A program made the translations under genes and the position numbers. Source: Armatimonadota bacterium (GTDB taxonomy: Bacteria > Armatimonadota > Hebobacteria > GCA-020354555 > CP070648). Taken from it: a stretch of DNA of 64,000 bases. Location: contig DATLAK010000084.1 of the NCBI GenBank assembly GCA_035527535.1, positions 9,413-73,412 of the forward strand. The letters run 5' to 3'. Below the pieces are notes generated by a model. It was not told the origin of the DNA and searched no databases. It saw nothing but the letters and a program-made list of their open reading frames with translations. This document shows positions 1 to 64,000 of this stretch, in pieces. Numbering within the stretch: position 1 is the stretch's first letter; each line of letters opens with the position of its first letter.

Positions 1-6
1 GCCGCC

Positions 7-566
7 TCAATCCCGCCGGAGGCCGACCTGGGCGGGGGTGCGGGCGAGGTGATCAACGGCGTCTATCTCGGCGGGGAAGAAGGGAAGCTCCAGCAGGTCC
101 TGGGCGAAGGCGTGGGCGGCGACCTCGCGCGCCACCCGCGGCCAATCACGGCTCACCCCCTGCAAGATCTCCGGGCGCGCGCGCTGGAGGTAGCGGAAGA
201 TCTCGGTGGCGACGGCGATCACGTCGAGCGCAACCGTCGCCAGGCGCGGCGCCCGCAGCACCAACAGCCGCGACAGGTCGCCCAGCGCCTCGGTGTAGAG
301 GACGATGACGGGCGCGTCGGTCAGCGCCTCGCTGCGCAGCCGCGGGTTGTCGCGACAGCGCGCGCGCAGCTCGATACGGATGCCGAGCGCTTCCGCCAGC
401 CGCCAGGGGTCGCCAGTCCCCCACTGGCGCACCAGGGCGTCGGCGCTGGCATGACCTGCGCGCACGGCGCGCTCCAGCATCACCAGGCGCCCGCTGGTCG
501 CCGTATCCGGGGCGGGAGTGCGCGGCGCCGTCGCCGCGCGCAACGCTCGCGCATGGATCATCCTTG
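7..566 (-). CDS. hypothetical protein. The ORF runs off the window start, so the C-terminus is probably incomplete. Its start overlaps the lspA stop by 8 nt.
   Basis: GC3-rich ORF. Start at MIHARAL, immediately downstream of lspA in the same orientation. No motif recognised. Confidence 0.4.
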
Positions 567-1187
567 CACCCCCCCGCCGGCGCCGGCCAGCTCTCTCTCG
601 ATGAGACCAGGCAGGGCGATCATGGCCCGCACGAACAATATGAGCGCGCCCCCGAACGCCACCAGGTCGGCGAAATTGAAAACGTAGTTGCTGCGGGCCC
701 CGAATTGGAGGAAGTCCACGACGAAGCCGGCACATGCTCGCTCGGCGGCCAGTGCGGCCACGCCTCCCAGCACCAGCGCCAGGCCGCCCTCGGTGGCAAA
801 CGACATCCGGTAGCCCCGCTCCGCCAGCATCTGGTACAGCCGCACGCTCGCGACGGCGCTTACCAGGGTCGCGCACAACAGCCACGCTGACGTGCCGCCG
901 AAGCCCTGTAGGTAGTTCGCGTAGTAGCCGACCTCCATCGCGCCGCCGAGGTACGAATGGTGAGGGCCGTTGTGGGCGAGCTGACCGACGGCTAGGCCGT
1001 TGGCCGCCGTGGCGGTCGCTAGCGCCCTAGCCACAATCCACTTGCTGGCCTGATCGAGGAAGACCACTGCGGCGACGATCTGCGGCCAGTGCGGGCGGCG
1101 GGGGCCGAAGCGAAGGAGAAAGGCAAGCATGGCCGCGCTCGCCAGGAAGCCGGAGATGATGGTTTGGGTCAGCACATCAATGTGCAA
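558..1187 (-). CDS. lspA: lipoprotein signal peptidase (signal peptidase II)
   Basis: Multi-TM protein with the LspA-like C-terminal motif FNFADLVAFGGALIL. The start may be an internal Met (N-terminal extension). Confidence 0.75.
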   Translation of the reverse strand: MHIDVLTQTIISGFLASAAMLAFLLRFGPRRPHWPQIVAAVVFLDQASKWIVARALATATAANGLAVGQLAHNGPHHSYLGGAMEVGYYANYLQGFGGTSAWLLCATLVSAVASVRLYQMLAERGYRMSFATEGGLALVLGGVAALAAERACAGFVVDFLQFGARSNYVFNFADLVAFGGALILFVRAMIALPGLIERELAGAGGGVQG

Positions 1188-1189
1188 GG

Positions 1190-2044
1190 CACTCGCTCCT
1201 CAGGCATGGGCGCGAGGAGCGGCAGTTCCCCGGGAGGCCCGTTCGTAACGGGCATAGCGCAAGAATCGTGCCACGCCTATCGGGGTGCGATGCGGGGCGA
1301 GGGGACAGTTCCCCGCCGCCCAGCACACCGCCCAGGCCCGGAGCGGGAAGGAACTGTCCCCTCCCGGGTAAGGTGAACAGGGGAGCAGTTGAGCAGGGGA
1401 CTCGGAGACGAAGAGCAATAGAGTGGCACGCCGGCGGATGCTTGGGCGCGCCCCGATTCTTCGGGGCGCGAACCGCGCCCTCGGGCGAAGTCGCGCCCGG
1501 TCCTCACCCGCCAGGTGAAGGCCACACGCTGGCGGCGCATGATCTCGATTAGACCCGGATTATGCGTGAGGCTTCGGGGATGTCGTTCCGAGACGGCGTG
1601 AACGCAATCCGGTACGCGCGGCAGGTCAGTTTCGCGGCCCCGCTCGCCTTGATTTCCCAGCTGGCCACTGTCACCTCAGCCACACCCCAGAGCGACCCCA
1701 GGGCCATCTCCCTCCCATGCGCCCGCGTTACCCGCCCCACCTTTTCCCGACTCCCACCTAGCCACCCTTATCACTTGACGCAATCCTGCCCCCGCCGCCA
1801 GGACCCACCCTTGGCAGGAATCCCCGTCCCCTTGTTGAACATAGTATTGGTCCCAGCCCGCTTCAGATTGAACCAAGGCACGCTCATAGGGCTGACAACC
1901 TGCACATCCTGCGCGAGTACATCGCGCACGAGTGGTTGCCGCAGAAAGAGGTTTCCTGAGCCGATCCGAAAGGCAGCCGCATGAGGAGATTATCCCATCG
2001 CTAAGCAGCCCCTCGCCGAGGTCTTCGGTTTCCCGGTTGACAAC
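1190..2044. other. ~850 bp ORF-free, hairpin-rich region upstream of the R-M module
   Basis: No GC3-consistent ORF. Perfect 14-bp inverted repeat GAGGGGACAGTTCC...GGAACTGTCCCCTC (~1305-1370). Tandem GC hairpins GCGCCCCGATTCTTCGGGGCGC and GGGCGCGAACCGCGCCC (~1440-1500). Confidence 0.5.
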
Positions 2045-2854
2045 ATGAGTCCCGAAGCGATACAGCACCGCCGCGAGCGCGTCTGCCCTTTCAAGGCAGC
2101 GAAATGCACGAAGGACAAGAAAGATGACCCGCTCGGCGTGTGTAGCGTCTTTGCTGACGACAAGGTGGTCATCACCTGCCCTATGCGGTTTCGCCAAGAC
2201 TGGCTTGTTGCCAAAGACGCGGCGTCCTTTTTCTTCCCGGCCAGCGCGCACTTGGCGACGTTAACCGAAGTGCGCGTGAAAGACAAGTACGGCAAACTCG
2301 CGGGCGATATCGACCTCGTCCTCGTGTCTGTTGATGACGCGGGGCGCGTGCTAGATTTCGGCGCGCTGGAGGTGCAGGCGGTGTATATCACCGGCAACGT
2401 GCGTAACCCATTCGCGTACTACATGCAGAACCCGAAGGCGCGCCAAGAAATGAACTGGGCGAGGCAACCGAACTACCCTGGGCCTGATTATCTGTCGTCC
2501 TCTCGAAAGCGCCTAGCGCCACAGTTGCTGTTCAAAGGCGGCATTCTTCATTCTTGGGGAAAGAAGACCGCGGTGGCTCTGAACACGGGCTTCTTTGAGA
2601 CGCTGCCCGCCCTTGACGCCGTGGCATGTGAAAGAGCGGACATCGCGTGGTTTGTCTACGACCTGGAGCACCACGCGGCGCGGAACGTTTACACGCTGAA
2701 GCGTCGCCGAGTCGTGTACACCAAGTTTGAGGAGAGCCTCGCCAAGATTACGCGATCTGCCCCTGGCCCCATGGCCGATTTCGTCCGCGTCCTGCAGAAG
2801 AAGCTGGCCACTCAGTTAGAGGGCAACTCACAATCGGGCGTCAGCGATGACTAG
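2045..2854 (+). CDS. Type II restriction endonuclease, NotI-family-like (N-terminal Cys4 metal site)
   Basis: CPFKAAKC...GVCSV...ITCPMRFRQDWLV resembles the NotI Fe-Cys4 motif (CPF...C...GVCVV...DWLVCPNRA). Overlaps the downstream MTase by 8 nt. Local GC ~57%. Confidence 0.55.
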   Translation: MSPEAIQHRRERVCPFKAAKCTKDKKDDPLGVCSVFADDKVVITCPMRFRQDWLVAKDAASFFFPASAHLATLTEVRVKDKYGKLAGDIDLVLVSVDDAGRVLDFGALEVQAVYITGNVRNPFAYYMQNPKARQEMNWARQPNYPGPDYLSSSRKRLAPQLLFKGGILHSWGKKTAVALNTGFFETLPALDAVACERADIAWFVYDLEHHAARNVYTLKRRRVVYTKFEESLAKITRSAPGPMADFVRVLQKKLATQLEGNSQSGVSDD

Positions 2855-3737
2855 CATAGGATATCAACTGGATCTGGACGGGGCGCCGACGGCCGACCAG
2901 GTGGTAAACGTCGCGTCGGTTCCGCAGCGCAGTCCCTTCCGCTATCCGGGCGGAAAGACCTGGCTGATTCCGCGCGTCCGTCAATGGCTGCGTTCTCTCC
3001 CGAAGCGGCCCTCCGTGTTGGTGGAGCCATTCGCGGGCGGCGCGATTGTTGGCCTTACGGTAGCCTTTGAGCGCTTGGCCGAAAAGGTCGTTCTGGTCGA
3101 GCTTGATGAGCAGGTCGCCGCCGTCTGGAAGACTATCCTCAGCGACGACTGCGAGTGGTTAGTCGGCCGCGTGTTGTCCTTCACCCCGACCTTGGAGAAT
3201 GTGCGCGCGGAGCTTGCGAACACAGACCCGACCACGCCGGCGCTGGCCTTCCGAACCCTAGTCAAGAACCGCACCTATCACGGCGGCATTATCGCGCCCG
3301 GTAGCAGGCCTATGAAGAACGGCGAAAACGGGCGGGGATTGAAGTCCCGATGGTATCCCAGAACGCTAGCTGGACGGATACGGGCGATAGCGAGCATCCG
3401 CGACCGCATCACTTTCACCGAGGGCGATGGCATTGCGGTCATCCGCACCTACGCGCGCCGAAAGACCGCGGTGTTCTTCGTAGACCCCCCGTACACGGCG
3501 GCCGGCAAGAGGGCCGGCATGCGGCTCTACACGCATCACGTCCTCGACCATGAGAGGTTATTTGCGACCACGGCGCGCGTCGCGGGCGACTTCCTGATGA
3601 CCTATGACAACGCGGAAGACGTCGCGGCGCTCGCGGTAGCGCACGGCATGCAGACCCGGACGATTGCGATGAAGAACACCCACCATGCGCAGATGACCGA
3701 ATTGCTTGTCGGGCGCGACTTGAGCTGGTTGCGCTAG
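2847..3737 (+). CDS. DNA N6-adenine methyltransferase (D12/Dam-like, alpha class)
   Basis: Motif I EPFAGGAIVG precedes motif IV FFVDPPY. N-terminal FRYPGGK. Translationally coupled to the upstream REase. Confidence 0.8.
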   Translation: MTSIGYQLDLDGAPTADQVVNVASVPQRSPFRYPGGKTWLIPRVRQWLRSLPKRPSVLVEPFAGGAIVGLTVAFERLAEKVVLVELDEQVAAVWKTILSDDCEWLVGRVLSFTPTLENVRAELANTDPTTPALAFRTLVKNRTYHGGIIAPGSRPMKNGENGRGLKSRWYPRTLAGRIRAIASIRDRITFTEGDGIAVIRTYARRKTAVFFVDPPYTAAGKRAGMRLYTHHVLDHERLFATTARVAGDFLMTYDNAEDVAALAVAHGMQTRTIAMKNTHHAQMTELLVGRDLSWLR

Positions 3738-3833
3738 AACACTCCGCTTGATCGCCGTCCCACCAAGAACACCACCACCCTTCCAGGCTCACTCGTTGGC
3801 TGTGCGCTTCGCGTTGACAATGCATGATCCGGG

Positions 3834-4625
3834 CTAAAGCTTGCGCGGGCGCAGGTCGGCGCGCACGCGAAGGTCTCGCGGCGTGACCAGCAGTTGCCTG
3901 ATCGAGAACGCGAACGGCCCTTGTCGCCCCTCGTTGAGGTCAACGACGGGGTTGATGTCCCTCATCAGGCGGTCAACAATGAACGCGGGCACGGGCACGA
4001 TCGAGACGTGAGCCTTGGGGTCCACCAGGAAGACCTTGCCCCCCGCCGGCTCCAGGCTGCAGGTCAGGCGCACGGGAATCCGCACGCCGCGCCGCACATA
4101 GCCGCTGACCGTGATTTCGCCGTAGCCGAAGGCCAGGCGCAGGTCCTCGACCTGCGTCACCCGCGGCGCCACCATCTTGGTCAGGCCGGCGGCCGTGAGC
4201 CTGGCTTCGGCGGAGCTCTTGCCGACGCGAATGATCTCCAGCTTGCGCCGCCAGATCGCCTTCCATAGGTCGTAGCGAATGTCTTTGATCGTGAGGTCGA
4301 GCCGTTCCACCGGCAGTTCCTTGATGCGGAAGTCGCGCGCATGGATGGCGACGCTGCCGACCCTGCCGACGAGGTCGCCCCCGCCTCCGATGCGCAGGCC
4401 GCCGTCCTCCGGCAGCGAATGGAGGTCGAACCCGACCAGCGTGATCTCGACCTGGTCCACCTGGCGGGAGAACGGCGACCGATGGCCGCGGCGCACCTCA
4501 ACCTTGACTTGCTGGACCGGGCCCAGGGTCTCGCGCATTTGCGCTTCGATCCCCCGCTCGACTTTTCCCGAGACCCCGAGTGTGCCCAGGATGGCGGACA
4601 GCAGCAGCGCAATCAGGGCTTCCAT
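3834..4625 (-). CDS. membrane-anchored hypothetical protein (possibly DUF2993/LmeA-like)
   Basis: N-terminal TM helix MEALIALLLSAILGTLG followed by a beta-rich domain. Start chosen at the internal Met after the Arg-rich junk prefix. Confidence 0.4.
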   Translation of the reverse strand: MEALIALLLSAILGTLGVSGKVERGIEAQMRETLGPVQQVKVEVRRGHRSPFSRQVDQVEITLVGFDLHSLPEDGGLRIGGGGDLVGRVGSVAIHARDFRIKELPVERLDLTIKDIRYDLWKAIWRRKLEIIRVGKSSAEARLTAAGLTKMVAPRVTQVEDLRLAFGYGEITVSGYVRRGVRIPVRLTCSLEPAGGKVFLVDPKAHVSIVPVPAFIVDRLMRDINPVVDLNEGRQGPFAFSIRQLLVTPRDLRVRADLRPRKL

Positions 4626-4686
4626 GTCACGCCCCTCCCTGGTCTCGCCCGCCGGAGGCGGGTGAGCCTTCTTTCGCCGGCAAGCA

Positions 4687-5742
4687 TTACGTCCACCCCT
4701 GTTCATACCCCGTTTCGTACATGGCGACGATGTTTTCGGGCCGGCTGACGGCCTGAATATTGTGACACGGCGCCAGGATGTAGCCGCCGCCGGCGCCGAG
4801 AATGCGCAGGTTATCCTCCACCTCCTGCCGCACCTGCGCGACAGTGCCGAAGGCCAGCGTGTATTGGTTGTCCACCCCGCCGTGGAACACCAGCCGCTCG
4901 CCGAAATCGCGCTTCAACCCCTCGCGCTCCATGCCCTTGCAGCGCCATTGGATGGGGTTGAGCACGTCTATGCCGGCCGCGACCAGGTCGGGCAGGATCT
5001 CGCGGATCGCGCCGTCGCTGTGGTGGAAGACGTAGGCGCCGGCGTCGTGTGCCAGCTCCATCATGCGCTTCATGCGCGGCAGCAGGAACTCGTGGATGTG
5101 CGCGCGCGACAGCATCAGACCTTCCTGGGAACCGAGGTCCTCGGCGACATAGGTAATCATCACCTGGCCGGGGATCTGCTCGTAGATGCGCCGCGTGTTC
5201 TCGTGGGCCAGGTCGAATAGACGGTCGAGGCAGAAGTGGACGAGGTCCGGGTGCAGCACCAGGTCCATGAACGCCTGCTCCTGGCCGCGCAGGTTCTTGT
5301 AGAGCAGGAACGGCTCCGACCCGCCGCCGCGGAGGGGGCGATGCTCGTTGCCCTCGACCTGACCCGCGATGCCGGAGTAGTCCCACCAGTCAGGGCTGGG
5401 CCAGGAATAGTCGCGCTGCAACTGCTCCAGGGTTTCATACTTCGCCAGGGGGTTGTGAATGCACTCGGAATAGGCGCCCGTGCCGTAATCCACGGTCTGG
5501 TGCCGGCAGCCGAAGAGGTCCTCACCCGGCGGCGGCTCAGGGCCGACGTAGCGGCCGCTCACCGTCACCGGAGCGTCAATGTGCAGGCGGTGAAACACCT
5601 CGCCCAGATCGGCGCAGCCGAGATGGCGCAGGAGCTTCTCCGTCGCCTCGCCGGTCGCCCAATAGTCCATGGGCACGCGATCCGGCCGCTCCCGCCGTAG
5701 CACCGCCAGCCAGCGCTCCCGCGGGGTCATGGTCTCTTTCAT
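4687..5742 (-). CDS. uroporphyrinogen decarboxylase (URO-D)/MtaA-CmuA family protein
   Basis: URO-D fold signatures: RVPMDYW..., HHSDGAIREILPDLVAAGIDVLNPIQ, FHGGVDNQ. Confidence 0.7.
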   Translation of the reverse strand: MKETMTPRERWLAVLRRERPDRVPMDYWATGEATEKLLRHLGCADLGEVFHRLHIDAPVTVSGRYVGPEPPPGEDLFGCRHQTVDYGTGAYSECIHNPLAKYETLEQLQRDYSWPSPDWWDYSGIAGQVEGNEHRPLRGGGSEPFLLYKNLRGQEQAFMDLVLHPDLVHFCLDRLFDLAHENTRRIYEQIPGQVMITYVAEDLGSQEGLMLSRAHIHEFLLPRMKRMMELAHDAGAYVFHHSDGAIREILPDLVAAGIDVLNPIQWRCKGMEREGLKRDFGERLVFHGGVDNQYTLAFGTVAQVRQEVEDNLRILGAGGGYILAPCHNIQAVSRPENIVAMYETGYEQGWT

Positions 5743-5787
5743 TGGTTGCTCCTGCGTGTCTGGAACGATAAAGACACGAACGGTAGG

Positions 5788-5844
5788 GCAGCCGTCTCGG
5801 CTGCCAACCCGTCGAGGATGCCAGGCGGGACGCCTGGCCTACCG
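5788..5844. repeat. REP-C double hairpin GGCAGCCGTCTCGGCTGCC ... CCAGGCGGGACGCCTGGCCTACCG
   Basis: Intergenic, between the two URO-D genes. Shares CCTGGCCTACCG with the copy at 15347-15370. Confidence 0.6.
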
Positions 5845-5912
5845 TGTCTTTGTGCGGCTAGGCCAGGGGCCGCCGTGGCGGTCAGCATTGCTGACCTAGC
5901 CACCTTGGTGGT

Positions 5913-7067
5913 TCAACTGCCGCCGTACTTCGGTGCCAGCCGGTGGAACTCATCCAGCAGCGCCATGAAGTTATCGTACTTCGTGCCGTAGGCGATGGAC
6001 TGGCTGGGGCCGAGGATGAACCCCGGCGTGCGGGCGCCGCGCTCCAGTGCCTGCCGCACGTCGCGGCGGATGTCATCGGGCGTGCCCGCGATCAAGTCCT
6101 CCACCGGCACCCCGCCCCACAGGCACAGGCGGTCGCCGAAGTCGCGCTTCAGCCCGCCGATCTCCATATCCGGGATGTCCTGCAGCGACTGGTAGCACTG
6201 CACGCCCGCCTCGATGAACATCGGGATCAGCGGGCGGTTATCGCCGCAGCTATGCAGCACCACCTGGTAGCCCAGCGCGCGCGCGCGTCGCACCCGCTCG
6301 CGCATCGCCTCGAAGCAGAACTCGCGGAACATCCGCGGCGAGATGAACGGCCCCTTGGTCGTTCCGAAGTCTTGCTGGAAGAACACCCCGTCCTGGCCGG
6401 GGCGAAGCATGTACTCGTCGGCCGCGTTCTGGCGCGCGACCGCCTGCCCGGTCGCCGCGCGCACCACCTCGGGATGGAGCGCGTATTCCAGCAGCCCGCG
6501 CTCCCATCCGCCCAAGAGCACCATCGCGGCAAACCCGCCCGAGTCGCCGAGGATGTAGCGGTCGCCCCCCAGGTGCTCGATCACATGGTCCACCGCCTCG
6601 AAGATGGTGGGGTCGGGCGGCTGCACCTCGACCGGCCCCGTGAACTGCTCGACGGTGTAGGCAGTCGCTTCGACCGTCGGATCCTCGACGCAGGCGATGT
6701 TGTTCGTCTCCAGCGACGCCTTCCACACGCGCCCCTTGCGGTCGCGCCACGTGTTGTCGGCGATCTGCTTCGGCGGGTCCTCGGGCGCCCACCCGCGCGG
6801 CGGCACGATCGGCGCCTCCTTGAAGGCGATGACGTCGGCCACCTCGAGCTTGCGGTAGAACTCGACGGTATCACGCTGGTAGCTATCCACCACCTCGTCG
6901 CGCCGGCCCTGCCACAGCGCGAGCTGGGCCTTGATCTTGTTGCGCACATAGGTCTCGCGCCCGATCACGCGCTCGATGGTGTCGCAGTCCACGACGTAGA
7001 AGCCCAATGGCACGCGATCCACCGGCTCCCGGTTGATCGCGGCGCGCACTCGTTCCTTGCCGTTCAT
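5913..7067 (-). CDS. URO-D/MtaA family protein (paralog)
   Basis: Same fold: REPVDRVPLGFY, LHSCGDNRPLIPMFIEAGVQCYQSLQ, LWGGVP. Start at MNGKERV. Confidence 0.7.
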   Translation of the reverse strand: MNGKERVRAAINREPVDRVPLGFYVVDCDTIERVIGRETYVRNKIKAQLALWQGRRDEVVDSYQRDTVEFYRKLEVADVIAFKEAPIVPPRGWAPEDPPKQIADNTWRDRKGRVWKASLETNNIACVEDPTVEATAYTVEQFTGPVEVQPPDPTIFEAVDHVIEHLGGDRYILGDSGGFAAMVLLGGWERGLLEYALHPEVVRAATGQAVARQNAADEYMLRPGQDGVFFQQDFGTTKGPFISPRMFREFCFEAMRERVRRARALGYQVVLHSCGDNRPLIPMFIEAGVQCYQSLQDIPDMEIGGLKRDFGDRLCLWGGVPVEDLIAGTPDDIRRDVRQALERGARTPGFILGPSQSIAYGTKYDNFMALLDEFHRLAPKYGGS

Positions 7068-7102
7068 GGGGCCATCTCCATTCGCGCCCGCGCGTCCGGT
7101 TC

Positions 7103-9853
7103 TCACTCGCGCAGCGGCTCGCCCTGGCTGATGATGGTGACGTAAGCGCGTGCGCTCGCGGTCTGGTCGGCCCGTGCGTCGCAGGTGAAAGCGACCTGGT
7201 TGTCGCCGGCGGCAAGCTCCGGCGCTTCTCCCTCGGGCTGCACCTCGGCAATCAGCTTGCCCTGGGGATCATAGAGCCTGCAATCCGACATGGAGCGAAA
7301 CTCGAGGTAGCAGCCGGTTTCGATCTCGCACGGGAAGACGACGGTCTTGCCGCCGATGGTCACCGCCGGGTTGCGCAACTTGATCTCGACCAGCGGCAGC
7401 GCCCGGATGGGGCTCAGGCGGCAGTCCACCTGTCCCCCCGGCGGGAGGTTGTTGTACCATAGGCCGAGCGATGCCACCTGGCGGTAGTCCACGAACTCGC
7501 GGTAAATCGAGTGCAGATCGCCGTAGGGCCAGTGATAGTCCTCGAAGCGCGCGCCCTCCGGCTCGATCATCTCGAAGTAGCGCCAGCCGGTGAAGTCCAC
7601 AATGACGTAATGGTCGCCGATGCCGGCGACAACGTGCTCCGGGCTGCGGAGCTGAAAGTTGAGCACTTCCCCCTGCCCGTCGCCGTGAACCCAAACGCCG
7701 AGCGCCTGGCGCTCACCGAGGTCGAGCGGGGTCGGGAACACCTTGGTCATCCCCGCCCACGTTGCGGTGGGCTGCTGCAGTTCGCTGGTGGCGGTGTAGC
7801 GGCCGCTGACGGGGCCCGCCTTCACCTCGGCCGCGTCGGGGCGCAGATCCGCACGCACACCGGCCTGGGCGACGCGATCGGCGAAGTCGCGGTCGTCCGC
7901 GAAATCCGCCAGCGTCAAGTTGTCGGCCGCGTCGTACGGGCCCGCCGACAGCAGCGCCTCGATCCGCAACTGCGCGGGCTGGCCACCAAACTTGCTGCAC
8001 GTGGTCCAGACGTTGCTCCAGCCGTCGCTGCCCTGCACTTTGTGCTTCGCATATTGCACCGGCCGGAAGAACCACTTGCCGTCTGCGGCTTGCTCCAGCG
8101 TGAACTCGCCGCCAGGCGCCCTCAGCTTCGCCTTGACCGACTCCGGGAAGTAGTTGGCGTGCCGTAGATCCTCGTACCGCTTGAAGACGGCCGCCAGCCG
8201 CGCGAAGGCCGGCACTTGCGCTATGCTGTCGGGGTCCACCCCCATCAGCGAGAGGCCGGTATCGGTGGCCAGGGCCTTGCCGCACAGGTACTCGATGTCG
8301 TCCGTGAAGGTGGGCTCCCCCTCGGCGCCCGACCAGGTATTCACCGCCCACCATCCCAGGTGGCCAGGCATCAACATCCGCAGATTGCCCTGGTTGACAG
8401 CAACGTGGAGGTCTATGAATCGCTTGTGACTGCGCCGGGGGTGATCCCAGGCACCCAAGCGCGAGCGCACATACCACAGGTGATGGTGGAATGTGCTCAT
8501 CTCCATGAGCGCGGGGCGCTGCAGGTGCTTCCATATCTCGAACACGAACCTAGAGCTGTAGTGCCAGTAGTTCTCGGCCCCGCCGAGGATGTCTCCGCCG
8601 TCCAGCGCATCGAGGTAGATCATGTCGAAGCCGCACTCGTTGAAGGCCTGCGCGGTCCTTTCCGCCACCTCGCCCAACAGCGTGGAATCGGCATCGGGCA
8701 CGAACAGGCCGAAGCACTCCTTCAGGTGATGCACCTTCGCCCCCGGGGCATGGGGAGCGGGCCGCGTGCCGCAGGCGCCGCGCTCGCAGCCGGTGAAGCC
8801 GTAGGGCGGATCCTGGGCTACACCGGCATAGGTGATCAGCTCGTCGTCTATCTGCAGGGTGGCGCTGTTGCGCACGTAGAAGCCGGTGACCGCGGACATG
8901 CCTTCGGTCTCCTCCATCACCGCCACCGCGGTGTCGTCGGCGCCCAGCGCCGCGGCCAAGGTCAGGCACGCATCCTTGGCGAGCCGCGGATCCGGCGACG
9001 GCGCCACCCACGGGCAGCGCTTGTCAATGAAGAAAGCGTAGGTATGCAGGCCGGCCTTGATGCCGGCGGCGTGCAGCCGGTCAATCACCGCCTTGAGGCT
9101 GGCGAAGCCGCGCGGGTAGGTTTCCGGATTGGGCAGGCAGTCCCCAAACCGGAAGGAAGCGCCGCCGTGGAAGTCTATCTGGTTGAAGCCAAGCGCCTGC
9201 ACTAGCCTGATCCAGTCATCCGCGGTCTGCTCCGACAGGTTGGCGAGGTTGAACAGGTATGACCCGCGGTTGATCTCGGCGTCGAGCGCCCACGGCCCGC
9301 CGATGGAGGAATGCGGCAGCTCCGGCGCCGCGCTCACGACTTCTTGCATCACCTGCCGCAGCTCGCCCTGGGGGCAAGCGATGAGCGCGACCTTGGCGCC
9401 GGCGAAGCCGAAGCGGGGATAGCACGCCGCCCACAGGTGCTTGCTCGGTCCCGGCAGCCCGGACACATTGGTCTGCAGGTTGAGGGCGAGCGCGCAGCAG
9501 GCGAACTCCTCCTCCAGCGTCCCCTCAAGCGTGAGACCGATGTTGGCGAACACGAGCTCCTCCACCCCTTCGCCCGCGACCGACAGGACTTCCAGGGTAA
9601 AGTAGCGCCCCTGCTCGACTGCCGCGAGCACGACCTCGACTCCCGCATCGCCGAACTGCGCCGTGATGCGCCCGTCCCGAAACGAGACCGCTGACGCGCC
9701 GTGATACCGGCCCGCCTGCTTGACTTGAGCGAACGGGAGCCGTGGCTCCCGGACGCAGTAGTCCATGCCCGTGCGCCGGTCAATCAGGTGTGAGTTCTCG
9801 CCGTTGGGGCCGATCTCGTAGCTGGCGCATTGGTTCTCGATTCCCATGGTCAT
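7103..9853 (-). CDS. large (916 aa) hypothetical protein, TIM-barrel glycoside-hydrolase-like
   Basis: Long GC3-rich ORF. Segment GFNQIDFHGG...AGIKAGLHTY is typical of (beta/alpha)8 glycosidases. No exact family assigned. Confidence 0.55.
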   Translation of the reverse strand: MTMGIENQCASYEIGPNGENSHLIDRRTGMDYCVREPRLPFAQVKQAGRYHGASAVSFRDGRITAQFGDAGVEVVLAAVEQGRYFTLEVLSVAGEGVEELVFANIGLTLEGTLEEEFACCALALNLQTNVSGLPGPSKHLWAACYPRFGFAGAKVALIACPQGELRQVMQEVVSAAPELPHSSIGGPWALDAEINRGSYLFNLANLSEQTADDWIRLVQALGFNQIDFHGGASFRFGDCLPNPETYPRGFASLKAVIDRLHAAGIKAGLHTYAFFIDKRCPWVAPSPDPRLAKDACLTLAAALGADDTAVAVMEETEGMSAVTGFYVRNSATLQIDDELITYAGVAQDPPYGFTGCERGACGTRPAPHAPGAKVHHLKECFGLFVPDADSTLLGEVAERTAQAFNECGFDMIYLDALDGGDILGGAENYWHYSSRFVFEIWKHLQRPALMEMSTFHHHLWYVRSRLGAWDHPRRSHKRFIDLHVAVNQGNLRMLMPGHLGWWAVNTWSGAEGEPTFTDDIEYLCGKALATDTGLSLMGVDPDSIAQVPAFARLAAVFKRYEDLRHANYFPESVKAKLRAPGGEFTLEQAADGKWFFRPVQYAKHKVQGSDGWSNVWTTCSKFGGQPAQLRIEALLSAGPYDAADNLTLADFADDRDFADRVAQAGVRADLRPDAAEVKAGPVSGRYTATSELQQPTATWAGMTKVFPTPLDLGERQALGVWVHGDGQGEVLNFQLRSPEHVVAGIGDHYVIVDFTGWRYFEMIEPEGARFEDYHWPYGDLHSIYREFVDYRQVASLGLWYNNLPPGGQVDCRLSPIRALPLVEIKLRNPAVTIGGKTVVFPCEIETGCYLEFRSMSDCRLYDPQGKLIAEVQPEGEAPELAAGDNQVAFTCDARADQTASARAYVTIISQGEPLRE

Positions 9854-10328
9854 GGGGTCTCCTTCGGCCAGGATGAGCGTGGCCGTTGCTTGTAGATTGG
9901 AAAGTCCTATTTCTGGTGTGGGAGGTTGCCCACCTGCCGAGCAGGCGGTGTGGCGAAACCGAAGCGGGCCGGCAGCGTCAATGCCGGCCCGCCGGACGCC
10001 GGTTCGGCCGCAGGTAGGTCAGCGCGCCAGGGTGGTGAGCCGCTGCTTCCCGAGGGAAGGGAGGCCACAGCCCCGCTCGCGTGGCCGAACCGCGTGGATC
10101 GAGGGCAGCCGGAAACGGCTGCCCGCCGCTTGGGGCAGCACGAACCGTGCCACTACAGCCCTCCGATCCGCACCGCACGCACCAGACGGCGCACAGGCCG
10201 CCGCAGCCAAGGCGCCGGAGCGGGCCTCAAGGCCCCTGCGCGGTTAACGGCGAAAAACGGATGCGATTCCGGCGTCGGGCGGGGCCGCGGCTTACTCGGC
10301 CACCGTGCCCGCGCGAAAGGAGCAGACG

Positions 10329-10742
10329 ATGAAATTCGCGACCGACTACCTGTGGATGAACACCAGGCGCTCGCGCGAGTACGTGAACATCACCGCCGAG
10401 GTCGAGCGCGTGGTCGCCGAGAGCGGCATCCGCGAGGGGATGGTGCTGGTGTCGGCGATGCACATCACCGCCGGCGTCTATGTCAACGACGCGGAGGAGG
10501 GCATCATCGCGGATATTGACGAGTGGGCCGACCGCCTCGCCCCCCAGGGGCCTGATTATCGCCACCACCGCACCGGCGAAACCAATGGCGACGCCCACCT
10601 CAAGAGCATCCTCGTCCACCACCAGGTGGTGGTGCCGGTGACGGGGGGCAAGCTCGACCTCGGCCCGTGGCAGCAGATCTACTACGCCGAGTTCGACGGC
10701 CGGCGCCGCAAGCGCGTCATCATCAAGGCGATGGGGGAGTGA
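10329..10742 (+). CDS. YjbQ/UPF0047 family protein (secondary thiamine-phosphate synthase-like)
   Basis: [12 protein letters not shown]...[18 protein letters not shown]...[35 protein letters not shown] matches the YjbQ family. Confidence 0.8.
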
Positions 10743-10803
10743 GCGCCCTCGCGCTGCTGTTGCTACTATCATGCACAGGCGCGCGTCAATGTGCCGTGCG
10801 TTC

Positions 10804-10833
10804 TTGACGATCCCGCCAAACGTGTGTTAGCAT
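10804..10833 (+). promoter_or_regulatory. candidate sigma70 promoter: TTGACG-N17/18-TGtTAGCAT
   Basis: -35 TTGACG 10804-10809. Extended -10 TGtTAGCAT ~10825-10833. Lies ~35 bp upstream of the island's first gene. Confidence 0.35.
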
Positions 10834-10868
10834 CAGCGCCAACAGCGGCAGCACCGGAGGGATGACCG

Positions 10869-11126
10869 TTGAAAGAGTACGAGGAATGGTACAGGGCGAA
10901 TCCTCTGCGTCAGTGGAGGGAAGGGCAGGAGCCTCGCGTATCGCGACCCGCGCTCGCCCACGAGATGATCGTTCGCGGGTATTCCATCACCCCCGCGACC
11001 ATCCAGCGTTGGGAGTGCGGCGAGTACGCAGTGCCCGATGCGGCGATGAAGTTGCTGGCGGAGATCACGGGCATGCGCGACCTGCGCGCGAGGTGGGAGA
11101 AGTGGCAGGGAGGGCGTGCGAGATGA
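10869..11126 (+). CDS. XRE/Cro-type helix-turn-helix protein (85 aa), TTG start
   Basis: HTH pattern SRPALAHEMIVRGYSITPATIQRWECGEYAVPDAAMKLLA. RBS GGAGGG sits 7 nt upstream of TTG. In-frame stop immediately upstream. Confidence 0.5.
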   Translation: MKEYEEWYRANPLRQWREGQEPRVSRPALAHEMIVRGYSITPATIQRWECGEYAVPDAAMKLLAEITGMRDLRARWEKWQGGRAR

Positions 11127-11245
11127 GAGAACTCCTTGGCCCCGGGGATGGATCGAGCCCGATTCTGGGTGCCAGGTGAATGGCTGGCGGGAGTGGAACT
11201 CTAACGCGTCGGCTTCGAATAGACCACACCGACCGGAGGTGAACC

Positions 11246-11881
11246 ATGCCGCTTACAGGCCCAAGAGCCCTGTTGCTGGCATTGCTATACGCTCCTGGCG
11301 CAAGGCGGATGCCCGGAGAACCCATCGCCGGTATCACGCGCCTGCAGAAACTACTGTTCCTCCTGCAGGAGGAGTACGGATTGCGGAAAGGCGGCCGGGG
11401 GGTTCTGGTCTTCGAGCCGTACCGGTTCGGTCCGTACTCGGCGGCCCTGTATGACGAGATCAGCTTCCTCGAGAACCTGAATCTCATCACGGACAGGAGA
11501 GATACGGGGGCGGCGAGCGCCGAGGAGACTGAGCAGGAGGACAAGCTGGTCGAGGGACTCATGGCGGAGGCAGAAACGGAAGGCAGCATCGGGGCGGAAA
11601 TTAGTGAGGAGGACGTGAAGGGCCTGGAGTACCTTCTAGATGATGTGCCTGGCGAGGACGCCCTCGAGGCGAATCCTGACGAGAGGCAATTCTGCCTCAC
11701 GCCCAGGGGCATGGCCTCTGCGAAGGCCGTCTTTGACTCGCTCAGCTCCGACGAGCGGCATGCCCTTGAGAGCGCCAAATCGAGGTTCGGAGGCATGTCG
11801 TTGAGGAACCTCATCCGGTATGTCTACACGCAGTATCCGGAATCGGCAAGCGAATCGGAGATCAGGGATCGTATACTGTGA
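11246..11881 (+). CDS. Panacea-domain (SocA-like antitoxin) protein with acidic C-terminal extension
   Basis: ITRLQKLLFLLQEEYG...FEPYRFGPYSAALYDEI matches the Panacea/SocA hallmark (hxLQKLLY...GPxxxxLY). RBS GGAGGT upstream. Confidence 0.5.
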   Translation: MPLTGPRALLLALLYAPGARRMPGEPIAGITRLQKLLFLLQEEYGLRKGGRGVLVFEPYRFGPYSAALYDEISFLENLNLITDRRDTGAASAEETEQEDKLVEGLMAEAETEGSIGAEISEEDVKGLEYLLDDVPGEDALEANPDERQFCLTPRGMASAKAVFDSLSSDERHALESAKSRFGGMSLRNLIRYVYTQYPESASESEIRDRIL

Positions 11882-12402
11882 TGGTTCCTACGACCGCGCA
11901 GATGGGGGCGGCAGGTGCGGTTCTGGCATTCGCAGCTGGCGCGCTCGCATTGCTTCACAACTCAAAGCGGATGGAGCGTGCCAGAGATCTTGCCGCCGCC
12001 CAGTCGCGACTTTGGGAGCGAGCAGTACTTGAGTTGCGCGAGCACATCCAGCGTCTCCATGACCTGGCTGATAGATGCATGGCGGAGTCGGGTCCGGAAG
12101 CTGGGACAGCCGGCCAGATGCGGCGTCTCTTGCGTCGGTCCAGGGGGTGTGTTCGCCGCCTGGACGCGCCGATTCGGCTAGGCAAGTGGGTCTCTGGTAC
12201 CGAGAGGAGCATGTTTGCTTCCGCCCTCGGGCTGGTTGCTTCGTGTCTGGCCGTGCTGCTCGGCGGCGCATTTTCGTTCAGCCCGTTCCCGTATGCGACT
12301 TGGATGGGTGTGGGGAGCGGCGCGGCCTTGGTACTCAGCTATGGTGGCAATTATGCCGCTATCTGCTGCTGCGAAAGGCTGATGAGGGCGCAAGGGCTGT
12401 AG
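11878..12402 (+). CDS. membrane protein with central coiled-coil (candidate toxin partner)
   Basis: ATGA start/stop overlap with the upstream gene. One N-terminal TM helix, a coiled-coil in the middle, two C-terminal TM helices. Confidence 0.45.
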   Translation: MMVPTTAQMGAAGAVLAFAAGALALLHNSKRMERARDLAAAQSRLWERAVLELREHIQRLHDLADRCMAESGPEAGTAGQMRRLLRRSRGCVRRLDAPIRLGKWVSGTERSMFASALGLVASCLAVLLGGAFSFSPFPYATWMGVGSGAALVLSYGGNYAAICCCERLMRAQGL

Positions 12403-12414
12403 GGAGTGCCGAGC

Positions 12415-12828
12415 ATGACCGAGATCGAGATCGAGGAAGCGGTGGCCGAGTTCCTCTCCCGACCTGGTTGTCTTGTGGAGCGGCAGGTAGCCTTTCTCCG
12501 AAAGGTCGCGGATGTCTGCTCCTACGATCCTGTCTGCGACACGCTGCTGGCTGTGGAGGCGAAGCGAGAGGACTGGCGCCGCGGGATGCAGCAGGCGCGG
12601 TATTACCAGCTCTTCGCCGACGCCGTCTACATCGCTCTGCCAGAATGCCGGGCGCTGCGTGTCCGAACGCCGCAACTCGAAGAGACAGGCATAGGTCTCC
12701 TTGTGGTGAACAGCACAGTCTCTGTCAGCGTGGAACATGGCCACAACCCTTTCCGCCGAGATCTGTGTCGTGAGATGGTGATTGAGCGTCTTCGCTCTGG
12801 CCCGCGAAGTGGAGGGGGGAACCGCTGA
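12415..12828 (+). CDS. PD-(D/E)xK nuclease, RecB/Cas4-like family
   Basis: CDTLLAVEAK (D...ExK) followed by QQARYYQ (QxxxY). RBS AGGGAG. An alternative GTG start lies at 12406. Confidence 0.5.
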   Translation: MTEIEIEEAVAEFLSRPGCLVERQVAFLRKVADVCSYDPVCDTLLAVEAKREDWRRGMQQARYYQLFADAVYIALPECRALRVRTPQLEETGIGLLVVNSTVSVSVEHGHNPFRRDLCREMVIERLRSGPRSGGGNR

Positions 12829-14150
12829 TGTCATTTGCCGCTGCACAGGCCCCCCAGAATCTGTATCGGCTTGGAACGCACGCCGAAGCGGAGTATTACC
12901 GCCATCTGAAGTCCGCTTACGACGGCATGATCGTCAATGCCAACCTGGTAGAGGCGACCCCGAAGGCCACAGCCTCGTTCCTGGCTACACAAGGCAAGCC
13001 CTTTCTGCTCGACCCGATGACATACGCGTTCGGGCTGAGTCCTGCGGTGCTGCATAGCAACTCCAAGCGCGGGGGGATGAAACGCTCATTTGCCGCTCTA
13101 GCCGAACGATATGGCGGGGTCATACTGAAGCTGGCCGGCAAGGAGGCGATAGGGCCGGATGCCTTCCAGCGAGATTCGGACGTGTCTGACCTTGCCAAGG
13201 CCGTCATCAGTTACCAACTACACCGCTTCGATGATATAGCGAATGAGATGAAAGATGCTGCCCCTGAGGCGTTCGGCGGACTCACCGGACTCTCGCCTGC
13301 TGGGGCGATTGCACCCTACTTCCACATTGATGAGGTCATCGAGCCGGCGCTCTCACTGAACACGCGGCTTCTCCGCGCCGCTGTCTCCCTCCAGCCCGAG
13401 CAGCCAATCTACGCCATGCTGTGCCTTTCCAGCGGGATTCTCTTTGCTGCAAATCTGCTAGACACGATCGCGGGTGCCTACGTGACGGCTGGCGCGACGG
13501 GTTTCATGTTCTGGTTCGATGACGCCACGGAGCGGACCATCGGGACTCTGGGCGTGCAGAATCTCGTCAGATTTGTGAGAGCGTTGAGCCAGAATGGGCA
13601 CTCGGTCTACAACGCTTACGGCGGCTGCCTCTCCGCCCTTCTTTCTCGCTTTGGCCTTTGCGGCTTCTCGCATGGCCTCGGTTACGGAGAGCGCAGGTCG
13701 ATTGTGCCTGTGACGGGCGGAAGTGTTCCGCCACCGAAGTACTATGTTCCGCCGCTCTGCGAGCGGTACAATGTGACGACCGTCTTGCTGATTGCCCCTT
13801 CCGTGCAGTCTGGGATCGACTTTCACGCAGAGATATGCGGCTGCGCAGTCTGTCGCCGGGTGCTGGCAGGTAACCCGGATCGGCTTGTTGAGTTCGGTCG
13901 AACCAGAGATATGTCCGACAAGAATGGGCGGCCTATCAGCGTTCCCACCGCTGAAAGCATCAAGCTTTGCCGGCTTCATTACATGCTCGCGAAAAGGGAC
14001 GAGGTAAACCGGATTCGGGCCAACTGGAGCAGCGCAGTCGAAAGCCTGGCCGTGGCCTACGAGAAGTACGTCGATGTCCTCGGCAAGCCCGAGGTGGCTC
14101 ATCTCGATGTGTGGCACCGCGAACTGACTGCCGCCAACCGAAAACCGTGA
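12828..14150 (+). CDS. hypothetical protein with CxCxxC...H zinc site, possibly tRNA/DNA-guanine transglycosylase (TGT/DpdA)-like
   Basis: TGATG overlap with the nuclease gene. CGCAVC...H motif. DTIAGAYVTAGATGFMFWFDDA resembles the TGT DDIVGAVERGIDMFDCV region. Fold assignment is inference. Confidence 0.55.
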   Translation: MSFAAAQAPQNLYRLGTHAEAEYYRHLKSAYDGMIVNANLVEATPKATASFLATQGKPFLLDPMTYAFGLSPAVLHSNSKRGGMKRSFAALAERYGGVILKLAGKEAIGPDAFQRDSDVSDLAKAVISYQLHRFDDIANEMKDAAPEAFGGLTGLSPAGAIAPYFHIDEVIEPALSLNTRLLRAAVSLQPEQPIYAMLCLSSGILFAANLLDTIAGAYVTAGATGFMFWFDDATERTIGTLGVQNLVRFVRALSQNGHSVYNAYGGCLSALLSRFGLCGFSHGLGYGERRSIVPVTGGSVPPPKYYVPPLCERYNVTTVLLIAPSVQSGIDFHAEICGCAVCRRVLAGNPDRLVEFGRTRDMSDKNGRPISVPTAESIKLCRLHYMLAKRDEVNRIRANWSSAVESLAVAYEKYVDVLGKPEVAHLDVWHRELTAANRKP

Positions 14151-14459
14151 CTGAGCACCTCAACCACGCTGCCGTCGCCCGCAGGGCTGTCGGAAAGACT
14201 GTGCCGCGCGGGGAGAGGCGGCAAACCGCTGACGTGCGCGGGATGAGTGATTGTGGTGGGGTGACCCTGGCGAGCGCCCTCGCTGTGACTGTGGCGCTCC
14301 TTGCAGCAGTACAGGGCGCCGTGGAACGCTCAAGCGCCGCCGCGGACATGGTAGTGCGGGAGGCGGCACAGCTGTGAACGACGTACTGATCGGTGTGGCA
14401 ATGGGCTAGTTACCGGGACGGTCACCTGCTTTCTTGCCTGGTGGGTCCTGTTCCACGTT

Positions 14460-15011
14460 GTGGTTCCCAACGTGCGCTTCTCTCAATCAATAAGCAGGCT
14501 TCCCGCAGAGGACAGGAAACCGCCCTGGGAGTACCGCGTCAAGTTTGAGAACGCTGGCAGGAGAGCCATCATGGATGTCGAGGTGACAGCCAGACTTCGA
14601 GTGAAGCGCTTGGTCGCGACCCGTCCTGGCAATTGGTGGGTGTCCAGCATTCCTGTCGAGTACGGTGACCCCATATGCAGGGTCCCTAAGATGGGACCCG
14701 TGCGCACAGGGGCACGTCGCCAAATTGTGCCGCTTCTGGTGAACGACGCGGAGCAGTTCAGACAGGCTCCCTATCCGGCAGAGGTCAGGGAGAAGGCACA
14801 GAACCGATCTCTGCTGCCGGAGGATCTACTGCGGTTGGGCGATAGGACGGAACTGCGGCTCATCGTCTCCGGATATGATGCCTTCAGCGGCGCCCGACGG
14901 CTCTTCGTATCAAAGGAATACACCGTGGGCGACATCATCGACGGACGGTTCAACAAGGATGGACTAGAAGTAATACCGCAGGCTAGTGAGCCGTCTGAGC
15001 CTTCCGCGTGA
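14460..15011 (+). CDS. hypothetical protein
   Basis: GC3-consistent ORF. No recognised motif. Start uncertain (GTG 14460 or ATG 14569). Confidence 0.35.
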   Translation: MVPNVRFSQSISRLPAEDRKPPWEYRVKFENAGRRAIMDVEVTARLRVKRLVATRPGNWWVSSIPVEYGDPICRVPKMGPVRTGARRQIVPLLVNDAEQFRQAPYPAEVREKAQNRSLLPEDLLRLGDRTELRLIVSGYDAFSGARRLFVSKEYTVGDIIDGRFNKDGLEVIPQASEPSEPSA

Positions 15012-15043
15012 CGTCGAGGCGCTCGGTGAGTAGCGAGAGGATG

Positions 15044-15256
15044 TCATGCGGCTCTGAAGTGGCAGGGCGCATCCAGAGCCAGCAGTGCCGGGCGCGTCGC
15101 CGGGACGATGCAGCGCGCTGCTTCTTGGCCTATCTCCATCGTTGACACCCACCAGGTTGCAGGCAGCCCCTCGACCCGGAAGGTCACCAGCGGTGACGCC
15201 CCGTTGCTCCACGCGACCAACGCCGCGTCCTCGGCTATGGGGTCGGGGCGGGACAT
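15044..15256 (-). CDS. small hypothetical ORF (70 aa), possibly a gene remnant
   Basis: GC3-rich. Lies between the island and the first REP-C element. Confidence 0.2.
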   Translation of the reverse strand: MSRPDPIAEDAALVAWSNGASPLVTFRVEGLPATWWVSTMEIGQEAARCIVPATRPALLALDAPCHFRAA

Positions 15257-15316
15257 GTTCCCGACTATTATAGACGCAAAGCCGGGCGGAAACTTACGGG
15301 GCTTCTCCCATGGTGG

Positions 15317-15370
15317 GACAAGCGTCTCGCTTGTCCGCTGGCCTGGCCAGGCGAGACGCCTGGCCTACCG
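15317..15370. repeat. REP-C double hairpin GACAAGCGTCTCGCTTGTC ... CCAGGCGAGACGCCTGGCCTACCG
   Basis: Same architecture and CGTCTCG/CGAGACG core. Confidence 0.6.
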
Positions 15371-15563
15371 ATTACGGCGCGGTGGTGCCCGGCTCACTCC
15401 GCCCCGGCCGAATCCCGCCTTTGTGCCGCGCCTGCGCGACCAAAGCTGTTCCCAATCTGTTACACTCCGTGGGGAATCCATCGCGCATGGGGAGGCGTGG
15501 AGACAAGGGCGTGATGAATCACGCCCCTACACCGGAATTCACGGAGCTTATGGAGGCGAAATC

Positions 15564-16769
15564 ATGGCGGAGCATGACTACCAGTACGTCATCATCGGCG
15601 GCGGGCCGGCCGGCGCGGCGGCGATCGAAGGGATCAGGGAACGTGACCACGATGGTCGCATCCTGCTGGTCGGCGCGGAAAAGCATTTGCCCTATGACCG
15701 CCCCCCGCTGTCGAAGAAGTTGTGGTTCGGCAAGAAGCAGGTCGCGGACATCTTCCTCCACGACCAGGCGTTCTATGCCGCCAACTCGACCGACCTCGCC
15801 CTCGGCGTCCGCGTGGTCGGCCTCGATCCGCAGCGCAAGACGATCACCGACGACCAGGGCGACCTCCACCATTACCACAAGCTGCTGCTGGCCACGGGCG
15901 GCATCCCGCGCACCCTTGGCATCCCGGGGGGCGACCTGGAGGGCGTCTGCTACTACCGCTACCTGGACGATTACCTGACAACCCGCGCGCGGGCGACGGC
16001 GGCCAAGTCGGCGGTGGTCATCGGCGGCGGCTTCATCGGCTCGGAGATGGCGGCGGCGCTCAGCCTCAACCAGGTGGAGGTGACGATGGTCTTCCCGGAG
16101 CAATGCCTGGTGGCGCGCGTGTTCCCGGAAACCCTGGGGCGGTCGCTCCAGCAAACCTACATCGAGCGCGGGATCACCGTCCTGTCGGGAGACGTGCCTA
16201 CCGCTATCGAGCGGCATGATGACGCCCTCATCGTCGCCACCCGCGGCGGCCGGCGCCTGCGGGCCGACATCGTCATCGCCGGCATCGGCATCGCGCCCGC
16301 GAGCGAGCTGGCGGCGGGGGCGGGGCTGACCCTCGACGACGGGATTGTGGTTGACGAATACCTGCGCACCTCGGCCCCCGATATCCATGCCGCCGGCGAC
16401 AACGCGTTCTTCCCCTACCAGGTGTTGGGGCAGCGCACGCGCGTCGAACACTGGGATAACGCGGTCAACCAGGGCAAGCAGGCGGGGCGCAACCTGGCGG
16501 GGGCGCAGGAGGCGTTCACCTACATGCCGTACTTCTTCTCCGACCTCTTCGATTTCGGCTACGAGGCCGTCGGCGAGGTGGACGCCCGACTGGAGACCTT
16601 CGCCGATTGGCGGCAGGAGAACGACACGGGCGTCATCTATTACCTGCGGGAGGGGCAGGTGCGAGGGGCGATGATGTGCAACGTGTGGGACCAGGTGGAG
16701 GCGGCGCGGGAGCTGATTCGCGGCGGCCGGCGGATGACCGCGGAGGACCTGCGCGGCGCCATCAAGTAA
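15564..16769 (+). CDS. FAD-dependent pyridine nucleotide-disulfide oxidoreductase (AIF/ferredoxin-reductase-like)
   Basis: YVIIGGGPAGAAA (FAD), VVIGGGFIGSEMAA (NAD), AAGDNA motif. RBS GGAGG. Confidence 0.8.
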   Translation: MAEHDYQYVIIGGGPAGAAAIEGIRERDHDGRILLVGAEKHLPYDRPPLSKKLWFGKKQVADIFLHDQAFYAANSTDLALGVRVVGLDPQRKTITDDQGDLHHYHKLLLATGGIPRTLGIPGGDLEGVCYYRYLDDYLTTRARATAAKSAVVIGGGFIGSEMAAALSLNQVEVTMVFPEQCLVARVFPETLGRSLQQTYIERGITVLSGDVPTAIERHDDALIVATRGGRRLRADIVIAGIGIAPASELAAGAGLTLDDGIVVDEYLRTSAPDIHAAGDNAFFPYQVLGQRTRVEHWDNAVNQGKQAGRNLAGAQEAFTYMPYFFSDLFDFGYEAVGEVDARLETFADWRQENDTGVIYYLREGQVRGAMMCNVWDQVEAARELIRGGRRMTAEDLRGAIK

Positions 16770-16799
16770 GGGCGCGCGGGACGGCGCCGACGGGAGGAC

Positions 16800-17123
16800 G
16801 TGATGGACTTGGCGGAGCAGGAATGTCATCCGGTGGCGGCGACGACCCCGCCCCTGTCGCGGCCGGAGGCGGAGAAGCTGGCCCAGGAGATCCCGCAGTG
16901 GACGCTGAAGGAGGGGGTGATCGAGCGCGAGTTCACCCTCGACGATTTCGAGGAGGCGATGGAATTCGTTAACGGCGTCGCCGAGATCGTGCAGGAGCAG
17001 GACCACCACCCCGACATCTACATCGCCTACAACCAGGTGCGGCTGGAGTTCTCGACGCACAAGATCGGCGGGCTGTCCCGCAACGATTTCATCATGGCGG
17101 CCAGGGTGGACGAGCTGGCGTAG
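16800..17123 (+). CDS. pterin-4a-carbinolamine dehydratase
   Basis: ~105 aa. EQDHHPDIYIAYNQVRLEFSTH is the PCD signature. Confidence 0.75.
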   Translation: MMDLAEQECHPVAATTPPLSRPEAEKLAQEIPQWTLKEGVIEREFTLDDFEEAMEFVNGVAEIVQEQDHHPDIYIAYNQVRLEFSTHKIGGLSRNDFIMAARVDELA

Positions 17124-17280
17124 GGCCCCGAGCGGTTCTAAGGGGGCGTTCGAGTCTGGTTAGCGTGCGGACAGAAACCCCTCTCCCTTCGAGGGAGAGG
17201 TCGGCGAGCCCGCGGCGAGCCGAGTGAGGGTTGCCCGCCGTAGGCGGGGTCGTCCGCCATGGGCGGGATAGGTTTGGTGC

Positions 17281-17325
17281 GGCAGGCGTCTCGCCTGCCG
17301 ATCGTTTCGCAGCCGAGACGGCTGC
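17281..17325. repeat. REP-C double hairpin GGCAGGCGTCTCGCCTGCC ... GCAGCCGAGACGGCTGC
   Basis: Same family. Located in the ~1 kb noncoding stretch upstream of the folate genes. Confidence 0.6.
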
Positions 17326-18147
17326 ACTACCACTCCACCCCGACCTCAGTCATCCCCCTTGAACTTGTCCGCCTGCGGCGGGGGGGGAGGGGTGAGCTTG
17401 GATAGTTCCCGCTTTTCGCTCACACCCGTCTGAGCCGGCGTGGACGCAAGCGGGTACTTGCGCAAGGGCGGTTGCGTGGCCCTTCTTGTGTTTCCGGAGG
17501 GCATCTCCTCGGCAGGGATCCCCACGGCGTCGTCGAACTAGATCCTGCCCGCAAGATTGCCTAGCGCGGAACAATGGTAAGCCCAGATGCGCGAGAGCCT
17601 TCTGCACTACGGCGACGACCTCGACACTTCGCACTCTTGCGTCGGCGGTTGCTCACTTCCACTATCTCAGCATCGTTCATCCTCGCGAGTCACGGCACAG
17701 ATGGCAGTCAGCAGGAAGACCATGGTCTGAGGCAGAGAAGCGCGTGGCAGATGTGGGGCTGAGGGTTCCATGCACTCCGACGATCAGGTATTCGGCTGGT
17801 TAGTGTTCATCGCCTGGGCCGCCTCCCTGGTTGTGCCTGGGATTCTCCTTGTCTTCCTCTGGCGCGGCGCGAGCGCCCTGAGTCGGTTGGCGGCGCTCCA
17901 AGTCCGGCGACGGAGAAGGGGGCGCGAATCTCGGTCACCTAGTGCGTAGAAGGATCCCCGCTGCGCGGACACATGCATGTAGTGGCGGCGCACGTCGCAT
18001 GATGCGGCTGTGACGTAACGCTGGCGCGGCGAGTGAAAAATCCCCCATCCGGAGTGCCCCCATGATGGGTGTCTTGGCCTGCGGCTCGGAGTGATCTCAC
18101 GCGCCCCGCGCCTGTCGCCAGTGGACTTGCCCTGGCAAGCTGATGAT

Positions 18148-18906
18148 ATGAATGCGCAATCCCTGCGCGGCATGACCGCGCTCATCACCGGGGCGGCCCG
18201 GCGCCTCGGCCGCGCGACCGCGCTCGCGCTGGCCGACGAGGGCGTCAACATCGTCATTCACCATCGCGCCTCCGCCGCCGAGGCACGCGACCTGCAGCGA
18301 GAGCTGGAGGCCCGCGGCGTGCGCGCGTGGCCGCTGGAGGCCGACCTCGGCCATCCCCGCCAGTGCGACGCCCTGGTCCCGCGCGCGCTCGAGGCCGCCG
18401 GCGCGCTCGAAATCCTGGTCAACAACGCCGCGGCCTTCCCCGCCGACACCGTGGACGACCTCACCCGCGAGCGCCTGCTGGAGATGGTGGAGGTCAACGC
18501 CTGGGCGCCGTTCGCGCTGGGGCGGTCGTTCGCGCGAGCGGTGAAACGCGGGGTCGTCATCAACTTCCTCGACACCCGGCTCAGAGGTTATGACCCGGCG
18601 CACGTCGCATACATCATGAGCAAGCACCTGCTGGAGCGGTTCACGCGCACGATGGCGCTGGAGTTCGCCCCCGGGGTGCGGGTCAACGCGGTGGCGCCGG
18701 GGCTGATCCTGCCGCCCGCGGGCAAGGACGAAACCTACCTCGACCGGCTGGCGGCCCGGGTGCCGCTTCAGCGCCACGGCGAGCCGGAGCAGGTCGCCGC
18801 CGCCGTCGTCTTCCTCGCCCAGAGCGAGTTCATCACCGGCCAGGTCCTCTACGTTGACGGCGGCCGGCACCTGGCGGAGTACCGCTATGGACCGCATCCT
18901 GATTGA
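18148..18906 (+). CDS. SDR family oxidoreductase (pteridine-reductase-like, by context)
   Basis: TALITGAARRLGRA glycine-rich NAD(P)-binding loop. Catalytic YxxxK not examined. Located immediately upstream of folB-folK-folE. Confidence 0.7.
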   Translation: MNAQSLRGMTALITGAARRLGRATALALADEGVNIVIHHRASAAEARDLQRELEARGVRAWPLEADLGHPRQCDALVPRALEAAGALEILVNNAAAFPADTVDDLTRERLLEMVEVNAWAPFALGRSFARAVKRGVVINFLDTRLRGYDPAHVAYIMSKHLLERFTRTMALEFAPGVRVNAVAPGLILPPAGKDETYLDRLAARVPLQRHGEPEQVAAAVVFLAQSEFITGQVLYVDGGRHLAEYRYGPHPD

Positions 18907-19240
18907 GGACCTGGTCGCGCGCTGCGTGCTCGGCGTCAGCGCCCAGGAGCGCCGCGAGAAGCAGGAGGTCGTCATCAACCTCGCGCTCGCGACGGATACC
19001 CGCACCGCGGGCAAGAGCGACCGCTTCGCGGACGCGGTGGACTACCGCGCGATCAAGAAGCGCGTCTTGGCCGCAGTCGAGGAATCGCAGTTCCACCTGG
19101 TCGAGGCGCTGGCGCAGCGGGTCGCGGAGATCTGTCTCGACCACCCCGGCGTGCGCGAGGCGCAGGTGACGGTGAGCAAGCCGTCGGCGCTGCGTTTCGC
19201 GCGCAGCGTCGGCGTCCGCATCACGCGCTGCCGGGGGTAG
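18887..19240 (+). CDS. folB: dihydroneopterin aldolase
   Basis: MDRILIEDL...VVINLALATD...DYRAI resembles FolB. Overlaps the SDR gene end. Confidence 0.75.
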   Translation: MDRILIEDLVARCVLGVSAQERREKQEVVINLALATDTRTAGKSDRFADAVDYRAIKKRVLAAVEESQFHLVEALAQRVAEICLDHPGVREAQVTVSKPSALRFARSVGVRITRCRG

Positions 19241-19245
19241 CGGCG

Positions 19246-19764
19246 ATGGCGCGCGCGTTCATCGGCATCGGCTCCAATATCGCCCCCGAGCGGAACCTGC
19301 GCGCCGCGCTGCGCCGGCTCGCCCGCGACGCGCGCGTGATGGGTGTTTCGACGGTCTATCGCACGGCGCCGGTGGGCCGCCCCGAGCAGCCGCCGTTCTA
19401 TAACTGCGTGGTCGAGATCGAGACCGGGTTGGCGCCGGCGCAGGTGCGGAGCGCCTTGCGCGGCATCGAGCAGGAACTGGGCCGCCGCCGCGGCGCCGAC
19501 CGGTACGCGCCGCGCGCCATAGACCTGGACCTGCTGCTGTACGATGACCTGGTGATGGCGAACGCCGAGCTGGTGCTGCCGGATCCGCAAATCGCGCAGC
19601 GCCCGTTCCTGGCGCTGCCGCTGTACGAGCTGGCGCCGGAGCTGGTGCTGCCCGATAGCGGGGATCCCATTCGGGAGGTCGCCGCCGCCATGGCAGCCCA
19701 CGACATGCAGCCGCTGCCGGAGTACACGCGGCTTCTGCGAGAGGGTATCGCCCATGAATCGTGA
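19246..19764 (+). CDS. folK: 2-amino-4-hydroxy-6-hydroxymethyldihydropteridine pyrophosphokinase
   Basis: AFIGIGSNI...YRTAPVG...[10 protein letters not shown] matches the HPPK signature. Confidence 0.85.
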
Positions 19765-20320
19765 CAAGGTCGAGCGACTGGTGAGAGAGCTGCTGGCCGA
19801 AATCGGCGAGGACCCCGAGCGCGAGGGCCTGGTCAAGACCCCGCGGCGCGTCGCCGCCGCGCTCGAGTTCTTGACCGCGGGCTATGGCGCCGACCTCAAG
19901 ACCATCATCGCCGGCGCGGTCTTCACCCAGCAGACCAACAACATGGTCATCCTGCGCGACATCGAGCTCTACAGCCTGTGCGAGCACCACCTGCTGCCGT
20001 TCTTCGGGCGCTGCCACATCGGCTACATCGCCCGCGGCAAGGTCTTCGGCATCAGCAAGCTGGCGCGGCTGGTGGACGCCTACGCGCGGCGGCTGCAGAT
20101 CCAGGAGCGCCTGACCGAGCAGGTCGCACGGGCGGTGATGGAGGGCATCGGCGCCGAGGGCGTGGGCGTCATCATCGAGGCGCGGCACCTGTGCATGATG
20201 ATGCGCGGGGTGGAGAAGCAGAACTCGCTGATGATCACCTCCTCGGTGCTGGGGAGCTTCCACGACTCCGCCGCCACCCGCAGTGAGTTCATGTCGCTCA
20301 TCGGCAGAGCCCATATCTGA
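19754..20320 (+). CDS. folE: GTP cyclohydrolase I
   Basis: [26 protein letters not shown]. Confidence 0.9.
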
Positions 20321-20383
20321 CCGCAGCGGGGCGCCGCCCCGCCGCCTATATCTATTCATCACCATCCGGGGAAGCGAGGACCC

Positions 20384-22408
20384 ATGAGACCCGATCAAGC
20401 GCAACTCGATGAACGCTGCATCAATACCATTCGCTTTCTCGCCGTGGACGCCGTGGAGAAGGCTAACTCCGGTCACCCGGGGGCGCCCATGGGAGTAGCG
20501 CCGGTGGCCTATACCCTGTGGGACCGCTTCCTGAAGTACAACCCCCGCAACCCCGATTGGCCGGACCGCGACCGCTTCGTCCTGTCCATGGGCCATGCCT
20601 CGATGCTGATCTACTCGCTGCTGCACCTGACCGGCTACGACCTGTCCCTGGACGACCTCAAGCAGTTCCGCCAGTGGAAGAGCAGGACCCCCGGGCATTC
20701 CGAGTACGGCCCCACCCCCGGCGTCGAGGTCACCACCGGCCCCCTGGGCCAGGGCTTCGGGCACGCCGTCGGCATGGCCATCGCCGAGCGCTGGCTCGCC
20801 TGCCGCTACAATCGGCCCGGTCACGAGATCATCAACCATCACACTTATGTCCTCGCCTCCGACGGCGACATGGAGGAGGGCGTCTCCAGCGAGGCCGCGA
20901 GTCTGGCCGGCACCCTGCGCCTGGGCAAGCTCATCGTCCTCTACGACGACAACGACATTTCCATCGAGGGCGACACCGGCATCGCCTTCCGCGAGGACGT
21001 GGGCGCGCGCTTCGCGGCCTACGGCTGGCAGGTGTTGGGGCCGCTCGACGGCAATGACCTGGCGGCGGTGGAAGCGGCGATCCGTGAGGCGCAGGCGCAA
21101 GCCGAGCGGCCGTCGCTGGTCGTGTGCCGCACCGTCATCGGCTACGGCAGCCCCCAGCAGGGCACGGCCAAGGTCCACGGCGAGCCCCTGGGCGCCGACG
21201 GCGTGAAGGCGGCGAAGGACACCCTCGGCTGGCCGCAGGAGCCGGCCTTCCTGGTGCCGGAGGAGGTGGCGGCCCACATGGGCCGGGCGGTGGTGCGCGG
21301 CGAAGCGGCCGAGCAGGAATGGCGGCGGCGCCTGACCGCATACCGCGACGCCTACCCGGAGCCGGCCGCGCAGATCGAGCGGCAGTTGCAGGGTGAGCTG
21401 CCTGATGGGTGGGACTCGGACCTGGAGGGTCTTTTCCCGCCGGGTACCAAGCCCATCGCCACCCGCAGCGCCTCGGGCAAGGTCATCAACGCGCTGGCGC
21501 CGCGGGTCCCGGCGTTGATCGGCGGCTCCGCCGACTTGGCCCCCAGCACCAAGACGCTGATGGACGGCGAAGGGGACTTCAGCCCCGAGGATCACTGCGG
21601 GCGCAACCTGCACTTCGGGGTGCGCGAGCACGCCATGGGCTCCATCGCCGGGGGCATGGCGCGCCACGGGGGAACCATCCCCTATACCGCCACCTTCCTC
21701 ATCTTCTCCGACTACATGCGCCCGCCCATGCGCCTGGCGGCGCTGATGGGGGTGCGCGTCGTGTACGTCTTCACCCACGACAGCATCGGCCTCGGCGAGG
21801 ACGGACCCACCCACCAGCCGGTCGAGCAGTTGATGGGCCTGCGCACCGTGCCCAACCTGACGGTGATCCGCCCCGCCGACGCCACCGAGACCGCCGAGGC
21901 CTGGCGCGCCGCGTTGCACAACACCTCGGGGCCGACCGCGCTCGCGCTGACGCGGCAGAACGTGGCGGTGCTCGATCGCACTCGCTTCGCCCCGGCGGCG
22001 GGCTTGCAGCGCGGGGGATACACGCTGTGGCAGTCCGCCGATGGCCAACCGGAGGTCATCCTTATCGGCACCGGCTCCGAGGTGCACATCGCCCTGCAGG
22101 CGGGGGAAGACCTGGCAGCCGAAGGTATCCGCGCGCGCGTGGTATCCCTGCCCAGTTGGGAGCTGTTCGACCGCCAGCCGGAGAGCTACCGCGAGCGCGT
22201 GCTGCCGGCGGCGGTGCGGGCGCGGGTGGCGGTGGAGGCGGGCGTCACCCTGGGATGGGAGCGCTACGTCGGCCTGGAGGGCGCGGTCATCGGGGTGGAC
22301 CGCTTCGGCGCCAGCGCGCCCTACGAGGCCATCTATCAGCATTTCGGCATTACGGCGCAGGCGGTGGCGGCGGCGGCCAAGTCGCTGCTGGGTGGCACCG
22401 GCTCTTAG
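20384..22408 (+). CDS. tkt: transketolase
   Basis: N-terminal GHPGAPMG ThDP motif. ~674 aa. Confidence 0.9.
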
Positions 22409-22453
22409 CCTGTGACCTCAGGGCCGAGCCTGTCAACCGGGGGGAACGGGAGA

Positions 22454-23152
22454 ATGAACCTCGACCGTGACGAGTTGAAGCGGCAGGCGGCGGAGCGCGC
22501 CGTCGAGTATGTGGAGCCGGGGATGGTGGTGGGGCTGGGCCACGGCAGCACCGCCGCGTGGGCGGCGCGGCGGCTGGCGGAGCTGCTGCGTGCGGGCAAG
22601 CTGCGCGATATCCTGGGGGTGCCGTGCTCGTCCCAGGTCGAGCAGGAGGCGCGCGCGCTTGGCCTCCCCTTGACCTCGCTCGACGACCACCCCGAGGTGG
22701 ACTTGACGATTGACGGCGCCGACGAGGTGGACCCGCACCTGAACCTCATCAAGGGCGGCGGCGGGGCGCTGCTGCGCGAGAAGATCGTCGCCCAGGCCAG
22801 CGCGAGAGAGATCATCGTCGTGGACGAGTCCAAGCTTTCGCCGGCGCTGGGGACGCGCTCACCGCTGCCGGTGGAGGTCGTTCCCTTCGGCTGGCACGCC
22901 CAGCGCGCATACTTGGAATCGCTGGGCGCGCGGGTGACGGTGCGGCGCGGCGACTACGGGCGCGCCTTCAGCAGCGACCACGGCAATCTGATCCTGGACT
23001 GCGATTTCGGCCCCATCGCCGAGCCCGCCGAACTGGCGAAGCGCCTCCAGGCGCGCGCCGGCATCGTGGAGCATGGGCTGTTCCTGGGGTTGGCGACGGA
23101 GGTCATCGTCGCCACCGCGGGGGGTCTACGCCACCTGCGCCAGGAGGATTAG
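22454..23152 (+). CDS. rpiA: ribose-5-phosphate isomerase A
   Basis: VGLGHGSTA, DGADEVD, IKGGGGALLREKIV. Confidence 0.85.
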   Translation: MNLDRDELKRQAAERAVEYVEPGMVVGLGHGSTAAWAARRLAELLRAGKLRDILGVPCSSQVEQEARALGLPLTSLDDHPEVDLTIDGADEVDPHLNLIKGGGGALLREKIVAQASAREIIVVDESKLSPALGTRSPLPVEVVPFGWHAQRAYLESLGARVTVRRGDYGRAFSSDHGNLILDCDFGPIAEPAELAKRLQARAGIVEHGLFLGLATEVIVATAGGLRHLRQED

Positions 23153-23251
23153 CGGCGCGGCCGGCGATGATGGGCCGGGGCCGGATGGGCGCCAACATGC
23201 TCCGCCGCGAATCATCCTCCCCGGCTCGCCGGGGAGGCGCTCGCTATGACA

Positions 23252-23279
23252 GTAGGGGCGCATGGCCATGCGCCCCTAC
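23252..23279. repeat. REP-A palindrome GTAGGGGCGCATGGCCATGCGCCCCTAC (plus CCCCGACCAGTCGGGG at 23322-23337)
   Basis: Perfect palindrome. Same ends as the other REP-A copies. Confidence 0.6.
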
Positions 23280-23502
23280 TCGTGCGCATCGGGGAAAAGT
23301 GGCAGCCCCTAGGCGTCGCAGCCCCGACCAGTCGGGGTCGCGGAGCGACTTAGCCACTTGGCGACCTCGCCCGCATAGGGCCGCGCGTCGGCGGAAACGC
23401 GGTTTCGTCGCGCGCACCCGGCGCACCTCTTTCCGGGGGGAGGGCGCAGGAGTTGAGGCGGGGGCGGAGAATGCCGACGACAGATCGGGCGAGGGCTGCG
23501 AC

Positions 23503-24342
23503 ATGATTGACATTCATCTTCATGTGGGACGGCTGTATCTGGAGCCGCCGCTGCGCCCGTCCTACCTGCTGAACTTCATGGACCGCCACGGGATCGAGAA
23601 AGCAGCGCTGCTGCCGATGGAGAACCCGGAGCAGACCTATTTCTACGTCACGACCGCGGAGGTGCTGCGGGTTTGCCGCCGCCACCCCGATCGGTTCATC
23701 CCGTTCTGCAATGTTGATCCGCGGCGGTGGGCCGGCGACCGGTCCACGGACTTTGCGAGCGTGCTCAACGAATACCGGGAACGCGGATGTCGAGGATTCG
23801 GCGAGGGCATCTGCGGTCTCCCCATAGACGACCCCCGGCTGTGCGCCATCTACGAGATCTGCGGCCGCCTGGGGATGCCCGTAATCCTCGATCTCACCGC
23901 CCAAACCAACATTGACGAGCAGGGCCTGCCGCGTTTCGAGAAGATGCTGCGCGACCTGCCGGCGACGGTGTTCCTCGGTCACGGGGCGCATTTCTGGGCT
24001 GAGATCTCCGGCGATGTCACGCCGCGGGACTTCAGCGCCTATCCCGGCGGGAAAGTCGCGGCGGGCGGCGCGGCGCCGAGGCTGCTGGAACGCCATCCCA
24101 ATCTCTACGGCGATCTCTCGGCGAACAGCGGCTACAACGCCCTGACCCGCGACCCCGAGTTCGGCTACCGATTCCTGGAGGCGTTCCAGGGCAAGCTGAT
24201 CTTGGGCACCGACCTGTGCCACGCGGGCCAGCAGGCGCCGATCATTCCGTACCTCAAGGACGCCCTGGCGCAGGGGAGAATCTCTCGCGCCGCGTTCGAC
24301 CAAATCACCCGCACCAACGCGGAGCGCATACTCGGACTGTGA
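23503..24342 (+). CDS. amidohydrolase-family (TIM-barrel metal-dependent hydrolase) protein
   Basis: MIDIHLHVG...GHGAHFW...DLCHAG is the metal-ligand pattern. Confidence 0.6.
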   Translation: MIDIHLHVGRLYLEPPLRPSYLLNFMDRHGIEKAALLPMENPEQTYFYVTTAEVLRVCRRHPDRFIPFCNVDPRRWAGDRSTDFASVLNEYRERGCRGFGEGICGLPIDDPRLCAIYEICGRLGMPVILDLTAQTNIDEQGLPRFEKMLRDLPATVFLGHGAHFWAEISGDVTPRDFSAYPGGKVAAGGAAPRLLERHPNLYGDLSANSGYNALTRDPEFGYRFLEAFQGKLILGTDLCHAGQQAPIIPYLKDALAQGRISRAAFDQITRTNAERILGL

Positions 24343-24504
24343 GCGCGTAGCGCTGCGGGGGCACAACCGAGTTGCTCTGGTTTCCGGGCCGCAGACGCCC
24401 GCCGAAGGCGGGCCCGGTGAGGGTGCAGTCTACCGCCCAGCCCGAAGTTCGGCGGAAACGCCCCATGCCGGCCGTGCTTGCCGCAAGCGAGAGGAGACAG
24501 ACCC

Positions 24505-25695
24505 GTGAGACTGAAGAGCAAGCAGGTTTTCATACCCTCGCCCGGGCCGGGCGCGCTGGTGTATGGAAACTCGTTCTATACGCGCCGCGACGGGGTCGAG
24601 AAAATGGCGGTGCGCATGGTGGAGACTCGCAGCGATCTCATGGACGCCGTGGAAATCGCGTTCTCCCGCGACAACGGCAGAACCTGGTCCGCATGGGAAG
24701 CCCGCGACTGTGTCGCGCAAACGCCCCAAGGCCTTCACCGCCGCGTGCCGGCCCCGGGGTTCGTGGACCCCGAAACCGATCGCCTGATCACGATTGTGCT
24801 GGAGGGGACGCTGCCGACCGACGACCCCCTCGAGGGAATGACCACCTACTACCTGAGCTACCAGGTTTCGACCGACGGCGGGCGCACCAACCAGGTTGAC
24901 GAGCAGATCATCCAGCAGGGCGACTACGCGCCGGAACATCCCCTCGACGGCGTGTGGGTCGGGAAGAATGCCATCATAACCGGGTCCCGCCCGTATTTCC
25001 GCAGCCGCGACGGCAGGCTGCTTTTCCCCATGCAGGTGACGCCCCTCGGCCCTGACGGCGAATACTGGAATCCCGGCGGCGGGGCGACTTATACCGAGGC
25101 GGTGGTATTGATCGGCGCCTGGCGCGAAGGGTTGAGGATGAGGTGGGAGGTCTCGCAGCGCGTGGCCCTCGAGCCGGCGAAATCCACCCGCGGCGCCATC
25201 GAGCCGACCGTGGCCGAGATGCCCGACGGCCGCCTGCTCATGGTCATGCGCGGCAGCAATGACGCCAATCTCGCGCTGCCCGGGTGCAAGTGGTATGCCG
25301 TTTCCACTGACGGCGGTTGCGCCTGGAGCGCGCCGCAGCCGTGGACTTATGACGACGGCGGCGGCTTCTATTCGCCCAGCAGCATCTCGCTGCTCCTGCG
25401 CCACTCCAACGGCCGCTGCTACTGGCTCGGCAACATCACGCCCGACAACCCGCGCGGCAACCAGCCCCGGTATCCCCTCATCATCGGCGAGGTTGACCGC
25501 GCCAATCTGCTGCTCATCAGGGACCGCGTGGTGGTGGTTGATGATCGCCGGCCGCATGACGATCCGTCGCTGCAACTGTCGAACTTCGACGCGCACGAGG
25601 ATCGCGAGAACGGCGACATCATCCTGCATGTGAGCCGGTTCGATGCGAACGCGTGGCACGGCGATGCGTACCTCTATCGGTTAGCGCCGGAGTAG
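24505..25695 (+). CDS. BNR/Asp-box repeat glycosidase (sialidase-like)
   Basis: Asp-boxes SRDNGRTWS, STDGGRT, STDGGCAWS. GTG start with a GAGGAG RBS. Confidence 0.7.
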   Translation: MRLKSKQVFIPSPGPGALVYGNSFYTRRDGVEKMAVRMVETRSDLMDAVEIAFSRDNGRTWSAWEARDCVAQTPQGLHRRVPAPGFVDPETDRLITIVLEGTLPTDDPLEGMTTYYLSYQVSTDGGRTNQVDEQIIQQGDYAPEHPLDGVWVGKNAIITGSRPYFRSRDGRLLFPMQVTPLGPDGEYWNPGGGATYTEAVVLIGAWREGLRMRWEVSQRVALEPAKSTRGAIEPTVAEMPDGRLLMVMRGSNDANLALPGCKWYAVSTDGGCAWSAPQPWTYDDGGGFYSPSSISLLLRHSNGRCYWLGNITPDNPRGNQPRYPLIIGEVDRANLLLIRDRVVVVDDRRPHDDPSLQLSNFDAHEDRENGDIILHVSRFDANAWHGDAYLYRLAPE

Positions 25696-25841
25696 CGACG
25701 ATCCGCGAAGGCCCGCCCCGGTCAGAGTCATCGTTCTCACAATAACGGAGCTCCAGGGCAGCGCCTCCCTTCCGTTGCCCCTGCGCAGCTTGTGTGCTAT
25801 GATAGCGGCGCCTGGCTTATCGGATCCCGGGGAGGTCGCGC

Positions 25842-27554
25842 TTGCGCGCATCTGAGCTGCTATTTCCAACGCTGCGGGAGGTGCCGACCGACGCCGAGCT
25901 GCCGAGCCACCGGCTGCTCCTGCGCGGCGGGTTCATCCGCAAACTGGTGGCAGGGGTGTACTCCTACCTGCCGCTGGGCTGGCGAGTCCTGCGCAAGGTC
26001 GAGGCCATCGTGCGCGAGGAGATGGACCGCGCCGGGGCGCAGGAGCTGCTGCTGCCGGCGCTGCATCCGCAGGAGCTGTGGCAGCAAAGCGGGCGGGCCG
26101 GGCGTGAGGACTTGCTGCGCCTCACCGACCGCGGCGAGCGCGATTTCATCCTCGGCGCCACCCACGAGGAGGCCATTACCGACCTCGTGCGCCAGGACGT
26201 CGGCTCCTATCGCGATCTGCCCTTCATTCTCTACCAGATCCAGACCAAGTTCCGCGACGAGCCGCGTCCCCGCGGGGGGCTCATCCGCGCGCGCGAGTTC
26301 ATCATGAAGGATGCCTACAGCTTCGACCGCGACCACGCCGGCATGAACGCGGCGTACGACCGCATGGAGGCCGCCTACGAGCGCGTGTTCGCGCGCTGCG
26401 GGCTCCAATATGTCAAGGTTGACGCCGAGGCGGTGTCCATGGGCGGGGTCGAGGCCAAGGAGTTCATGCTGCCGTCCCCCAGCGGCGAGGACCTGGTCTT
26501 CATCTGCCCGTCGTGCGGCTACGCCGCCAGCGGGGACATGGCGGAGTACGCGGCGCCCCAGGACGGGGGGGTGCCACATGCCGCGCCCGCGTTGGAGAAG
26601 GTCTCCACCCCCGGCATGAAGACGGTGGACGAGGTCACCGCCTTCCTCGGGGTGGAGAGTGCGCGGCTCATCAAGACGCTGATCTACCGCGTCGGCGGCA
26701 AGCCGGTGGCGGTGCTGGTGCGGGGAGACCGCGACCTCAACCAGGCCAAGCTGTCGCACGCGGTCAACGCGACCGACATTGCGCTGGCGGAGGCGGCGCT
26801 GGTGCGCGAGGCAACCGGCGCGGCCGTCGGTTTCGCCGGGCCGGTGGGGCTGAAGCAGATGACCATCATCGCCGACCACGAGCTGCGGGGCGGCGCCAAC
26901 TACGTCACCGGCGCCAACGAGGACGACGCCCACCTGGTCAACGTCAACCCCGGTCGTGACTTCTCCGTTGACCAGTGGGCGAGCCTGCGCCTGGTCACCG
27001 GCGGCGACCCCTGCCCGCGCTGCCGCGCGCCGCTGGAGGAGCGCCGCGCCATCGAGCTCGGCCACATCTTCAAGCTGGGAACCTACTACAGCGACCGCCT
27101 CAACGCTCTCTATCGCGCCGAAGACGGCTCGTCGCGTCCCGTGGTCATGGGCTGCTACGGCATCGGCGTCAGCCGCATCGTCGCCGCCGCCATCGAGCAG
27201 GGGCATGATGACAACGGCATCATCTGGCCCCTGGGCATCGCCCCCTTCCACTGCGCGGTGGTGATCGTCAACCTCAAGGATCAGGCGCAGCGCGACCTGG
27301 GTGAGGAAATCCATCGGAGACTGGACGAAGCCGGCGTCGAAGTGCTGCTGGACGACCGCGACCAGAGCCCGGGGGTCAAGTTCAAGGACCTCGATCTCAT
27401 CGGCATCCCCCTGCAGGTGGTGGCGGGCAAGCGCGCGGGCGAGGGTCTGGCCGAGGTGCGCCGGCGAGGGCACCGGGGCGCCGAGTTCAAGCAGGCGCAG
27501 GCGGCTGCCGCCTGGGTGCAGGAGCAGCTTGCGGAGGCCGGGATGCGATCGTGA
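25842..27554 (+). CDS. proS: prolyl-tRNA synthetase (bacterial type)
   Basis: MRASELLFPTLREVP. Class II motifs. TTG start with a GGGAGG RBS. Confidence 0.9.
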   Translation: MRASELLFPTLREVPTDAELPSHRLLLRGGFIRKLVAGVYSYLPLGWRVLRKVEAIVREEMDRAGAQELLLPALHPQELWQQSGRAGREDLLRLTDRGERDFILGATHEEAITDLVRQDVGSYRDLPFILYQIQTKFRDEPRPRGGLIRAREFIMKDAYSFDRDHAGMNAAYDRMEAAYERVFARCGLQYVKVDAEAVSMGGVEAKEFMLPSPSGEDLVFICPSCGYAASGDMAEYAAPQDGGVPHAAPALEKVSTPGMKTVDEVTAFLGVESARLIKTLIYRVGGKPVAVLVRGDRDLNQAKLSHAVNATDIALAEAALVREATGAAVGFAGPVGLKQMTIIADHELRGGANYVTGANEDDAHLVNVNPGRDFSVDQWASLRLVTGGDPCPRCRAPLEERRAIELGHIFKLGTYYSDRLNALYRAEDGSSRPVVMGCYGIGVSRIVAAAIEQGHDDNGIIWPLGIAPFHCAVVIVNLKDQAQRDLGEEIHRRLDEAGVEVLLDDRDQSPGVKFKDLDLIGIPLQVVAGKRAGEGLAEVRRRGHRGAEFKQAQAAAAWVQEQLAEAGMRS

Positions 27555-27606
27555 GGTCGCGTCCCGGAGGGCCGCTGATTGCTCCCGCACCGCGAGGTAA
27601 GCGAGC

Positions 27607-28281
27607 ATGTTCCTATCGGGGCTGTCAACGCCGGAAGTGCTGGCCAAGCTCCTGATCGCGGTGGTGCTGGGGGGCGCCGTGGGCTGGGAGCGGGAAACCC
27701 TCGACCGGCCGGCCGGGTTTCGCACCCACGTGCTGGTATGCGTAGGCTCCGCGGTTTACATGATGGTGTCGGAGTCAATGGTAGCCACCTACGCCCATGC
27801 CGACCCCGGGCGCATCGCGGCCCAGGTGGCCAGCGGCATGGGCTTCCTGGGGGCGGGAACCATCCTGCGCCATGGCAACATCGTCCGCGGGCTGACCACC
27901 GCCGCCAGCCTGTGGACCGTCGCCGCGATCGGGCTGTGCATCGCCCACGGCGGCCAGACGCTGGTGGTGGCGGTGCTCGCTTCGGTGATGGTGCTGCTGA
28001 CGCTGACGCTGCTGGGGCGGGTCGAGAAGGGCATCGTCAGCAAGCGTCAGTATCGCCTGGCGCTCATCCGCGCCCCGCAGGTGCGCCGCTTTCTGCCCCA
28101 GGTAAAGGCGGTCCTAGATAGCCTCGGCGCGCGCATCCAATCGGTGGAGGTGGTGCCGAACCTCGAGCAGGGCCAGGAGGATATGAGCCTGGTCGTGCGC
28201 CTGCCCCCGGGGGTGACCACGGAGATGATTACCCTCGACCTCATGTCGGTCGAGGGGCTCTCTGCCATCCAGTGGGAATAG
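27607..28281 (+). CDS. MgtC/SapB family membrane protein
   Basis: GAVGWERE..., multi-TM, ACT-like C-terminus. Confidence 0.75.
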   Translation: MFLSGLSTPEVLAKLLIAVVLGGAVGWERETLDRPAGFRTHVLVCVGSAVYMMVSESMVATYAHADPGRIAAQVASGMGFLGAGTILRHGNIVRGLTTAASLWTVAAIGLCIAHGGQTLVVAVLASVMVLLTLTLLGRVEKGIVSKRQYRLALIRAPQVRRFLPQVKAVLDSLGARIQSVEVVPNLEQGQEDMSLVVRLPPGVTTEMITLDLMSVEGLSAIQWE

Positions 28282-28318
28282 CCGCGTTCACCCCCGTTGG
28301 CGGCGCGCCCGCCCGTCC

Positions 28319-28347
28319 TTTACAATGGCGAGTGATCGGGCTATAAT
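28319..28347 (+). promoter_or_regulatory. tRNA-Val promoter TTTACA-N17-TATAAT
   Basis: Consensus -10 TATAAT at 28342-28347, 11 nt before the tRNA 5' end. Confidence 0.55.
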
Positions 28348-28358
28348 CACGCCGAAGT

Positions 28359-28433
28359 GGGCGGTTAGTTCAGTAGGAGAACATCTGCTTGACACGCAGA
28401 AGGTCGTAGGTGCGATTCCTACACCGCCCACCA
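28359..28433 (+). tRNA. tRNA-Val (anticodon GAC)
   Basis: Cloverleaf folded by hand: acceptor GGGCGGT/ACCGCCC, anticodon loop TTGACAC, T-arm GTAGG-TGCGATT-CCTAC, 3' CCA encoded. Confidence 0.85.
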
Positions 28434-28595
28434 CCAAACATGTTGTCCATCACCACGATTACGACAACCTACGCGTAGCGCGTCGGCTCGTCCAGCAGCG
28501 CGCTGCGTGATTTCGCCTCCCGGCAACGGGGGGCATTTTAGTTGCGGGGGAGCCGGACACGGGCGGGGCGCCCATGCTCCATTCCGGAGGGACTC

Positions 28596-30542
28596 ATGAG
28601 CATTATCATCGAAGTGGATCAGACCCAGGCGGGGAAGCAAACCATCGCCGAGTGGCTGCAAACTCGCGACCAGGGGAATGTGGCACCCCGACCGATCGGG
28701 GTGTCCCCTCTGGCACAGCAGGCGGTCGCAGCGCGCGCGGACGGCGCGTTGCTCGACCTGACCGCCCCGCTGCCGGCAAGCGACCGCCTGGAGATCCTGA
28801 CCTTCGAGGATGAAGCGGGGCGCGAGGTCTATCACCACTCGACCAGCCACATCATGGCGCAGGCGGTCACCCAGCTCTTCCCCGACGCGCACCTGGCTAT
28901 CGGCCCCGCCATCGCCGAGGGCTTCTACTACGACTTCGACCTGTCACACAAGTTCGTGCCCGAGGATCTGGAGCGCATTGAGGACGAAATGCGGCGCATC
29001 ATCGCCGCCGACCTGCCCTTCGCGCGCGAGGAGATGGCCCGCGATGCCGCCGTCGGCTTCTTCAAGGAGCGCGGCGAGGACTACAAGGTCGAGCTGCTGC
29101 AGGAGATCGCCGATGACCGCGTCAGCATCTACCGCGACGGCGATTTCGTGGACCTGTGCCGCGGGCCGCATCTGCCCTCCACCGGGCGCGTCGGCGCGGT
29201 CAAGCTGCTCAGCATCGCCGGGGCCTACTGGCGCGGCGACGAGCGCCGCCCTCAGCTCCAGCGCATCTACGGCGTCAGCTTCCCCACCCAGGAGCAGCTC
29301 GACGAGTTCCTGCGCCTGCGCGAGCAGGCGGCCCTGCGCGACCACCGCCGCCTGGGCAAAGAGCTCGACTTGTTCTCGATCCCCGAGGAGCTGGGCGGTG
29401 GGCTGGTGCTGTGGCATCCCAAGGGCGCGTTGGTGCGCTACCTGATCGAAGAGTTCTGGCGCCGCGAGCACTACCAGCGCGGCTACCAATTGGTGTTCTC
29501 GCCGCATATCGCGCGCGCCCACCTGTGGGAAACCAGCGGCCACCTCAGCTTCTACAAGGAGGGCATGTACGGCCCGCTGATGATTGACGAGGACGAGTAC
29601 CGCCTCAAGCCCATGAACTGCCCCTTCCACTTGCTCATCTATAAGAGCCGGATGCGCAGCTATCGCGATCTGCCGATCCGCTATGCCGAGCTGGGCACCG
29701 TCTATCGCTACGAGCGCTCCGGGGTGCTGCATGGCCTGCTGCGCGTGCGCGGGTTCACCCAGGACGACGCGCACATCATCTGCACCCCGGAGCAGATCGG
29801 CGACGAAGTGAAGGGCGTGCTCGACCTGACGCTGTTCATGATGAACGCCTTCGGCTACCAGGACTTCGAGGTGGACCTGAGCGTGCGGGATGAGGCCGAC
29901 CACGCCAAGTACATGGGGTCGGACGAGGACTGGGCGATCGCGGAGAAGTCGCTGACCGCGGCGCTGGACGACAAAGGGGTTACCTATAAGCGCGCGCCGG
30001 GCGAGGCGGTGTTCTACGGGCCGAAGATTGACATCAAGCTGCGCGACTCCATGGGGCGGGTGTGGCAGGGGCCGACTATCCAATTCGACTTCAACCTGAC
30101 CAGTCGCTTCAACATGGAGTACATCGGCGCCGACGGGCAGGCGCACACCCCGCTGATGGTGCACCGCGCGCTGCTGGGCTCCATCGAGCGCTTCTTCGGC
30201 GGGCTGGTGGAACACACGGGGGGCGCTTTCCCCGCCTGGCTGGCGCCGGTGCAGGCGGTGGTGCTGCCGATTGCCGAGCGGCATCAGGAATGTGCGCGCG
30301 GGGTGCACGAGCGACTGACGGCCGCCGGCTTCCGCGCCGACCTCGATGACCGCAACGAGAGCATGCGCTACAAGATCCGCGAGGCGCAGGTGCAGAAGGT
30401 GCCCTACATGCTCGTCGTCGGCGACCGCGAGGCGGAATCGGGGCAGGTCTCCGTCCGCTCCCGCAGCGCGGGCGACCTCGGCGCGCAGGGGCTAGACGAG
30501 TTCGTCGCCCACCTGACCGCCGAGGTGGAAAGCAAGGGTTGA
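28596..30542 (+). CDS. thrS: threonyl-tRNA synthetase
   Basis: N-terminal TGS domain, class II core, HRAL..., C-terminal anticodon-binding domain. RBS GGAGGG. Confidence 0.9.
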   Translation: MSIIIEVDQTQAGKQTIAEWLQTRDQGNVAPRPIGVSPLAQQAVAARADGALLDLTAPLPASDRLEILTFEDEAGREVYHHSTSHIMAQAVTQLFPDAHLAIGPAIAEGFYYDFDLSHKFVPEDLERIEDEMRRIIAADLPFAREEMARDAAVGFFKERGEDYKVELLQEIADDRVSIYRDGDFVDLCRGPHLPSTGRVGAVKLLSIAGAYWRGDERRPQLQRIYGVSFPTQEQLDEFLRLREQAALRDHRRLGKELDLFSIPEELGGGLVLWHPKGALVRYLIEEFWRREHYQRGYQLVFSPHIARAHLWETSGHLSFYKEGMYGPLMIDEDEYRLKPMNCPFHLLIYKSRMRSYRDLPIRYAELGTVYRYERSGVLHGLLRVRGFTQDDAHIICTPEQIGDEVKGVLDLTLFMMNAFGYQDFEVDLSVRDEADHAKYMGSDEDWAIAEKSLTAALDDKGVTYKRAPGEAVFYGPKIDIKLRDSMGRVWQGPTIQFDFNLTSRFNMEYIGADGQAHTPLMVHRALLGSIERFFGGLVEHTGGAFPAWLAPVQAVVLPIAERHQECARGVHERLTAAGFRADLDDRNESMRYKIREAQVQKVPYMLVVGDREAESGQVSVRSRSAGDLGAQGLDEFVAHLTAEVESKG

Positions 30543-30610
30543 ACCGCAGAGAACGCGGAGGCCGCGGAGAGGGATATTGAACCGCCGACAAACGCAGACG
30601 GACGCCGATG

Positions 30611-30668
30611 GTAGGGGCGCGATTCATCGCGCCCTCCGGAGCCGGGCACAGCGTACTGTGCCCCTACG
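30611..30668. repeat. REP-A element GTAGGGGCGCGATTCATCGCGCCC...GTGCCCCTAC
   Basis: Palindromic GGGCGCGATTCATCGCGCCC core flanked by GTAGG...CCTAC ends. Confidence 0.6.
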
Positions 30669-30676
30669 TTTCCGCT

Positions 30677-30703
30677 CCGCGCTCTCTGCGTCTCTGCGGT
30701 GAG
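30677..30703 (+). promoter_or_regulatory. 27-nt motif CCGCGCTCTCTGCGTCTCTGCGGTGAG just upstream of the HAD gene start
   Basis: 26/27 identical to 31447-31473 upstream of the next gene. Confidence 0.4.
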
Positions 30704-30705
30704 GC

Positions 30706-31419
30706 ATGAACACCATGACTTGGCCGCGCGCCATACTATTGGATTTCTACGGCACCGTCGTCGAAGAGGACGACGTGGCGATCGCCGCCATTTGCGAGCA
30801 GGTGACGAGCGCGTGCGGCAATGACGCGGCCTCGCGCCGGATCGGTTCGTACTGGGGCCGCGCCTTCGCAGACATGTGCCTGCACAGCCACGGGGAGAGC
30901 TTCGGAAGTCAGCGGGAATTGGCGGTTGCGTCTTTGCGGGAGACCCTGCTGCATTTCGGGCCGCGTCTCGATGCGGTCACACTGAGTCAATCACAGTGGC
31001 GCTACTGGACGCAGCCGGAGCTGTTCCCCGAGAGCAGAGAAGTGCTCGCTAGTTGCGGCGTGCCGATCTGCCTGGTGAGCAACATTGACAACGATGATCT
31101 GGCGGCTGCCCTCGCGCACAATGGGTTGTCATTCGACCTGATCGTGACCAGCGAGGACTGCAGAGCCTACAAGCCGCGGCCCGAACCGTTCAGACGTGCT
31201 CTTTCCCTGCTGGGGTTGCCGCCGGAGGCGGTATTGCATGTGGGTGATTCTATTGGGGCTGATGTCCGGGGAGCGAAGGCCGAGGGGATTCCTGTGCTCT
31301 GGATAAACCGACAAGGGAAGTCTGTGCCGACCGGAGATGATGCCCCCGACTATGCGGCGAGCGACCTGAGCGGGCTTCTCCGCGTGCTGCCCGCAGCTCG
31401 TTCCCACCGTCAGGGCTGA
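30706..31419 (+). CDS. HAD-IA family hydrolase
   Basis: LLDFYGTVV (DxYGT), VSNID, HVGDSIGADVRGAKAEG. Confidence 0.75.
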   Translation: MNTMTWPRAILLDFYGTVVEEDDVAIAAICEQVTSACGNDAASRRIGSYWGRAFADMCLHSHGESFGSQRELAVASLRETLLHFGPRLDAVTLSQSQWRYWTQPELFPESREVLASCGVPICLVSNIDNDDLAAALAHNGLSFDLIVTSEDCRAYKPRPEPFRRALSLLGLPPEAVLHVGDSIGADVRGAKAEGIPVLWINRQGKSVPTGDDAPDYAASDLSGLLRVLPAARSHRQG

Positions 31420-31446
31420 TCCGCGTCAATCCGCAGCCGCGAATCT

Positions 31447-31473
31447 CCGCGCCCTCTGCGTCTCTGCGGTGAG
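31447..31473 (+). promoter_or_regulatory. second copy of the 27-nt motif CCGCGCCCTCTGCGTCTCTGCGGTGAG
   Basis: 9 bp upstream of the DUF1638 gene start. Confidence 0.4.
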
Positions 31474-31481
31474 CATTGCAC

Positions 31482-32297
31482 ATGCGAATCAAGGTCATCG
31501 CCTGCGAAGTGCTGTTCCGCGAGGTCTGCCTGTGCGCGGCGCGGTCGCCGCACGTCATTGACCTCGAGTTCCTGCGTCGCGGGCTGCACGACAACCCGGA
31601 GACGCTGCGCGCGGAGGTGCAGCAAGCGATAGACGCGACGGACGCCCGTGGGGGCGCGATTCATCGCGCCCATTCACCCCGATGGATCGGGGTGCCACAT
31701 GTCAAGTACGACGCCATCGCCCTCGGCTACGGCCTATGCAGCAACGGCACGCTGGGCCTGGTCGCGCGTGACACGCCGCTGGTGATCCCGCGCGCCCACG
31801 ACTGCATCACCTTCTTCCTCGGCTCCAAGGACGCCTATCATCGCCACTTCCACGACGAGCCGGGGACCTATTACTACACCTCCGGCTGGGTGGAGCGCGC
31901 CGGCGGCGGCGTCCCGCGCACCCGCGAGGAGGGCGAAGGGCTGCAGATACCCTACGAGGAGTTGGTCGCCAAATACGGCGAGGACAACGCGCAATACCTG
32001 TACGAGATCAGCCAGTCGTGGATCAAGAACTACGCGCGGGCGGCGTTCATCGGCCTGGGGCTGGGGCCGCAGGAAGCGCTGCGAGCCGAGGCGCTGCGGG
32101 TGGCGCAGGAGCGGTCGTGGGATTTCACCGACCTGCCCGGCGATCTGCGCCTGCTGTGCAAGCTGCTCGACGGCGAATGGGACGAGGCGGAGTTCCTGGT
32201 CGTGCCCCCAGGCCATCGGGTGACCCGCGGCGACGAGGCAAGCATTTTGGCCACGGAAGACGCGGATGAGAGCAAACCGCCGATGTACGCCGATTGA
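31482..32297 (+). CDS. DUF1638-family protein (corrinoid-methyltransferase-associated family) carrying an in-frame palindromic insertion
   Basis: MRIKVIACEVLFRE N-terminus. 31648-31694 encodes RGGAIHRAHSPRWIGVP from two REP palindromes. Confidence 0.5.
   Translation: MRIKVIACEVLFREVCLCAARSPHVIDLEFLRRGLHDNPETLRAEVQQAIDATDARGGAIHRAHSPRWIGVPHVKYDAIALGYGLCSNGTLGLVARDTPLVIPRAHDCITFFLGSKDAYHRHFHDEPGTYYYTSGWVERAGGGVPRTREEGEGLQIPYEELVAKYGEDNAQYLYEISQSWIKNYARAAFIGLGLGPQEALRAEALRVAQERSWDFTDLPGDLRLLCKLLDGEWDEAEFLVVPPGHRVTRGDEASILATEDADESKPPMYAD
31648..31694. repeat. REP-A core GTGGGGGCGCGATTCATCGCGCCC plus CACCCCGATGGATCGGGGTG, inside the coding sequence
   Basis: Same GGGCGCGATTCATCGCGCCC as at 30613-30634. 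Confidence 0.6.
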
Positions 32298-32311
32298 CGC
32301 CGAACGGGAAG

Positions 32312-32333
32312 GTAGGGGCGCACGGCGTGCGCC
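32312..32333. repeat. REP-A GTAGGGGCGCACGGCGTGCGCCC
   Basis: Exact reverse complement of the copy at 35788-35810. Confidence 0.6.
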
Positions 32334-32402
32334 CAACGTGGGAGACACCCCCTGGCCTGAATCTGTGCCGACTCTTTCGAACCTCGACGGACCTCGTAGC
32401 CT

Positions 32403-34448
32403 CTACTTCGCTTGCACGAATTCGGCCTGGCCGTCGGCGTAGCCGTAGAGGCGGCCGCCGGGGCGCAGGCCGGGCACGCTCGGGCTGGGCGGCTCGCCAG
32501 CGGCGTTGCGCGTGTCCGAGCTGAACTCGTAAAGAACGACCATGTTTGCCGGGTCGGCGATGTCGGAGAGGTTCAGGCCACTCACTGCGACATTCATTGC
32601 GTAGCTGTACTTATGCTTCTCCCCTGCGCAGCGCAGCACATCTTCGCTCCGGAGGTACGGCTTGATATCGTCCATCCAGGTAGCTGCATTAGGTAAGCGC
32701 CCGTCGTGATCTTTGGCGAACATGCGCAAAGCGAGCATGAGTTGCTGAGCGTTCCTAACCCATGCCTTCAGGGCACCCTGCGCGATTGGATGTGCCCTGC
32801 CGCTCCCGACGGTATAGTGCGTCTTGTGTATCTCATCGTTCACTTCGGTCCCCGGCTTGAAGTGAAGCTCGAGGTCCTTGGGCGAAAGCTTCGTGTTCGC
32901 ATCGAAAGACAGAACGCGCATTTCCCCTATGGTTGTGCTCCCGTCGTCGTTCTTCGTGTGCATCGTCATCCGCGTCGGCAGCCAGGCATGGCCTGCCTTC
33001 TTCACCTCCTTCACTCTCTGCTCACCGTGCACCGCGCCACCTACGCGAAAGCTGACAATCCTCGGGATGAAGCCGTGGACATCATCAATCCAGTAGTACA
33101 CCTGGTGTCCCTTCGCCCAATCCAAGAGGAATCCGAATCCCTTGACCCCGAATTGCGTCTCGGGGCGCGCCCACCGTGCGTGTCCCGACTCAGCCTGCGA
33201 CTGCAACTCCCGCCAGTGCACAAGGTTAGGACCAGTCCCGCGGATCACCGAAAGAGGGTTGCCCAATTGGAACCCTCTCCAGTCCATGGCGGTTCCAGTC
33301 GCATGGAGTACCTTGCCGGTGAGCAAGTCTTCGCCTGACGGCTGCTTCATCTCTTCGGCCTGATGTATCTCCCGACCGTCGGTCCATACGCTCATGCGCG
33401 GCATGACGGATTCGGGCGACATCGTGGATTCGAGGTCCTCGAAGTAGACAGTGCTTGGCGCCACATACTTCATAAGGAACTTCTTGCGCATGGTCTGTTG
33501 GGGCGCCTCCTGCGTGTATTCCACCTCAGCAGCAAGATGGCGTATGGCTTCGTAGTTTCGCTGCATGCCTGCCGCCCTTATCGCTGCTTCATGCTTGACA
33601 TTTATGCGGCCACCCGAGCGCGGGTGCGCTGGCGGCGATGCACCATGGTCTCCGACCAACCGCGGCACGCCAACCACCGCTCCGCCCACTACTGCCAAAC
33701 CAAGCGCGACGTAAATCCCCTTGACCATCAGTCCAGCCTCCTTCCATAGGGTCCAGACACCGTGCAACAAGCCGACAGTCGCTGGAGCCGCGTGGCCGAT
33801 GCTGTGAGCGATAGCCGGCGCCAGGCTCGGCGGCGCAGCCCCTTGCCCTTGCAGCGCGGTGACGAGGCCCGTAGCGGGCGGCGCCTGTCCCCCGGCGATG
33901 ATCGCCAGCCCGGCGGCCTCGCTCGGCAGCGCTCGGCGCAGGGATTCCAGCGCGCGCCGCAGTCGAGTCGAGACCGTGCCCACTGGCGCGCGGGTAATGC
34001 TCGCGATCTCGCGGTAGCTCAGCCCCTGATCGTAGTAGAGCGATACCGCCTCGCGCTGCTCCGGGCGCAGCCGCGCCACCGCCGCGAGCACCTGCTCATG
34101 CTCCAGCCGCGCCATGGCCTGCTCGGCGACCGGCGTACCCCCGGCCGGTTGCTGTTCGTCGAGCGGCTGCTCGGCAAGGTGGGCCTTGCGCGCCCTTTCC
34201 CGCCAGAGGTTGGTGGCGATGGCGAAGAGGAAGGGGCCGACCGGCCGGGCGCGGTTGAAGCGTGGCAACGCGCGGTAGAACCGGATAAAGGCCTCCTGGC
34301 AGAGGTCTTCGGCTTCCTCGTGGCGGCCGGCAAGGCGCAGGAGATGGCGATACAGCCCATCCTGGTAGCGGCGCACTATGTCGTCGAAGGCACTGCGGTC
34401 GCCGTCAAAGGTGCGCCTTATCAGTTCGCGATCATCGGTCATGTCCAT
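32403..34448 (-). CDS. ECF (sigma-70 family) sigma factor fused in-frame to a TM helix and a large C-terminal domain with an H-X9-DG-like (DUF1559-like) tail
   Basis: Region 2 EDLCQEAFIRFYRALPRF. Region 4 LSYREIASITRAPVGTVSTRLRRALESL. TM GIYVALGLAVVGGAVVGV. C-terminus GGRLYGYADGQAEFV. Single 681-aa ORF. Confidence 0.6.
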   Translation of the reverse strand: MDMTDDRELIRRTFDGDRSAFDDIVRRYQDGLYRHLLRLAGRHEEAEDLCQEAFIRFYRALPRFNRARPVGPFLFAIATNLWRERARKAHLAEQPLDEQQPAGGTPVAEQAMARLEHEQVLAAVARLRPEQREAVSLYYDQGLSYREIASITRAPVGTVSTRLRRALESLRRALPSEAAGLAIIAGGQAPPATGLVTALQGQGAAPPSLAPAIAHSIGHAAPATVGLLHGVWTLWKEAGLMVKGIYVALGLAVVGGAVVGVPRLVGDHGASPPAHPRSGGRINVKHEAAIRAAGMQRNYEAIRHLAAEVEYTQEAPQQTMRKKFLMKYVAPSTVYFEDLESTMSPESVMPRMSVWTDGREIHQAEEMKQPSGEDLLTGKVLHATGTAMDWRGFQLGNPLSVIRGTGPNLVHWRELQSQAESGHARWARPETQFGVKGFGFLLDWAKGHQVYYWIDDVHGFIPRIVSFRVGGAVHGEQRVKEVKKAGHAWLPTRMTMHTKNDDGSTTIGEMRVLSFDANTKLSPKDLELHFKPGTEVNDEIHKTHYTVGSGRAHPIAQGALKAWVRNAQQLMLALRMFAKDHDGRLPNAATWMDDIKPYLRSEDVLRCAGEKHKYSYAMNVAVSGLNLSDIADPANMVVLYEFSSDTRNAAGEPPSPSVPGLRPGGRLYGYADGQAEFVQAK

Positions 34449-34624
34449 CGGCGTTCGTCGGTGTCAGTCGGCGGTTCCAATGGTAGTATGCATTTCGGCG
34501 ATGGCTTGTTTCACCCGGCGGAGAGAAACTATGGCCGAAGATGGCGCGCAGATGCGGTAGGGGATTCCCCTCGGCGGGCTCGGGGCAGGCTCTCGGTCGT
34601 GCGGTCCCCCTCGGAATGACATTC

Positions 34625-35575
34625 TCAGATCTGCGATCCCAGTGCGCCCGGCCGCGCGCGGGCGGCTTCCTGCAGGGCCGCGGAGATCCACTGCGCCAGG
34701 CCCTGGGAGCGACGCGTGCGGCGCGTATCGTAGAAGGCGCGCGCGAGCAGGCGCAGCGCCGGCGCGCCAATCCTGCGCTCGATGCGGTCGAAGGGCACCG
34801 CTTCGCCCTCGTGCTCGATCACGTCGGCCAGGATGCACAGCGCCTCCTCGGCGGCGTCGCGCGGGCTCAGATAGCCGATGCGCAGGCTCCGGCCCAGCGC
34901 CTGCAGCAGCGGCTTGATCTCCTCGCGTTCCCACAGTTCCGCCGGTCCCACCAGCGCGTGCAAGGTCGCGTGGGCGACGGCGCCGGCCAGGCGCTCCGGC
35001 CGCTCCAGATAGGCGGCGCCGAGCACGACCGAGAGCCCGAACCGGTTGACCGTGAAGACTCGCAACAGGTGATAGTGGAAGGTGGCGCGGCCGGGGCGGT
35101 ACTCGACGCCGAGGGCGTCCTGGTGGCGGACGAGGATGCGCGCGAGATCGAAGGTGCGCAGGGCGTCGGCCAGGCGGCCGTCGAGGTCGAGGCGGATGCC
35201 GGTCCAGCGCTCGAGGAAGTCGTTGAGCTGCATGCGCCCGAAGCGCTGGAGGGTGTTGCGCGCCTGGGGGCGCGCGCGCAGGTCGGGCATGGCGGCGAGC
35301 GCGTCGGCGGCGGAGTCGGGGCAGGTGCGCGCAACCGCCTGCAGCCACGGCCGCCACAGCGGCTCGATGTGCAGGGGTTCGAGCTGACCGGCGTCGGCGA
35401 CCTCGAAGCGCCGCGCGAAGTCGGCGAAGGGGTCGTCGTCCGGCACGGGCCACAGCGCTGGTCGGGTGAGGGCGGGCAGGCGCAGTTGCGCCCGGCCGAG
35501 CAGGTAGAAACAAAAGTTCAGCCCCTGCCCGACGACGTGGCGCAGGCGGAAATCCAATCGCTCGTCGGACATCAT
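34625..35575 (-). CDS. hypothetical protein
   Basis: GC3-rich 316-aa ORF. Preferred over the overlapping Arg-rich 443-aa frame. Confidence 0.45.
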   Translation of the reverse strand: MMSDERLDFRLRHVVGQGLNFCFYLLGRAQLRLPALTRPALWPVPDDDPFADFARRFEVADAGQLEPLHIEPLWRPWLQAVARTCPDSAADALAAMPDLRARPQARNTLQRFGRMQLNDFLERWTGIRLDLDGRLADALRTFDLARILVRHQDALGVEYRPGRATFHYHLLRVFTVNRFGLSVVLGAAYLERPERLAGAVAHATLHALVGPAELWEREEIKPLLQALGRSLRIGYLSPRDAAEEALCILADVIEHEGEAVPFDRIERRIGAPALRLLARAFYDTRRTRRSQGLAQWISAALQEAARARPGALGSQI

Positions 35576-35763
35576 GTGGTCTCGCCCGGTGCAACGGGGG
35601 AGAGTCAGGTAGGTACTTAGACCCCGGCGCGCGATTTCCTCTGGCGCGCTGCCGCCGAAGGCACGGACCCGGAGCCCGTGTCGCAGCGCCGCCGGCCTGC
35701 GCGCGGGGATACGCGGGTGTGACCGTTCTTGGTTGGGGTGGCCGGTTGTGTGCCCGAATGTGG

Positions 35764-35810
35764 CACCCCGGCCGGTCGGGGTGGAGCGGGCGCACGCCGT
35801 GCGCCCCTAC
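35764..35810. repeat. REP composite CACCCCGGCCGGTCGGGGTG + GGGCGCACGCCGTGCGCCCCTAC
   Basis: Palindromes related to REP-A/REP-B. Located upstream of tRNA-Gln. Confidence 0.6.
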
Positions 35811-35865
35811 AGATTCTCGCGACCCATCCCAACTTTCCGCGGTTCCACCCGCAGGCTCGTCCTGG

Positions 35866-35895
35866 TGGACACGCGGCGCGTGGTTGTGCTAGAAT
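35866..35895 (+). promoter_or_regulatory. tRNA-Gln promoter TGGACA-N18-TGcTAGAAT
   Basis: Extended -10 ending 10 nt before the tRNA 5' end. Confidence 0.45.
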
Positions 35896-35905
35896 CCAGC
35901 GGCGG

Positions 35906-35980
35906 TGGCGGGTGGCGCAACGGTAGCGCGAAGGACTTTGGATCCTTAGGTTGCAGGTTCGAATCCTGCCCCGCCAGCCA
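35906..35980 (+). tRNA. tRNA-Gln (anticodon TTG)
   Basis: Hand-folded cloverleaf. U1:A72 acceptor pair typical of bacterial tRNA-Gln. Anticodon loop CTTTGGA, T-loop TTCGAAT, CCA encoded. Confidence 0.8.
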
Positions 35981-36094
35981 CACGGCGACTGCAGCGCCAC
36001 GGTTCCTGCTCGCGGGCAGGCGCGAGCGCTGGCGGCGGTCGTCGGGCCGGCAGGCGGGTCGCAGGCAATTCATCAGCTTGGATCAACGCAGCAA

Positions 36095-36841
36095 ATGTCG
36101 CAAGAGAACCGCACCGCGGCCGCCATCTTGGCTGCCGGCCTGGGGACGCGCATGGGCAGCGATCTCCCGAAGGCGCTGTTAGGCCTCGGGGGGCAGTCCG
36201 TCGTGCAGCGCGTTGTCAGATCGGTGCTGGCGGCCGGGATCAACAACATTGTTGTTATTATCGGCCATCGGGGTGAGCTTGTCCGCCAGGTTCTGGGAAA
36301 CGATGTGCGCTATGCGGTCCAGGACTGTCCGCGTGGCACCGCGCACGCCTTTAGCTGCGCCCGGGATGCTCTGCGCGACTTCGAGGGCTACCTCATCACG
36401 CTGTACTGTGATGTGCCGTTCGTGCCGGCCCACTTGCTGCGGCGGCTGGCGTGCGAGTGCGCCGCGCGTAATGCCGCGGCCTCCATGGTCACGGTCGAGC
36501 TCGACGAGCCCGGCGCCTACGGGCGCATTCTCCGCGCCGCCGACGGACACGTTGTCGGCATCAAGGAGGCGGCGGGCGCGACCGCCGACGAGCTGGCGGT
36601 CAAGGAGATCAACGCCGGCATCTACTGCTTCCAGGCGCCGTTGATCTTCGAGATCGCGGCCGAGATCCGGCCGGACGCGGTCAAGGGGGAGTACTACCTC
36701 ACCGATGCGATCGGTCTGCTCGCGGCGCGGGGGCTGGAGATAGCGGTGGTCAAGGCGGACGATCCCGCGGTGGTCATGGGCATCAACACTCCGGCCGAAC
36801 TTGAGCAGGCGGAGCTGATCCTGCAGCGCAGGTCCCGGTAG
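36095..36841 (+). CDS. sugar-phosphate nucleotidyltransferase, GlmU N-terminal-domain-like (lacks the LbH acetyltransferase domain)
   Basis: AAILAAGLGTRM...LPKAL (LxxGxGTRM) pyrophosphorylase signature. 248 aa only. Sits in the conserved glmU-prs-ctc position. Confidence 0.7.
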   Translation: MSQENRTAAAILAAGLGTRMGSDLPKALLGLGGQSVVQRVVRSVLAAGINNIVVIIGHRGELVRQVLGNDVRYAVQDCPRGTAHAFSCARDALRDFEGYLITLYCDVPFVPAHLLRRLACECAARNAAASMVTVELDEPGAYGRILRAADGHVVGIKEAAGATADELAVKEINAGIYCFQAPLIFEIAAEIRPDAVKGEYYLTDAIGLLAARGLEIAVVKADDPAVVMGINTPAELEQAELILQRRSR

Positions 36842-36853
36842 CGGAGGCAGCGT

Positions 36854-37825
36854 GTGAGCAACCACGACATGCGTATCCTGACCGGCAACGCCAACCCCAA
36901 GCTGGCGGCGGACATCGCGGCCTACCTGGGGCTGCCGCTGAGCGAGACGGAGGTCGGCCGTTTCAGCGACGGCGAGATCCGGGTCAAGATCAACGAGAGC
37001 GTGCGCGGGGCGGATGTCTTCGTCGTCCAGCCCACTTGCCCGCCCACCAGCGACAACATCATGGAGTTGCTGATCATCATTGACGCGCTCAAGCGCGCCT
37101 CCGCGCGCCGCATCGTGGCGGTCGTGCCCTACTACGGCTACGCGCGTCAGGAGAAGAAAGCAAGCGGCCGCGAGCCCATCACCTCGCGCCTGATCGCGGA
37201 CCTGCTGACCGTCGCCGGCGCGCACCGCATCTTGGCGCTGGACATGCACGTTCCCTCCATCCAGGGCTTCTTCAACCTGCCGGTGGATCATCTCAACGCC
37301 GGGCCGCTGCTTGCCGACTACTTCATCACCCGCGGCTTCGCCGACGCCGATACCGTCGTCGTATCCCCCGACGTCGGCGGCGTCGGCACCGCCCGCGCCG
37401 TGGCCGACCGCCTCGACGCCAGCCTCGCCATCATCGCCAAGCGCCGCCCCCAGCCCAACCAGGCGGAGGTGATGGAAGTCATCGGCGATCTCGACGGCAA
37501 GCGGGCGATCTTCATTGACGACATCATAGATACCGCCGGCTCGCTGGCATTGGGGGCGCACGCGGTCGCGGAGCGCGGGGCGGCGGAAATCTACGCCAGC
37601 GCCACCCATGGCATCTTCTCCGGCGATGCGATTGCGCGGCTGGCCGACGCTCCCCTGAAGGAGGTCGTGGTCACCGACACCGTGCCCCTATCTCCGGAGC
37701 GGCGCATCGCCAAGATCAAAGTGCTATCGGTGGCGCCGCTCTTGGCGGAGGCGATCCGCCGCGTGCACGAGGACGCGTCGGTCAGCTCCCTCTTCGACCA
37801 TCTGTGGGTCGAGGACAAGCGCTAG
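36854..37825 (+). CDS. prs: ribose-phosphate pyrophosphokinase
   Basis: PRPP synthase N-terminal and PRPP-binding motifs IFIDDIIDTAGS. Alternative ATG start at 36869. Confidence 0.9.
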   Translation: MSNHDMRILTGNANPKLAADIAAYLGLPLSETEVGRFSDGEIRVKINESVRGADVFVVQPTCPPTSDNIMELLIIIDALKRASARRIVAVVPYYGYARQEKKASGREPITSRLIADLLTVAGAHRILALDMHVPSIQGFFNLPVDHLNAGPLLADYFITRGFADADTVVVSPDVGGVGTARAVADRLDASLAIIAKRRPQPNQAEVMEVIGDLDGKRAIFIDDIIDTAGSLALGAHAVAERGAAEIYASATHGIFSGDAIARLADAPLKEVVVTDTVPLSPERRIAKIKVLSVAPLLAEAIRRVHEDASVSSLFDHLWVEDKR

Positions 37826-38005
37826 CCGGCGGCGCGCGGCCGGCGCGGGAGACCAGGCCCCAAAGGAGAGCGGAAAGGCGGCCGCCTCGACATGTCGGGG
37901 CTCCAGCCCGGGGGATGAACAACCGGGGTCCGGGGTCTTGGTCGTTCATAACTGGGTCTGCCCGAGGTTCGGCCATGGCCCCCTGGGGCGCTTTCGGAGG
38001 AAGCA

Positions 38006-38686
38006 ATGGAACAGCGGGAACTTGCGGTGACGAAACGGGAGCAGGCGGGCACCAGCGCCGCCCGGCGGCTGCGCCGCCAAGGGCTGGCGCCGGCGGTGCT
38101 GTATGGTCGGGGCCGGGCGCCGGTGGCGCTGGCGGTCAACGCCAAGCGCCTGCTCGAGGTCTTGCGCGCGGGCGGCCATAATGCGGTCGTGCGGCTGGAG
38201 GTGGAGAACGGCGGCGAGGAGCCGCCGACGGTGATGCTGCGCGAGATCCAGGTGCACCCGCTGACGGGCCAGGTGCTCAATGTTGACTTCCAGCGCATCT
38301 CCCTGACCGAGAAGATCACGGCGCAGGTGCCGGTGGTGGTGATCGGGGAGGCGCCGGGGCTGAAGCAGGGCGGCGTGCTCGACCATGTCCTGCGCGAGGT
38401 CGAGGTCGTGGCCCTGCCGACTGAGCTGCCCAACCGGATCGAGCTCGATATCTCGAAACTGGAGATCGGCCACGCGCTGCACGTCAGCGATCTCTCCCTG
38501 CCCTCCGAGGTGACGTTGGTCAGCGAGGCGAGCGGCATGGTGGTCTCGATGACCCTGCCGCGGGCGGTGGAGGAGGTCGCGCCCGCCGCGCCGACCGAAG
38601 CGCCTGAGGGCGAGGAAGCGCCCGCCGCGGGAGAAGCGCCGGCCGAGGAAGAGGACGCGGGGGCCGACGAAGGCGCCCCGAGGTGA
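38006..38686 (+). CDS. rplY: 50S ribosomal protein L25/general stress protein Ctc
   Basis: N-terminal L25 domain, a Ctc beta-barrel domain, acidic C-terminal tail. Confidence 0.8.
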   Translation: MEQRELAVTKREQAGTSAARRLRRQGLAPAVLYGRGRAPVALAVNAKRLLEVLRAGGHNAVVRLEVENGGEEPPTVMLREIQVHPLTGQVLNVDFQRISLTEKITAQVPVVVIGEAPGLKQGGVLDHVLREVEVVALPTELPNRIELDISKLEIGHALHVSDLSLPSEVTLVSEASGMVVSMTLPRAVEEVAPAAPTEAPEGEEAPAAGEAPAEEEDAGADEGAPR

Positions 38687-38760
38687 AGGGCGCGTGACCC
38701 GTCTCTCGCGGCCGGCGACCGCTCGAGGCAGGCTTGTACGGTGAGGCGCGACGGCGCCCG

Positions 38761-39324
38761 TCAGTGCGCGAAAGGCGATTCCGCCTTGTCCGCCGGAGCC
38801 GGGCGCTTGGGCGACCGCTTGAGGAAGGGCGCGGCGGTGCGCTGCATGGTCGCGGTCACGCGCATCCGCTTCTCATTCTCCGCCTCTCGCGGCGCGCGCT
38901 CCGGTTCCTTCCATTCCAGGCACAAATCGAGTTGCAGCAAGTGGTCGGGCGACAGCCATGCTGCCACCAGGGTGGCGTGGCGGCGGTGGTCGTCGCGCGC
39001 CACCCGCCATTGGGGCAGGTCCGGGGCGCCCTCGCGCGACCATCCCTGCTGTGTCATGCGGTCGTCGTAGTGCTGAAAGACCTCGATCGAGGGATAGTCG
39101 AGCGCGACGTAGTAGGCGGCCGTCTTCCAGTCCCGGTCCGGGACCGAATTCTCCCGCAGCTCAAGGGCGGACGGGTAGATCGGCAAGACGGCCTCCGGCT
39201 GCCGCCGCGGAAGCGCGTCCCGGCGGGACAGGATCAGGATCAGCCCCAGCCACCCCAGCATCACCAGGACGATGGCGATCGCAAGCCCCCGGCGCAGGCC
39301 CTTGTCGCGCCTTCTGTCATTCAT
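38761..39324 (-). CDS. membrane-anchored hypothetical protein
   Basis: N-terminal TM LAIAIVLVMLGWLGLILIL. Overlaps the upstream LysE-family gene end. Confidence 0.45.
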   Translation of the reverse strand: MNDRRRDKGLRRGLAIAIVLVMLGWLGLILILSRRDALPRRQPEAVLPIYPSALELRENSVPDRDWKTAAYYVALDYPSIEVFQHYDDRMTQQGWSREGAPDLPQWRVARDDHRRHATLVAAWLSPDHLLQLDLCLEWKEPERAPREAENEKRMRVTATMQRTAAPFLKRSPKRPAPADKAESPFAH

Positions 39325-40087
39325 GCTGCTCTTGCCTCGCCCGAGGATTCACGAGCTCGCGCGCGCCGGAGATGATGAAGTAGGCGGCGAGCACGACCAT
39401 GAACGCCCCACATGCGCCCACCAACCACCGATAGAATAGCGGCGACATGAACGAACGACCATACGACACCCCCAGCGCCACCAGGCAGTACCACACCAGG
39501 TCCGAACCCACGTGGCCGACGAACAGGACCCCCAGCCCGACCGCTCCGTCGCGCCTGGCGCGCGCGACCAGCGCCATCCCCAGGGTCGCCCACCACAAGC
39601 TCCAGTAAGGATGCGACAGGCTGATCAGCAGCCCGCGGGCGACCTCGCGCCCGGCGCTGCCCAGGCGCCAGGGTGCGCCGCCGGCCAGACCCCTCCCCGC
39701 GTCGAGGAAGCCAACCCCACCCGCGCCCGGCGACACCAGCATGCCCCAGCCCATCCACACCAGCACGCCGCCGCCGATCAGTCCCAGGGCGGCGAAGACG
39801 TAGCGCTTGCGCAGCGCCGCCCCCAGGCCGACCGCCAGCGCGGCGATGACCATCAGCTCCAGCAGCCCGTGCCCGACCATCAGCAGCGGTCCCGCCCAGA
39901 AGCCGTTCGCCGCGGCATCCGCCACCGTCACCGCCAGCAGCGGCCCCGGCATCAGCGCGCCCGAGAAGGCGGTGCCGAACGCGTACACCAGCAGCGCCGC
40001 CAATCGCCGACGCGCCGAGCCCCGCAGCCCTGCCGGCGGCGCGGGCGACGCGGATGCGGTTCGCGGATAGCGCCCGTCCCCGTTCAA
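39317..40087 (-). CDS. LysE/RhtB-type amino-acid exporter family protein
   Basis: ~6 TM protein with LysE-like topology. Start uncertain. Confidence 0.5.
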   Translation of the reverse strand: MNGDGRYPRTASASPAPPAGLRGSARRRLAALLVYAFGTAFSGALMPGPLLAVTVADAAANGFWAGPLLMVGHGLLELMVIAALAVGLGAALRKRYVFAALGLIGGGVLVWMGWGMLVSPGAGGVGFLDAGRGLAGGAPWRLGSAGREVARGLLISLSHPYWSLWWATLGMALVARARRDGAVGLGVLFVGHVGSDLVWYCLVALGVSYGRSFMSPLFYRWLVGACGAFMVVLAAYFIISGARELVNPRARQEQHE

Positions 40088-40174
40088 CGCTGGTTCACGT
40101 CCCGCAGCGGCTCCCCTGACCGCTGCCTTCCGCCGCTTCTCATCATCACCGGGGTGGCTTCACATGCTCCGAGC

Positions 40175-41329
40175 TCACCCGTGCACCATCTCCACGTTGG
40201 CCCGCGGCACCAGCGCGCGGCGGCCGTCCTCCAGCTCCACCTCCACCACGCGCACCTTCGCCTCGGTCTCCACCGGCTGCGGCTGCGCCGGCAGCGCCGT
40301 CACCTTCCCCAGCCGCCCGAAGTAAGGCTCCCGGATCAGTCGCACCTGCGCCCCCACCGCCAGTTGCGCGGGCGGGGACGGGCCCAAGGCGGACTGTATC
40401 CGCCCGACAGATGACGGTCCCTGTTCAGGAACAATCCCCCCTCGCGCCACGATGATCTCCGGCCGGATGACCCCCGCGCGGATCTGCGTCTCGCCATCAA
40501 TCGAGGCTTGCCTACCCGCCAGCGACGCCAGCAACTCGAAGGTCGCCGCCGCCATCGCGACGCTGCCGAAGCCCTCGGTGATGATGAGCGTGAACGGCAC
40601 CTGCTCCTGGCCGGTAATCGCCACCCCGATGTCGTAGCCGACGAACGCCCGCAGGTCGGTGTCCGCGATGCCGCCCACGACGACCCCGGCGGCGCCGGCC
40701 CGCCCCGCCGCCGCCAGCGACTCGCCGTCGGCGCTCGCACCCCCCACCAGCACCGCGCCCCGCGCCTGCTCGCCGACGAGCGAGAGGTCGAGCGGCGCTT
40801 CGGGCCCCCGCGCGGCCATGCGCACCACGCCGCGACGCTCGCCGCCCACTCCGAAGATCCCCTGCACCAGCGCCGCCTGGGTTTCCACCACTACCCCCTG
40901 CCCTTCGATCACGCGCTCCACGCGCCCGCCGATGTGCGCCAGCACCTCCAGCGGCACCGGCGCCTCGCGGATGGCCACGAACCCCGACAGCGGGCTGACA
41001 TGCTCGATCACCCCCGCCACCGGGGAGGCGCAGGCGTTGTGGAACAGCCCGAAGAAGCTGCGCGTCTCCGCGATCACCTCCCCCGCCGTGACCGCCTCCC
41101 CCGGCGCCTTGCGCATCGTCCCCGGCACATCGCCGGGGTTCACCCCCAGCCGCTCCGACACCTTGATCGACGTCAGATTGCCCGGTCGCATTGCCCGCGC
41201 CACCGGCGTTTCCGCCTCCACCTGCTGCCCTTGCGCCACCAGCACCTCGCCGGCGACGGGCAGTAGCCGCTCCTTGCGCAGGACGATATTCGCGGTCACC
41301 GTCAGACCGCAGGCATAGGCGATGGGCAT
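40175..41329 (-). CDS. hypothetical protein, co-transcribed with the GlmL-like gene
   Basis: GC3-rich 384-aa ORF immediately downstream (2-nt gap) of the ASKHA gene. Confidence 0.45.
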   Translation of the reverse strand: MPIAYACGLTVTANIVLRKERLLPVAGEVLVAQGQQVEAETPVARAMRPGNLTSIKVSERLGVNPGDVPGTMRKAPGEAVTAGEVIAETRSFFGLFHNACASPVAGVIEHVSPLSGFVAIREAPVPLEVLAHIGGRVERVIEGQGVVVETQAALVQGIFGVGGERRGVVRMAARGPEAPLDLSLVGEQARGAVLVGGASADGESLAAAGRAGAAGVVVGGIADTDLRAFVGYDIGVAITGQEQVPFTLIITEGFGSVAMAAATFELLASLAGRQASIDGETQIRAGVIRPEIIVARGGIVPEQGPSSVGRIQSALGPSPPAQLAVGAQVRLIREPYFGRLGKVTALPAQPQPVETEAKVRVVEVELEDGRRALVPRANVEMVHG

Positions 41330-41331
41330 GG

Positions 41332-43152
41332 CTAACCTTCTCCCCCTGCGCCGGCGCCGGGGGCGTCGGCGGCGCGCGGCGCCTGCGGGTCGGCGCCGAC
41401 CTGGCGCAGCCACCGCCGCAGTGTCAGCGCGCGGTCCTGCGACGGCAGCTCCAGCGGGCGCCCGCGCGCGTCAATGATCAGCCCCACCACCCCGCCGCGC
41501 GCGCGGACCGTTAGCGGCCGGCCCGCGCCCGCGCCCACATCCAGGCCGCGCGCCGGGCGCACCGTCACCTCGGCCTCGGCTCCGGTTTCAAGGGGGAACA
41601 CCCGCAGCTCTCCGAAAAGCGCTTCGACGTCGCCGTCGGGGGTGCTCACCACGACCGCGGAGGCGCCGGGCTTGGAGGCGCCCACCACCGCCACCACCGT
41701 GCCCAGCGGGATGAGGCAGTCGCGGCGGAAAACCTCGTGCGCGGCCTCCGGCAGCACCTGCGCCAGCACCCCGAGCTGGGGCATCATGAAGATGCTGTCC
41801 ACCGCCAGTTCGGTCACGCCCTCGGGCTGGAAAGCGTCAATCATCATCAGCGCCGCCTGCTCGCGGCGCGGCGCGTGGGACAGCACGCCCCCGCTGCCGA
41901 TGATCAGCCCCAGCTCCATCAGGTTGACCCGGCTCTCCGCGCCGGCGTCCTGGGAGAAGGTATCGCCCACCGTGCGCCGGCGCTGCACCCCGCGCAGTCC
42001 GACCGCCAACTGGCGATGCTGCGCCAGCGCCAGGCGCAGCGCCTCGCGCGCCACCGCCTGCTCGATCAACAGGTCATCGGGGGTTTGCGGGATGGTGGTC
42101 GGGCGGATCATCTTATTGCGCAGGCGGTTGCGCAGGTCCCCCTCCTCGACCGCGAACGGCACCCAGCGCGCGATGCCCTCGATCCCCGCCTTGGCCAGCA
42201 CGTTGGAGACGCTGTAGCTCATGCCGAGGTTGGCGCTCACGGTGCGCGTGAACTCGCCGCCGAAGACGGAGAACACGTCGGTCGTCGCCCCGCCGATGTC
42301 CACCGCCAACACGCTGCGCGCTTGCGCCTGGGCCGCGATCTGCACCATGTCGCCCACCGCCGCCGGGGTCGCCATCACCGGGGCGGTCGTCCACCCCAGC
42401 AGCTTGTCGTAGCCCGGCGCCTGGGCCATGACGTGCTCGAGGAAGAGCTGGTGGATGGCCGCCCGCGCCGGCCCCAGGTTCTCGCGCTCCAGCGCCGGCC
42501 GCAGGTTATCAACCACGGTCAGCCTGACCGCCGTGCCCAGGAGTTCGGCGACCGGCTCGCGGGCCTCGGCGTTGCCGGCGTAGATCACGGGCAACTGGAA
42601 CCCGCTGCCCAGGCGCGGCTTGGGCGCGGCGGCGCGCAGGATCTCCGCCATGTCGAGCAGGTGGCTGACGGTGCCGCCCTCGGTGCCGCCGGACATGAGG
42701 ATCATGTCCGGGCGCAGGCTGCGGATGCGCTCGATCTGCTCGTGATCCTCGCGCCCGTCATCCACCGCCAGCACGTCAATCACGATCGCGCCCGCGCCCA
42801 GCGCCGCCCGCTGCGCGCTCTCCGCGGTCATGTTCTTGACCACGCCCGTCACCAACATCTGCAAGCCGCCGCCCGCGCTGCTGGTCGAAACGTAAAGGTC
42901 GGCACCCCCCGACCCGTTGCCCCCGACCCGCAGCCGCCCGTTGTGGACGAACGACTCGCCGGTGAGGTCCTCCAGCTCGCCCGCGGCGTTGAGAACGCCC
43001 ACGGTGACGTCGTCGAAGGGGGCTTCCACCGTCGTCGGCGCCTCGCCGCGCGCGACCAAGCGGTAGCCGTCATCCCCCCGGCGAATGAGGATCGCCTTGG
43101 TGGTGGTGCTCCCGCAGTCGGTGGCGAGGATGGTATTGACGGAGTCGCCCAT
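41332..43152 (-). CDS. ASKHA-superfamily protein, glutamate-mutase accessory (GlmL/MutL)-like
   Basis: ILATDCGSTTTKA phosphate-1 motif. ~600 aa. Confidence 0.55.
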   Translation of the reverse strand: MGDSVNTILATDCGSTTTKAILIRRGDDGYRLVARGEAPTTVEAPFDDVTVGVLNAAGELEDLTGESFVHNGRLRVGGNGSGGADLYVSTSSAGGGLQMLVTGVVKNMTAESAQRAALGAGAIVIDVLAVDDGREDHEQIERIRSLRPDMILMSGGTEGGTVSHLLDMAEILRAAAPKPRLGSGFQLPVIYAGNAEAREPVAELLGTAVRLTVVDNLRPALERENLGPARAAIHQLFLEHVMAQAPGYDKLLGWTTAPVMATPAAVGDMVQIAAQAQARSVLAVDIGGATTDVFSVFGGEFTRTVSANLGMSYSVSNVLAKAGIEGIARWVPFAVEEGDLRNRLRNKMIRPTTIPQTPDDLLIEQAVAREALRLALAQHRQLAVGLRGVQRRRTVGDTFSQDAGAESRVNLMELGLIIGSGGVLSHAPRREQAALMMIDAFQPEGVTELAVDSIFMMPQLGVLAQVLPEAAHEVFRRDCLIPLGTVVAVVGASKPGASAVVVSTPDGDVEALFGELRVFPLETGAEAEVTVRPARGLDVGAGAGRPLTVRARGGVVGLIIDARGRPLELPSQDRALTLRRWLRQVGADPQAPRAADAPGAGAGGEG

Positions 43153-43290
43153 AATGGGTGTCGGCAGGCGCGCGGCGTGAGGTCCGACCACGCGGCGCGA
43201 CGCTGCGATTGCATCTTAGCATAGCCCTGTTTCCACGGTCAACGCGGGGCGCAAGGGTTATGACCCGCGCGTGCCGAACACGCAGGAGAC

Positions 43291-44547
43291 TTGACGCAAG
43301 GAGGCCGCAAGGTGAGTCACGCGACGGCGAAGATAGCGATGTTGATCTGCGACGGGCTGGGCGACCGCCCGTGCCCGGAGCTCGACGGCGAGACCCCGCT
43401 CGAGGCGGCCCGCAAGCCCCACCTCGACGCCATCGCCGCCCGCGGCGAGTGCGGCATCATGGACCCCATCGCCCCCGGCATCCGCGCCGGCAGCGATACC
43501 TCCCACCTCGCCCTGCTCGGCTACGACCCCCACACCACCTACACCGGGCGCGGCCCCTTCGAGGCCGCCGGCATCGGCATGGATGTCCGCGGCGGCGACA
43601 TCTGCTTCCGCTGCAACTTCGCCACCGTGGACGACGGTTTCGTCATCCAAGACCGCCGCGCCGGGCGCATCGAGCACGGCACCCGCGAACTCGCCCAGGC
43701 CCTCGACGGCATGACGCTCGATGGCGTCACCGCCGTCTTCAAGGAGTCCATCGAGCACCGCGCCGCCCTCATCCTGCGCGGCGAAGGCCTCGGCCACGAT
43801 GTCACCGACACCGACCCCCACGAGACCGGCCAGAAGGTCTGGCAGGCCCGCGGCGGCGACCCCGCAAGCGAGAAGACCGCCCGCGCCGTCAACCAGTTCG
43901 TGCGCCGCTCGTATGAGTTGCTCAAGGGCCATCCCGTCAACCAACAGCGCCGCCGGGAAGGCAAGCCGCCGGCTAGTATCGTCCTGCCGCGGGGCGCCGG
44001 CATCGCCCCCCACCTGGAGCCGTTCGAGCAGCGCCACAAGCTGAGCGGCGCGTGCGTGGTCGAGGTCGGGCTGATCAAGGGTCTCGGCCGCTACTTGAAG
44101 ATGGCGGTGCCCGAGGTGGCGAGGGCGACCGGCGGCTACGACACCGACGAGCTGGCGCTGGCCCAGGCGGCGGTGGAGGCGCTGGCGGCGAATGATTTCG
44201 TGTTGTGTAATCTCAAGACCAGCGACCTCGCCGGCCATGACGGCGACGCGCAGCGCAAGGTCGCGGCGGTGGAGAAGTTCGACCGCCTGGCCGGGTACAT
44301 CGCCGAGCAGTTGGGCGACGACGCCTACATCGTCATCACCGGCGATCACTCCACCCCGGTAGCGGTGCAGGATCACTCCGGCGACCCGCTGCCGCTGGCG
44401 CTGGCGGGGCCGGGCGTGCGCACCGACGCGGTGCGCGAGTTCGGCGAACGGGCGACCGCCGTCGGCGGACTGGGGCGTATTCGCGGCGCCGACATCATGC
44501 CCATTCTGACCAGTCTCGTGATGACGCAGGACAAGTTCGGGGCGTAG
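43291..44547 (+). CDS. apgM: 2,3-bisphosphoglycerate-independent phosphoglycerate mutase, archaeal type (ApgM)
   Basis: LICDGLGD metal-binding motif. ITGDHSTP. Possible alternative GTG start at 43309. Confidence 0.7.
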   Translation: MTQGGRKVSHATAKIAMLICDGLGDRPCPELDGETPLEAARKPHLDAIAARGECGIMDPIAPGIRAGSDTSHLALLGYDPHTTYTGRGPFEAAGIGMDVRGGDICFRCNFATVDDGFVIQDRRAGRIEHGTRELAQALDGMTLDGVTAVFKESIEHRAALILRGEGLGHDVTDTDPHETGQKVWQARGGDPASEKTARAVNQFVRRSYELLKGHPVNQQRRREGKPPASIVLPRGAGIAPHLEPFEQRHKLSGACVVEVGLIKGLGRYLKMAVPEVARATGGYDTDELALAQAAVEALAANDFVLCNLKTSDLAGHDGDAQRKVAAVEKFDRLAGYIAEQLGDDAYIVITGDHSTPVAVQDHSGDPLPLALAGPGVRTDAVREFGERATAVGGLGRIRGADIMPILTSLVMTQDKFGA

Positions 44548-44785
44548 CCGTTCGCGGGGCTGGGCCGCCAGCCGGAGCGGGGGCGATGCACCGCGGGTTT
44601 GCCTGCCCTATTGAGTGGCTAGGTCGCGCCGCGACCGCCACCCCGGCCCAGCGGGCTTAAGGGCTCGTCGAATGGGTCGAAGGGGGGCCCCGCCTGGCGA
44701 CCGGCGGGCAAGCCCCGGCAGTGCTACATGGCAGGGCTCACACCAACGTACCGAGTTCACACCCCCTCGGCAGGAGCTGCTGGGT

Positions 44786-44850
44786 CAGTCGGCGCAGCCC
44801 CCAGTCAGTCGGCGCAGCCCTTGACAGGCCATGGCGCCCTGTGCTAGATT
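44786..44850 (+). promoter_or_regulatory. tandem 15-mer CAGTCGGCGCAGCCC x2 followed by promoter TTGACA-N18-TGcTAGATT
   Basis: -35 at 44821-44826. Extended -10 at 44842-44850. Begins a ~430 bp leader before the 3D-domain gene. Confidence 0.4.
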
Positions 44851-44896
44851 GACGAGTCGCGACTCAAGGGGGCGACCTGGCCGAAGCGGAGACTAT

Positions 44897-44923
44897 CTCG
44901 CCCCGACCGGTCGGGGCGCCCGT
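44897..44923. repeat. REP-B CTCGCCCCGACCGGTCGGGGCGCCCGT
   Basis: 27/27 identical to 52548-52574. Confidence 0.65.
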
Positions 44924-45279
44924 TGGAGTCCGACACAATTTGGCCGGAATTGCATGGTGGCCCGGAGCTTGCCCTGAGTGAGCCGAAGGGTTCTCAACCG
45001 GCGCCACCGACCAGGGCTGACAGCACCAATCGCCGCCTCGCATCGCAGCACCGCCCCACGCACAGTCCCACCACGACCTATGCTGCTCAAGTCGCGCCTC
45101 GGCTGGTGCCGCGTCAAGATTGACCTGCATGGGATATCCTTTGTCGTGGCGAGAATTGCGCCCCGACATGGAACGTACCCATCAGCTCACGGTTGACGGG
45201 GCGCTGGGTTCCTGGTGCGGCGGGCGGAGCCAGACGGTGGCGTCGCTCCGGAGCGGACAACTCCGAGGGAGGACCCTGT

Positions 45280-46158
45280 ATGGCACCACGCGGCCGCGGC
45301 CCGGGTAGGATGCATCGCTTCGAGCCGGTATTCCCCGGCGCCTGGCGCCTGGGGATGCTCAGCGCGCTGATTGCCGCTCTCTGCCTGATCACGTGGTCCA
45401 TCGGCGGCGCGGGCGTTACCCCCTTGTGCGCCGACGCCGCGCCCGACGACGGGCGGGTGATGGTCACCTTGCTCGCCGACGGCGAGCAATCAACCCTTCG
45501 CAGCGACCCGGTGATGGTCGCCGAGCTGCTGGCGAGCGCGGGTATCGCGCTGGGCGAGCTCGACCGCGTCGAGCCTGCGCTGGAGCGCGTGGTGGCGGAG
45601 GGCGATGTCGTGCGCGTGGTGCGGGTGACGCGCGAAGTGGTCGAGCGGGAGATCGAGATCCCGATCGCCACCCGCGTGCGCCTTGATCGTCGCGTGCACC
45701 GGCCGATTACCCTGCGCCCGGGCCGGCCGGGGCGGGCGCTGGCGACGCTGGAGGTCTGGCGCCGCGACGGCGCGGAGACGCAGCGCAGCGTGATCTCGCA
45801 GCGGACGCTCGAGCCGATGCGGCCGCAGGTGGTGGTGCGGGGGACCGTATCCTTTCCTTCGCGCGGCGGGCAGGTGCTATACCTGGAGGCGACGGGCTAT
45901 GACCCCGGGCCGCGCAGCTGCGGGCGCTATGCCAGCGGCTACACCGCCATCGGGGTGCGCGCGGGCAAGGGGATCGCGGCGGTGGATCCGCGGGTGATCC
46001 CCCTGGGCACGCGGCTCTACGTTGACGGCTACGGCGAGTGTGTCGCCGCCGACGTCGGCAGCGCCATCAAGGGCCGCCGCATAGACCTCGGCTTCGACAC
46101 CTACCGCGAAGCGCTGGCCTGGGGGCGGCGCACGGTGCGGGTGCGCATACTGGAGTGA
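45280..46158 (+). CDS. 3D-domain (RlpA/MltA-like) cell-wall-binding protein with N-terminal TM helix and G5/DUF348-like region
   Basis: C-terminal YLEATGYDPGPRSCG...GIAAVDPRVIPLGTRLYVDGYGECVAADVGSAIKGRRIDL is the 3D domain. RBS GGGAGG. Confidence 0.7.
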   Translation: MAPRGRGPGRMHRFEPVFPGAWRLGMLSALIAALCLITWSIGGAGVTPLCADAAPDDGRVMVTLLADGEQSTLRSDPVMVAELLASAGIALGELDRVEPALERVVAEGDVVRVVRVTREVVEREIEIPIATRVRLDRRVHRPITLRPGRPGRALATLEVWRRDGAETQRSVISQRTLEPMRPQVVVRGTVSFPSRGGQVLYLEATGYDPGPRSCGRYASGYTAIGVRAGKGIAAVDPRVIPLGTRLYVDGYGECVAADVGSAIKGRRIDLGFDTYREALAWGRRTVRVRILE

Positions 46159-46200
46159 CCCCGATTCCCACCGCGCGCGGCGCCCGGCACGCGGACCGCG

Positions 46201-46983
46201 TCACGCGCCCAGCTCCCGCTGCAGCAGCTCCTTCATCTGCGCCGCGTTGGTGGCGGCCTGGCCCCCGTAGCAGTTGTTCATGAACACGTACACGCGCTCG
46301 GTCTCCTCCTCGAGCCCGCGGATCTTGGGCGTCCACTCGCGCAGCTCTTCTTCGCTGTAGAGGTAGTCGTAGCGCGTCTTGGCGTCGCCTTTCCACCATT
46401 TCTCGTAGTTGCGCCCGTGGAAGCGCACATAGCCGATCGCGGAGGTGGCGACGGCGACGGGCGGCATGAGACTGCTAAAGCGCGGCTCGTCCACCGCGCA
46501 GAAGCCGATGCCGGCCTCACGCAGGAGATCGAACACCGCCGGCTGCGCCCATTCGCGGCTGCGAAACTCCGCCACCAGCGGCAGCGCGCCGAAGCGCTGC
46601 TTGAACTCAAGCAGGTAACGGCGATTGTCCTCGGTGTTGTGGAAGCGGTGCGGGAACTGCGCCAGCACGCACCCGAACTTGTCCGCCTCCAGCAGCGGTT
46701 GCAGCGAATCCAGGAACGCCTGGAAGTCCTCGTCGTCGCCCGCGCCCGGCTCGTGAGTGAGACCGCCGTAGGCCTTGACCGTGAATCGGAAGCCGGCGGG
46801 CACCTTCTGCGCCATGTAATGGAACGTGCGCGCGGGCAGCAGCCGGTAGTAGGTCGAGTTGACCTCCAGGCAGTCGAAGCGTTCGCCGTAGTACCTCAAC
46901 CACTCCTTCGCGGGCATATCGCCGGGATAGAAGCTGCCCTTCCAATCGGGGAACTTGAAGCCGGAAGTGCCGACGTGGATCAT
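46201..46983 (-). CDS. DUF72 (YecE) family protein
   Basis: IHVGTSGFKFPDWKGSFYP is the DUF72 hallmark. Confidence 0.75.
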   Translation of the reverse strand: MIHVGTSGFKFPDWKGSFYPGDMPAKEWLRYYGERFDCLEVNSTYYRLLPARTFHYMAQKVPAGFRFTVKAYGGLTHEPGAGDDEDFQAFLDSLQPLLEADKFGCVLAQFPHRFHNTEDNRRYLLEFKQRFGALPLVAEFRSREWAQPAVFDLLREAGIGFCAVDEPRFSSLMPPVAVATSAIGYVRFHGRNYEKWWKGDAKTRYDYLYSEEELREWTPKIRGLEEETERVYVFMNNCYGGQAATNAAQMKELLQRELGA

Positions 46984-47840
46984 CTGCGTCGCCCCTGCCG
47001 GCGGCGGCGCGGCTGACAGGCGGGGCAGAAATGCGCCGAGCGACCGGCGAGCACCATGCGTTTGATTTCCGCCCCGCAGCGCTTGCACGGCAGCCCCGCG
47101 CGCTGATAGACCGCTAGGCAGCCCTGGAAGTCCCCGGGCGCGCCGCGCGCATCAACGTAGCCCCCGTCGGCGGAGGAGGTGCCGCAGCGACGAATGGCGC
47201 GGCGCAGGACCTGCGGCAGCGCGCGGCCCAAGCGCAATGTCTCGTCGTCGGTCAGGGTGTTGGCCGGTTGCGCGGGGTGTACCCCCGCGCGAAACAGCGC
47301 CTCGTCGGCGTAGATGTTGCCCACGCCTGCGAGCAGGCGCTGATCCATGAGCACCGGTTTGATGGCGGCGGAGCGGCGCGGCAGGTGGGCGCGCAGATGC
47401 GCGCACAGGCCCCGCCCGAACGGCTCGGGGCCGAGGCTGGTCAACCCCGGGATCGCCGACAGGTCGGTGCCGCGGGCGACATAGACCTCCCCGAAGCGGC
47501 GGGGGTCAACATAGCGCAGCTCGCGGCCATCTTCGAGGCGCAGCGTGACGTGGGTATGCGTGGCTCGCGGCTCGTCCGTCGCCGTTGCCAGCAGGCGTCC
47601 GCTCATGCCCAGGCGCACGACCAGGGTATCGGCGTCGTCGAGGGTCAGCACCAGGGCCTTGCCGCGGCGGCCGACGGCGGTGATGCGCCGGCCGACCGCG
47701 AGGCGCGCAAACCGGCGAGCCGACTGGCGGTGGCGGCCCAGGAGGTCGCGCTTGCCGACGAGCGCTGCGACGATGCGGCGGCCGCTGATCTCAGGCGCGA
47801 GTTGACGGCGAATGGTTTCCGCTTCCGGCAGTTCCGGCAT
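46980..47840 (-). CDS. mutM: formamidopyrimidine-DNA glycosylase
   Basis: N-terminal MPELPEAET (Pro2, Glu3), H2TH, C-terminal C4 zinc finger CKRCGAEIKRMVLAGRSAHFCPAC. Confidence 0.9.
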   Translation of the reverse strand: MPELPEAETIRRQLAPEISGRRIVAALVGKRDLLGRHRQSARRFARLAVGRRITAVGRRGKALVLTLDDADTLVVRLGMSGRLLATATDEPRATHTHVTLRLEDGRELRYVDPRRFGEVYVARGTDLSAIPGLTSLGPEPFGRGLCAHLRAHLPRRSAAIKPVLMDQRLLAGVGNIYADEALFRAGVHPAQPANTLTDDETLRLGRALPQVLRRAIRRCGTSSADGGYVDARGAPGDFQGCLAVYQRAGLPCKRCGAEIKRMVLAGRSAHFCPACQPRRRRQGRRR

Positions 47841-48048
47841 CCGCGAGCCTCGCGATCGCGGCGGGCCGTCCGCGGTCGGGAATCCATGGTCGGCGGCCCG
47901 CGACTGCCTAGATTATAGCAGAACGCGAGCGTGAATTCGGCTGCGCGGAAAGGCCAGGCAGCGCACGCGGCGAAACATATCACGTCATGGTCGCCGCAGC
48001 CGCCGCCTGGTAAAAAAGCGTTTGCTCCGGTCAAGAGCGTGTGGTATA

Positions 48049-48783
48049 ATGTGCGCGCTTTCGCAATCGCACCTTGATATCGCGGACAACGTGGCGCGCG
48101 TGCGCGAGCGGGTCGCGGCCGCGGCCGCCCGTGTTGGGCGCCGCCCCGAGGATATCACCCTCGTCGCCGCCGCGAAAACCATCGCCCCCGAACTTATCGC
48201 CGACGCGGCCGCAGCGGGGATCACCGATGTCGGCGAGAACTACGTCCAGGAGGCGCGCGCCAAGATCGAGCGCCTCGGCCGCGGCGTGCGCTGGCACCTG
48301 GTCGGACACCTGCAGACCAACAAGGCCACGCAAGCGGTGGAGCTGTTCGACCTCGTGCAGACGGTGGACAGCGAGCGCCTGGCGCGGGAGCTGGATCGCC
48401 GGGCGCGCGCCGCCGGGCGCCGGCTGGCGGTGCTGGTGCAGGTCAACACCAGCGGCGAAGGGACCAAGTTCGGGGTCGCCGGCGATGACGCGCCGGGCCT
48501 GGCCGAAGTCGTGGCCGGTTTGCAGGGCCTCGAGCTAAGAGGGCTGATGACCATCGGGCGGTTCGGCGCGGAGCGGCAGGCGGCGCGCCCCGATTTCCGA
48601 TTGCTGCGCCGCCTGTTCGAGCAGATCGCGGCTTCCCTCCCCGGGGCGCCGATGACATGGCTGTCAATGGGCATGAGCCAGGACTTCGAGGTCGCGATCG
48701 AAGAAGGAGCGAACATGGTGCGGGTGGGCACCGCGATTTTCGGCGCCCGCCCGGCCGCAGCCGGTGAGCAGGGGAACGGATGA
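48049..48783 (+). CDS. yggS: YggS-family PLP homeostasis protein
   Basis: Alanine-racemase N-terminal-like fold, LVAAAKT (PLP Lys), HLVGHLQTNKA. Confidence 0.8.
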   Translation: MCALSQSHLDIADNVARVRERVAAAAARVGRRPEDITLVAAAKTIAPELIADAAAAGITDVGENYVQEARAKIERLGRGVRWHLVGHLQTNKATQAVELFDLVQTVDSERLARELDRRARAAGRRLAVLVQVNTSGEGTKFGVAGDDAPGLAEVVAGLQGLELRGLMTIGRFGAERQAARPDFRLLRRLFEQIAASLPGAPMTWLSMGMSQDFEVAIEEGANMVRVGTAIFGARPAAAGEQGNG

Positions 48784-48954
48784 ATCGGCGAGACGGTCGC
48801 GGCTGGCTTGGCCTGCAGGCGCTTCAGCGTTCAACTGCTCGCCCGCTGCGCACGGGCGAACACAACCGAATAGGGCACCACGAACCCGTTGCCGGCCGTA
48901 GGCTGACGGCATACAGCACACTTGCAGCACACATCACAGAACCGGGAGGGTCGC

Positions 48955-49356
48955 ATGTCAGGCGTAGTGGAACGGGTCAAGGGCTGGTTGTTCGCCGAGG
49001 ACGACGGCGATGAGACGGCGGCGCCGGTGAGCGCGGACCGCGGCGCCAAACCACGATTGCTTCTCCATCCCCGCCAGGACGAGATCTTCGTCCGCTGGCC
49101 CAAGTCGCTGGATGACGCCCAGGTCTGCGCCGATTGCTTGAAGGCGCGCCGGCCGGTGATCGTCAACCTGCGCATGCTCGAGGATCTTCAGGCTCGCCGC
49201 GTGCTCGATTTTCTGGGCGGCGTCGTTTACGCCATTGACGGCCACCTGGAGCAGGCAGGCGACGGCATCTACGTCCTCGCACCCGCGGCCATGCTCATCA
49301 CCGCCGAGGCGGACGAGCAGCCCGTCGCCGCCGACCTCTGGAGCGATCCCTCCTAG
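48955..49356 (+). CDS. sepF: cell division protein SepF
   Basis: ~130 aa. RPVIVNLRMLEDLQARRVLDFLGGVVYAIDGHLEQAGDGIYVLAP. Confidence 0.75.
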   Translation: MSGVVERVKGWLFAEDDGDETAAPVSADRGAKPRLLLHPRQDEIFVRWPKSLDDAQVCADCLKARRPVIVNLRMLEDLQARRVLDFLGGVVYAIDGHLEQAGDGIYVLAPAAMLITAEADEQPVAADLWSDPS

Positions 49357-49482
49357 GATCGCCGCGGCGTCCCCACCGCCGGCGGTGACGGCTGTTCGCA
49401 GCCCCACGGTGGGCGCAGGCCAGGCGCGGGCGCGCCACACCGGGCCGCGCGCGGGGCTGCGGCGTCACGCTGCGGCGTTACT

Positions 49483-50307
49483 ATGTCCGACGCCCGCACC
49501 ATAGCGATCATCGGCACCGGCCGCATGGGCACGGCGCTGGCGAGCGGCCTCATCGCCACCGGCGCCGCCGCCGCCTCGATTCGCGCCTTCGATCACGACC
49601 CGGCGCGCCTGCGCGCCGTCGAGGGCCTGGGCTTGACCCCGTGCGCCGACACGGCGGCAGCGGCCGCCGGGGCGGCCCTGATCGTGATCGCGGTCAAGCC
49701 GGCGGACGTCCCCGCCGCGCTCGCGCAAGTCGCTCCCTCCCTCACTGCTGCAACCCAGACGGTGCTGTCGCTCGCCGCGGGGGTCACGACGCGGGCGCTG
49801 CGCGCGGCGCTGCCGCGGGACTGCCCGGCGGGGGTGGTACGGGCGATGCCCAACACGCCCTGCGTGGTGGGCGAGGGGATGGCGGTGATCGCCGCGGACA
49901 GCCCCGCGTCGGCGAAGGGCATCGCCGCCGCGCGAGAGGTGCTGGCGGCGGTGGGGCGGGTCATCGAGCTGCCGGAGGCGCTGCTCGACGCCGCCACCGG
50001 GCTCTCGGGGAGCGGTCCGGCCTATGCCTTCGTCTTCATGCAGGCTTTGGCTGACGGCGGAGTTGCGGCCGGGCTGCCGCGGGTGGTGGCGATCGAGCTG
50101 GCGGCGCAGACGGTGCTGGGAGCGGCGCGCATGGTGCTGGCGGGAGAGGGGCACCCCGAGCAGCTCAAGGACGCGGTGATGTCGCCCGCGGGCACCACCG
50201 CCGCCGGCGTCGCCGCCCTCGAGGCGCGCGGGCTGCGCGCGGCGGCGATGGAGGCGGTCGTCGCCGCCTGGCGCCGCGCGCGCGAGTTGGGAGCAGAGGA
50301 CCCGTGA
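49483..50307 (+). CDS. proC: pyrroline-5-carboxylate reductase
   Basis: IAIIGTGRMG Rossmann, C-terminal dimerisation domain SPAGTT. Confidence 0.85.
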   Translation: MSDARTIAIIGTGRMGTALASGLIATGAAAASIRAFDHDPARLRAVEGLGLTPCADTAAAAAGAALIVIAVKPADVPAALAQVAPSLTAATQTVLSLAAGVTTRALRAALPRDCPAGVVRAMPNTPCVVGEGMAVIAADSPASAKGIAAAREVLAAVGRVIELPEALLDAATGLSGSGPAYAFVFMQALADGGVAAGLPRVVAIELAAQTVLGAARMVLAGEGHPEQLKDAVMSPAGTTAAGVAALEARGLRAAAMEAVVAAWRRARELGAEDP

Positions 50308-50594
50308 CCCCGGCGCAGATCGGCGTGAACATGCAAGTGATATCGCTCATCCACATGGCCTTCTGGCTGCTGCAGCTGCTGGTGTTGGCGCGAGTGATCA
50401 TTTCCTGGATCCGGGTAGATGCCCGGCATCCGCTGGTGCGCCTTATCCACGACCTGACCGAGCCCATGCTGCGGCCCTTGCGCTCGATGCTGCGCGTGCA
50501 GAGCATGGGGCTCGACTTCTCGCCCATCGTTCTCTTGCTCCTATTGTGGGTCGCGGAGCGGATAATCGTCAATCTGGTGGCAGGAGCGTTCTAG
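50304..50594 (+). CDS. yggT: YggT-family membrane protein
   Basis: ~90 aa, two TM helices, VIISWI motif. Confidence 0.65.
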   Translation: MTPAQIGVNMQVISLIHMAFWLLQLLVLARVIISWIRVDARHPLVRLIHDLTEPMLRPLRSMLRVQSMGLDFSPIVLLLLLWVAERIIVNLVAGAF

Positions 50595-50608
50595 TGGTCA
50601 ACGACATC

Positions 50609-51073
50609 ATGCCCATTGACATCGTCAACCAGAAGTTCCGCCAGGGTCTGCGGGGGTACGTGCAGACCGAGGTGGACGACTTCATGGGGCGAGTGGCGGA
50701 CGCATACGGCAAGGCGTTGGAGGAGAACGACCGCCTGAAGCAGCAACTGGAGAAGGCGGAGCGGGAGCTGCGCCAGTATCGGGATACGGAGGAGATGATC
50801 AAGAGCGCGCTGGTGCTGGCGGAAAAGACGGCGGACGAGGCGCGCAGTCGCGCGCAGGACAAGGCGAGCCTGATGGTGCGCGAGGCCGAGCAGCAGGCGC
50901 GCGAGACGCTGGCGGCGGCCCGGCGCGACGCGGAGGGCATAGCGCGCGAGGTGGAGGAGCTGCGACGCGAGCGAGCCCGCTTCGAGGCCGAGTTCCGGGG
51001 GCTGCTGGAGACCTACCTCCACCTGCTGGCGGGCGGCTCGCGCGCCGAAACGGTACCGGATCAGTCATGCTAG
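50609..51073 (+). CDS. divIVA: DivIVA-domain protein
   Basis: MPIDIVNQKFRQGLRGY N-terminal DivIVA motif plus a coiled-coil. Confidence 0.75.
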   Translation: MPIDIVNQKFRQGLRGYVQTEVDDFMGRVADAYGKALEENDRLKQQLEKAERELRQYRDTEEMIKSALVLAEKTADEARSRAQDKASLMVREAEQQARETLAAARRDAEGIAREVEELRRERARFEAEFRGLLETYLHLLAGGSRAETVPDQSC

Positions 51074-52518
51074 CGAGCGAGGAGCCGAGACCGCAACCGC
51101 AGCCGGCCCCGCAGGGAGACTCGCGGGGCCGTATCGCAGCAGCGGTGGTGCTGCTGGGGTTGGCGGCGCTGGGGCTGACCGCCGAGGTCGTGGTGTCCAC
51201 CGCCACCGACGCCGGCCGCGCCCAGATGCGCACCCACCAGGCGCGCATGGATCTCTTCCAGGGCCGGGTGGTGCTGGGGCTGACCTACTACCTGGAGGGC
51301 CTTGAGTCCGACCGGTCGTTTGCCCTGCGGCAGCGCAAGGCGGCGGGGCGCTTCGCGCGCATGGGCGTCCAGAGTGCGGCGGCGTACTTCCAGCGGGCGG
51401 CGCAGGGGCTCCAGGACCCGCAGGAGCATACCGCCGCCATCGCCTCGGCGGCGGCGCTCTATGCCCACGGCGGCGATACCATGCGCGCGCTGCGGGTGCT
51501 TCAGGGGTCACTGGACATCGGCCGTCGCGACGTCCTGTCGCTGCTGGCTCAACTCTACGCCAACAACCGGCTCACGCAGGAATGGCTGGTCAGCGAAGCG
51601 GCGGCGTGGATACCGCAGCGGGTGCCGGCGCACCTGCTGATCGAATCGCAGATCGCGGTCAGCGGCGGCCGCGTGCAGCGGGACCTCGAGCTGCGCCGGA
51701 GCATGTTCGAGGCGGGGGTGCGGCTGGTCAAGCGGGTGGGGGCGTTGATGGCAGGCTTCATCGCGCTCATGCTGCTGGGGGTCGGGGTGCTGCTGTGGGG
51801 AATCCTGCGGCGGGCCGGCTTCGGCCCCTACCACGGCCTGCCCGAACGCCCCTGGGGGGCGTGGGCGGGCCTGGAGCTGGTGGGGGCGTGGCTGGTGCTG
51901 AGCACGCTCGTGGCAGGGGGCACTCTTGCGTTCGCGCGTCGCCTGGGCACGACGGGCGTCATCGCCGCCATCTTGGCCTCATACATCGCGGCCTCGGTGC
52001 TTGCCCTGTGGTGGTTTGCCGCGGCGGTGGCGCCGCCGGGCACGGGCCTGCGCACCGCCGGCTGGCGCCGCCTGTCGGTGGCCAAGAGCATCGCCCACGG
52101 CATCGGCGCCTACGCTGCGGCCCTGCCGCTGGCCATGGCGGCGGTCGTCGTTGCCAGTCGCCTGCTGCCCGCGCCGCCCGTCAACCTGCTGGTGGCCGAG
52201 ATGACCCGGGCGCATGGGCTGGCGGCGCGCGCGCTGCTGCTGGTGCTGCTGTGCGTGGCCGCGCCGGTGGTGGAGGAGACGGTGTTCCGCGGAGCCCTCT
52301 ACGGCGGCATGCGCAAGCGCTGGACGATGCCGGTGGCGGCGCTGGCGAGCGCGGTGGTGTTCGCGCTCGTGCACCTCAACTGGGTGAGCTTCGTGCCGGT
52401 GCTGGTGCTCGGGGTGGCGCTGTGCGTGGTTTACGAGCGCACGGGGTCGCTGCTGCCGGGGATGGTCGCGCACGGCCTTTTCAACTTCGCTACCGCGGTC
52501 GCGCTATTCCTGCTCTAG
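51067..52518 (+). CDS. CPBP-family intramembrane metalloprotease (CAAX protease) with long N-terminal extension
   Basis: EETVFRGALYG (EExxxR), FALVHL, HGLFNF motifs in C-terminal TM helices. Confidence 0.7.
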   Translation: MLASEEPRPQPQPAPQGDSRGRIAAAVVLLGLAALGLTAEVVVSTATDAGRAQMRTHQARMDLFQGRVVLGLTYYLEGLESDRSFALRQRKAAGRFARMGVQSAAAYFQRAAQGLQDPQEHTAAIASAAALYAHGGDTMRALRVLQGSLDIGRRDVLSLLAQLYANNRLTQEWLVSEAAAWIPQRVPAHLLIESQIAVSGGRVQRDLELRRSMFEAGVRLVKRVGALMAGFIALMLLGVGVLLWGILRRAGFGPYHGLPERPWGAWAGLELVGAWLVLSTLVAGGTLAFARRLGTTGVIAAILASYIAASVLALWWFAAAVAPPGTGLRTAGWRRLSVAKSIAHGIGAYAAALPLAMAAVVVASRLLPAPPVNLLVAEMTRAHGLAARALLLVLLCVAAPVVEETVFRGALYGGMRKRWTMPVAALASAVVFALVHLNWVSFVPVLVLGVALCVVYERTGSLLPGMVAHGLFNFATAVALFLL

Positions 52519-52547
52519 GGGCGCGACTTCGCTGAAGTCGCGGTTGT

Positions 52548-52574
52548 CTCGCCCCGACCGGTCGGGGCGCCCGT
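52548..52574. repeat. REP-B CTCGCCCCGACCGGTCGGGGCGCCCGT (second exact copy), preceded by hairpin CGCGACTTCGCTGAAGTCGCG
   Basis: Exact 27-mer shared with 44897-44923. Confidence 0.65.
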
Positions 52575-52577
52575 GAG

Positions 52578-52889
52578 GTGGGCGACTTGCGCAAGAAAAC
52601 GGAAAGCACGGGAGGCCCGGTGACCCTGCGCGTGCGCGTGCGCCCGCGGGCGGCGGCCGATGCTATCGAGGCCGACGTCGCGGCGCGAGAGGTGATCGTG
52701 TCGGTCACCGCGCCGGCGGTCGAGGGCAAGGCCAACCGCGCGATGCTGGCGCAGATCGCCGAGCACCTGGGGGTCGCGCGGTCGTCACTGCACATCGTGT
52801 CGGGGGAGAAATCGCGGCGCAAGGCCGTGCGCGTCCACGGCCTGGGCGAGGCGGAGGTGTGGCGGCGGCTGGGAGGCGGACGAGAGTAG
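52578..52889 (+). CDS. DUF167 (YggU) family protein
   Basis: VRVRPRA...EGKANRAMLAQIAEHLGVARSSLHIVSGEKSRRKAV. Confidence 0.65.
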   Translation: MGDLRKKTESTGGPVTLRVRVRPRAAADAIEADVAAREVIVSVTAPAVEGKANRAMLAQIAEHLGVARSSLHIVSGEKSRRKAVRVHGLGEAEVWRRLGGGRE

Positions 52890-53005
52890 TCTCCGCGGAC
52901 CTCGCGCGGGTCGCGGAGGCTGGGCGTGCGCGGTTCGAGGCGCCAAGTCGGCCCCTCGGAGAGCACCGGTCGGGAGACGCGCAGCTGCCAGCCTGTTGAC
53001 TGCAA

Positions 53006-53905
53006 GTGCACCATGGGAGACCGCTGGCGATGAACTTGAGAATCGGCGATGGTCGCGACTGGGCCTTTGTCAACGGCGCGTGGAGCGAAGACGCGGCAGG
53101 GCGGATTGACTGCCCGACCACCCCTGACAACCACGCCCTGGCGTTCCATCTGCCGCAGGCGTTCGCGGACGCGACCGTGGGGTTCGAGTTCCTGGCGAGC
53201 TATCGCGAGACCGGCGCCGGCGATGTCGGGGTCATCCTGCGCGCGCGGGGCGCCAATGACTACTATTGGGTCAGCTTCCCGTGGTGCGCGCAGCAGGCGC
53301 GCGCCAAACACTTCTGGGCGGCGATCTCGAGGGTTGACTCCTCGGGCTACGTCCGCAACCTCAAGCTGGCGATCATACCGGGGGTGCCGAGCGAGACCGA
53401 ACGCTGGTACCAGGCGCGGGTGGAGTGCGCGGGCGCGACGATTCGCGTGTGGGTCGAGGGCCGCCCGGGACCGGTGGTGAGCGACATCACGGCGGGCGCG
53501 GGGCGCATCGGCTTCGCCGGGTATGGGGGCTTCGCGCTGCGCAACCTGCGCGTCAGCGGCGATGCGGCGCCGGCACCCGCATGGGACGAGACCGCCCCGA
53601 CCGGTCGGGGCAACTGGTTTCATCCCGCGCCGGGCGCCAACGGGGGGCAGAGCATGCCCTCGCTGTGCCGCACGCCCGGGGGCGATCTCCTGCTGGCGAT
53701 CCCGACGGTGGAGACCGATCAGACTTTCGTGGTGCGGTCGCGCGACCACGGACGCTCTTGGGGGCAACCGCAGGAGCTGCCAGCGGCGTTGAATGGCGGC
53801 ATCGTGCACGCGACCAAGAGCGGTCGGCTGGTGCTGCAGGTGGTCCACGCTGGGCCCCGCCGTATCCTAATGGCGGAATCGCAAGATGACGGGCGCACCT
53901 ACTGA
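53006..53905 (+). pseudogene. BNR/Asp-box repeat protein, apparently 3'-truncated (ends ...SQDDGRTY*)
   Basis: Asp-boxes SRDHGRSW and SQDDGRTY, with the stop directly after the latter. The 3' end overlaps the first copy of the tandem duplication. Confidence 0.4.
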
Positions 53906-55470
53906 AACATCGTCTGCTTCACCTGCGGCGGCAGCTGCGAGGAGAAGTCCAGCAGGTGCCGCCGCAGTATCGGCGCTTCCGCTGGGTCAACCGCATAGAA
54001 GGTGACGGTGTCGCCGGCGCAGATCAGGTTAACCGGTATGCGCCACTTGCCCACCATCACCCACTCGCGGGGCAGGCCGCCGAAGGGCGTGAACCATCCC
54101 CGGTAGGCGATGGCGACCTTGACTCCCTTGGCGCGCGCCAACCGGCGGATGGTTGCGGTGTCATAGGTCCGGCTCAGGCGCGCGGCTGCTACCTCCGGGG
54201 TGCCCAGCCCCCACAAGTCCAGCAGCTTGATGTCCGCCAGGTAATCCACGGCTCCGATATCGTTGGCCGCGACCGCCTCCCCTTGATAGTACTGCCGGTA
54301 GAACCGACCCATCTGGTACTGCTGTTGATAAATGTTCGCGACGGTGATATGCGTGACGGTGATCGTGTACAGCCCGTGTTGTCCGATCGGCATGAGCAGC
54401 AGCGCCCCGGTCGCCGCCAGCGCCGCCCGCAGGCGGGCGCGGTCCGACAGCCTGGTGGAACGCAGCGCCGCGAACACGGAAACGGCGAGTGCATAGATCC
54501 CCAAGGTGGCGAGGTAGGCGTCGTAGCGGAGCAACCCCGCCTTTGCCAGCAGCACCTGCATCCCCAAGACGACCAGGAATACCAGGAGCGCCAACTGCTC
54601 CCTCCGCCATATGCCGCGTCTCCTCAGCAGGCCGTAGCCGAACAGCAGCGCGCAAGGGACTGCCACTTGCCACACGCGGGATTGCGCCGCCAGCTCCAGC
54701 CCCTTCATCTCCCCCGCCAAGCCCAAGCAGGCGCTCTTGAGCAGCACCGAGTTGGGCAGCCAGCGGCCACCATGGGCGATCGCGACCACCCCGTAGGCCG
54801 CCAACGGAACCGCCGCCAGGCCTGCCAGCGCGATCGCCAGCGCCCACCTTCGCCGCAGCAGGAACAGCGGCATCACCGCCGCGATCAGGAATAGTCCCTC
54901 ATAGCGGATGGCGGTGATCAGGGGAGTCAGCGCCAACATGAGCACTGCGTTGGTGCGCGGCTGGTCCTGGCGAGTGAGCGCCTGGATGCAGAGGCAAACG
55001 AAGGCCAGGTCCACCGACGCCTGCAGCACGTGCTCCATGCCCGTGAACACCAGCCACGGCAGCGGCACGAAGATAATCAGCTCTACCAGTACCAGCAGGA
55101 TATAGACGCTTGGCAACTGGGCGCGCTTCAGCAGGAGGAACATCAGGCCGACCAGCAGTGTCGCGAAGACGATGTTGAGCGCAAGCGGCACGATCTCGCT
55201 CGGCCCTACCAGCAGATAGGGAAGGGCTACCAGCAGCGGCCACAACAGCGAGGACTGCGAGGAGCTGAAGCCATATTTCGTGACCCCCAAGACGCCATCC
55301 TGCACCAGGTGCTTGGCCAGCGCCATGTGGATATAGGCGTCATCCAGGCCGTACACCACGCGCCCGCCGGTCACGGACAGGGAGCGCTCAAGGATCACCG
55401 CCAGGTTCCACCATAGGAACGCTATGGCGACCACCAGCGGCCAGTTTTCGCGCACCCACTTCAACCGCAC
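53899..55470 (-). CDS. polytopic membrane protein (~10 TM, putative GT-C-fold glycosyltransferase-like), paralog 1
   Basis: 523 aa. YGLDDAYIHM in the first extracytoplasmic loop. Soluble C-terminal domain. Confidence 0.6.
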   Translation of the reverse strand: MRLKWVRENWPLVVAIAFLWWNLAVILERSLSVTGGRVVYGLDDAYIHMALAKHLVQDGVLGVTKYGFSSSQSSLLWPLLVALPYLLVGPSEIVPLALNIVFATLLVGLMFLLLKRAQLPSVYILLVLVELIIFVPLPWLVFTGMEHVLQASVDLAFVCLCIQALTRQDQPRTNAVLMLALTPLITAIRYEGLFLIAAVMPLFLLRRRWALAIALAGLAAVPLAAYGVVAIAHGGRWLPNSVLLKSACLGLAGEMKGLELAAQSRVWQVAVPCALLFGYGLLRRRGIWRREQLALLVFLVVLGMQVLLAKAGLLRYDAYLATLGIYALAVSVFAALRSTRLSDRARLRAALAATGALLLMPIGQHGLYTITVTHITVANIYQQQYQMGRFYRQYYQGEAVAANDIGAVDYLADIKLLDLWGLGTPEVAAARLSRTYDTATIRRLARAKGVKVAIAYRGWFTPFGGLPREWVMVGKWRIPVNLICAGDTVTFYAVDPAEAPILRRHLLDFSSQLPPQVKQTMFQ

Positions 55471-55660
55471 TTACCCCCGGCCGCGTCTCAGGCGATCCCG
55501 CGAGGGTTGGGTCCCGCCTCCATACCAAGGGTCACCATCGCTCAGCGGTTCCCGGTATGGGACTCCTTGTGCTTGTTCGCCCTCGCAAAGCCCTCCCCTT
55601 CCATCAGGTCCCTGGCTGATGGGGGACGGCGGTCTGCAACCCGGGCCGTAATCACGGGAC

Positions 55661-57232
55661 CTACTGAAAAACCAACTGCTCCACCTGCGGCGGCAGTTCC
55701 GAGGAGAAGTCCAGCAGGTGCCGGCGTAACATCGGCGCTTCCGAGGGGTCAACCGCATAAAAAGTGACGATCTCCTCGGCGCAGATGACGTTGGCCGGTA
55801 TGCGCCACTTGCCCACCATCACCCACTCGCGGGGCAGACCGCCGAAGCGCGTGAACCATGTCCAGTAGACCACGGCGACGTTGACTCCCTTGGCGCGCGC
55901 CAACCGGCGGATGGTCGCGGTGTTGTAGGTCCGATTCAGGCGCGCGGTCGTGACCTCCGTGTTCGCCAGCCCCCACAGGTCCAACAGTTTGGTGTCCGCC
56001 AGGAAGCTCACGGCGCCGATGTCATTGGCCGCGACCGCCTGCCCCTGATAGTACTGCCGGTAGAACCGACCCATCTGGTACTGCTGTTGGTAGATGTCCG
56101 CGACGGTCACGTGCGATAGGATCATGGTGGACAAGCCCCATTGGCCGGGACGCAGGGCCAGCAGCACCCCCATGGCCAGCAATGCCGCCCGGACGCGGGT
56201 TGCCTCCGAAATGCTGATGGAACGCAGCGCCGCGAACACGGAAACGGCGAGTGCATAGAGGCCCAGGGCGACGAGATAGGCGTCGTAGCGGGATAACCCC
56301 ACCTTTGCCAGCAGGGCCTGCATCGCGAAGACGAGCAGGAAAATCAGGACCGCCAACTGCTCCGTTTGCCATATGCCGCGCCTCGCCCGCAGGCCCCAAA
56401 GGTATAGGAGCACGCAGGGCACCACCAGATACCATAGGCGGGAGCGCGCCGCCAGCGTCAGCCCCCCGACCTCCCCCGGCAAGTCCAAGTACGCGCTCTT
56501 GAGCAGCACCGAATTGGGCAACCAGTAACCGCCGTGGCTGATCGCGACCACCCCGTAGGCAGCCAAGGGGGCCGCCGCCAGGCCTGCCAGTGCAATCGCC
56601 AGCGCGAAGCGGCGGCGCAGCAGGAACAGCAGGATCGCCGCCGCGATCAGGAACAGCCCCTCGTAGCGGATCCCGGTTATCAGGGGAGTCAGCGCCAGCA
56701 TGAGCACTGCGTTGGCGCGCGGCTGCTCTTGGCGGGTGAGCGCCTGGATGCAGAGATAAACGAAGGCCAGGTCCATCACCGCCTGCAGCAGGTGCTCCAT
56801 GCCTGTGAACGCCAGCCACGGCACCGGCAGGAACACGATCAGCTCCGCCAGCACCAGCAGGATGAAGGCGTTCGGCAGCCCCGCGCGCTTCAGCAGGAGG
56901 AACATCAGGGCCACCAGCAGCGTCCCGAAGACGATGTTGAACGCGAGGGGCACGATCTCGCTCGGCCCCACCAGCAGATAGGGAAGGGCCAGCAGCAGCG
57001 GCCACAACAGCGAGGACTGGGACGAACTGAAGCCGTACTTGGTGACGCCCCAGATGCCATCTTGCGCCAGGTGCCTGGCCACCGCCATGTGGATGTAGGC
57101 GTCATCCAGGCCGTAGACCAGGCTCCCGCCGGTCACAGACAGCGACTGATGGAGGATCACCCCCAGGCTCAGCCACAGCAGCGCTATGGCGACCACCAGC
57201 GGCCAGTTCTCGCGCACCCACCTCAATCGCAC
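55661..57232 (-). CDS. polytopic membrane protein, paralog 2 (tandem duplicate)
   Basis: Same length. Roughly 85-90% identical at the amino-acid level by eye across the full protein, including ~50 bp of upstream sequence. Confidence 0.6.
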   Translation of the reverse strand: MRLRWVRENWPLVVAIALLWLSLGVILHQSLSVTGGSLVYGLDDAYIHMAVARHLAQDGIWGVTKYGFSSSQSSLLWPLLLALPYLLVGPSEIVPLAFNIVFGTLLVALMFLLLKRAGLPNAFILLVLAELIVFLPVPWLAFTGMEHLLQAVMDLAFVYLCIQALTRQEQPRANAVLMLALTPLITGIRYEGLFLIAAAILLFLLRRRFALAIALAGLAAAPLAAYGVVAISHGGYWLPNSVLLKSAYLDLPGEVGGLTLAARSRLWYLVVPCVLLYLWGLRARRGIWQTEQLAVLIFLLVFAMQALLAKVGLSRYDAYLVALGLYALAVSVFAALRSISISEATRVRAALLAMGVLLALRPGQWGLSTMILSHVTVADIYQQQYQMGRFYRQYYQGQAVAANDIGAVSFLADTKLLDLWGLANTEVTTARLNRTYNTATIRRLARAKGVNVAVVYWTWFTRFGGLPREWVMVGKWRIPANVICAEEIVTFYAVDPSEAPMLRRHLLDFSSELPPQVEQLVFQ

Positions 57233-57342
57233 GCACCCCCGGCCGCGTCTCAGGCGGCCCCGCGAGCGTTTCCGCCTGCCCGCTCACATCCTGATCTTGG
57301 CGGCCGCGGCTCCGCCACCCCCTGGCGCCGCCGGCCGCCCCC

Positions 57343-58743
57343 TTACGCCGCGGTGACGACGGCGATGTCGTTGAAGCGACAGAAGCTCTCGAGGGCGGCG
57401 GCGACCTCGGGGTCGTGGATGAGCACGCCGTGGTGGATGATGCCGTGCTCCACCATCTTGCGCTCCCAGTCCATGACGTCGCCGACCTGCACCCAGCCGT
57501 AGGACCCCCGCGTGAAGGGCTCGATCGCTACCACCTCGCCGCGACCGATGAACATCGTGAACTCGCCGTCGTATTCCACCAGGCGCATGCAGGTCACGGG
57601 CCCCGGCTTCATGCGGAACTCGACGGTGCCGTGGGAGGGCTTGACCGGCAGGATGCTGTGATCGCGCAGCGCCGGAGCGCAGCCGCTCTCGCACAGACTG
57701 GTCGGGCAGTTGCCGCAGTGCCAGGCGAGCCACACGTTGTCGCGCTCGGGGTGGAGCTCGGTCCAGTCAATGAAGTGCGGCGCCACGCGGTCGAGGGCGG
57801 CGGTGTAGGCGGCCCACATGCTGACTGCGCCGTACATGTCCACCTCGCACGCGCACGGAAGGCCCTTGTCGGTGAGGCGGCCCAGCACCCCGCACACCGA
57901 TACCCCCAGCCGCTCCTGCACCCGCGTCCAGCAGTTGACTCCCAGCGCGACCAGCTCCTTCTCCCGCGCCAGTTGCTCCAGGGCCAGCTCGACGCGCGCC
58001 ATGTTGGTGAGCGCCTCCGGCGGCGCGTCGCAAGGGCCGAGGGCGCGCTTGAGCTTGCGCACGAGCGCCACCGTCTGCCTCGCGTTGGCGGGGATCGCCT
58101 CCGCCCGCGACCATGCCTCGTCGAGGTCCACCGGCACGATGGTCTGGTGGAAGCGCTTTTGCAGCGACGCCTCGTCCCACCACACCGACTCGAATTCCTC
58201 CGGCCGCGCGCCGATCTGGCCGAAGCGCGCGCCGTGGAACGCCTGGTGGGCCGCGCACGCGCGCGCGAAGCGAGCGGCGTGCTCGGCGAACACCGGCTCC
58301 TCGGGAAAGCACGTGGGGATATGCTCGTACTTGATGCCGCGGCGCTTCATGGCGGAGGTCAGCATGAACTGCCCGCACCACGAGTCGGAGGCCCGCAGGC
58401 CGTCCGCGCCGATGGGCGCTCCCTTGGCTGCGAAGTGCAGCACCGGTGTGCCCGGCGCCATGCCCGCAATCACGACTCCCACGGCCGAGGTCTCGTGGCC
58501 GAAGGTCATGCCGCCGACGATGACGCCAGCGACCCCCTGCGCGCGGAAGAGAGCGAGCGTCTTGCGCCCTTCCTCGATGTTACTCACCAGGCCGTCGGCG
58601 GTCAGCTCCGGGCTGGGCGCGACCAACTCGAGCCCGGGGGTCTTGCGCAGCGCGGCGGCGCAGCGCCGCCGCATCTGCGCCCCCCACTTGCGGCTGAACG
58701 GGTCGCGGTGGGAGGGAATGAATCCGATCTTGACCTTGCGCAT
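57343..58743 (-). CDS. L-fucose/L-arabinose isomerase family protein
   Basis: KIGFIPSHRDPFS N-terminal isomerase domain pattern. Start at MRKVKIG with a GGGAGA RBS. The Arg-rich 165-aa extension upstream was rejected. Confidence 0.55.
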   Translation of the reverse strand: MRKVKIGFIPSHRDPFSRKWGAQMRRRCAAALRKTPGLELVAPSPELTADGLVSNIEEGRKTLALFRAQGVAGVIVGGMTFGHETSAVGVVIAGMAPGTPVLHFAAKGAPIGADGLRASDSWCGQFMLTSAMKRRGIKYEHIPTCFPEEPVFAEHAARFARACAAHQAFHGARFGQIGARPEEFESVWWDEASLQKRFHQTIVPVDLDEAWSRAEAIPANARQTVALVRKLKRALGPCDAPPEALTNMARVELALEQLAREKELVALGVNCWTRVQERLGVSVCGVLGRLTDKGLPCACEVDMYGAVSMWAAYTAALDRVAPHFIDWTELHPERDNVWLAWHCGNCPTSLCESGCAPALRDHSILPVKPSHGTVEFRMKPGPVTCMRLVEYDGEFTMFIGRGEVVAIEPFTRGSYGWVQVGDVMDWERKMVEHGIIHHGVLIHDPEVAAALESFCRFNDIAVVTAA

Positions 58744-59122
58744 GGTTGTTCTCCCTGTTCGGCGCGTGGATTCGCAAATACATTCGTGAGGCGGGAGCTT
58801 GCCTCCTGCCCAGGCGGCGTGGGGGCCGCCCGGCGCTTGGGCAGGACGTGACCTCGGAAAGCGGGAATGCCCCGGCGGATTGAGCACCCCGATCTGTCGG
58901 GGTGATGTTGCCGCAGGGCAGCACCTTCGCGTTCCATCACCGCCGCCTGAAAGCGATTGTGCGACAGGATGGGGCGCGGGCTCAAGCCGCGATCCAGGAA
59001 CTCGGGGAAGCCGCAACCGGCGATATGCTGGGCAAGCGCGTCCGCGGCCGCGCCAGCGGGCGCACGAATACCGGCGCCTGCCGCAGCAGCTCCTCGGCTT
59101 CCTGGTCCCAGTCCATGTCGTC

Positions 59123-59404
59123 CTAGTCGGTCGGCCCCGCCTGCGCGTTGCCAACCGCTTTGGCCTGTCGGCTCTGGGCGACCAGCCGCTGGTAGCGCTC
59201 CGCGCCCAGGCACTCGCGCGCCATCTCGCAGTGGTCAATACAGCCCTGGATGCGCTCGCGCGTCACCTCGCGCCCACACTCCGGACACTTGGCCTGCAGC
59301 TCGTCGCTCCAGATCTCGACCTCGCCGCCGCACCACGGGCACGGGTAGAACTCCGGCATCGGCTGGGAGAACTGCCTGGAGCCCGGGCACTTGTCCCACG
59401 TCAT
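59123..59404 (-). CDS. small Cys-rich zinc-ribbon protein
   Basis: CPWCGG...CPECG...CIDHC. Confidence 0.4.
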   Translation of the reverse strand: MTWDKCPGSRQFSQPMPEFYPCPWCGGEVEIWSDELQAKCPECGREVTRERIQGCIDHCEMARECLGAERYQRLVAQSRQAKAVGNAQAGPTD

Positions 59405-59427
59405 GGGCGTTACCTCCTACCCCCCAT

Positions 59428-60186
59428 TCATGCGTGCGGGCACGCAGCCCCGCGATCGGGAGCGGACTTGACCGTGCCGTCGCGCCCGATGACGGTCGTC
59501 TCCACCGGAATGGACTTGCCGGACTGCGCCACCGCCGTCTCCGCCACGCGCTGCAGCCCGAAGCAGCACGGCACCTCCATGTGCGCCACCGTCAGGCTGC
59601 GGATGTCGTTGGCGCGCAGGATGCCGGCCAGCTTCTCGACGTAGAAGCCGGCGTCGTCGAGCTTGGGGCAGCCGACGGCGAGCGTGCGCCCCCGCAGCAG
59701 GTCGTGGTGGAACGCCGGATGCGCAAAGGGCACGCAGTCGGCCGCCAGCAGCAGGTCCGCGCCCGCGTAGTAGGGCGCCTCCAGCGGCAGCAGGTGAATC
59801 TGCACCGGCCAGTTGCGCAGTTCCGACGCGACCGCCGCGGTTGGCGCGGCCTCGGCATAGGCCCGCCGCGGGCGCAGCTCCTCGGCCAGCGAGCCCGGAC
59901 AGTCGCAAGGCAGCGGCTCTCGTGATGAAACGGTCGCCTGCGCCAGGTGCCGTTCGACCGCCTCCTCGTCGAACTCGTCGGCCGTCCGCTGCTCGATGAG
60001 GAGGGCGCCCGTCGGACACTCGCCGATGCAGGCTCCCAGGCCGTCGCAGAAAACCTCGTTGATCAGGCGGGCTTTGCCGTCAATGATCGCCAGCGCGCCC
60101 TCGGCGCAGGCAGTCACGCACTGGCCGCAGCCGTTGCAGCGGTCCTCGTCAATGTGGATGATCTGCCTGGCAACTTTGGTGCTCAT
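59428..60186 (-). CDS. 4Fe-4S dicluster ferredoxin-domain protein
   Basis: CNGCGQCVTACAEG and CDGLGACIGECP cluster motifs. An additional Cys-rich C-terminal half. Confidence 0.65.
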   Translation of the reverse strand: MSTKVARQIIHIDEDRCNGCGQCVTACAEGALAIIDGKARLINEVFCDGLGACIGECPTGALLIEQRTADEFDEEAVERHLAQATVSSREPLPCDCPGSLAEELRPRRAYAEAAPTAAVASELRNWPVQIHLLPLEAPYYAGADLLLAADCVPFAHPAFHHDLLRGRTLAVGCPKLDDAGFYVEKLAGILRANDIRSLTVAHMEVPCCFGLQRVAETAVAQSGKSIPVETTVIGRDGTVKSAPDRGAACPHA

Positions 60187-60204
60187 GTCATTCTCCTCGT
60201 TTCG

Positions 60205-60672
60205 TCAGCGGTCCGCGCTTACCGCGGCGCGCCGTCGCTTGCCTCCACCCGGCGCCGGCCCCAGCGACCGCACCAGGTCCTCCACCGTCAGGCCGCGCAA
60301 GAAGGAGGCGATCTTCTGCTGCACCATCTCCCACGCCCAGCGCAGGCCGCAGCTCTCCTGGCGCGGGCAGGCGTCATCGCCGAGCAGACACCGACTCACC
60401 GCCACCGGCCCCTGCATGATCTCGACCGCCTCCAGCACGGTGATCTCGTCGGCCGGGCGCGCCAGCGTAAAGCCGCCCGTCCGCCCGCGCTGTCCGTCGA
60501 GCACCCCGGCGTTGGCAAGGTCGGTCAGCGCCTTGTGCAAGAAGGCTACCGGAACCCCCTCCTGCGCCGCCAGCTCCTCGGTGCGCATCGGACCCTCGGC
60601 CCGGGCGATCGCCACCAGGGCGCGCAACCCGTAATCTGTCTTTCGCCGGATGACGTCCACGCAGATCTCCAC
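60205..60672 (-). CDS. Rrf2-family transcriptional regulator
   Basis: KTDYGLRALVAIA wHTH. Conserved Cys triad C..C.....C (CLLGDDACPRQESC). Confidence 0.75.
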   Translation of the reverse strand: MEICVDVIRRKTDYGLRALVAIARAEGPMRTEELAAQEGVPVAFLHKALTDLANAGVLDGQRGRTGGFTLARPADEITVLEAVEIMQGPVAVSRCLLGDDACPRQESCGLRWAWEMVQQKIASFLRGLTVEDLVRSLGPAPGGGKRRRAAVSADR

Positions 60673-60748
60673 CTCTCTTATGGACTATAATAATCCAGAA
60701 TGAACGCCCTGTCAAGGGGTTCTTGGACCAAAATCGTGAGACGGCTTC

Positions 60749-61513
60749 CTACATCTGCCCCATGAGCTTGTGCGTTTGCGGGATGACGCGGACGTCGGCG
60801 AGAAGCGGTTTTGCGGCGGCCTGCAGGGCGAGCGCGTGGGCGGGCGCGGGCGGCTCGGGGCCGCCGGCAACCGCGGAGACGGGCTGGAGCACGAGTGGTA
60901 TCTCCGCGCTGACCTGCGCCAGCAGCGTACAGGCGCGCTCGATTTCCTGCTCGGTGGTTGCCTGCGCGAACACCGCCTTGGCGAACAGCAGGGCGCCGGG
61001 GCGCTGCATGAAGGGTCTCGCGGCATCGAGAAAGGCGCGGTGCTCGTCCCAGCACTCGAACCCGGCGGCGCTGGGGAGCTTGAGGTCCATGGCGATGACG
61101 TCAACCGCATCCGACACCCGCGCGAGGGCTTCCGCGAGCGTACCATTGGTTTCCAGGTGCGCCCGCAGTCCCGCCGCCCGCAGTCGCTGTGCCAGGTCGC
61201 GCAGGAACTCCGGCTGCAGCAGCGGCTCGCCGCCGGTGAAGCTCACCGCATCGTGCAGTCGTCCCACCTGCAGGCGCAAGACGAGGGCCGTCGCACCTTC
61301 GGCGTCGAGGGGATTCGCATGCGCCGTGAAGTCGCGACCGCCGGGGGTGTGCTCGGCGCGGCAGCAGGGCGTCCGCGCGCGCGCCCAGGCGGTGTCGCAG
61401 TAGCGGCAGCGCAGGTTGCACCCCGCCAGGCGGACAAAGAGTTGGCGCTGCCCGACGAACAGCCCCTCGCCCTGGGTGGCGGAGAAGACCTCGGCGAGGC
61501 TGCCGGTGATCAT
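60749..61513 (-). CDS. queE: radical SAM enzyme, 7-carboxy-7-deazaguanine synthase (QueE)-like
   Basis: EVFSATQGEGLFVGQRQLFVRLAGCNLRCRYCDT has the QGEG and CxxxCxxCDT QueE signatures. Confidence 0.6.
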   Translation of the reverse strand: MITGSLAEVFSATQGEGLFVGQRQLFVRLAGCNLRCRYCDTAWARARTPCCRAEHTPGGRDFTAHANPLDAEGATALVLRLQVGRLHDAVSFTGGEPLLQPEFLRDLAQRLRAAGLRAHLETNGTLAEALARVSDAVDVIAMDLKLPSAAGFECWDEHRAFLDAARPFMQRPGALLFAKAVFAQATTEQEIERACTLLAQVSAEIPLVLQPVSAVAGGPEPPAPAHALALQAAAKPLLADVRVIPQTHKLMGQM

Positions 61514-61550
61514 CGCAGTCGCCTCGCGGACGCGGCGCCCCCCACCGCGC

Positions 61551-62642
61551 CTATTCCGAATCCAACGGCAGAGTCACCGGCGCGCCGAGGCGCGATGACT
61601 TGTAAACGCCCAGGATGATCTCCACCGCGTGGCGGGCGTCGCCGCCGCTGACCATAGGCTCGCGGTCGTGTCGGATCGCCTCCACCAGGTCCATTATCTG
61701 GCGCACGTGTCCCTCCGCGCCGATGGCGGTGGGGTCGGAGGCCGAGCCGTCGCGCTCGACGGTGACACAGGACCGCGCTTGCTCGAGGGTTTCGCCGGGC
61801 ACCTCCCACTTGACGATATCGTCGCCGTCAACGACGATGGTGCCCCGCTCGCCGTGGAACTCCAGCCGGTGGTCCATGCCGACGACCGAGGTCGTGCCCT
61901 CGAGCACGCCGAAGGCGCCGCTGGCGAAGGTGAGCACCGCCGCCGCGGTGTCCTCGACCTCGATCTTGCGTACCAGATGGTCGGCGCGACCGAAGACGGT
62001 CTGCACCGGACCCATGATCCACTGCAGCAAGTCAACGCAGTGCACGCCCTGGTTCATGAGGGCGCCGCCGCCATCCCACTGCCAGGTGCCCCGCCACCCG
62101 GCGGTGTCGTAGTACTCCTGGCTGCGAAAGTACTTGATGTACGCGTCCCCCAGCACCATCTTACCGAGGGCGCCGGATTGCACCGCCTCGCGCACCTTCC
62201 GCCACACCGGCTGCGTGCGCCGCTGGAAAACCACCCCCAGCTTCACCCCTGCGTCGCGGCAGGCCGCGATCATCGCGTCCATTCGCGCGACGTGGATCTC
62301 CATCGGCTTCTCACACAACACGTGCTTGCCGGCGCGGGCGGCCTCGACCACCATCTCGCCGTGCATCCCGCTCGGGGTGCAGATGGACACGGCTTGGATA
62401 TCGTCCCGCCCCAGCACCTCCCGGTAGTCCGTGTGGTACTGCACGCCGTGCTGCTCGGCCAGGGCTTTCGCCTTGGGCTCGACGATATCGCACACCACCG
62501 CCAGTCTGGCGCCAGGCGCCTGCTCCAGTGCGCGCGTATGCCAGGGGCCGATGACCCCGCACCCGATAACTCCGAAGTTGATGGTTTCCTCCACGATAGG
62601 CCTCCCGGGTAAGGTGGAACCGGCATACGCGCCGTATCTCAA
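61551..62642 (-). CDS. Gfo/Idh/MocA family oxidoreductase
   Basis: INFGVIGCGVIG Rossmann, EKP motif. Confidence 0.8.
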   Translation of the reverse strand: MRYGAYAGSTLPGRPIVEETINFGVIGCGVIGPWHTRALEQAPGARLAVVCDIVEPKAKALAEQHGVQYHTDYREVLGRDDIQAVSICTPSGMHGEMVVEAARAGKHVLCEKPMEIHVARMDAMIAACRDAGVKLGVVFQRRTQPVWRKVREAVQSGALGKMVLGDAYIKYFRSQEYYDTAGWRGTWQWDGGGALMNQGVHCVDLLQWIMGPVQTVFGRADHLVRKIEVEDTAAAVLTFASGAFGVLEGTTSVVGMDHRLEFHGERGTIVVDGDDIVKWEVPGETLEQARSCVTVERDGSASDPTAIGAEGHVRQIMDLVEAIRHDREPMVSGGDARHAVEIILGVYKSSRLGAPVTLPLDSE

Positions 62643-62812
62643 TAGACATATTACTACGCGGCGCGCGTCGAATTATCCTGCCGGCCAGCGTCGGTGGGCG
62701 CTGGCGCCGGGGGCGAACGCGCCGGGGTTCGGTTGACGGGGAGGGGGCTTTGTGCTAGCATTCCCCCGGCTCGAAACGCAGCACGGGCGAGCGCCCGGCA
62801 GGAGGTAGCGCG

Positions 62813-64000
62813 ATGCGCAAGGCTGCGGCCATCGGCATGACCCTCGGTTTCGCTCTCATTCTGGCGGCCGGCCTGACGATCTCGGCGGCGGCGGGCGAGA
62901 ACGGCCCCAGCGCCGCCATCGCTTCCCCGGCCTATTCGTCGGTGGTCGTCGGCGAGCAGGTGGCGGTGACCGTGCTGTTCGATGCCGGCGCGGACGCCGA
63001 AGTCACCGCGGCGGAACTGTACGTGGACGGCAAGCTGCACGATACCGTCACCATGTCGCCCGCGGTCGCCGCCGGCAGTTGCAAGCTCACCTGGCGCTGC
63101 GGCCAGTTCGCGCAAGGTTCCCACACGCTGACGGCGCGCGTCTATGACTCGACCGGCCGCAGCCACGCCGTGGACGCGGTGGTCGCGCTGAAAGGCGAAG
63201 CCGGCCAACCCGGCGCCGCGCAACTGCGAGTGGAGATCGCCGCCCCGGCGGAGGGACAGGAGGTCTCGGGTCCCATCCAAGTGCGCGTGAATACCGATGA
63301 GAGCCGCGTGCGCTACGTCATGCTGCTGGTTGATGATGCCTTCGTCGCGCTGACCAACATGCCCCCGTTCACGTATTCGCTGGATACGACGCGCTACGTC
63401 AACGGCCCGCACGCGTTGAAGGCGACCGCCTTCGATCTGGGCGACCGGCGGCACGATTCGGCACTGGTCAGCGTGATCGTCAATAACCCCGGCGGGCGCA
63501 CCGAGATGCGCGGCCAGCCCGCGGCGGCGCTCCCGGGGGTTGAACTCGCCGCCGCCACCGCCGCCGAAGCCGCGGCCCCCGACGCCGCCATCGGGTCCAT
63601 GCTCGAATCCGCCGAGGTCGGCAGTCCGGTCGGGCCGTCAGTCGTCGCTCCCGCCGGCGCGGCGCCGCCGGCGGCGACTCGCGCCGAACCCACGACCGTC
63701 ACGGCGGCTCCCGCCCCCGCGCAGCCCATGGGCGCGGCGGAGCCGACGGCGGCCATCGCGTCGGTCGCCGACCCCGCGGCGGACGAGCCCCTCGCGGTTG
63801 CGTCCGCGCCGGAGGCGGCGCTGGCGCACAATGTTCTGCCGGTGGGGGTGGTACAGGTAGCCGCGCTGCCCCCCGCCGCGCAAGTTCCGCAGTCCGCGGC
63901 CGTCGCGCTCGCGGTTGCGACCCCGGCGGTCGGGGTCCAAGCCGCGGCCCTGGCGCCGCAGGCGCCGGCGCCCGCGGCGGGTTCGCCGGTGCAGATTGCG
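62813..64000 (+). CDS. secreted protein with two Ig-like (Big-like) repeats and an Ala/Pro-rich region. 3'-partial, runs off the window.
   Basis: RBS GGAGGT. Signal peptide MRKAAAIGMTLGFALILAAGLTISAAAG. Two ~100-aa repeats, one of them ...PPFTYSLDTTRYVNGPHALKATAFD. Confidence 0.6.
   Translation, partial: MRKAAAIGMTLGFALILAAGLTISAAAGENGPSAAIASPAYSSVVVGEQVAVTVLFDAGADAEVTAAELYVDGKLHDTVTMSPAVAAGSCKLTWRCGQFAQGSHTLTARVYDSTGRSHAVDAVVALKGEAGQPGAAQLRVEIAAPAEGQEVSGPIQVRVNTDESRVRYVMLLVDDAFVALTNMPPFTYSLDTTRYVNGPHALKATAFDLGDRRHDSALVSVIVNNPGGRTEMRGQPAAALPGVELAAATAAEAAAPDAAIGSMLESAEVGSPVGPSVVAPAGAAPPAATRAEPTTVTAAPAPAQPMGAAEPTAAIASVADPAADEPLAVASAPEAALAHNVLPVGVVQVAALPPAAQVPQSAAVALAVATPAVGVQAAALAPQAPAPAAGSPVQIA

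Follow-up and report, generated by a model that had tools for sequence, protein, structure and literature searches.

An old tandem pair of predicted GT-C-fold glycosyltransferase genes next to a truncated BNR gene in an Armatimonadota population

We found that an Armatimonadota population carries two tandem genes, W1 and W2, on a stretch of metagenome-assembled DNA of 64,000 nt (the window). These genes probably encode two functional GT-C-fold paralogs that go back to an old duplication, in an array that was later reshuffled through a stage of at least three copies and beside which a deletion across a microhomology shortened a BNR gene. An earlier, sequence-only reading of the same DNA had described two 523-aa minus-strand ORFs and had attributed them to tandem duplication of a membrane-protein gene, and both points held, the copies lying in a fixed 1762-nt register with zero indels (Table 1). 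The convergent BNR ORF ends in ...SQDDGRTY* and overlaps the W1 stop by 7 nt. The true start of W1 may be a TTG at codon 3.

Table 1. Coordinates of the features of the locus within the window
Feature	Position	Strand	Remarks
Truncated DUF1080 + BNR/sialidase-like gene	53006..53905	+	299 aa; 291 aa if the start is M9 (53030)
Deletion junction in BNR gene	53894..53905	+	CGCACCT microhomology, then original last codon TAC and TGA stop
GT-C paralog W1 (A type), BNR side	53899..55470	-	523-aa ORF from GTG
Conserved proximal upstream box of W1	55471..55510	-	32/37 identical to 57233-57269; four-way alignment
Unique spacer between copies	55511..55658		148 nt
GT-C paralog W2 (B type), FucI side	55661..57232	-	523-aa ORF
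Intergenic region, FucI-like gene to W2	57233..57342	-	Alignments with L004
L-fucose/arabinose-isomerase-like gene (FucI-like)	57343..58743	-	466 aa; Pfam PF02952

The duplication had been taken for recent, with a protein identity of 85-90% between the copies. We measured 77% identity for the proteins and 83.3% for the DNA, with a Nei-Gojobori dS of 0.33 and dN of 0.14 (dN/dS 0.43), and both types of the gene are also present in a sister lineage, L004. W1 and W2 accordingly lacked what marks a recent segmental duplication, namely copies that are almost identical, with a low dS and no counterpart in close relatives. A neighbour-joining tree of the four copies had the form ((W1,L4A),(W2,L4B)), and the informative sites grouped them by type in 124 cases, by genome in 5 and by position in 6. 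This four-copy comparison showed W1 and W2 to be an old pair, duplicated well before the window and L004 lineages split. The identical upstream sequence, put at about 50 bp, shrank to a stretch of approximately 37-40 nt with 32 of 37 positions identical; the box, which is common to W2 and both L004 copies, contains GGGGG, likely a ribosome-binding site. The short repeat noted at the low-coordinate ends does exist, as the 11-mer ACCTACTGAAA at 53897 and 55659. Because 8 nt of the 10-mer that had been read as a boundary are conserved C-terminal codons plus the stop, with 2 nt lying beyond them in the window, the 10-mer alone does not mark a duplication boundary.

The sister lineage L004, represented by a single contig, is the sole source of a second gene order. 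Its flanks are approximately 95% identical to those of the window lineage, and the FucI-like gene, a conserved flank that we took as the divergence baseline, encodes a protein that is 98.5% identical between the two (dS 0.064). W1 corresponds to L004 gene A (91.7% DNA and 88% protein identity), which sits on the FucI side in L004, and W2 corresponds to gene B (95.1 and 94.5%, respectively), which sits on the BNR side, so that the order of the A and B types is reversed between the lineages. Genome and metagenome collections, when scanned, yielded no other close relative that shares this synteny; the nearest remaining homologues are at most 60% identical and sit in unrelated contexts. The gene-order history is thus drawn from two arrangements, with no outgroup of the same synteny to set the direction of change. 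In the intergenic region between W2 and the FucI-like gene, the FucI-adjacent part is orthologous to L004 IGR1, and the approximately 85 nt adjoining W2 share the bases diagnostic of the B type with the upstream region of L004 gene B. Gene-conversion tracts are also among the features of the locus between the two lineages.

In the inter-copy spacer of L004, a 70-nt tract matches the antisense strand of the BNR 3′ end at 94% identity, and behind it comes a degenerate version of the FucI stop and IGR1. Because of this 70-nt relic, the duplicated unit must have overlapped the BNR 3′ end while the gene itself stayed undamaged; the alignment showed a unit consisting of one gene, the FucI stop, the intergenic region and approximately 70 nt of the BNR 3′ end, and its tandem duplication left the BNR gene intact. 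The spacer of the window is of another kind. Compared with a decayed BNR 3′ end, with the FucI end/IGR1 and with the L004 spacer, it showed no likeness above shuffled sequences (scores reached by 181/500 and 111/500 shuffles, versus 0/500 for the positive control). It occurs once in the window, matches nothing in Rfam and lacks a significant fold (z-score -1.15), and a promoter/terminator scan gave nothing above the shuffled background. A 148-nt spacer of this sort fits a simple duplication junction poorly and counts against the explanation that we favour.

The BNR gene of the window is truncated, as had been claimed. The DUF1080 domain is complete (PF06439 on residues 19-183), and the BNR_2 domain is partial (PF13088 on residues 217-298, profile positions 53-149 of 277), which leaves about two of six propeller blades; proteins with a complete BNR_2 beta-propeller after DUF1080 have about 520-560 aa or more. 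The L004 orthologue is intact with 538 aa, shares 88% identity across the first 299 aa and runs on ...DDGRTWSEL... to ...DRTY*, and the best 120 homologues of the protein all have at least 498 aa. Relative to L004, exactly 717 nt are missing in frame from the gene of the window lineage; its last 239 codons are gone, but the closing Tyr codon and the stop survive. The junction reads GACGGGCGCACCTACTGA in the window, and the corresponding L004 sequences are GACGGGCGCACCTGGTCT at the internal site and GACCGTACCTACTGA at the 3′ end, with ACCT/CGCACCT as the microhomology. By these alignments, the gene was truncated in a separate deletion that is specific to the window lineage and later than the duplication. 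The remnant has accumulated 19 window-specific changes versus 21 L004-specific ones, with P0121, an intact paralogue that adjoins a GH38 gene, as outgroup, and because of this balance the deletion is recent. What remains is a DUF1080-only remnant that probably lacks sialidase-like function. Pseudogene-like acceleration of the remnant was ruled out by the same counts and by a dN/dS of 0.36 versus 0.33 for the intact domain.

From the two arrangements only, we infer that the array later passed through at least three copies and that different copies were lost in the two lineages; such a pattern of tandem duplication and random loss (TDRL) would account for the swapped positions of the A and B types between the window and L004. 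The deletion across ACCT/CGCACCT may at the same time have taken the copy that once adjoined BNR. A plain 717-nt deletion inside BNR yields a junction sequence identical to that of the larger, coupled deletion, so that the junction does not tell a coupling of copy loss and BNR truncation from its absence. The strongest alternative accordingly separates the two: a simple 717-nt microhomology deletion in BNR, and an unrelated permutation of the paralogs or a rearrangement in L004, the gene adjoining BNR in the window lineage having been of the A type throughout. The exact 717-nt difference agrees with this alternative, the two ACCT sites of the BNR gene itself suffice for the junction, the absence of decay in the remnant speaks for a recent deletion, and the unique spacer is unlike a fresh duplication junction. 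However, the order swap would still require an intermediate array of three or more copies, or something equivalent, so that this alternative takes more events than a single coupled loss, and a BNR-stop relic with the sequence GACCGTACCTACTGA lies downstream of the A-type gene in L004, where it offers the same microhomology for a larger deletion. We regard two unrelated events as a serious possibility that nevertheless falls well short of probable, and we retain the reshuffled array with a microhomology deletion as our reading of the locus.

Both the proposed GT-C fold and the conservation of the DD in the first loop were borne out by AlphaFold2 (AF2), Foldseek and an alignment of 67 homologues. 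GT-C-fold glycosyltransferases are defined as integral membrane proteins with 7-13 TM helices (PMC11127046). Whereas about 10 helices had been claimed for W1 and W2, the AF2 model of W1 (pLDDT 95.4, pTM 0.94) together with family-averaged hydropathy and K/R counts suggests 11, with the N-terminus inside and the C-terminus outside. The top Foldseek matches of the model were the solved GT-C structures ArnT, PglB, STT3, AftB and AftA (E 3e-5 to 1e-3, TM about 0.5). As reported, both copies carry the motif YGLDDAYIHM, and D43 and D44, in the loop after TM1, are invariant in the 67 homologues down to 37% identity; the positive-inside pattern puts this loop outside, and both are candidates for the catalytic acidic residue that GT-C enzymes have there. 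Further invariant polar residues (GMEH, RYEG and R315) are predicted on the outer face, and a C-terminal alpha/beta domain of approximately 160 aa outside the cell. Residues at least 90% conserved in the family are largely kept in the two copies (79 of 81 and 77 of 81). The copies had been thought to diverge at loop positions, but the extracytoplasmic loops are the least diverged (17%), compared with 25% for the TM helices and 31% for the cytoplasmic loops.

W1 and W2 had no Pfam or NCBIfam match at E <= 1 and belong to none of the named GT-C sequence families (PMT, PMT_2, STT3, Arabinose_trans, GtrII and others; NCBIfam). A scan of the 67 aligned homologues gave noise only, save one weak GtrII (PF14264) match at 6.5e-5, with no match to any other GT-C model, and the family profile found nothing relevant among PDB sequences. 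We predict that W1 and W2 are functional paralogs from a large, so far unnamed family whose members are integral-membrane glycosyltransferases with a GT-C fold. A fold that is GT-C-like in a protein that is no glycosyltransferase, such as a scaffold of the type of PIG-U/GAB1, which is non-catalytic, or a polymerase/ligase or transporter, appears unlikely.

Far less probable is the account given in the sequence-only reading, in which a recent tandem duplication had a breakpoint that cut the BNR gene. The gene is indeed truncated, and its ORF ends inside the 10-mer common to both units. However, the copies differ at 17% of nucleotides, and L004, which has both types beside an intact BNR gene, refutes the duplication as the cause of the truncation; moreover, a tandem duplication keeps one intact copy of a breakpoint-spanning gene, a situation that L004 with its 70-nt relic fits. 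That reading had named two findings that would tell against it, of which one, an ancient origin of the two diverged copies, was found, and the other, a BNR protein ending at the same residue in relatives, was not. Least credible of all is an assembly error such as repeat collapse or expansion or contig chimerism, to which repeats in metagenome-assembled DNA are prone, given that five independent assemblies from two projects (three from ENA and two from JGI) show the same arrangement, that the NCBI MAG proteins HUT74347.1 and HUT74348.1 are adjacent, and that copies with 83% identity and a longest common exact run of 44 nt can be separated by assemblers.

The family comprises thousands of predicted GT-C enzymes that lack a Pfam or NCBIfam model and are annotated as 'hypothetical protein', with members in Acidobacteriota, Bacteroidota, Chloroflexota, Armatimonadota, Pseudomonadota (for instance a Legionella and a Bradyrhizobium) and Archaea; Chitinophaga rupis and Legionella brunensis each have a member. 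With a confident fold assignment and a set of invariant residues, the family becomes testable, and both could improve the annotation of envelope-glycan pathways. The duplication by itself is ordinary; the locus is a clean bacterial case of a tandem paralog array being reshuffled, with a flank relic, gene-conversion tracts, a permuted order and a collateral microhomology deletion. Tentatively, we join the two aspects: a very large unnamed GT-C family of Bacteria and Archaea, with motifs (DDxYIH, GMEH, RYEG) and a conserved extracytoplasmic C-terminal domain that are peculiar to it, could be a new CAZy family, and the locus could be a fast-evolving hotspot of surface-glycan diversification in this Armatimonadota clade, in which copies were gained and lost, underwent gene conversion and changed order within approximately 5% genomic divergence and one loss destroyed a sialidase-like neighbour. 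As a joint reading this is plausible, if somewhat short of probable.

TDRL is a model of gene-order change from mitochondrial genome evolution. The locus resembles it in that two adjacent same-strand genes are swapped without inversion and a relic of the duplicated flank is left in one lineage; it differs in that the permuted genes are mutual paralogs on a bacterial chromosome and in that no 3- or 4-copy intermediate was observed.

From the parallel with ArnT, PMT, Aft and PglB, the sugar used by each enzyme most likely comes from a polyprenyl-phosphate-linked donor and would be transferred to an envelope glycan, lipid or protein on the outer side of the membrane. In other lineages, the recurrent neighbours of family members include Acyl_transf_3, Wzy_C, UbiA (DPPR-synthase-like), NAD-epimerase, GT4 and GT2 genes, and the UbiA, GT2 and polysaccharide genes near homologues hint indirectly at such a donor; UbiA-type genes adjoin family members in 11 of approximately 160 loci, and Acyl_transf_3 and Wzy_C are frequent, counts that are uncorrected for phylogenetic relatedness. 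In three-component systems, a UbiA-type polyprenyl-phosphoribose synthase and a flippase work with a GT-C enzyme, and in the periplasmic Gtr-type/GT136 systems the GT-C enzyme uses a polyprenyl-P-sugar from a GT2 or UbiA-type synthase (PMC11127046). The family resembles these systems in the UbiA-type, Acyl_transf_3 and Wzy_C genes near its members and in the weak GtrII match of one homologue, whereas no polyprenyl-P-sugar synthase or flippase gene adjoins the pair in the window. Pmt1/2/4 (GT39), the mycobacterial arabinofuranosyltransferases AftA/AftB and STT3/PglB/AglB (GT66) have no detectable sequence homology to the paralogs, which lack a MIR domain, a CBM and a WWDYG-type domain. ArnT, the undecaprenyl-phosphate-L-Ara4N:lipid A transferase (CAZy GT83; PDB 5F15/5EZM), has 13 TM helices, compared with the 11 predicted here, and shares approximately 10-14% sequence identity with the paralogs, which are without a PMT/PMT_2 or other Pfam match; the motifs DDxYIH, GMEH, RYEG, NIYQQQYQM, NDIG and LDLWGL are specific to the family of the paralogs.

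This Armatimonadota genome carries two predicted GT-C glycosyltransferase genes that arose by an old tandem duplication. The neighbouring DUF1080/BNR gene has been truncated by a separate, recent, in-frame 717-nt deletion, and the two paralogs lie in the opposite order to those of the sister lineage L004. The pair, comprising an A-type copy on the BNR side (W1) and a B-type copy on the side of a fucose/arabinose-isomerase-like gene, FucI (W2), is real because the arrangement is unchanged in three ENA and two JGI assemblies and because an Armatimonadota MAG at NCBI encodes the same proteins with later start codons (HUT74347.1 and HUT74348.1, both annotated as hypothetical protein); the host is accordingly an Armatimonadota population. 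The earlier sequence-only reading of the locus is confirmed in part. The duplication itself is ordinary; its moderate interest comes from the unnamed GT-C family and the dynamics of the array.

Coordinates of the paralogs and their neighbours within the window
Feature	Position	Strand	Length	Source
W1 (A type)	53899-55470	-	523 aa	ORF list
W2 (B type)	55661-57232	-	523 aa	ORF list
Truncated DUF1080/BNR ORF, convergent, ending in SQDDGRTY and stop	53006-53905	+	299 aa	ORF list
FucI	57343-58743	-		
Cluster of proC, YggT-family, DivIVA-domain, large CPBP (Rce1-like) membrane protease and DUF167 genes	49483-52889			

A repeat finder and ungapped comparison placed W1 and W2 in a fixed 1762-nt register with zero indels, with similarity setting in at 53897/55659 and fading ~40 nt upstream of the start codons. 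The sequence-only reading had put protein identity at 85-90% and the identical upstream sequence at ~50 bp; we measured 402 of 523 identical residues (77%) and an upstream box identical at 32 of 37 positions. DNA identity was 83.3% (76.7% at third codon positions), and the Nei-Gojobori method gave a dS of 0.33, a dN of 0.14 and a dN/dS of 0.43. The shared ACCTACTGAA consists mostly of conserved last codons and the stop, extending 2 nt past it. Where translation starts is ambiguous in both genes (minus strand, 55459-55475 and 57221-57237). The first codon of each ORF is GTG, but codon 3 (TTG), which follows a GGGGG run at a distance of 9 nt, is the better candidate; PGAP and JGI calls give three versions of 518, 521 and 523 aa.

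Contig L004 (JGI 3300048656) shares the gene neighbourhood of the window, with two tandem GT-C copies (L004-A and L004-B) and a BNR gene of 538 aa. Flanking proteins are 91-99% identical between the two, the FucI-like protein 98.5% (dS 0.064). DNA identity was 91.7% for W1 and L004-A, 95.1% for W2 and L004-B, and 83-87% for every cross-type pair among these four genes. Of the two-state informative sites, 124 united genes of the same type, 5 those of the same genome and 6 those in the same position. When the next relatives were included (P0004 and P0005, 58-60% identical, single copy and in other contexts), a neighbour-joining tree placed the A/B split within the clade. Because this split predates that between the window and L004, the duplication is old relative to both lineages; with both types present in L004 and the dS between W1 and W2, the earlier view of a recent duplication had to be abandoned. 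Two gene-conversion tracts were seen in L004 (7995-11358), where nt 541-660 of the B copy are A-like and the A copy is B-like from nt 1381 through the stop.

Between A and B in L004, the first 70 nt of the spacer match the antisense BNR 3′ end at 94% identity; behind them, the FucI stop codon and the FucI-A intergenic region recur in degenerate form. One end of the duplicated unit was therefore the FucI stop, and the other lay ~70 nt into the BNR 3′ end. The tract from nt 1381 to the stop probably reaches into this 70-nt relic and would thereby account for its 94% identity. A tandem duplication should leave a gene that crosses the breakpoint whole at one end of the array and copy part of it into the junction, as is the case here. 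The unit did touch the BNR stop, as the sequence-only reading had noticed, but the duplication did not truncate the gene, since L004 has both copies and an intact 538-aa BNR. The L004 spacer also carries a 25-27-nt insertion at 9740-9766, TTGCTTGTTCGACTGCGCTCAACGCAA, with complementary ends (TTGC...GCAA), that the other three upstream-region copies lack.

The window BNR ORF aligns gap-free with its L004 orthologue over 897 nt and then passes from ...GACGGGCGCACCT straight to ACTGA; the L004 gene has GACGGGCGCACCTGGTCT at the internal site and GACCGTACCTACTGA at its 3′ end. Exactly 717 nt (239 codons) are missing, in frame. The BNR proteins of L004 and of the relative P0121 both reach ...DRTY, and all of the best 120 homologues have at least 498 aa. 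Because changes in the remnant are balanced (19 window-specific versus 21 L004-specific, with P0121 as outgroup) and its dN/dS matches that found for the intact domain (0.36 against 0.33), the deletion is recent and lineage-specific. Pfam searches found the DUF1080/3-keto-disaccharide-hydrolase domain complete (residues 19-183) and a BNR_2 match limited to profile positions 53-149 of 277; ~2 of 6 blades are kept, and the remnant probably lacks sialidase-like activity.

P0121 (L165:10001-15691; also L166 and L167) is an intact 530-aa DUF1080+BNR protein, ~80% identical to the truncated one. Its gene adjoins a GH38 alpha-mannosidase gene on a separate contig from the same samples (ERZ27256827, JGI 3300031566) and may be an intact paralogue of the same genome or belong to a co-occurring relative. 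A short patch of conversion or recombination may underlie the 100 nt at 53506-53605, where the window gene shows 98% identity to P0121, a distant relative, but only 94% to the L004 orthologue.

In the direction of transcription, the window order is FucI, B, A and the convergent truncated BNR gene, against FucI, A, B and the convergent BNR gene in L004; the proximal upstream bases travel with their own type. The simplest class of explanation is further duplication to 3-4 copies followed by different losses, a tandem-duplication/random-loss pattern familiar from organelle genomes. If the L004 order were ancestral, three steps would yield the window order: duplication of A-J-B (J being the L004 inter-copy spacer), loss of the first A by recombination of the intergenic region with its copy in the spacer, and loss of the last B through a deletion bounded by the BNR-stop relic downstream of A and the CGCACCT site in BNR. 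This scheme would also account for the truncated BNR gene. We can only infer it, truncation included, because a plain 717-nt deletion leaves an identical junction, because scans of the genome and metagenome collection found no outgroup with the same synteny, and because the 148-nt unique window spacer matched nothing tested, including the BNR 3′ end, the FucI end and the L004 spacer. Misassembly is an unlikely source of the permuted order, as the unit borders share 10-15 nt and the longest exact repeat between W1 and W2 is 44 nt. Gene conversion is unable to exchange the identities of two copies, and inversion would have flipped the strand.

W1 and W2 both look functional; they keep 79 and 77, respectively, of the 81 positions that are at least 90% conserved in the family. 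Their differences track family variability (40% at the least and 5% at the most conserved columns). Divergence was lowest in the extracytoplasmic loops (17%), followed by the C-terminal domain (23%), TM segments (25%) and cytoplasmic loops (31%), so that the previously suggested diversification at loop positions was not seen. Subfunctionalisation is possible.

The family comprises 3,561 clusters (50% identity) at E ≤ 1e-30 and 9,324 at E ≤ 1e-3, from many bacterial phyla and some archaea. Tandem pairs are rare: among ~160 loci, they occurred only in this clade and, independently, in L005 (101-3344; GCA_964519055.1, CAZFLC010000034.1), where P0009 (529 aa) and P0008 (521 aa) share 74% identity, are ~51% identical to the pair in the window and are followed by Lgt and pseudouridine synthase genes. 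Recurrent neighbours elsewhere, as raw locus counts that ignore kinship, were Acyl_transf_3 (~36), Wzy_C (19), UbiA of the DPPR-synthase type (11), NAD-epimerases (9), GT4 (7) and GT2 (5). In other phyla (L089, L087, L132, L038 and others), family members often adjoin Acyl_transf_3, O-antigen-ligase-like Wzy_C and DPPR-synthase-like UbiA genes, and also DUF362, GMC oxidoreductase and NAD-epimerase genes (again raw counts, kinship ignored). These neighbours hint at pentofuranose or O-acetylated glycan pathways. Upstream of the pair and the BNR gene, the window holds a cell-division/ylm-type cluster conserved with L004, with SepF and a YggS-like gene further along in the gene calls of locus L001.

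Neither W1 nor W2 matched Pfam or NCBIfam at E ≤ 1, and the family profile had no match among PDB sequences. An AlphaFold2 model based on 67 homologues was very confident (pLDDT 95.4, pTM 0.94), and Foldseek against the PDB returned ArnT at the top (E 3e-5, TM 0.52/0.51), then PglB, STT3, AftB, AftA and DPY19. Family-averaged hydropathy and K/R counts gave 11 TM helices with the N-terminus inside and a juxtamembrane hydrophobic helix (76-88) that does not cross the membrane. The alignment invariants include D43, D44, Y46, I47, G144, R189, R315, Q383, Q386, D404, D418, W470 and W476; the C-terminal alpha/beta domain (~362-523) and every invariant polar position are predicted to lie outside. The Foldseek matches and the conserved Asp after TM1 support the GT-C resemblance raised in the sequence-only reading. 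By analogy, W1 and W2 would most likely take a sugar from a polyprenyl-phosphate donor and attach it to an acceptor in the envelope. Their predicted topology agrees with the definition of GT-C enzymes, and the post-TM1 Asp sits where the catalytic Asp of such enzymes usually lies (PMC11127046).
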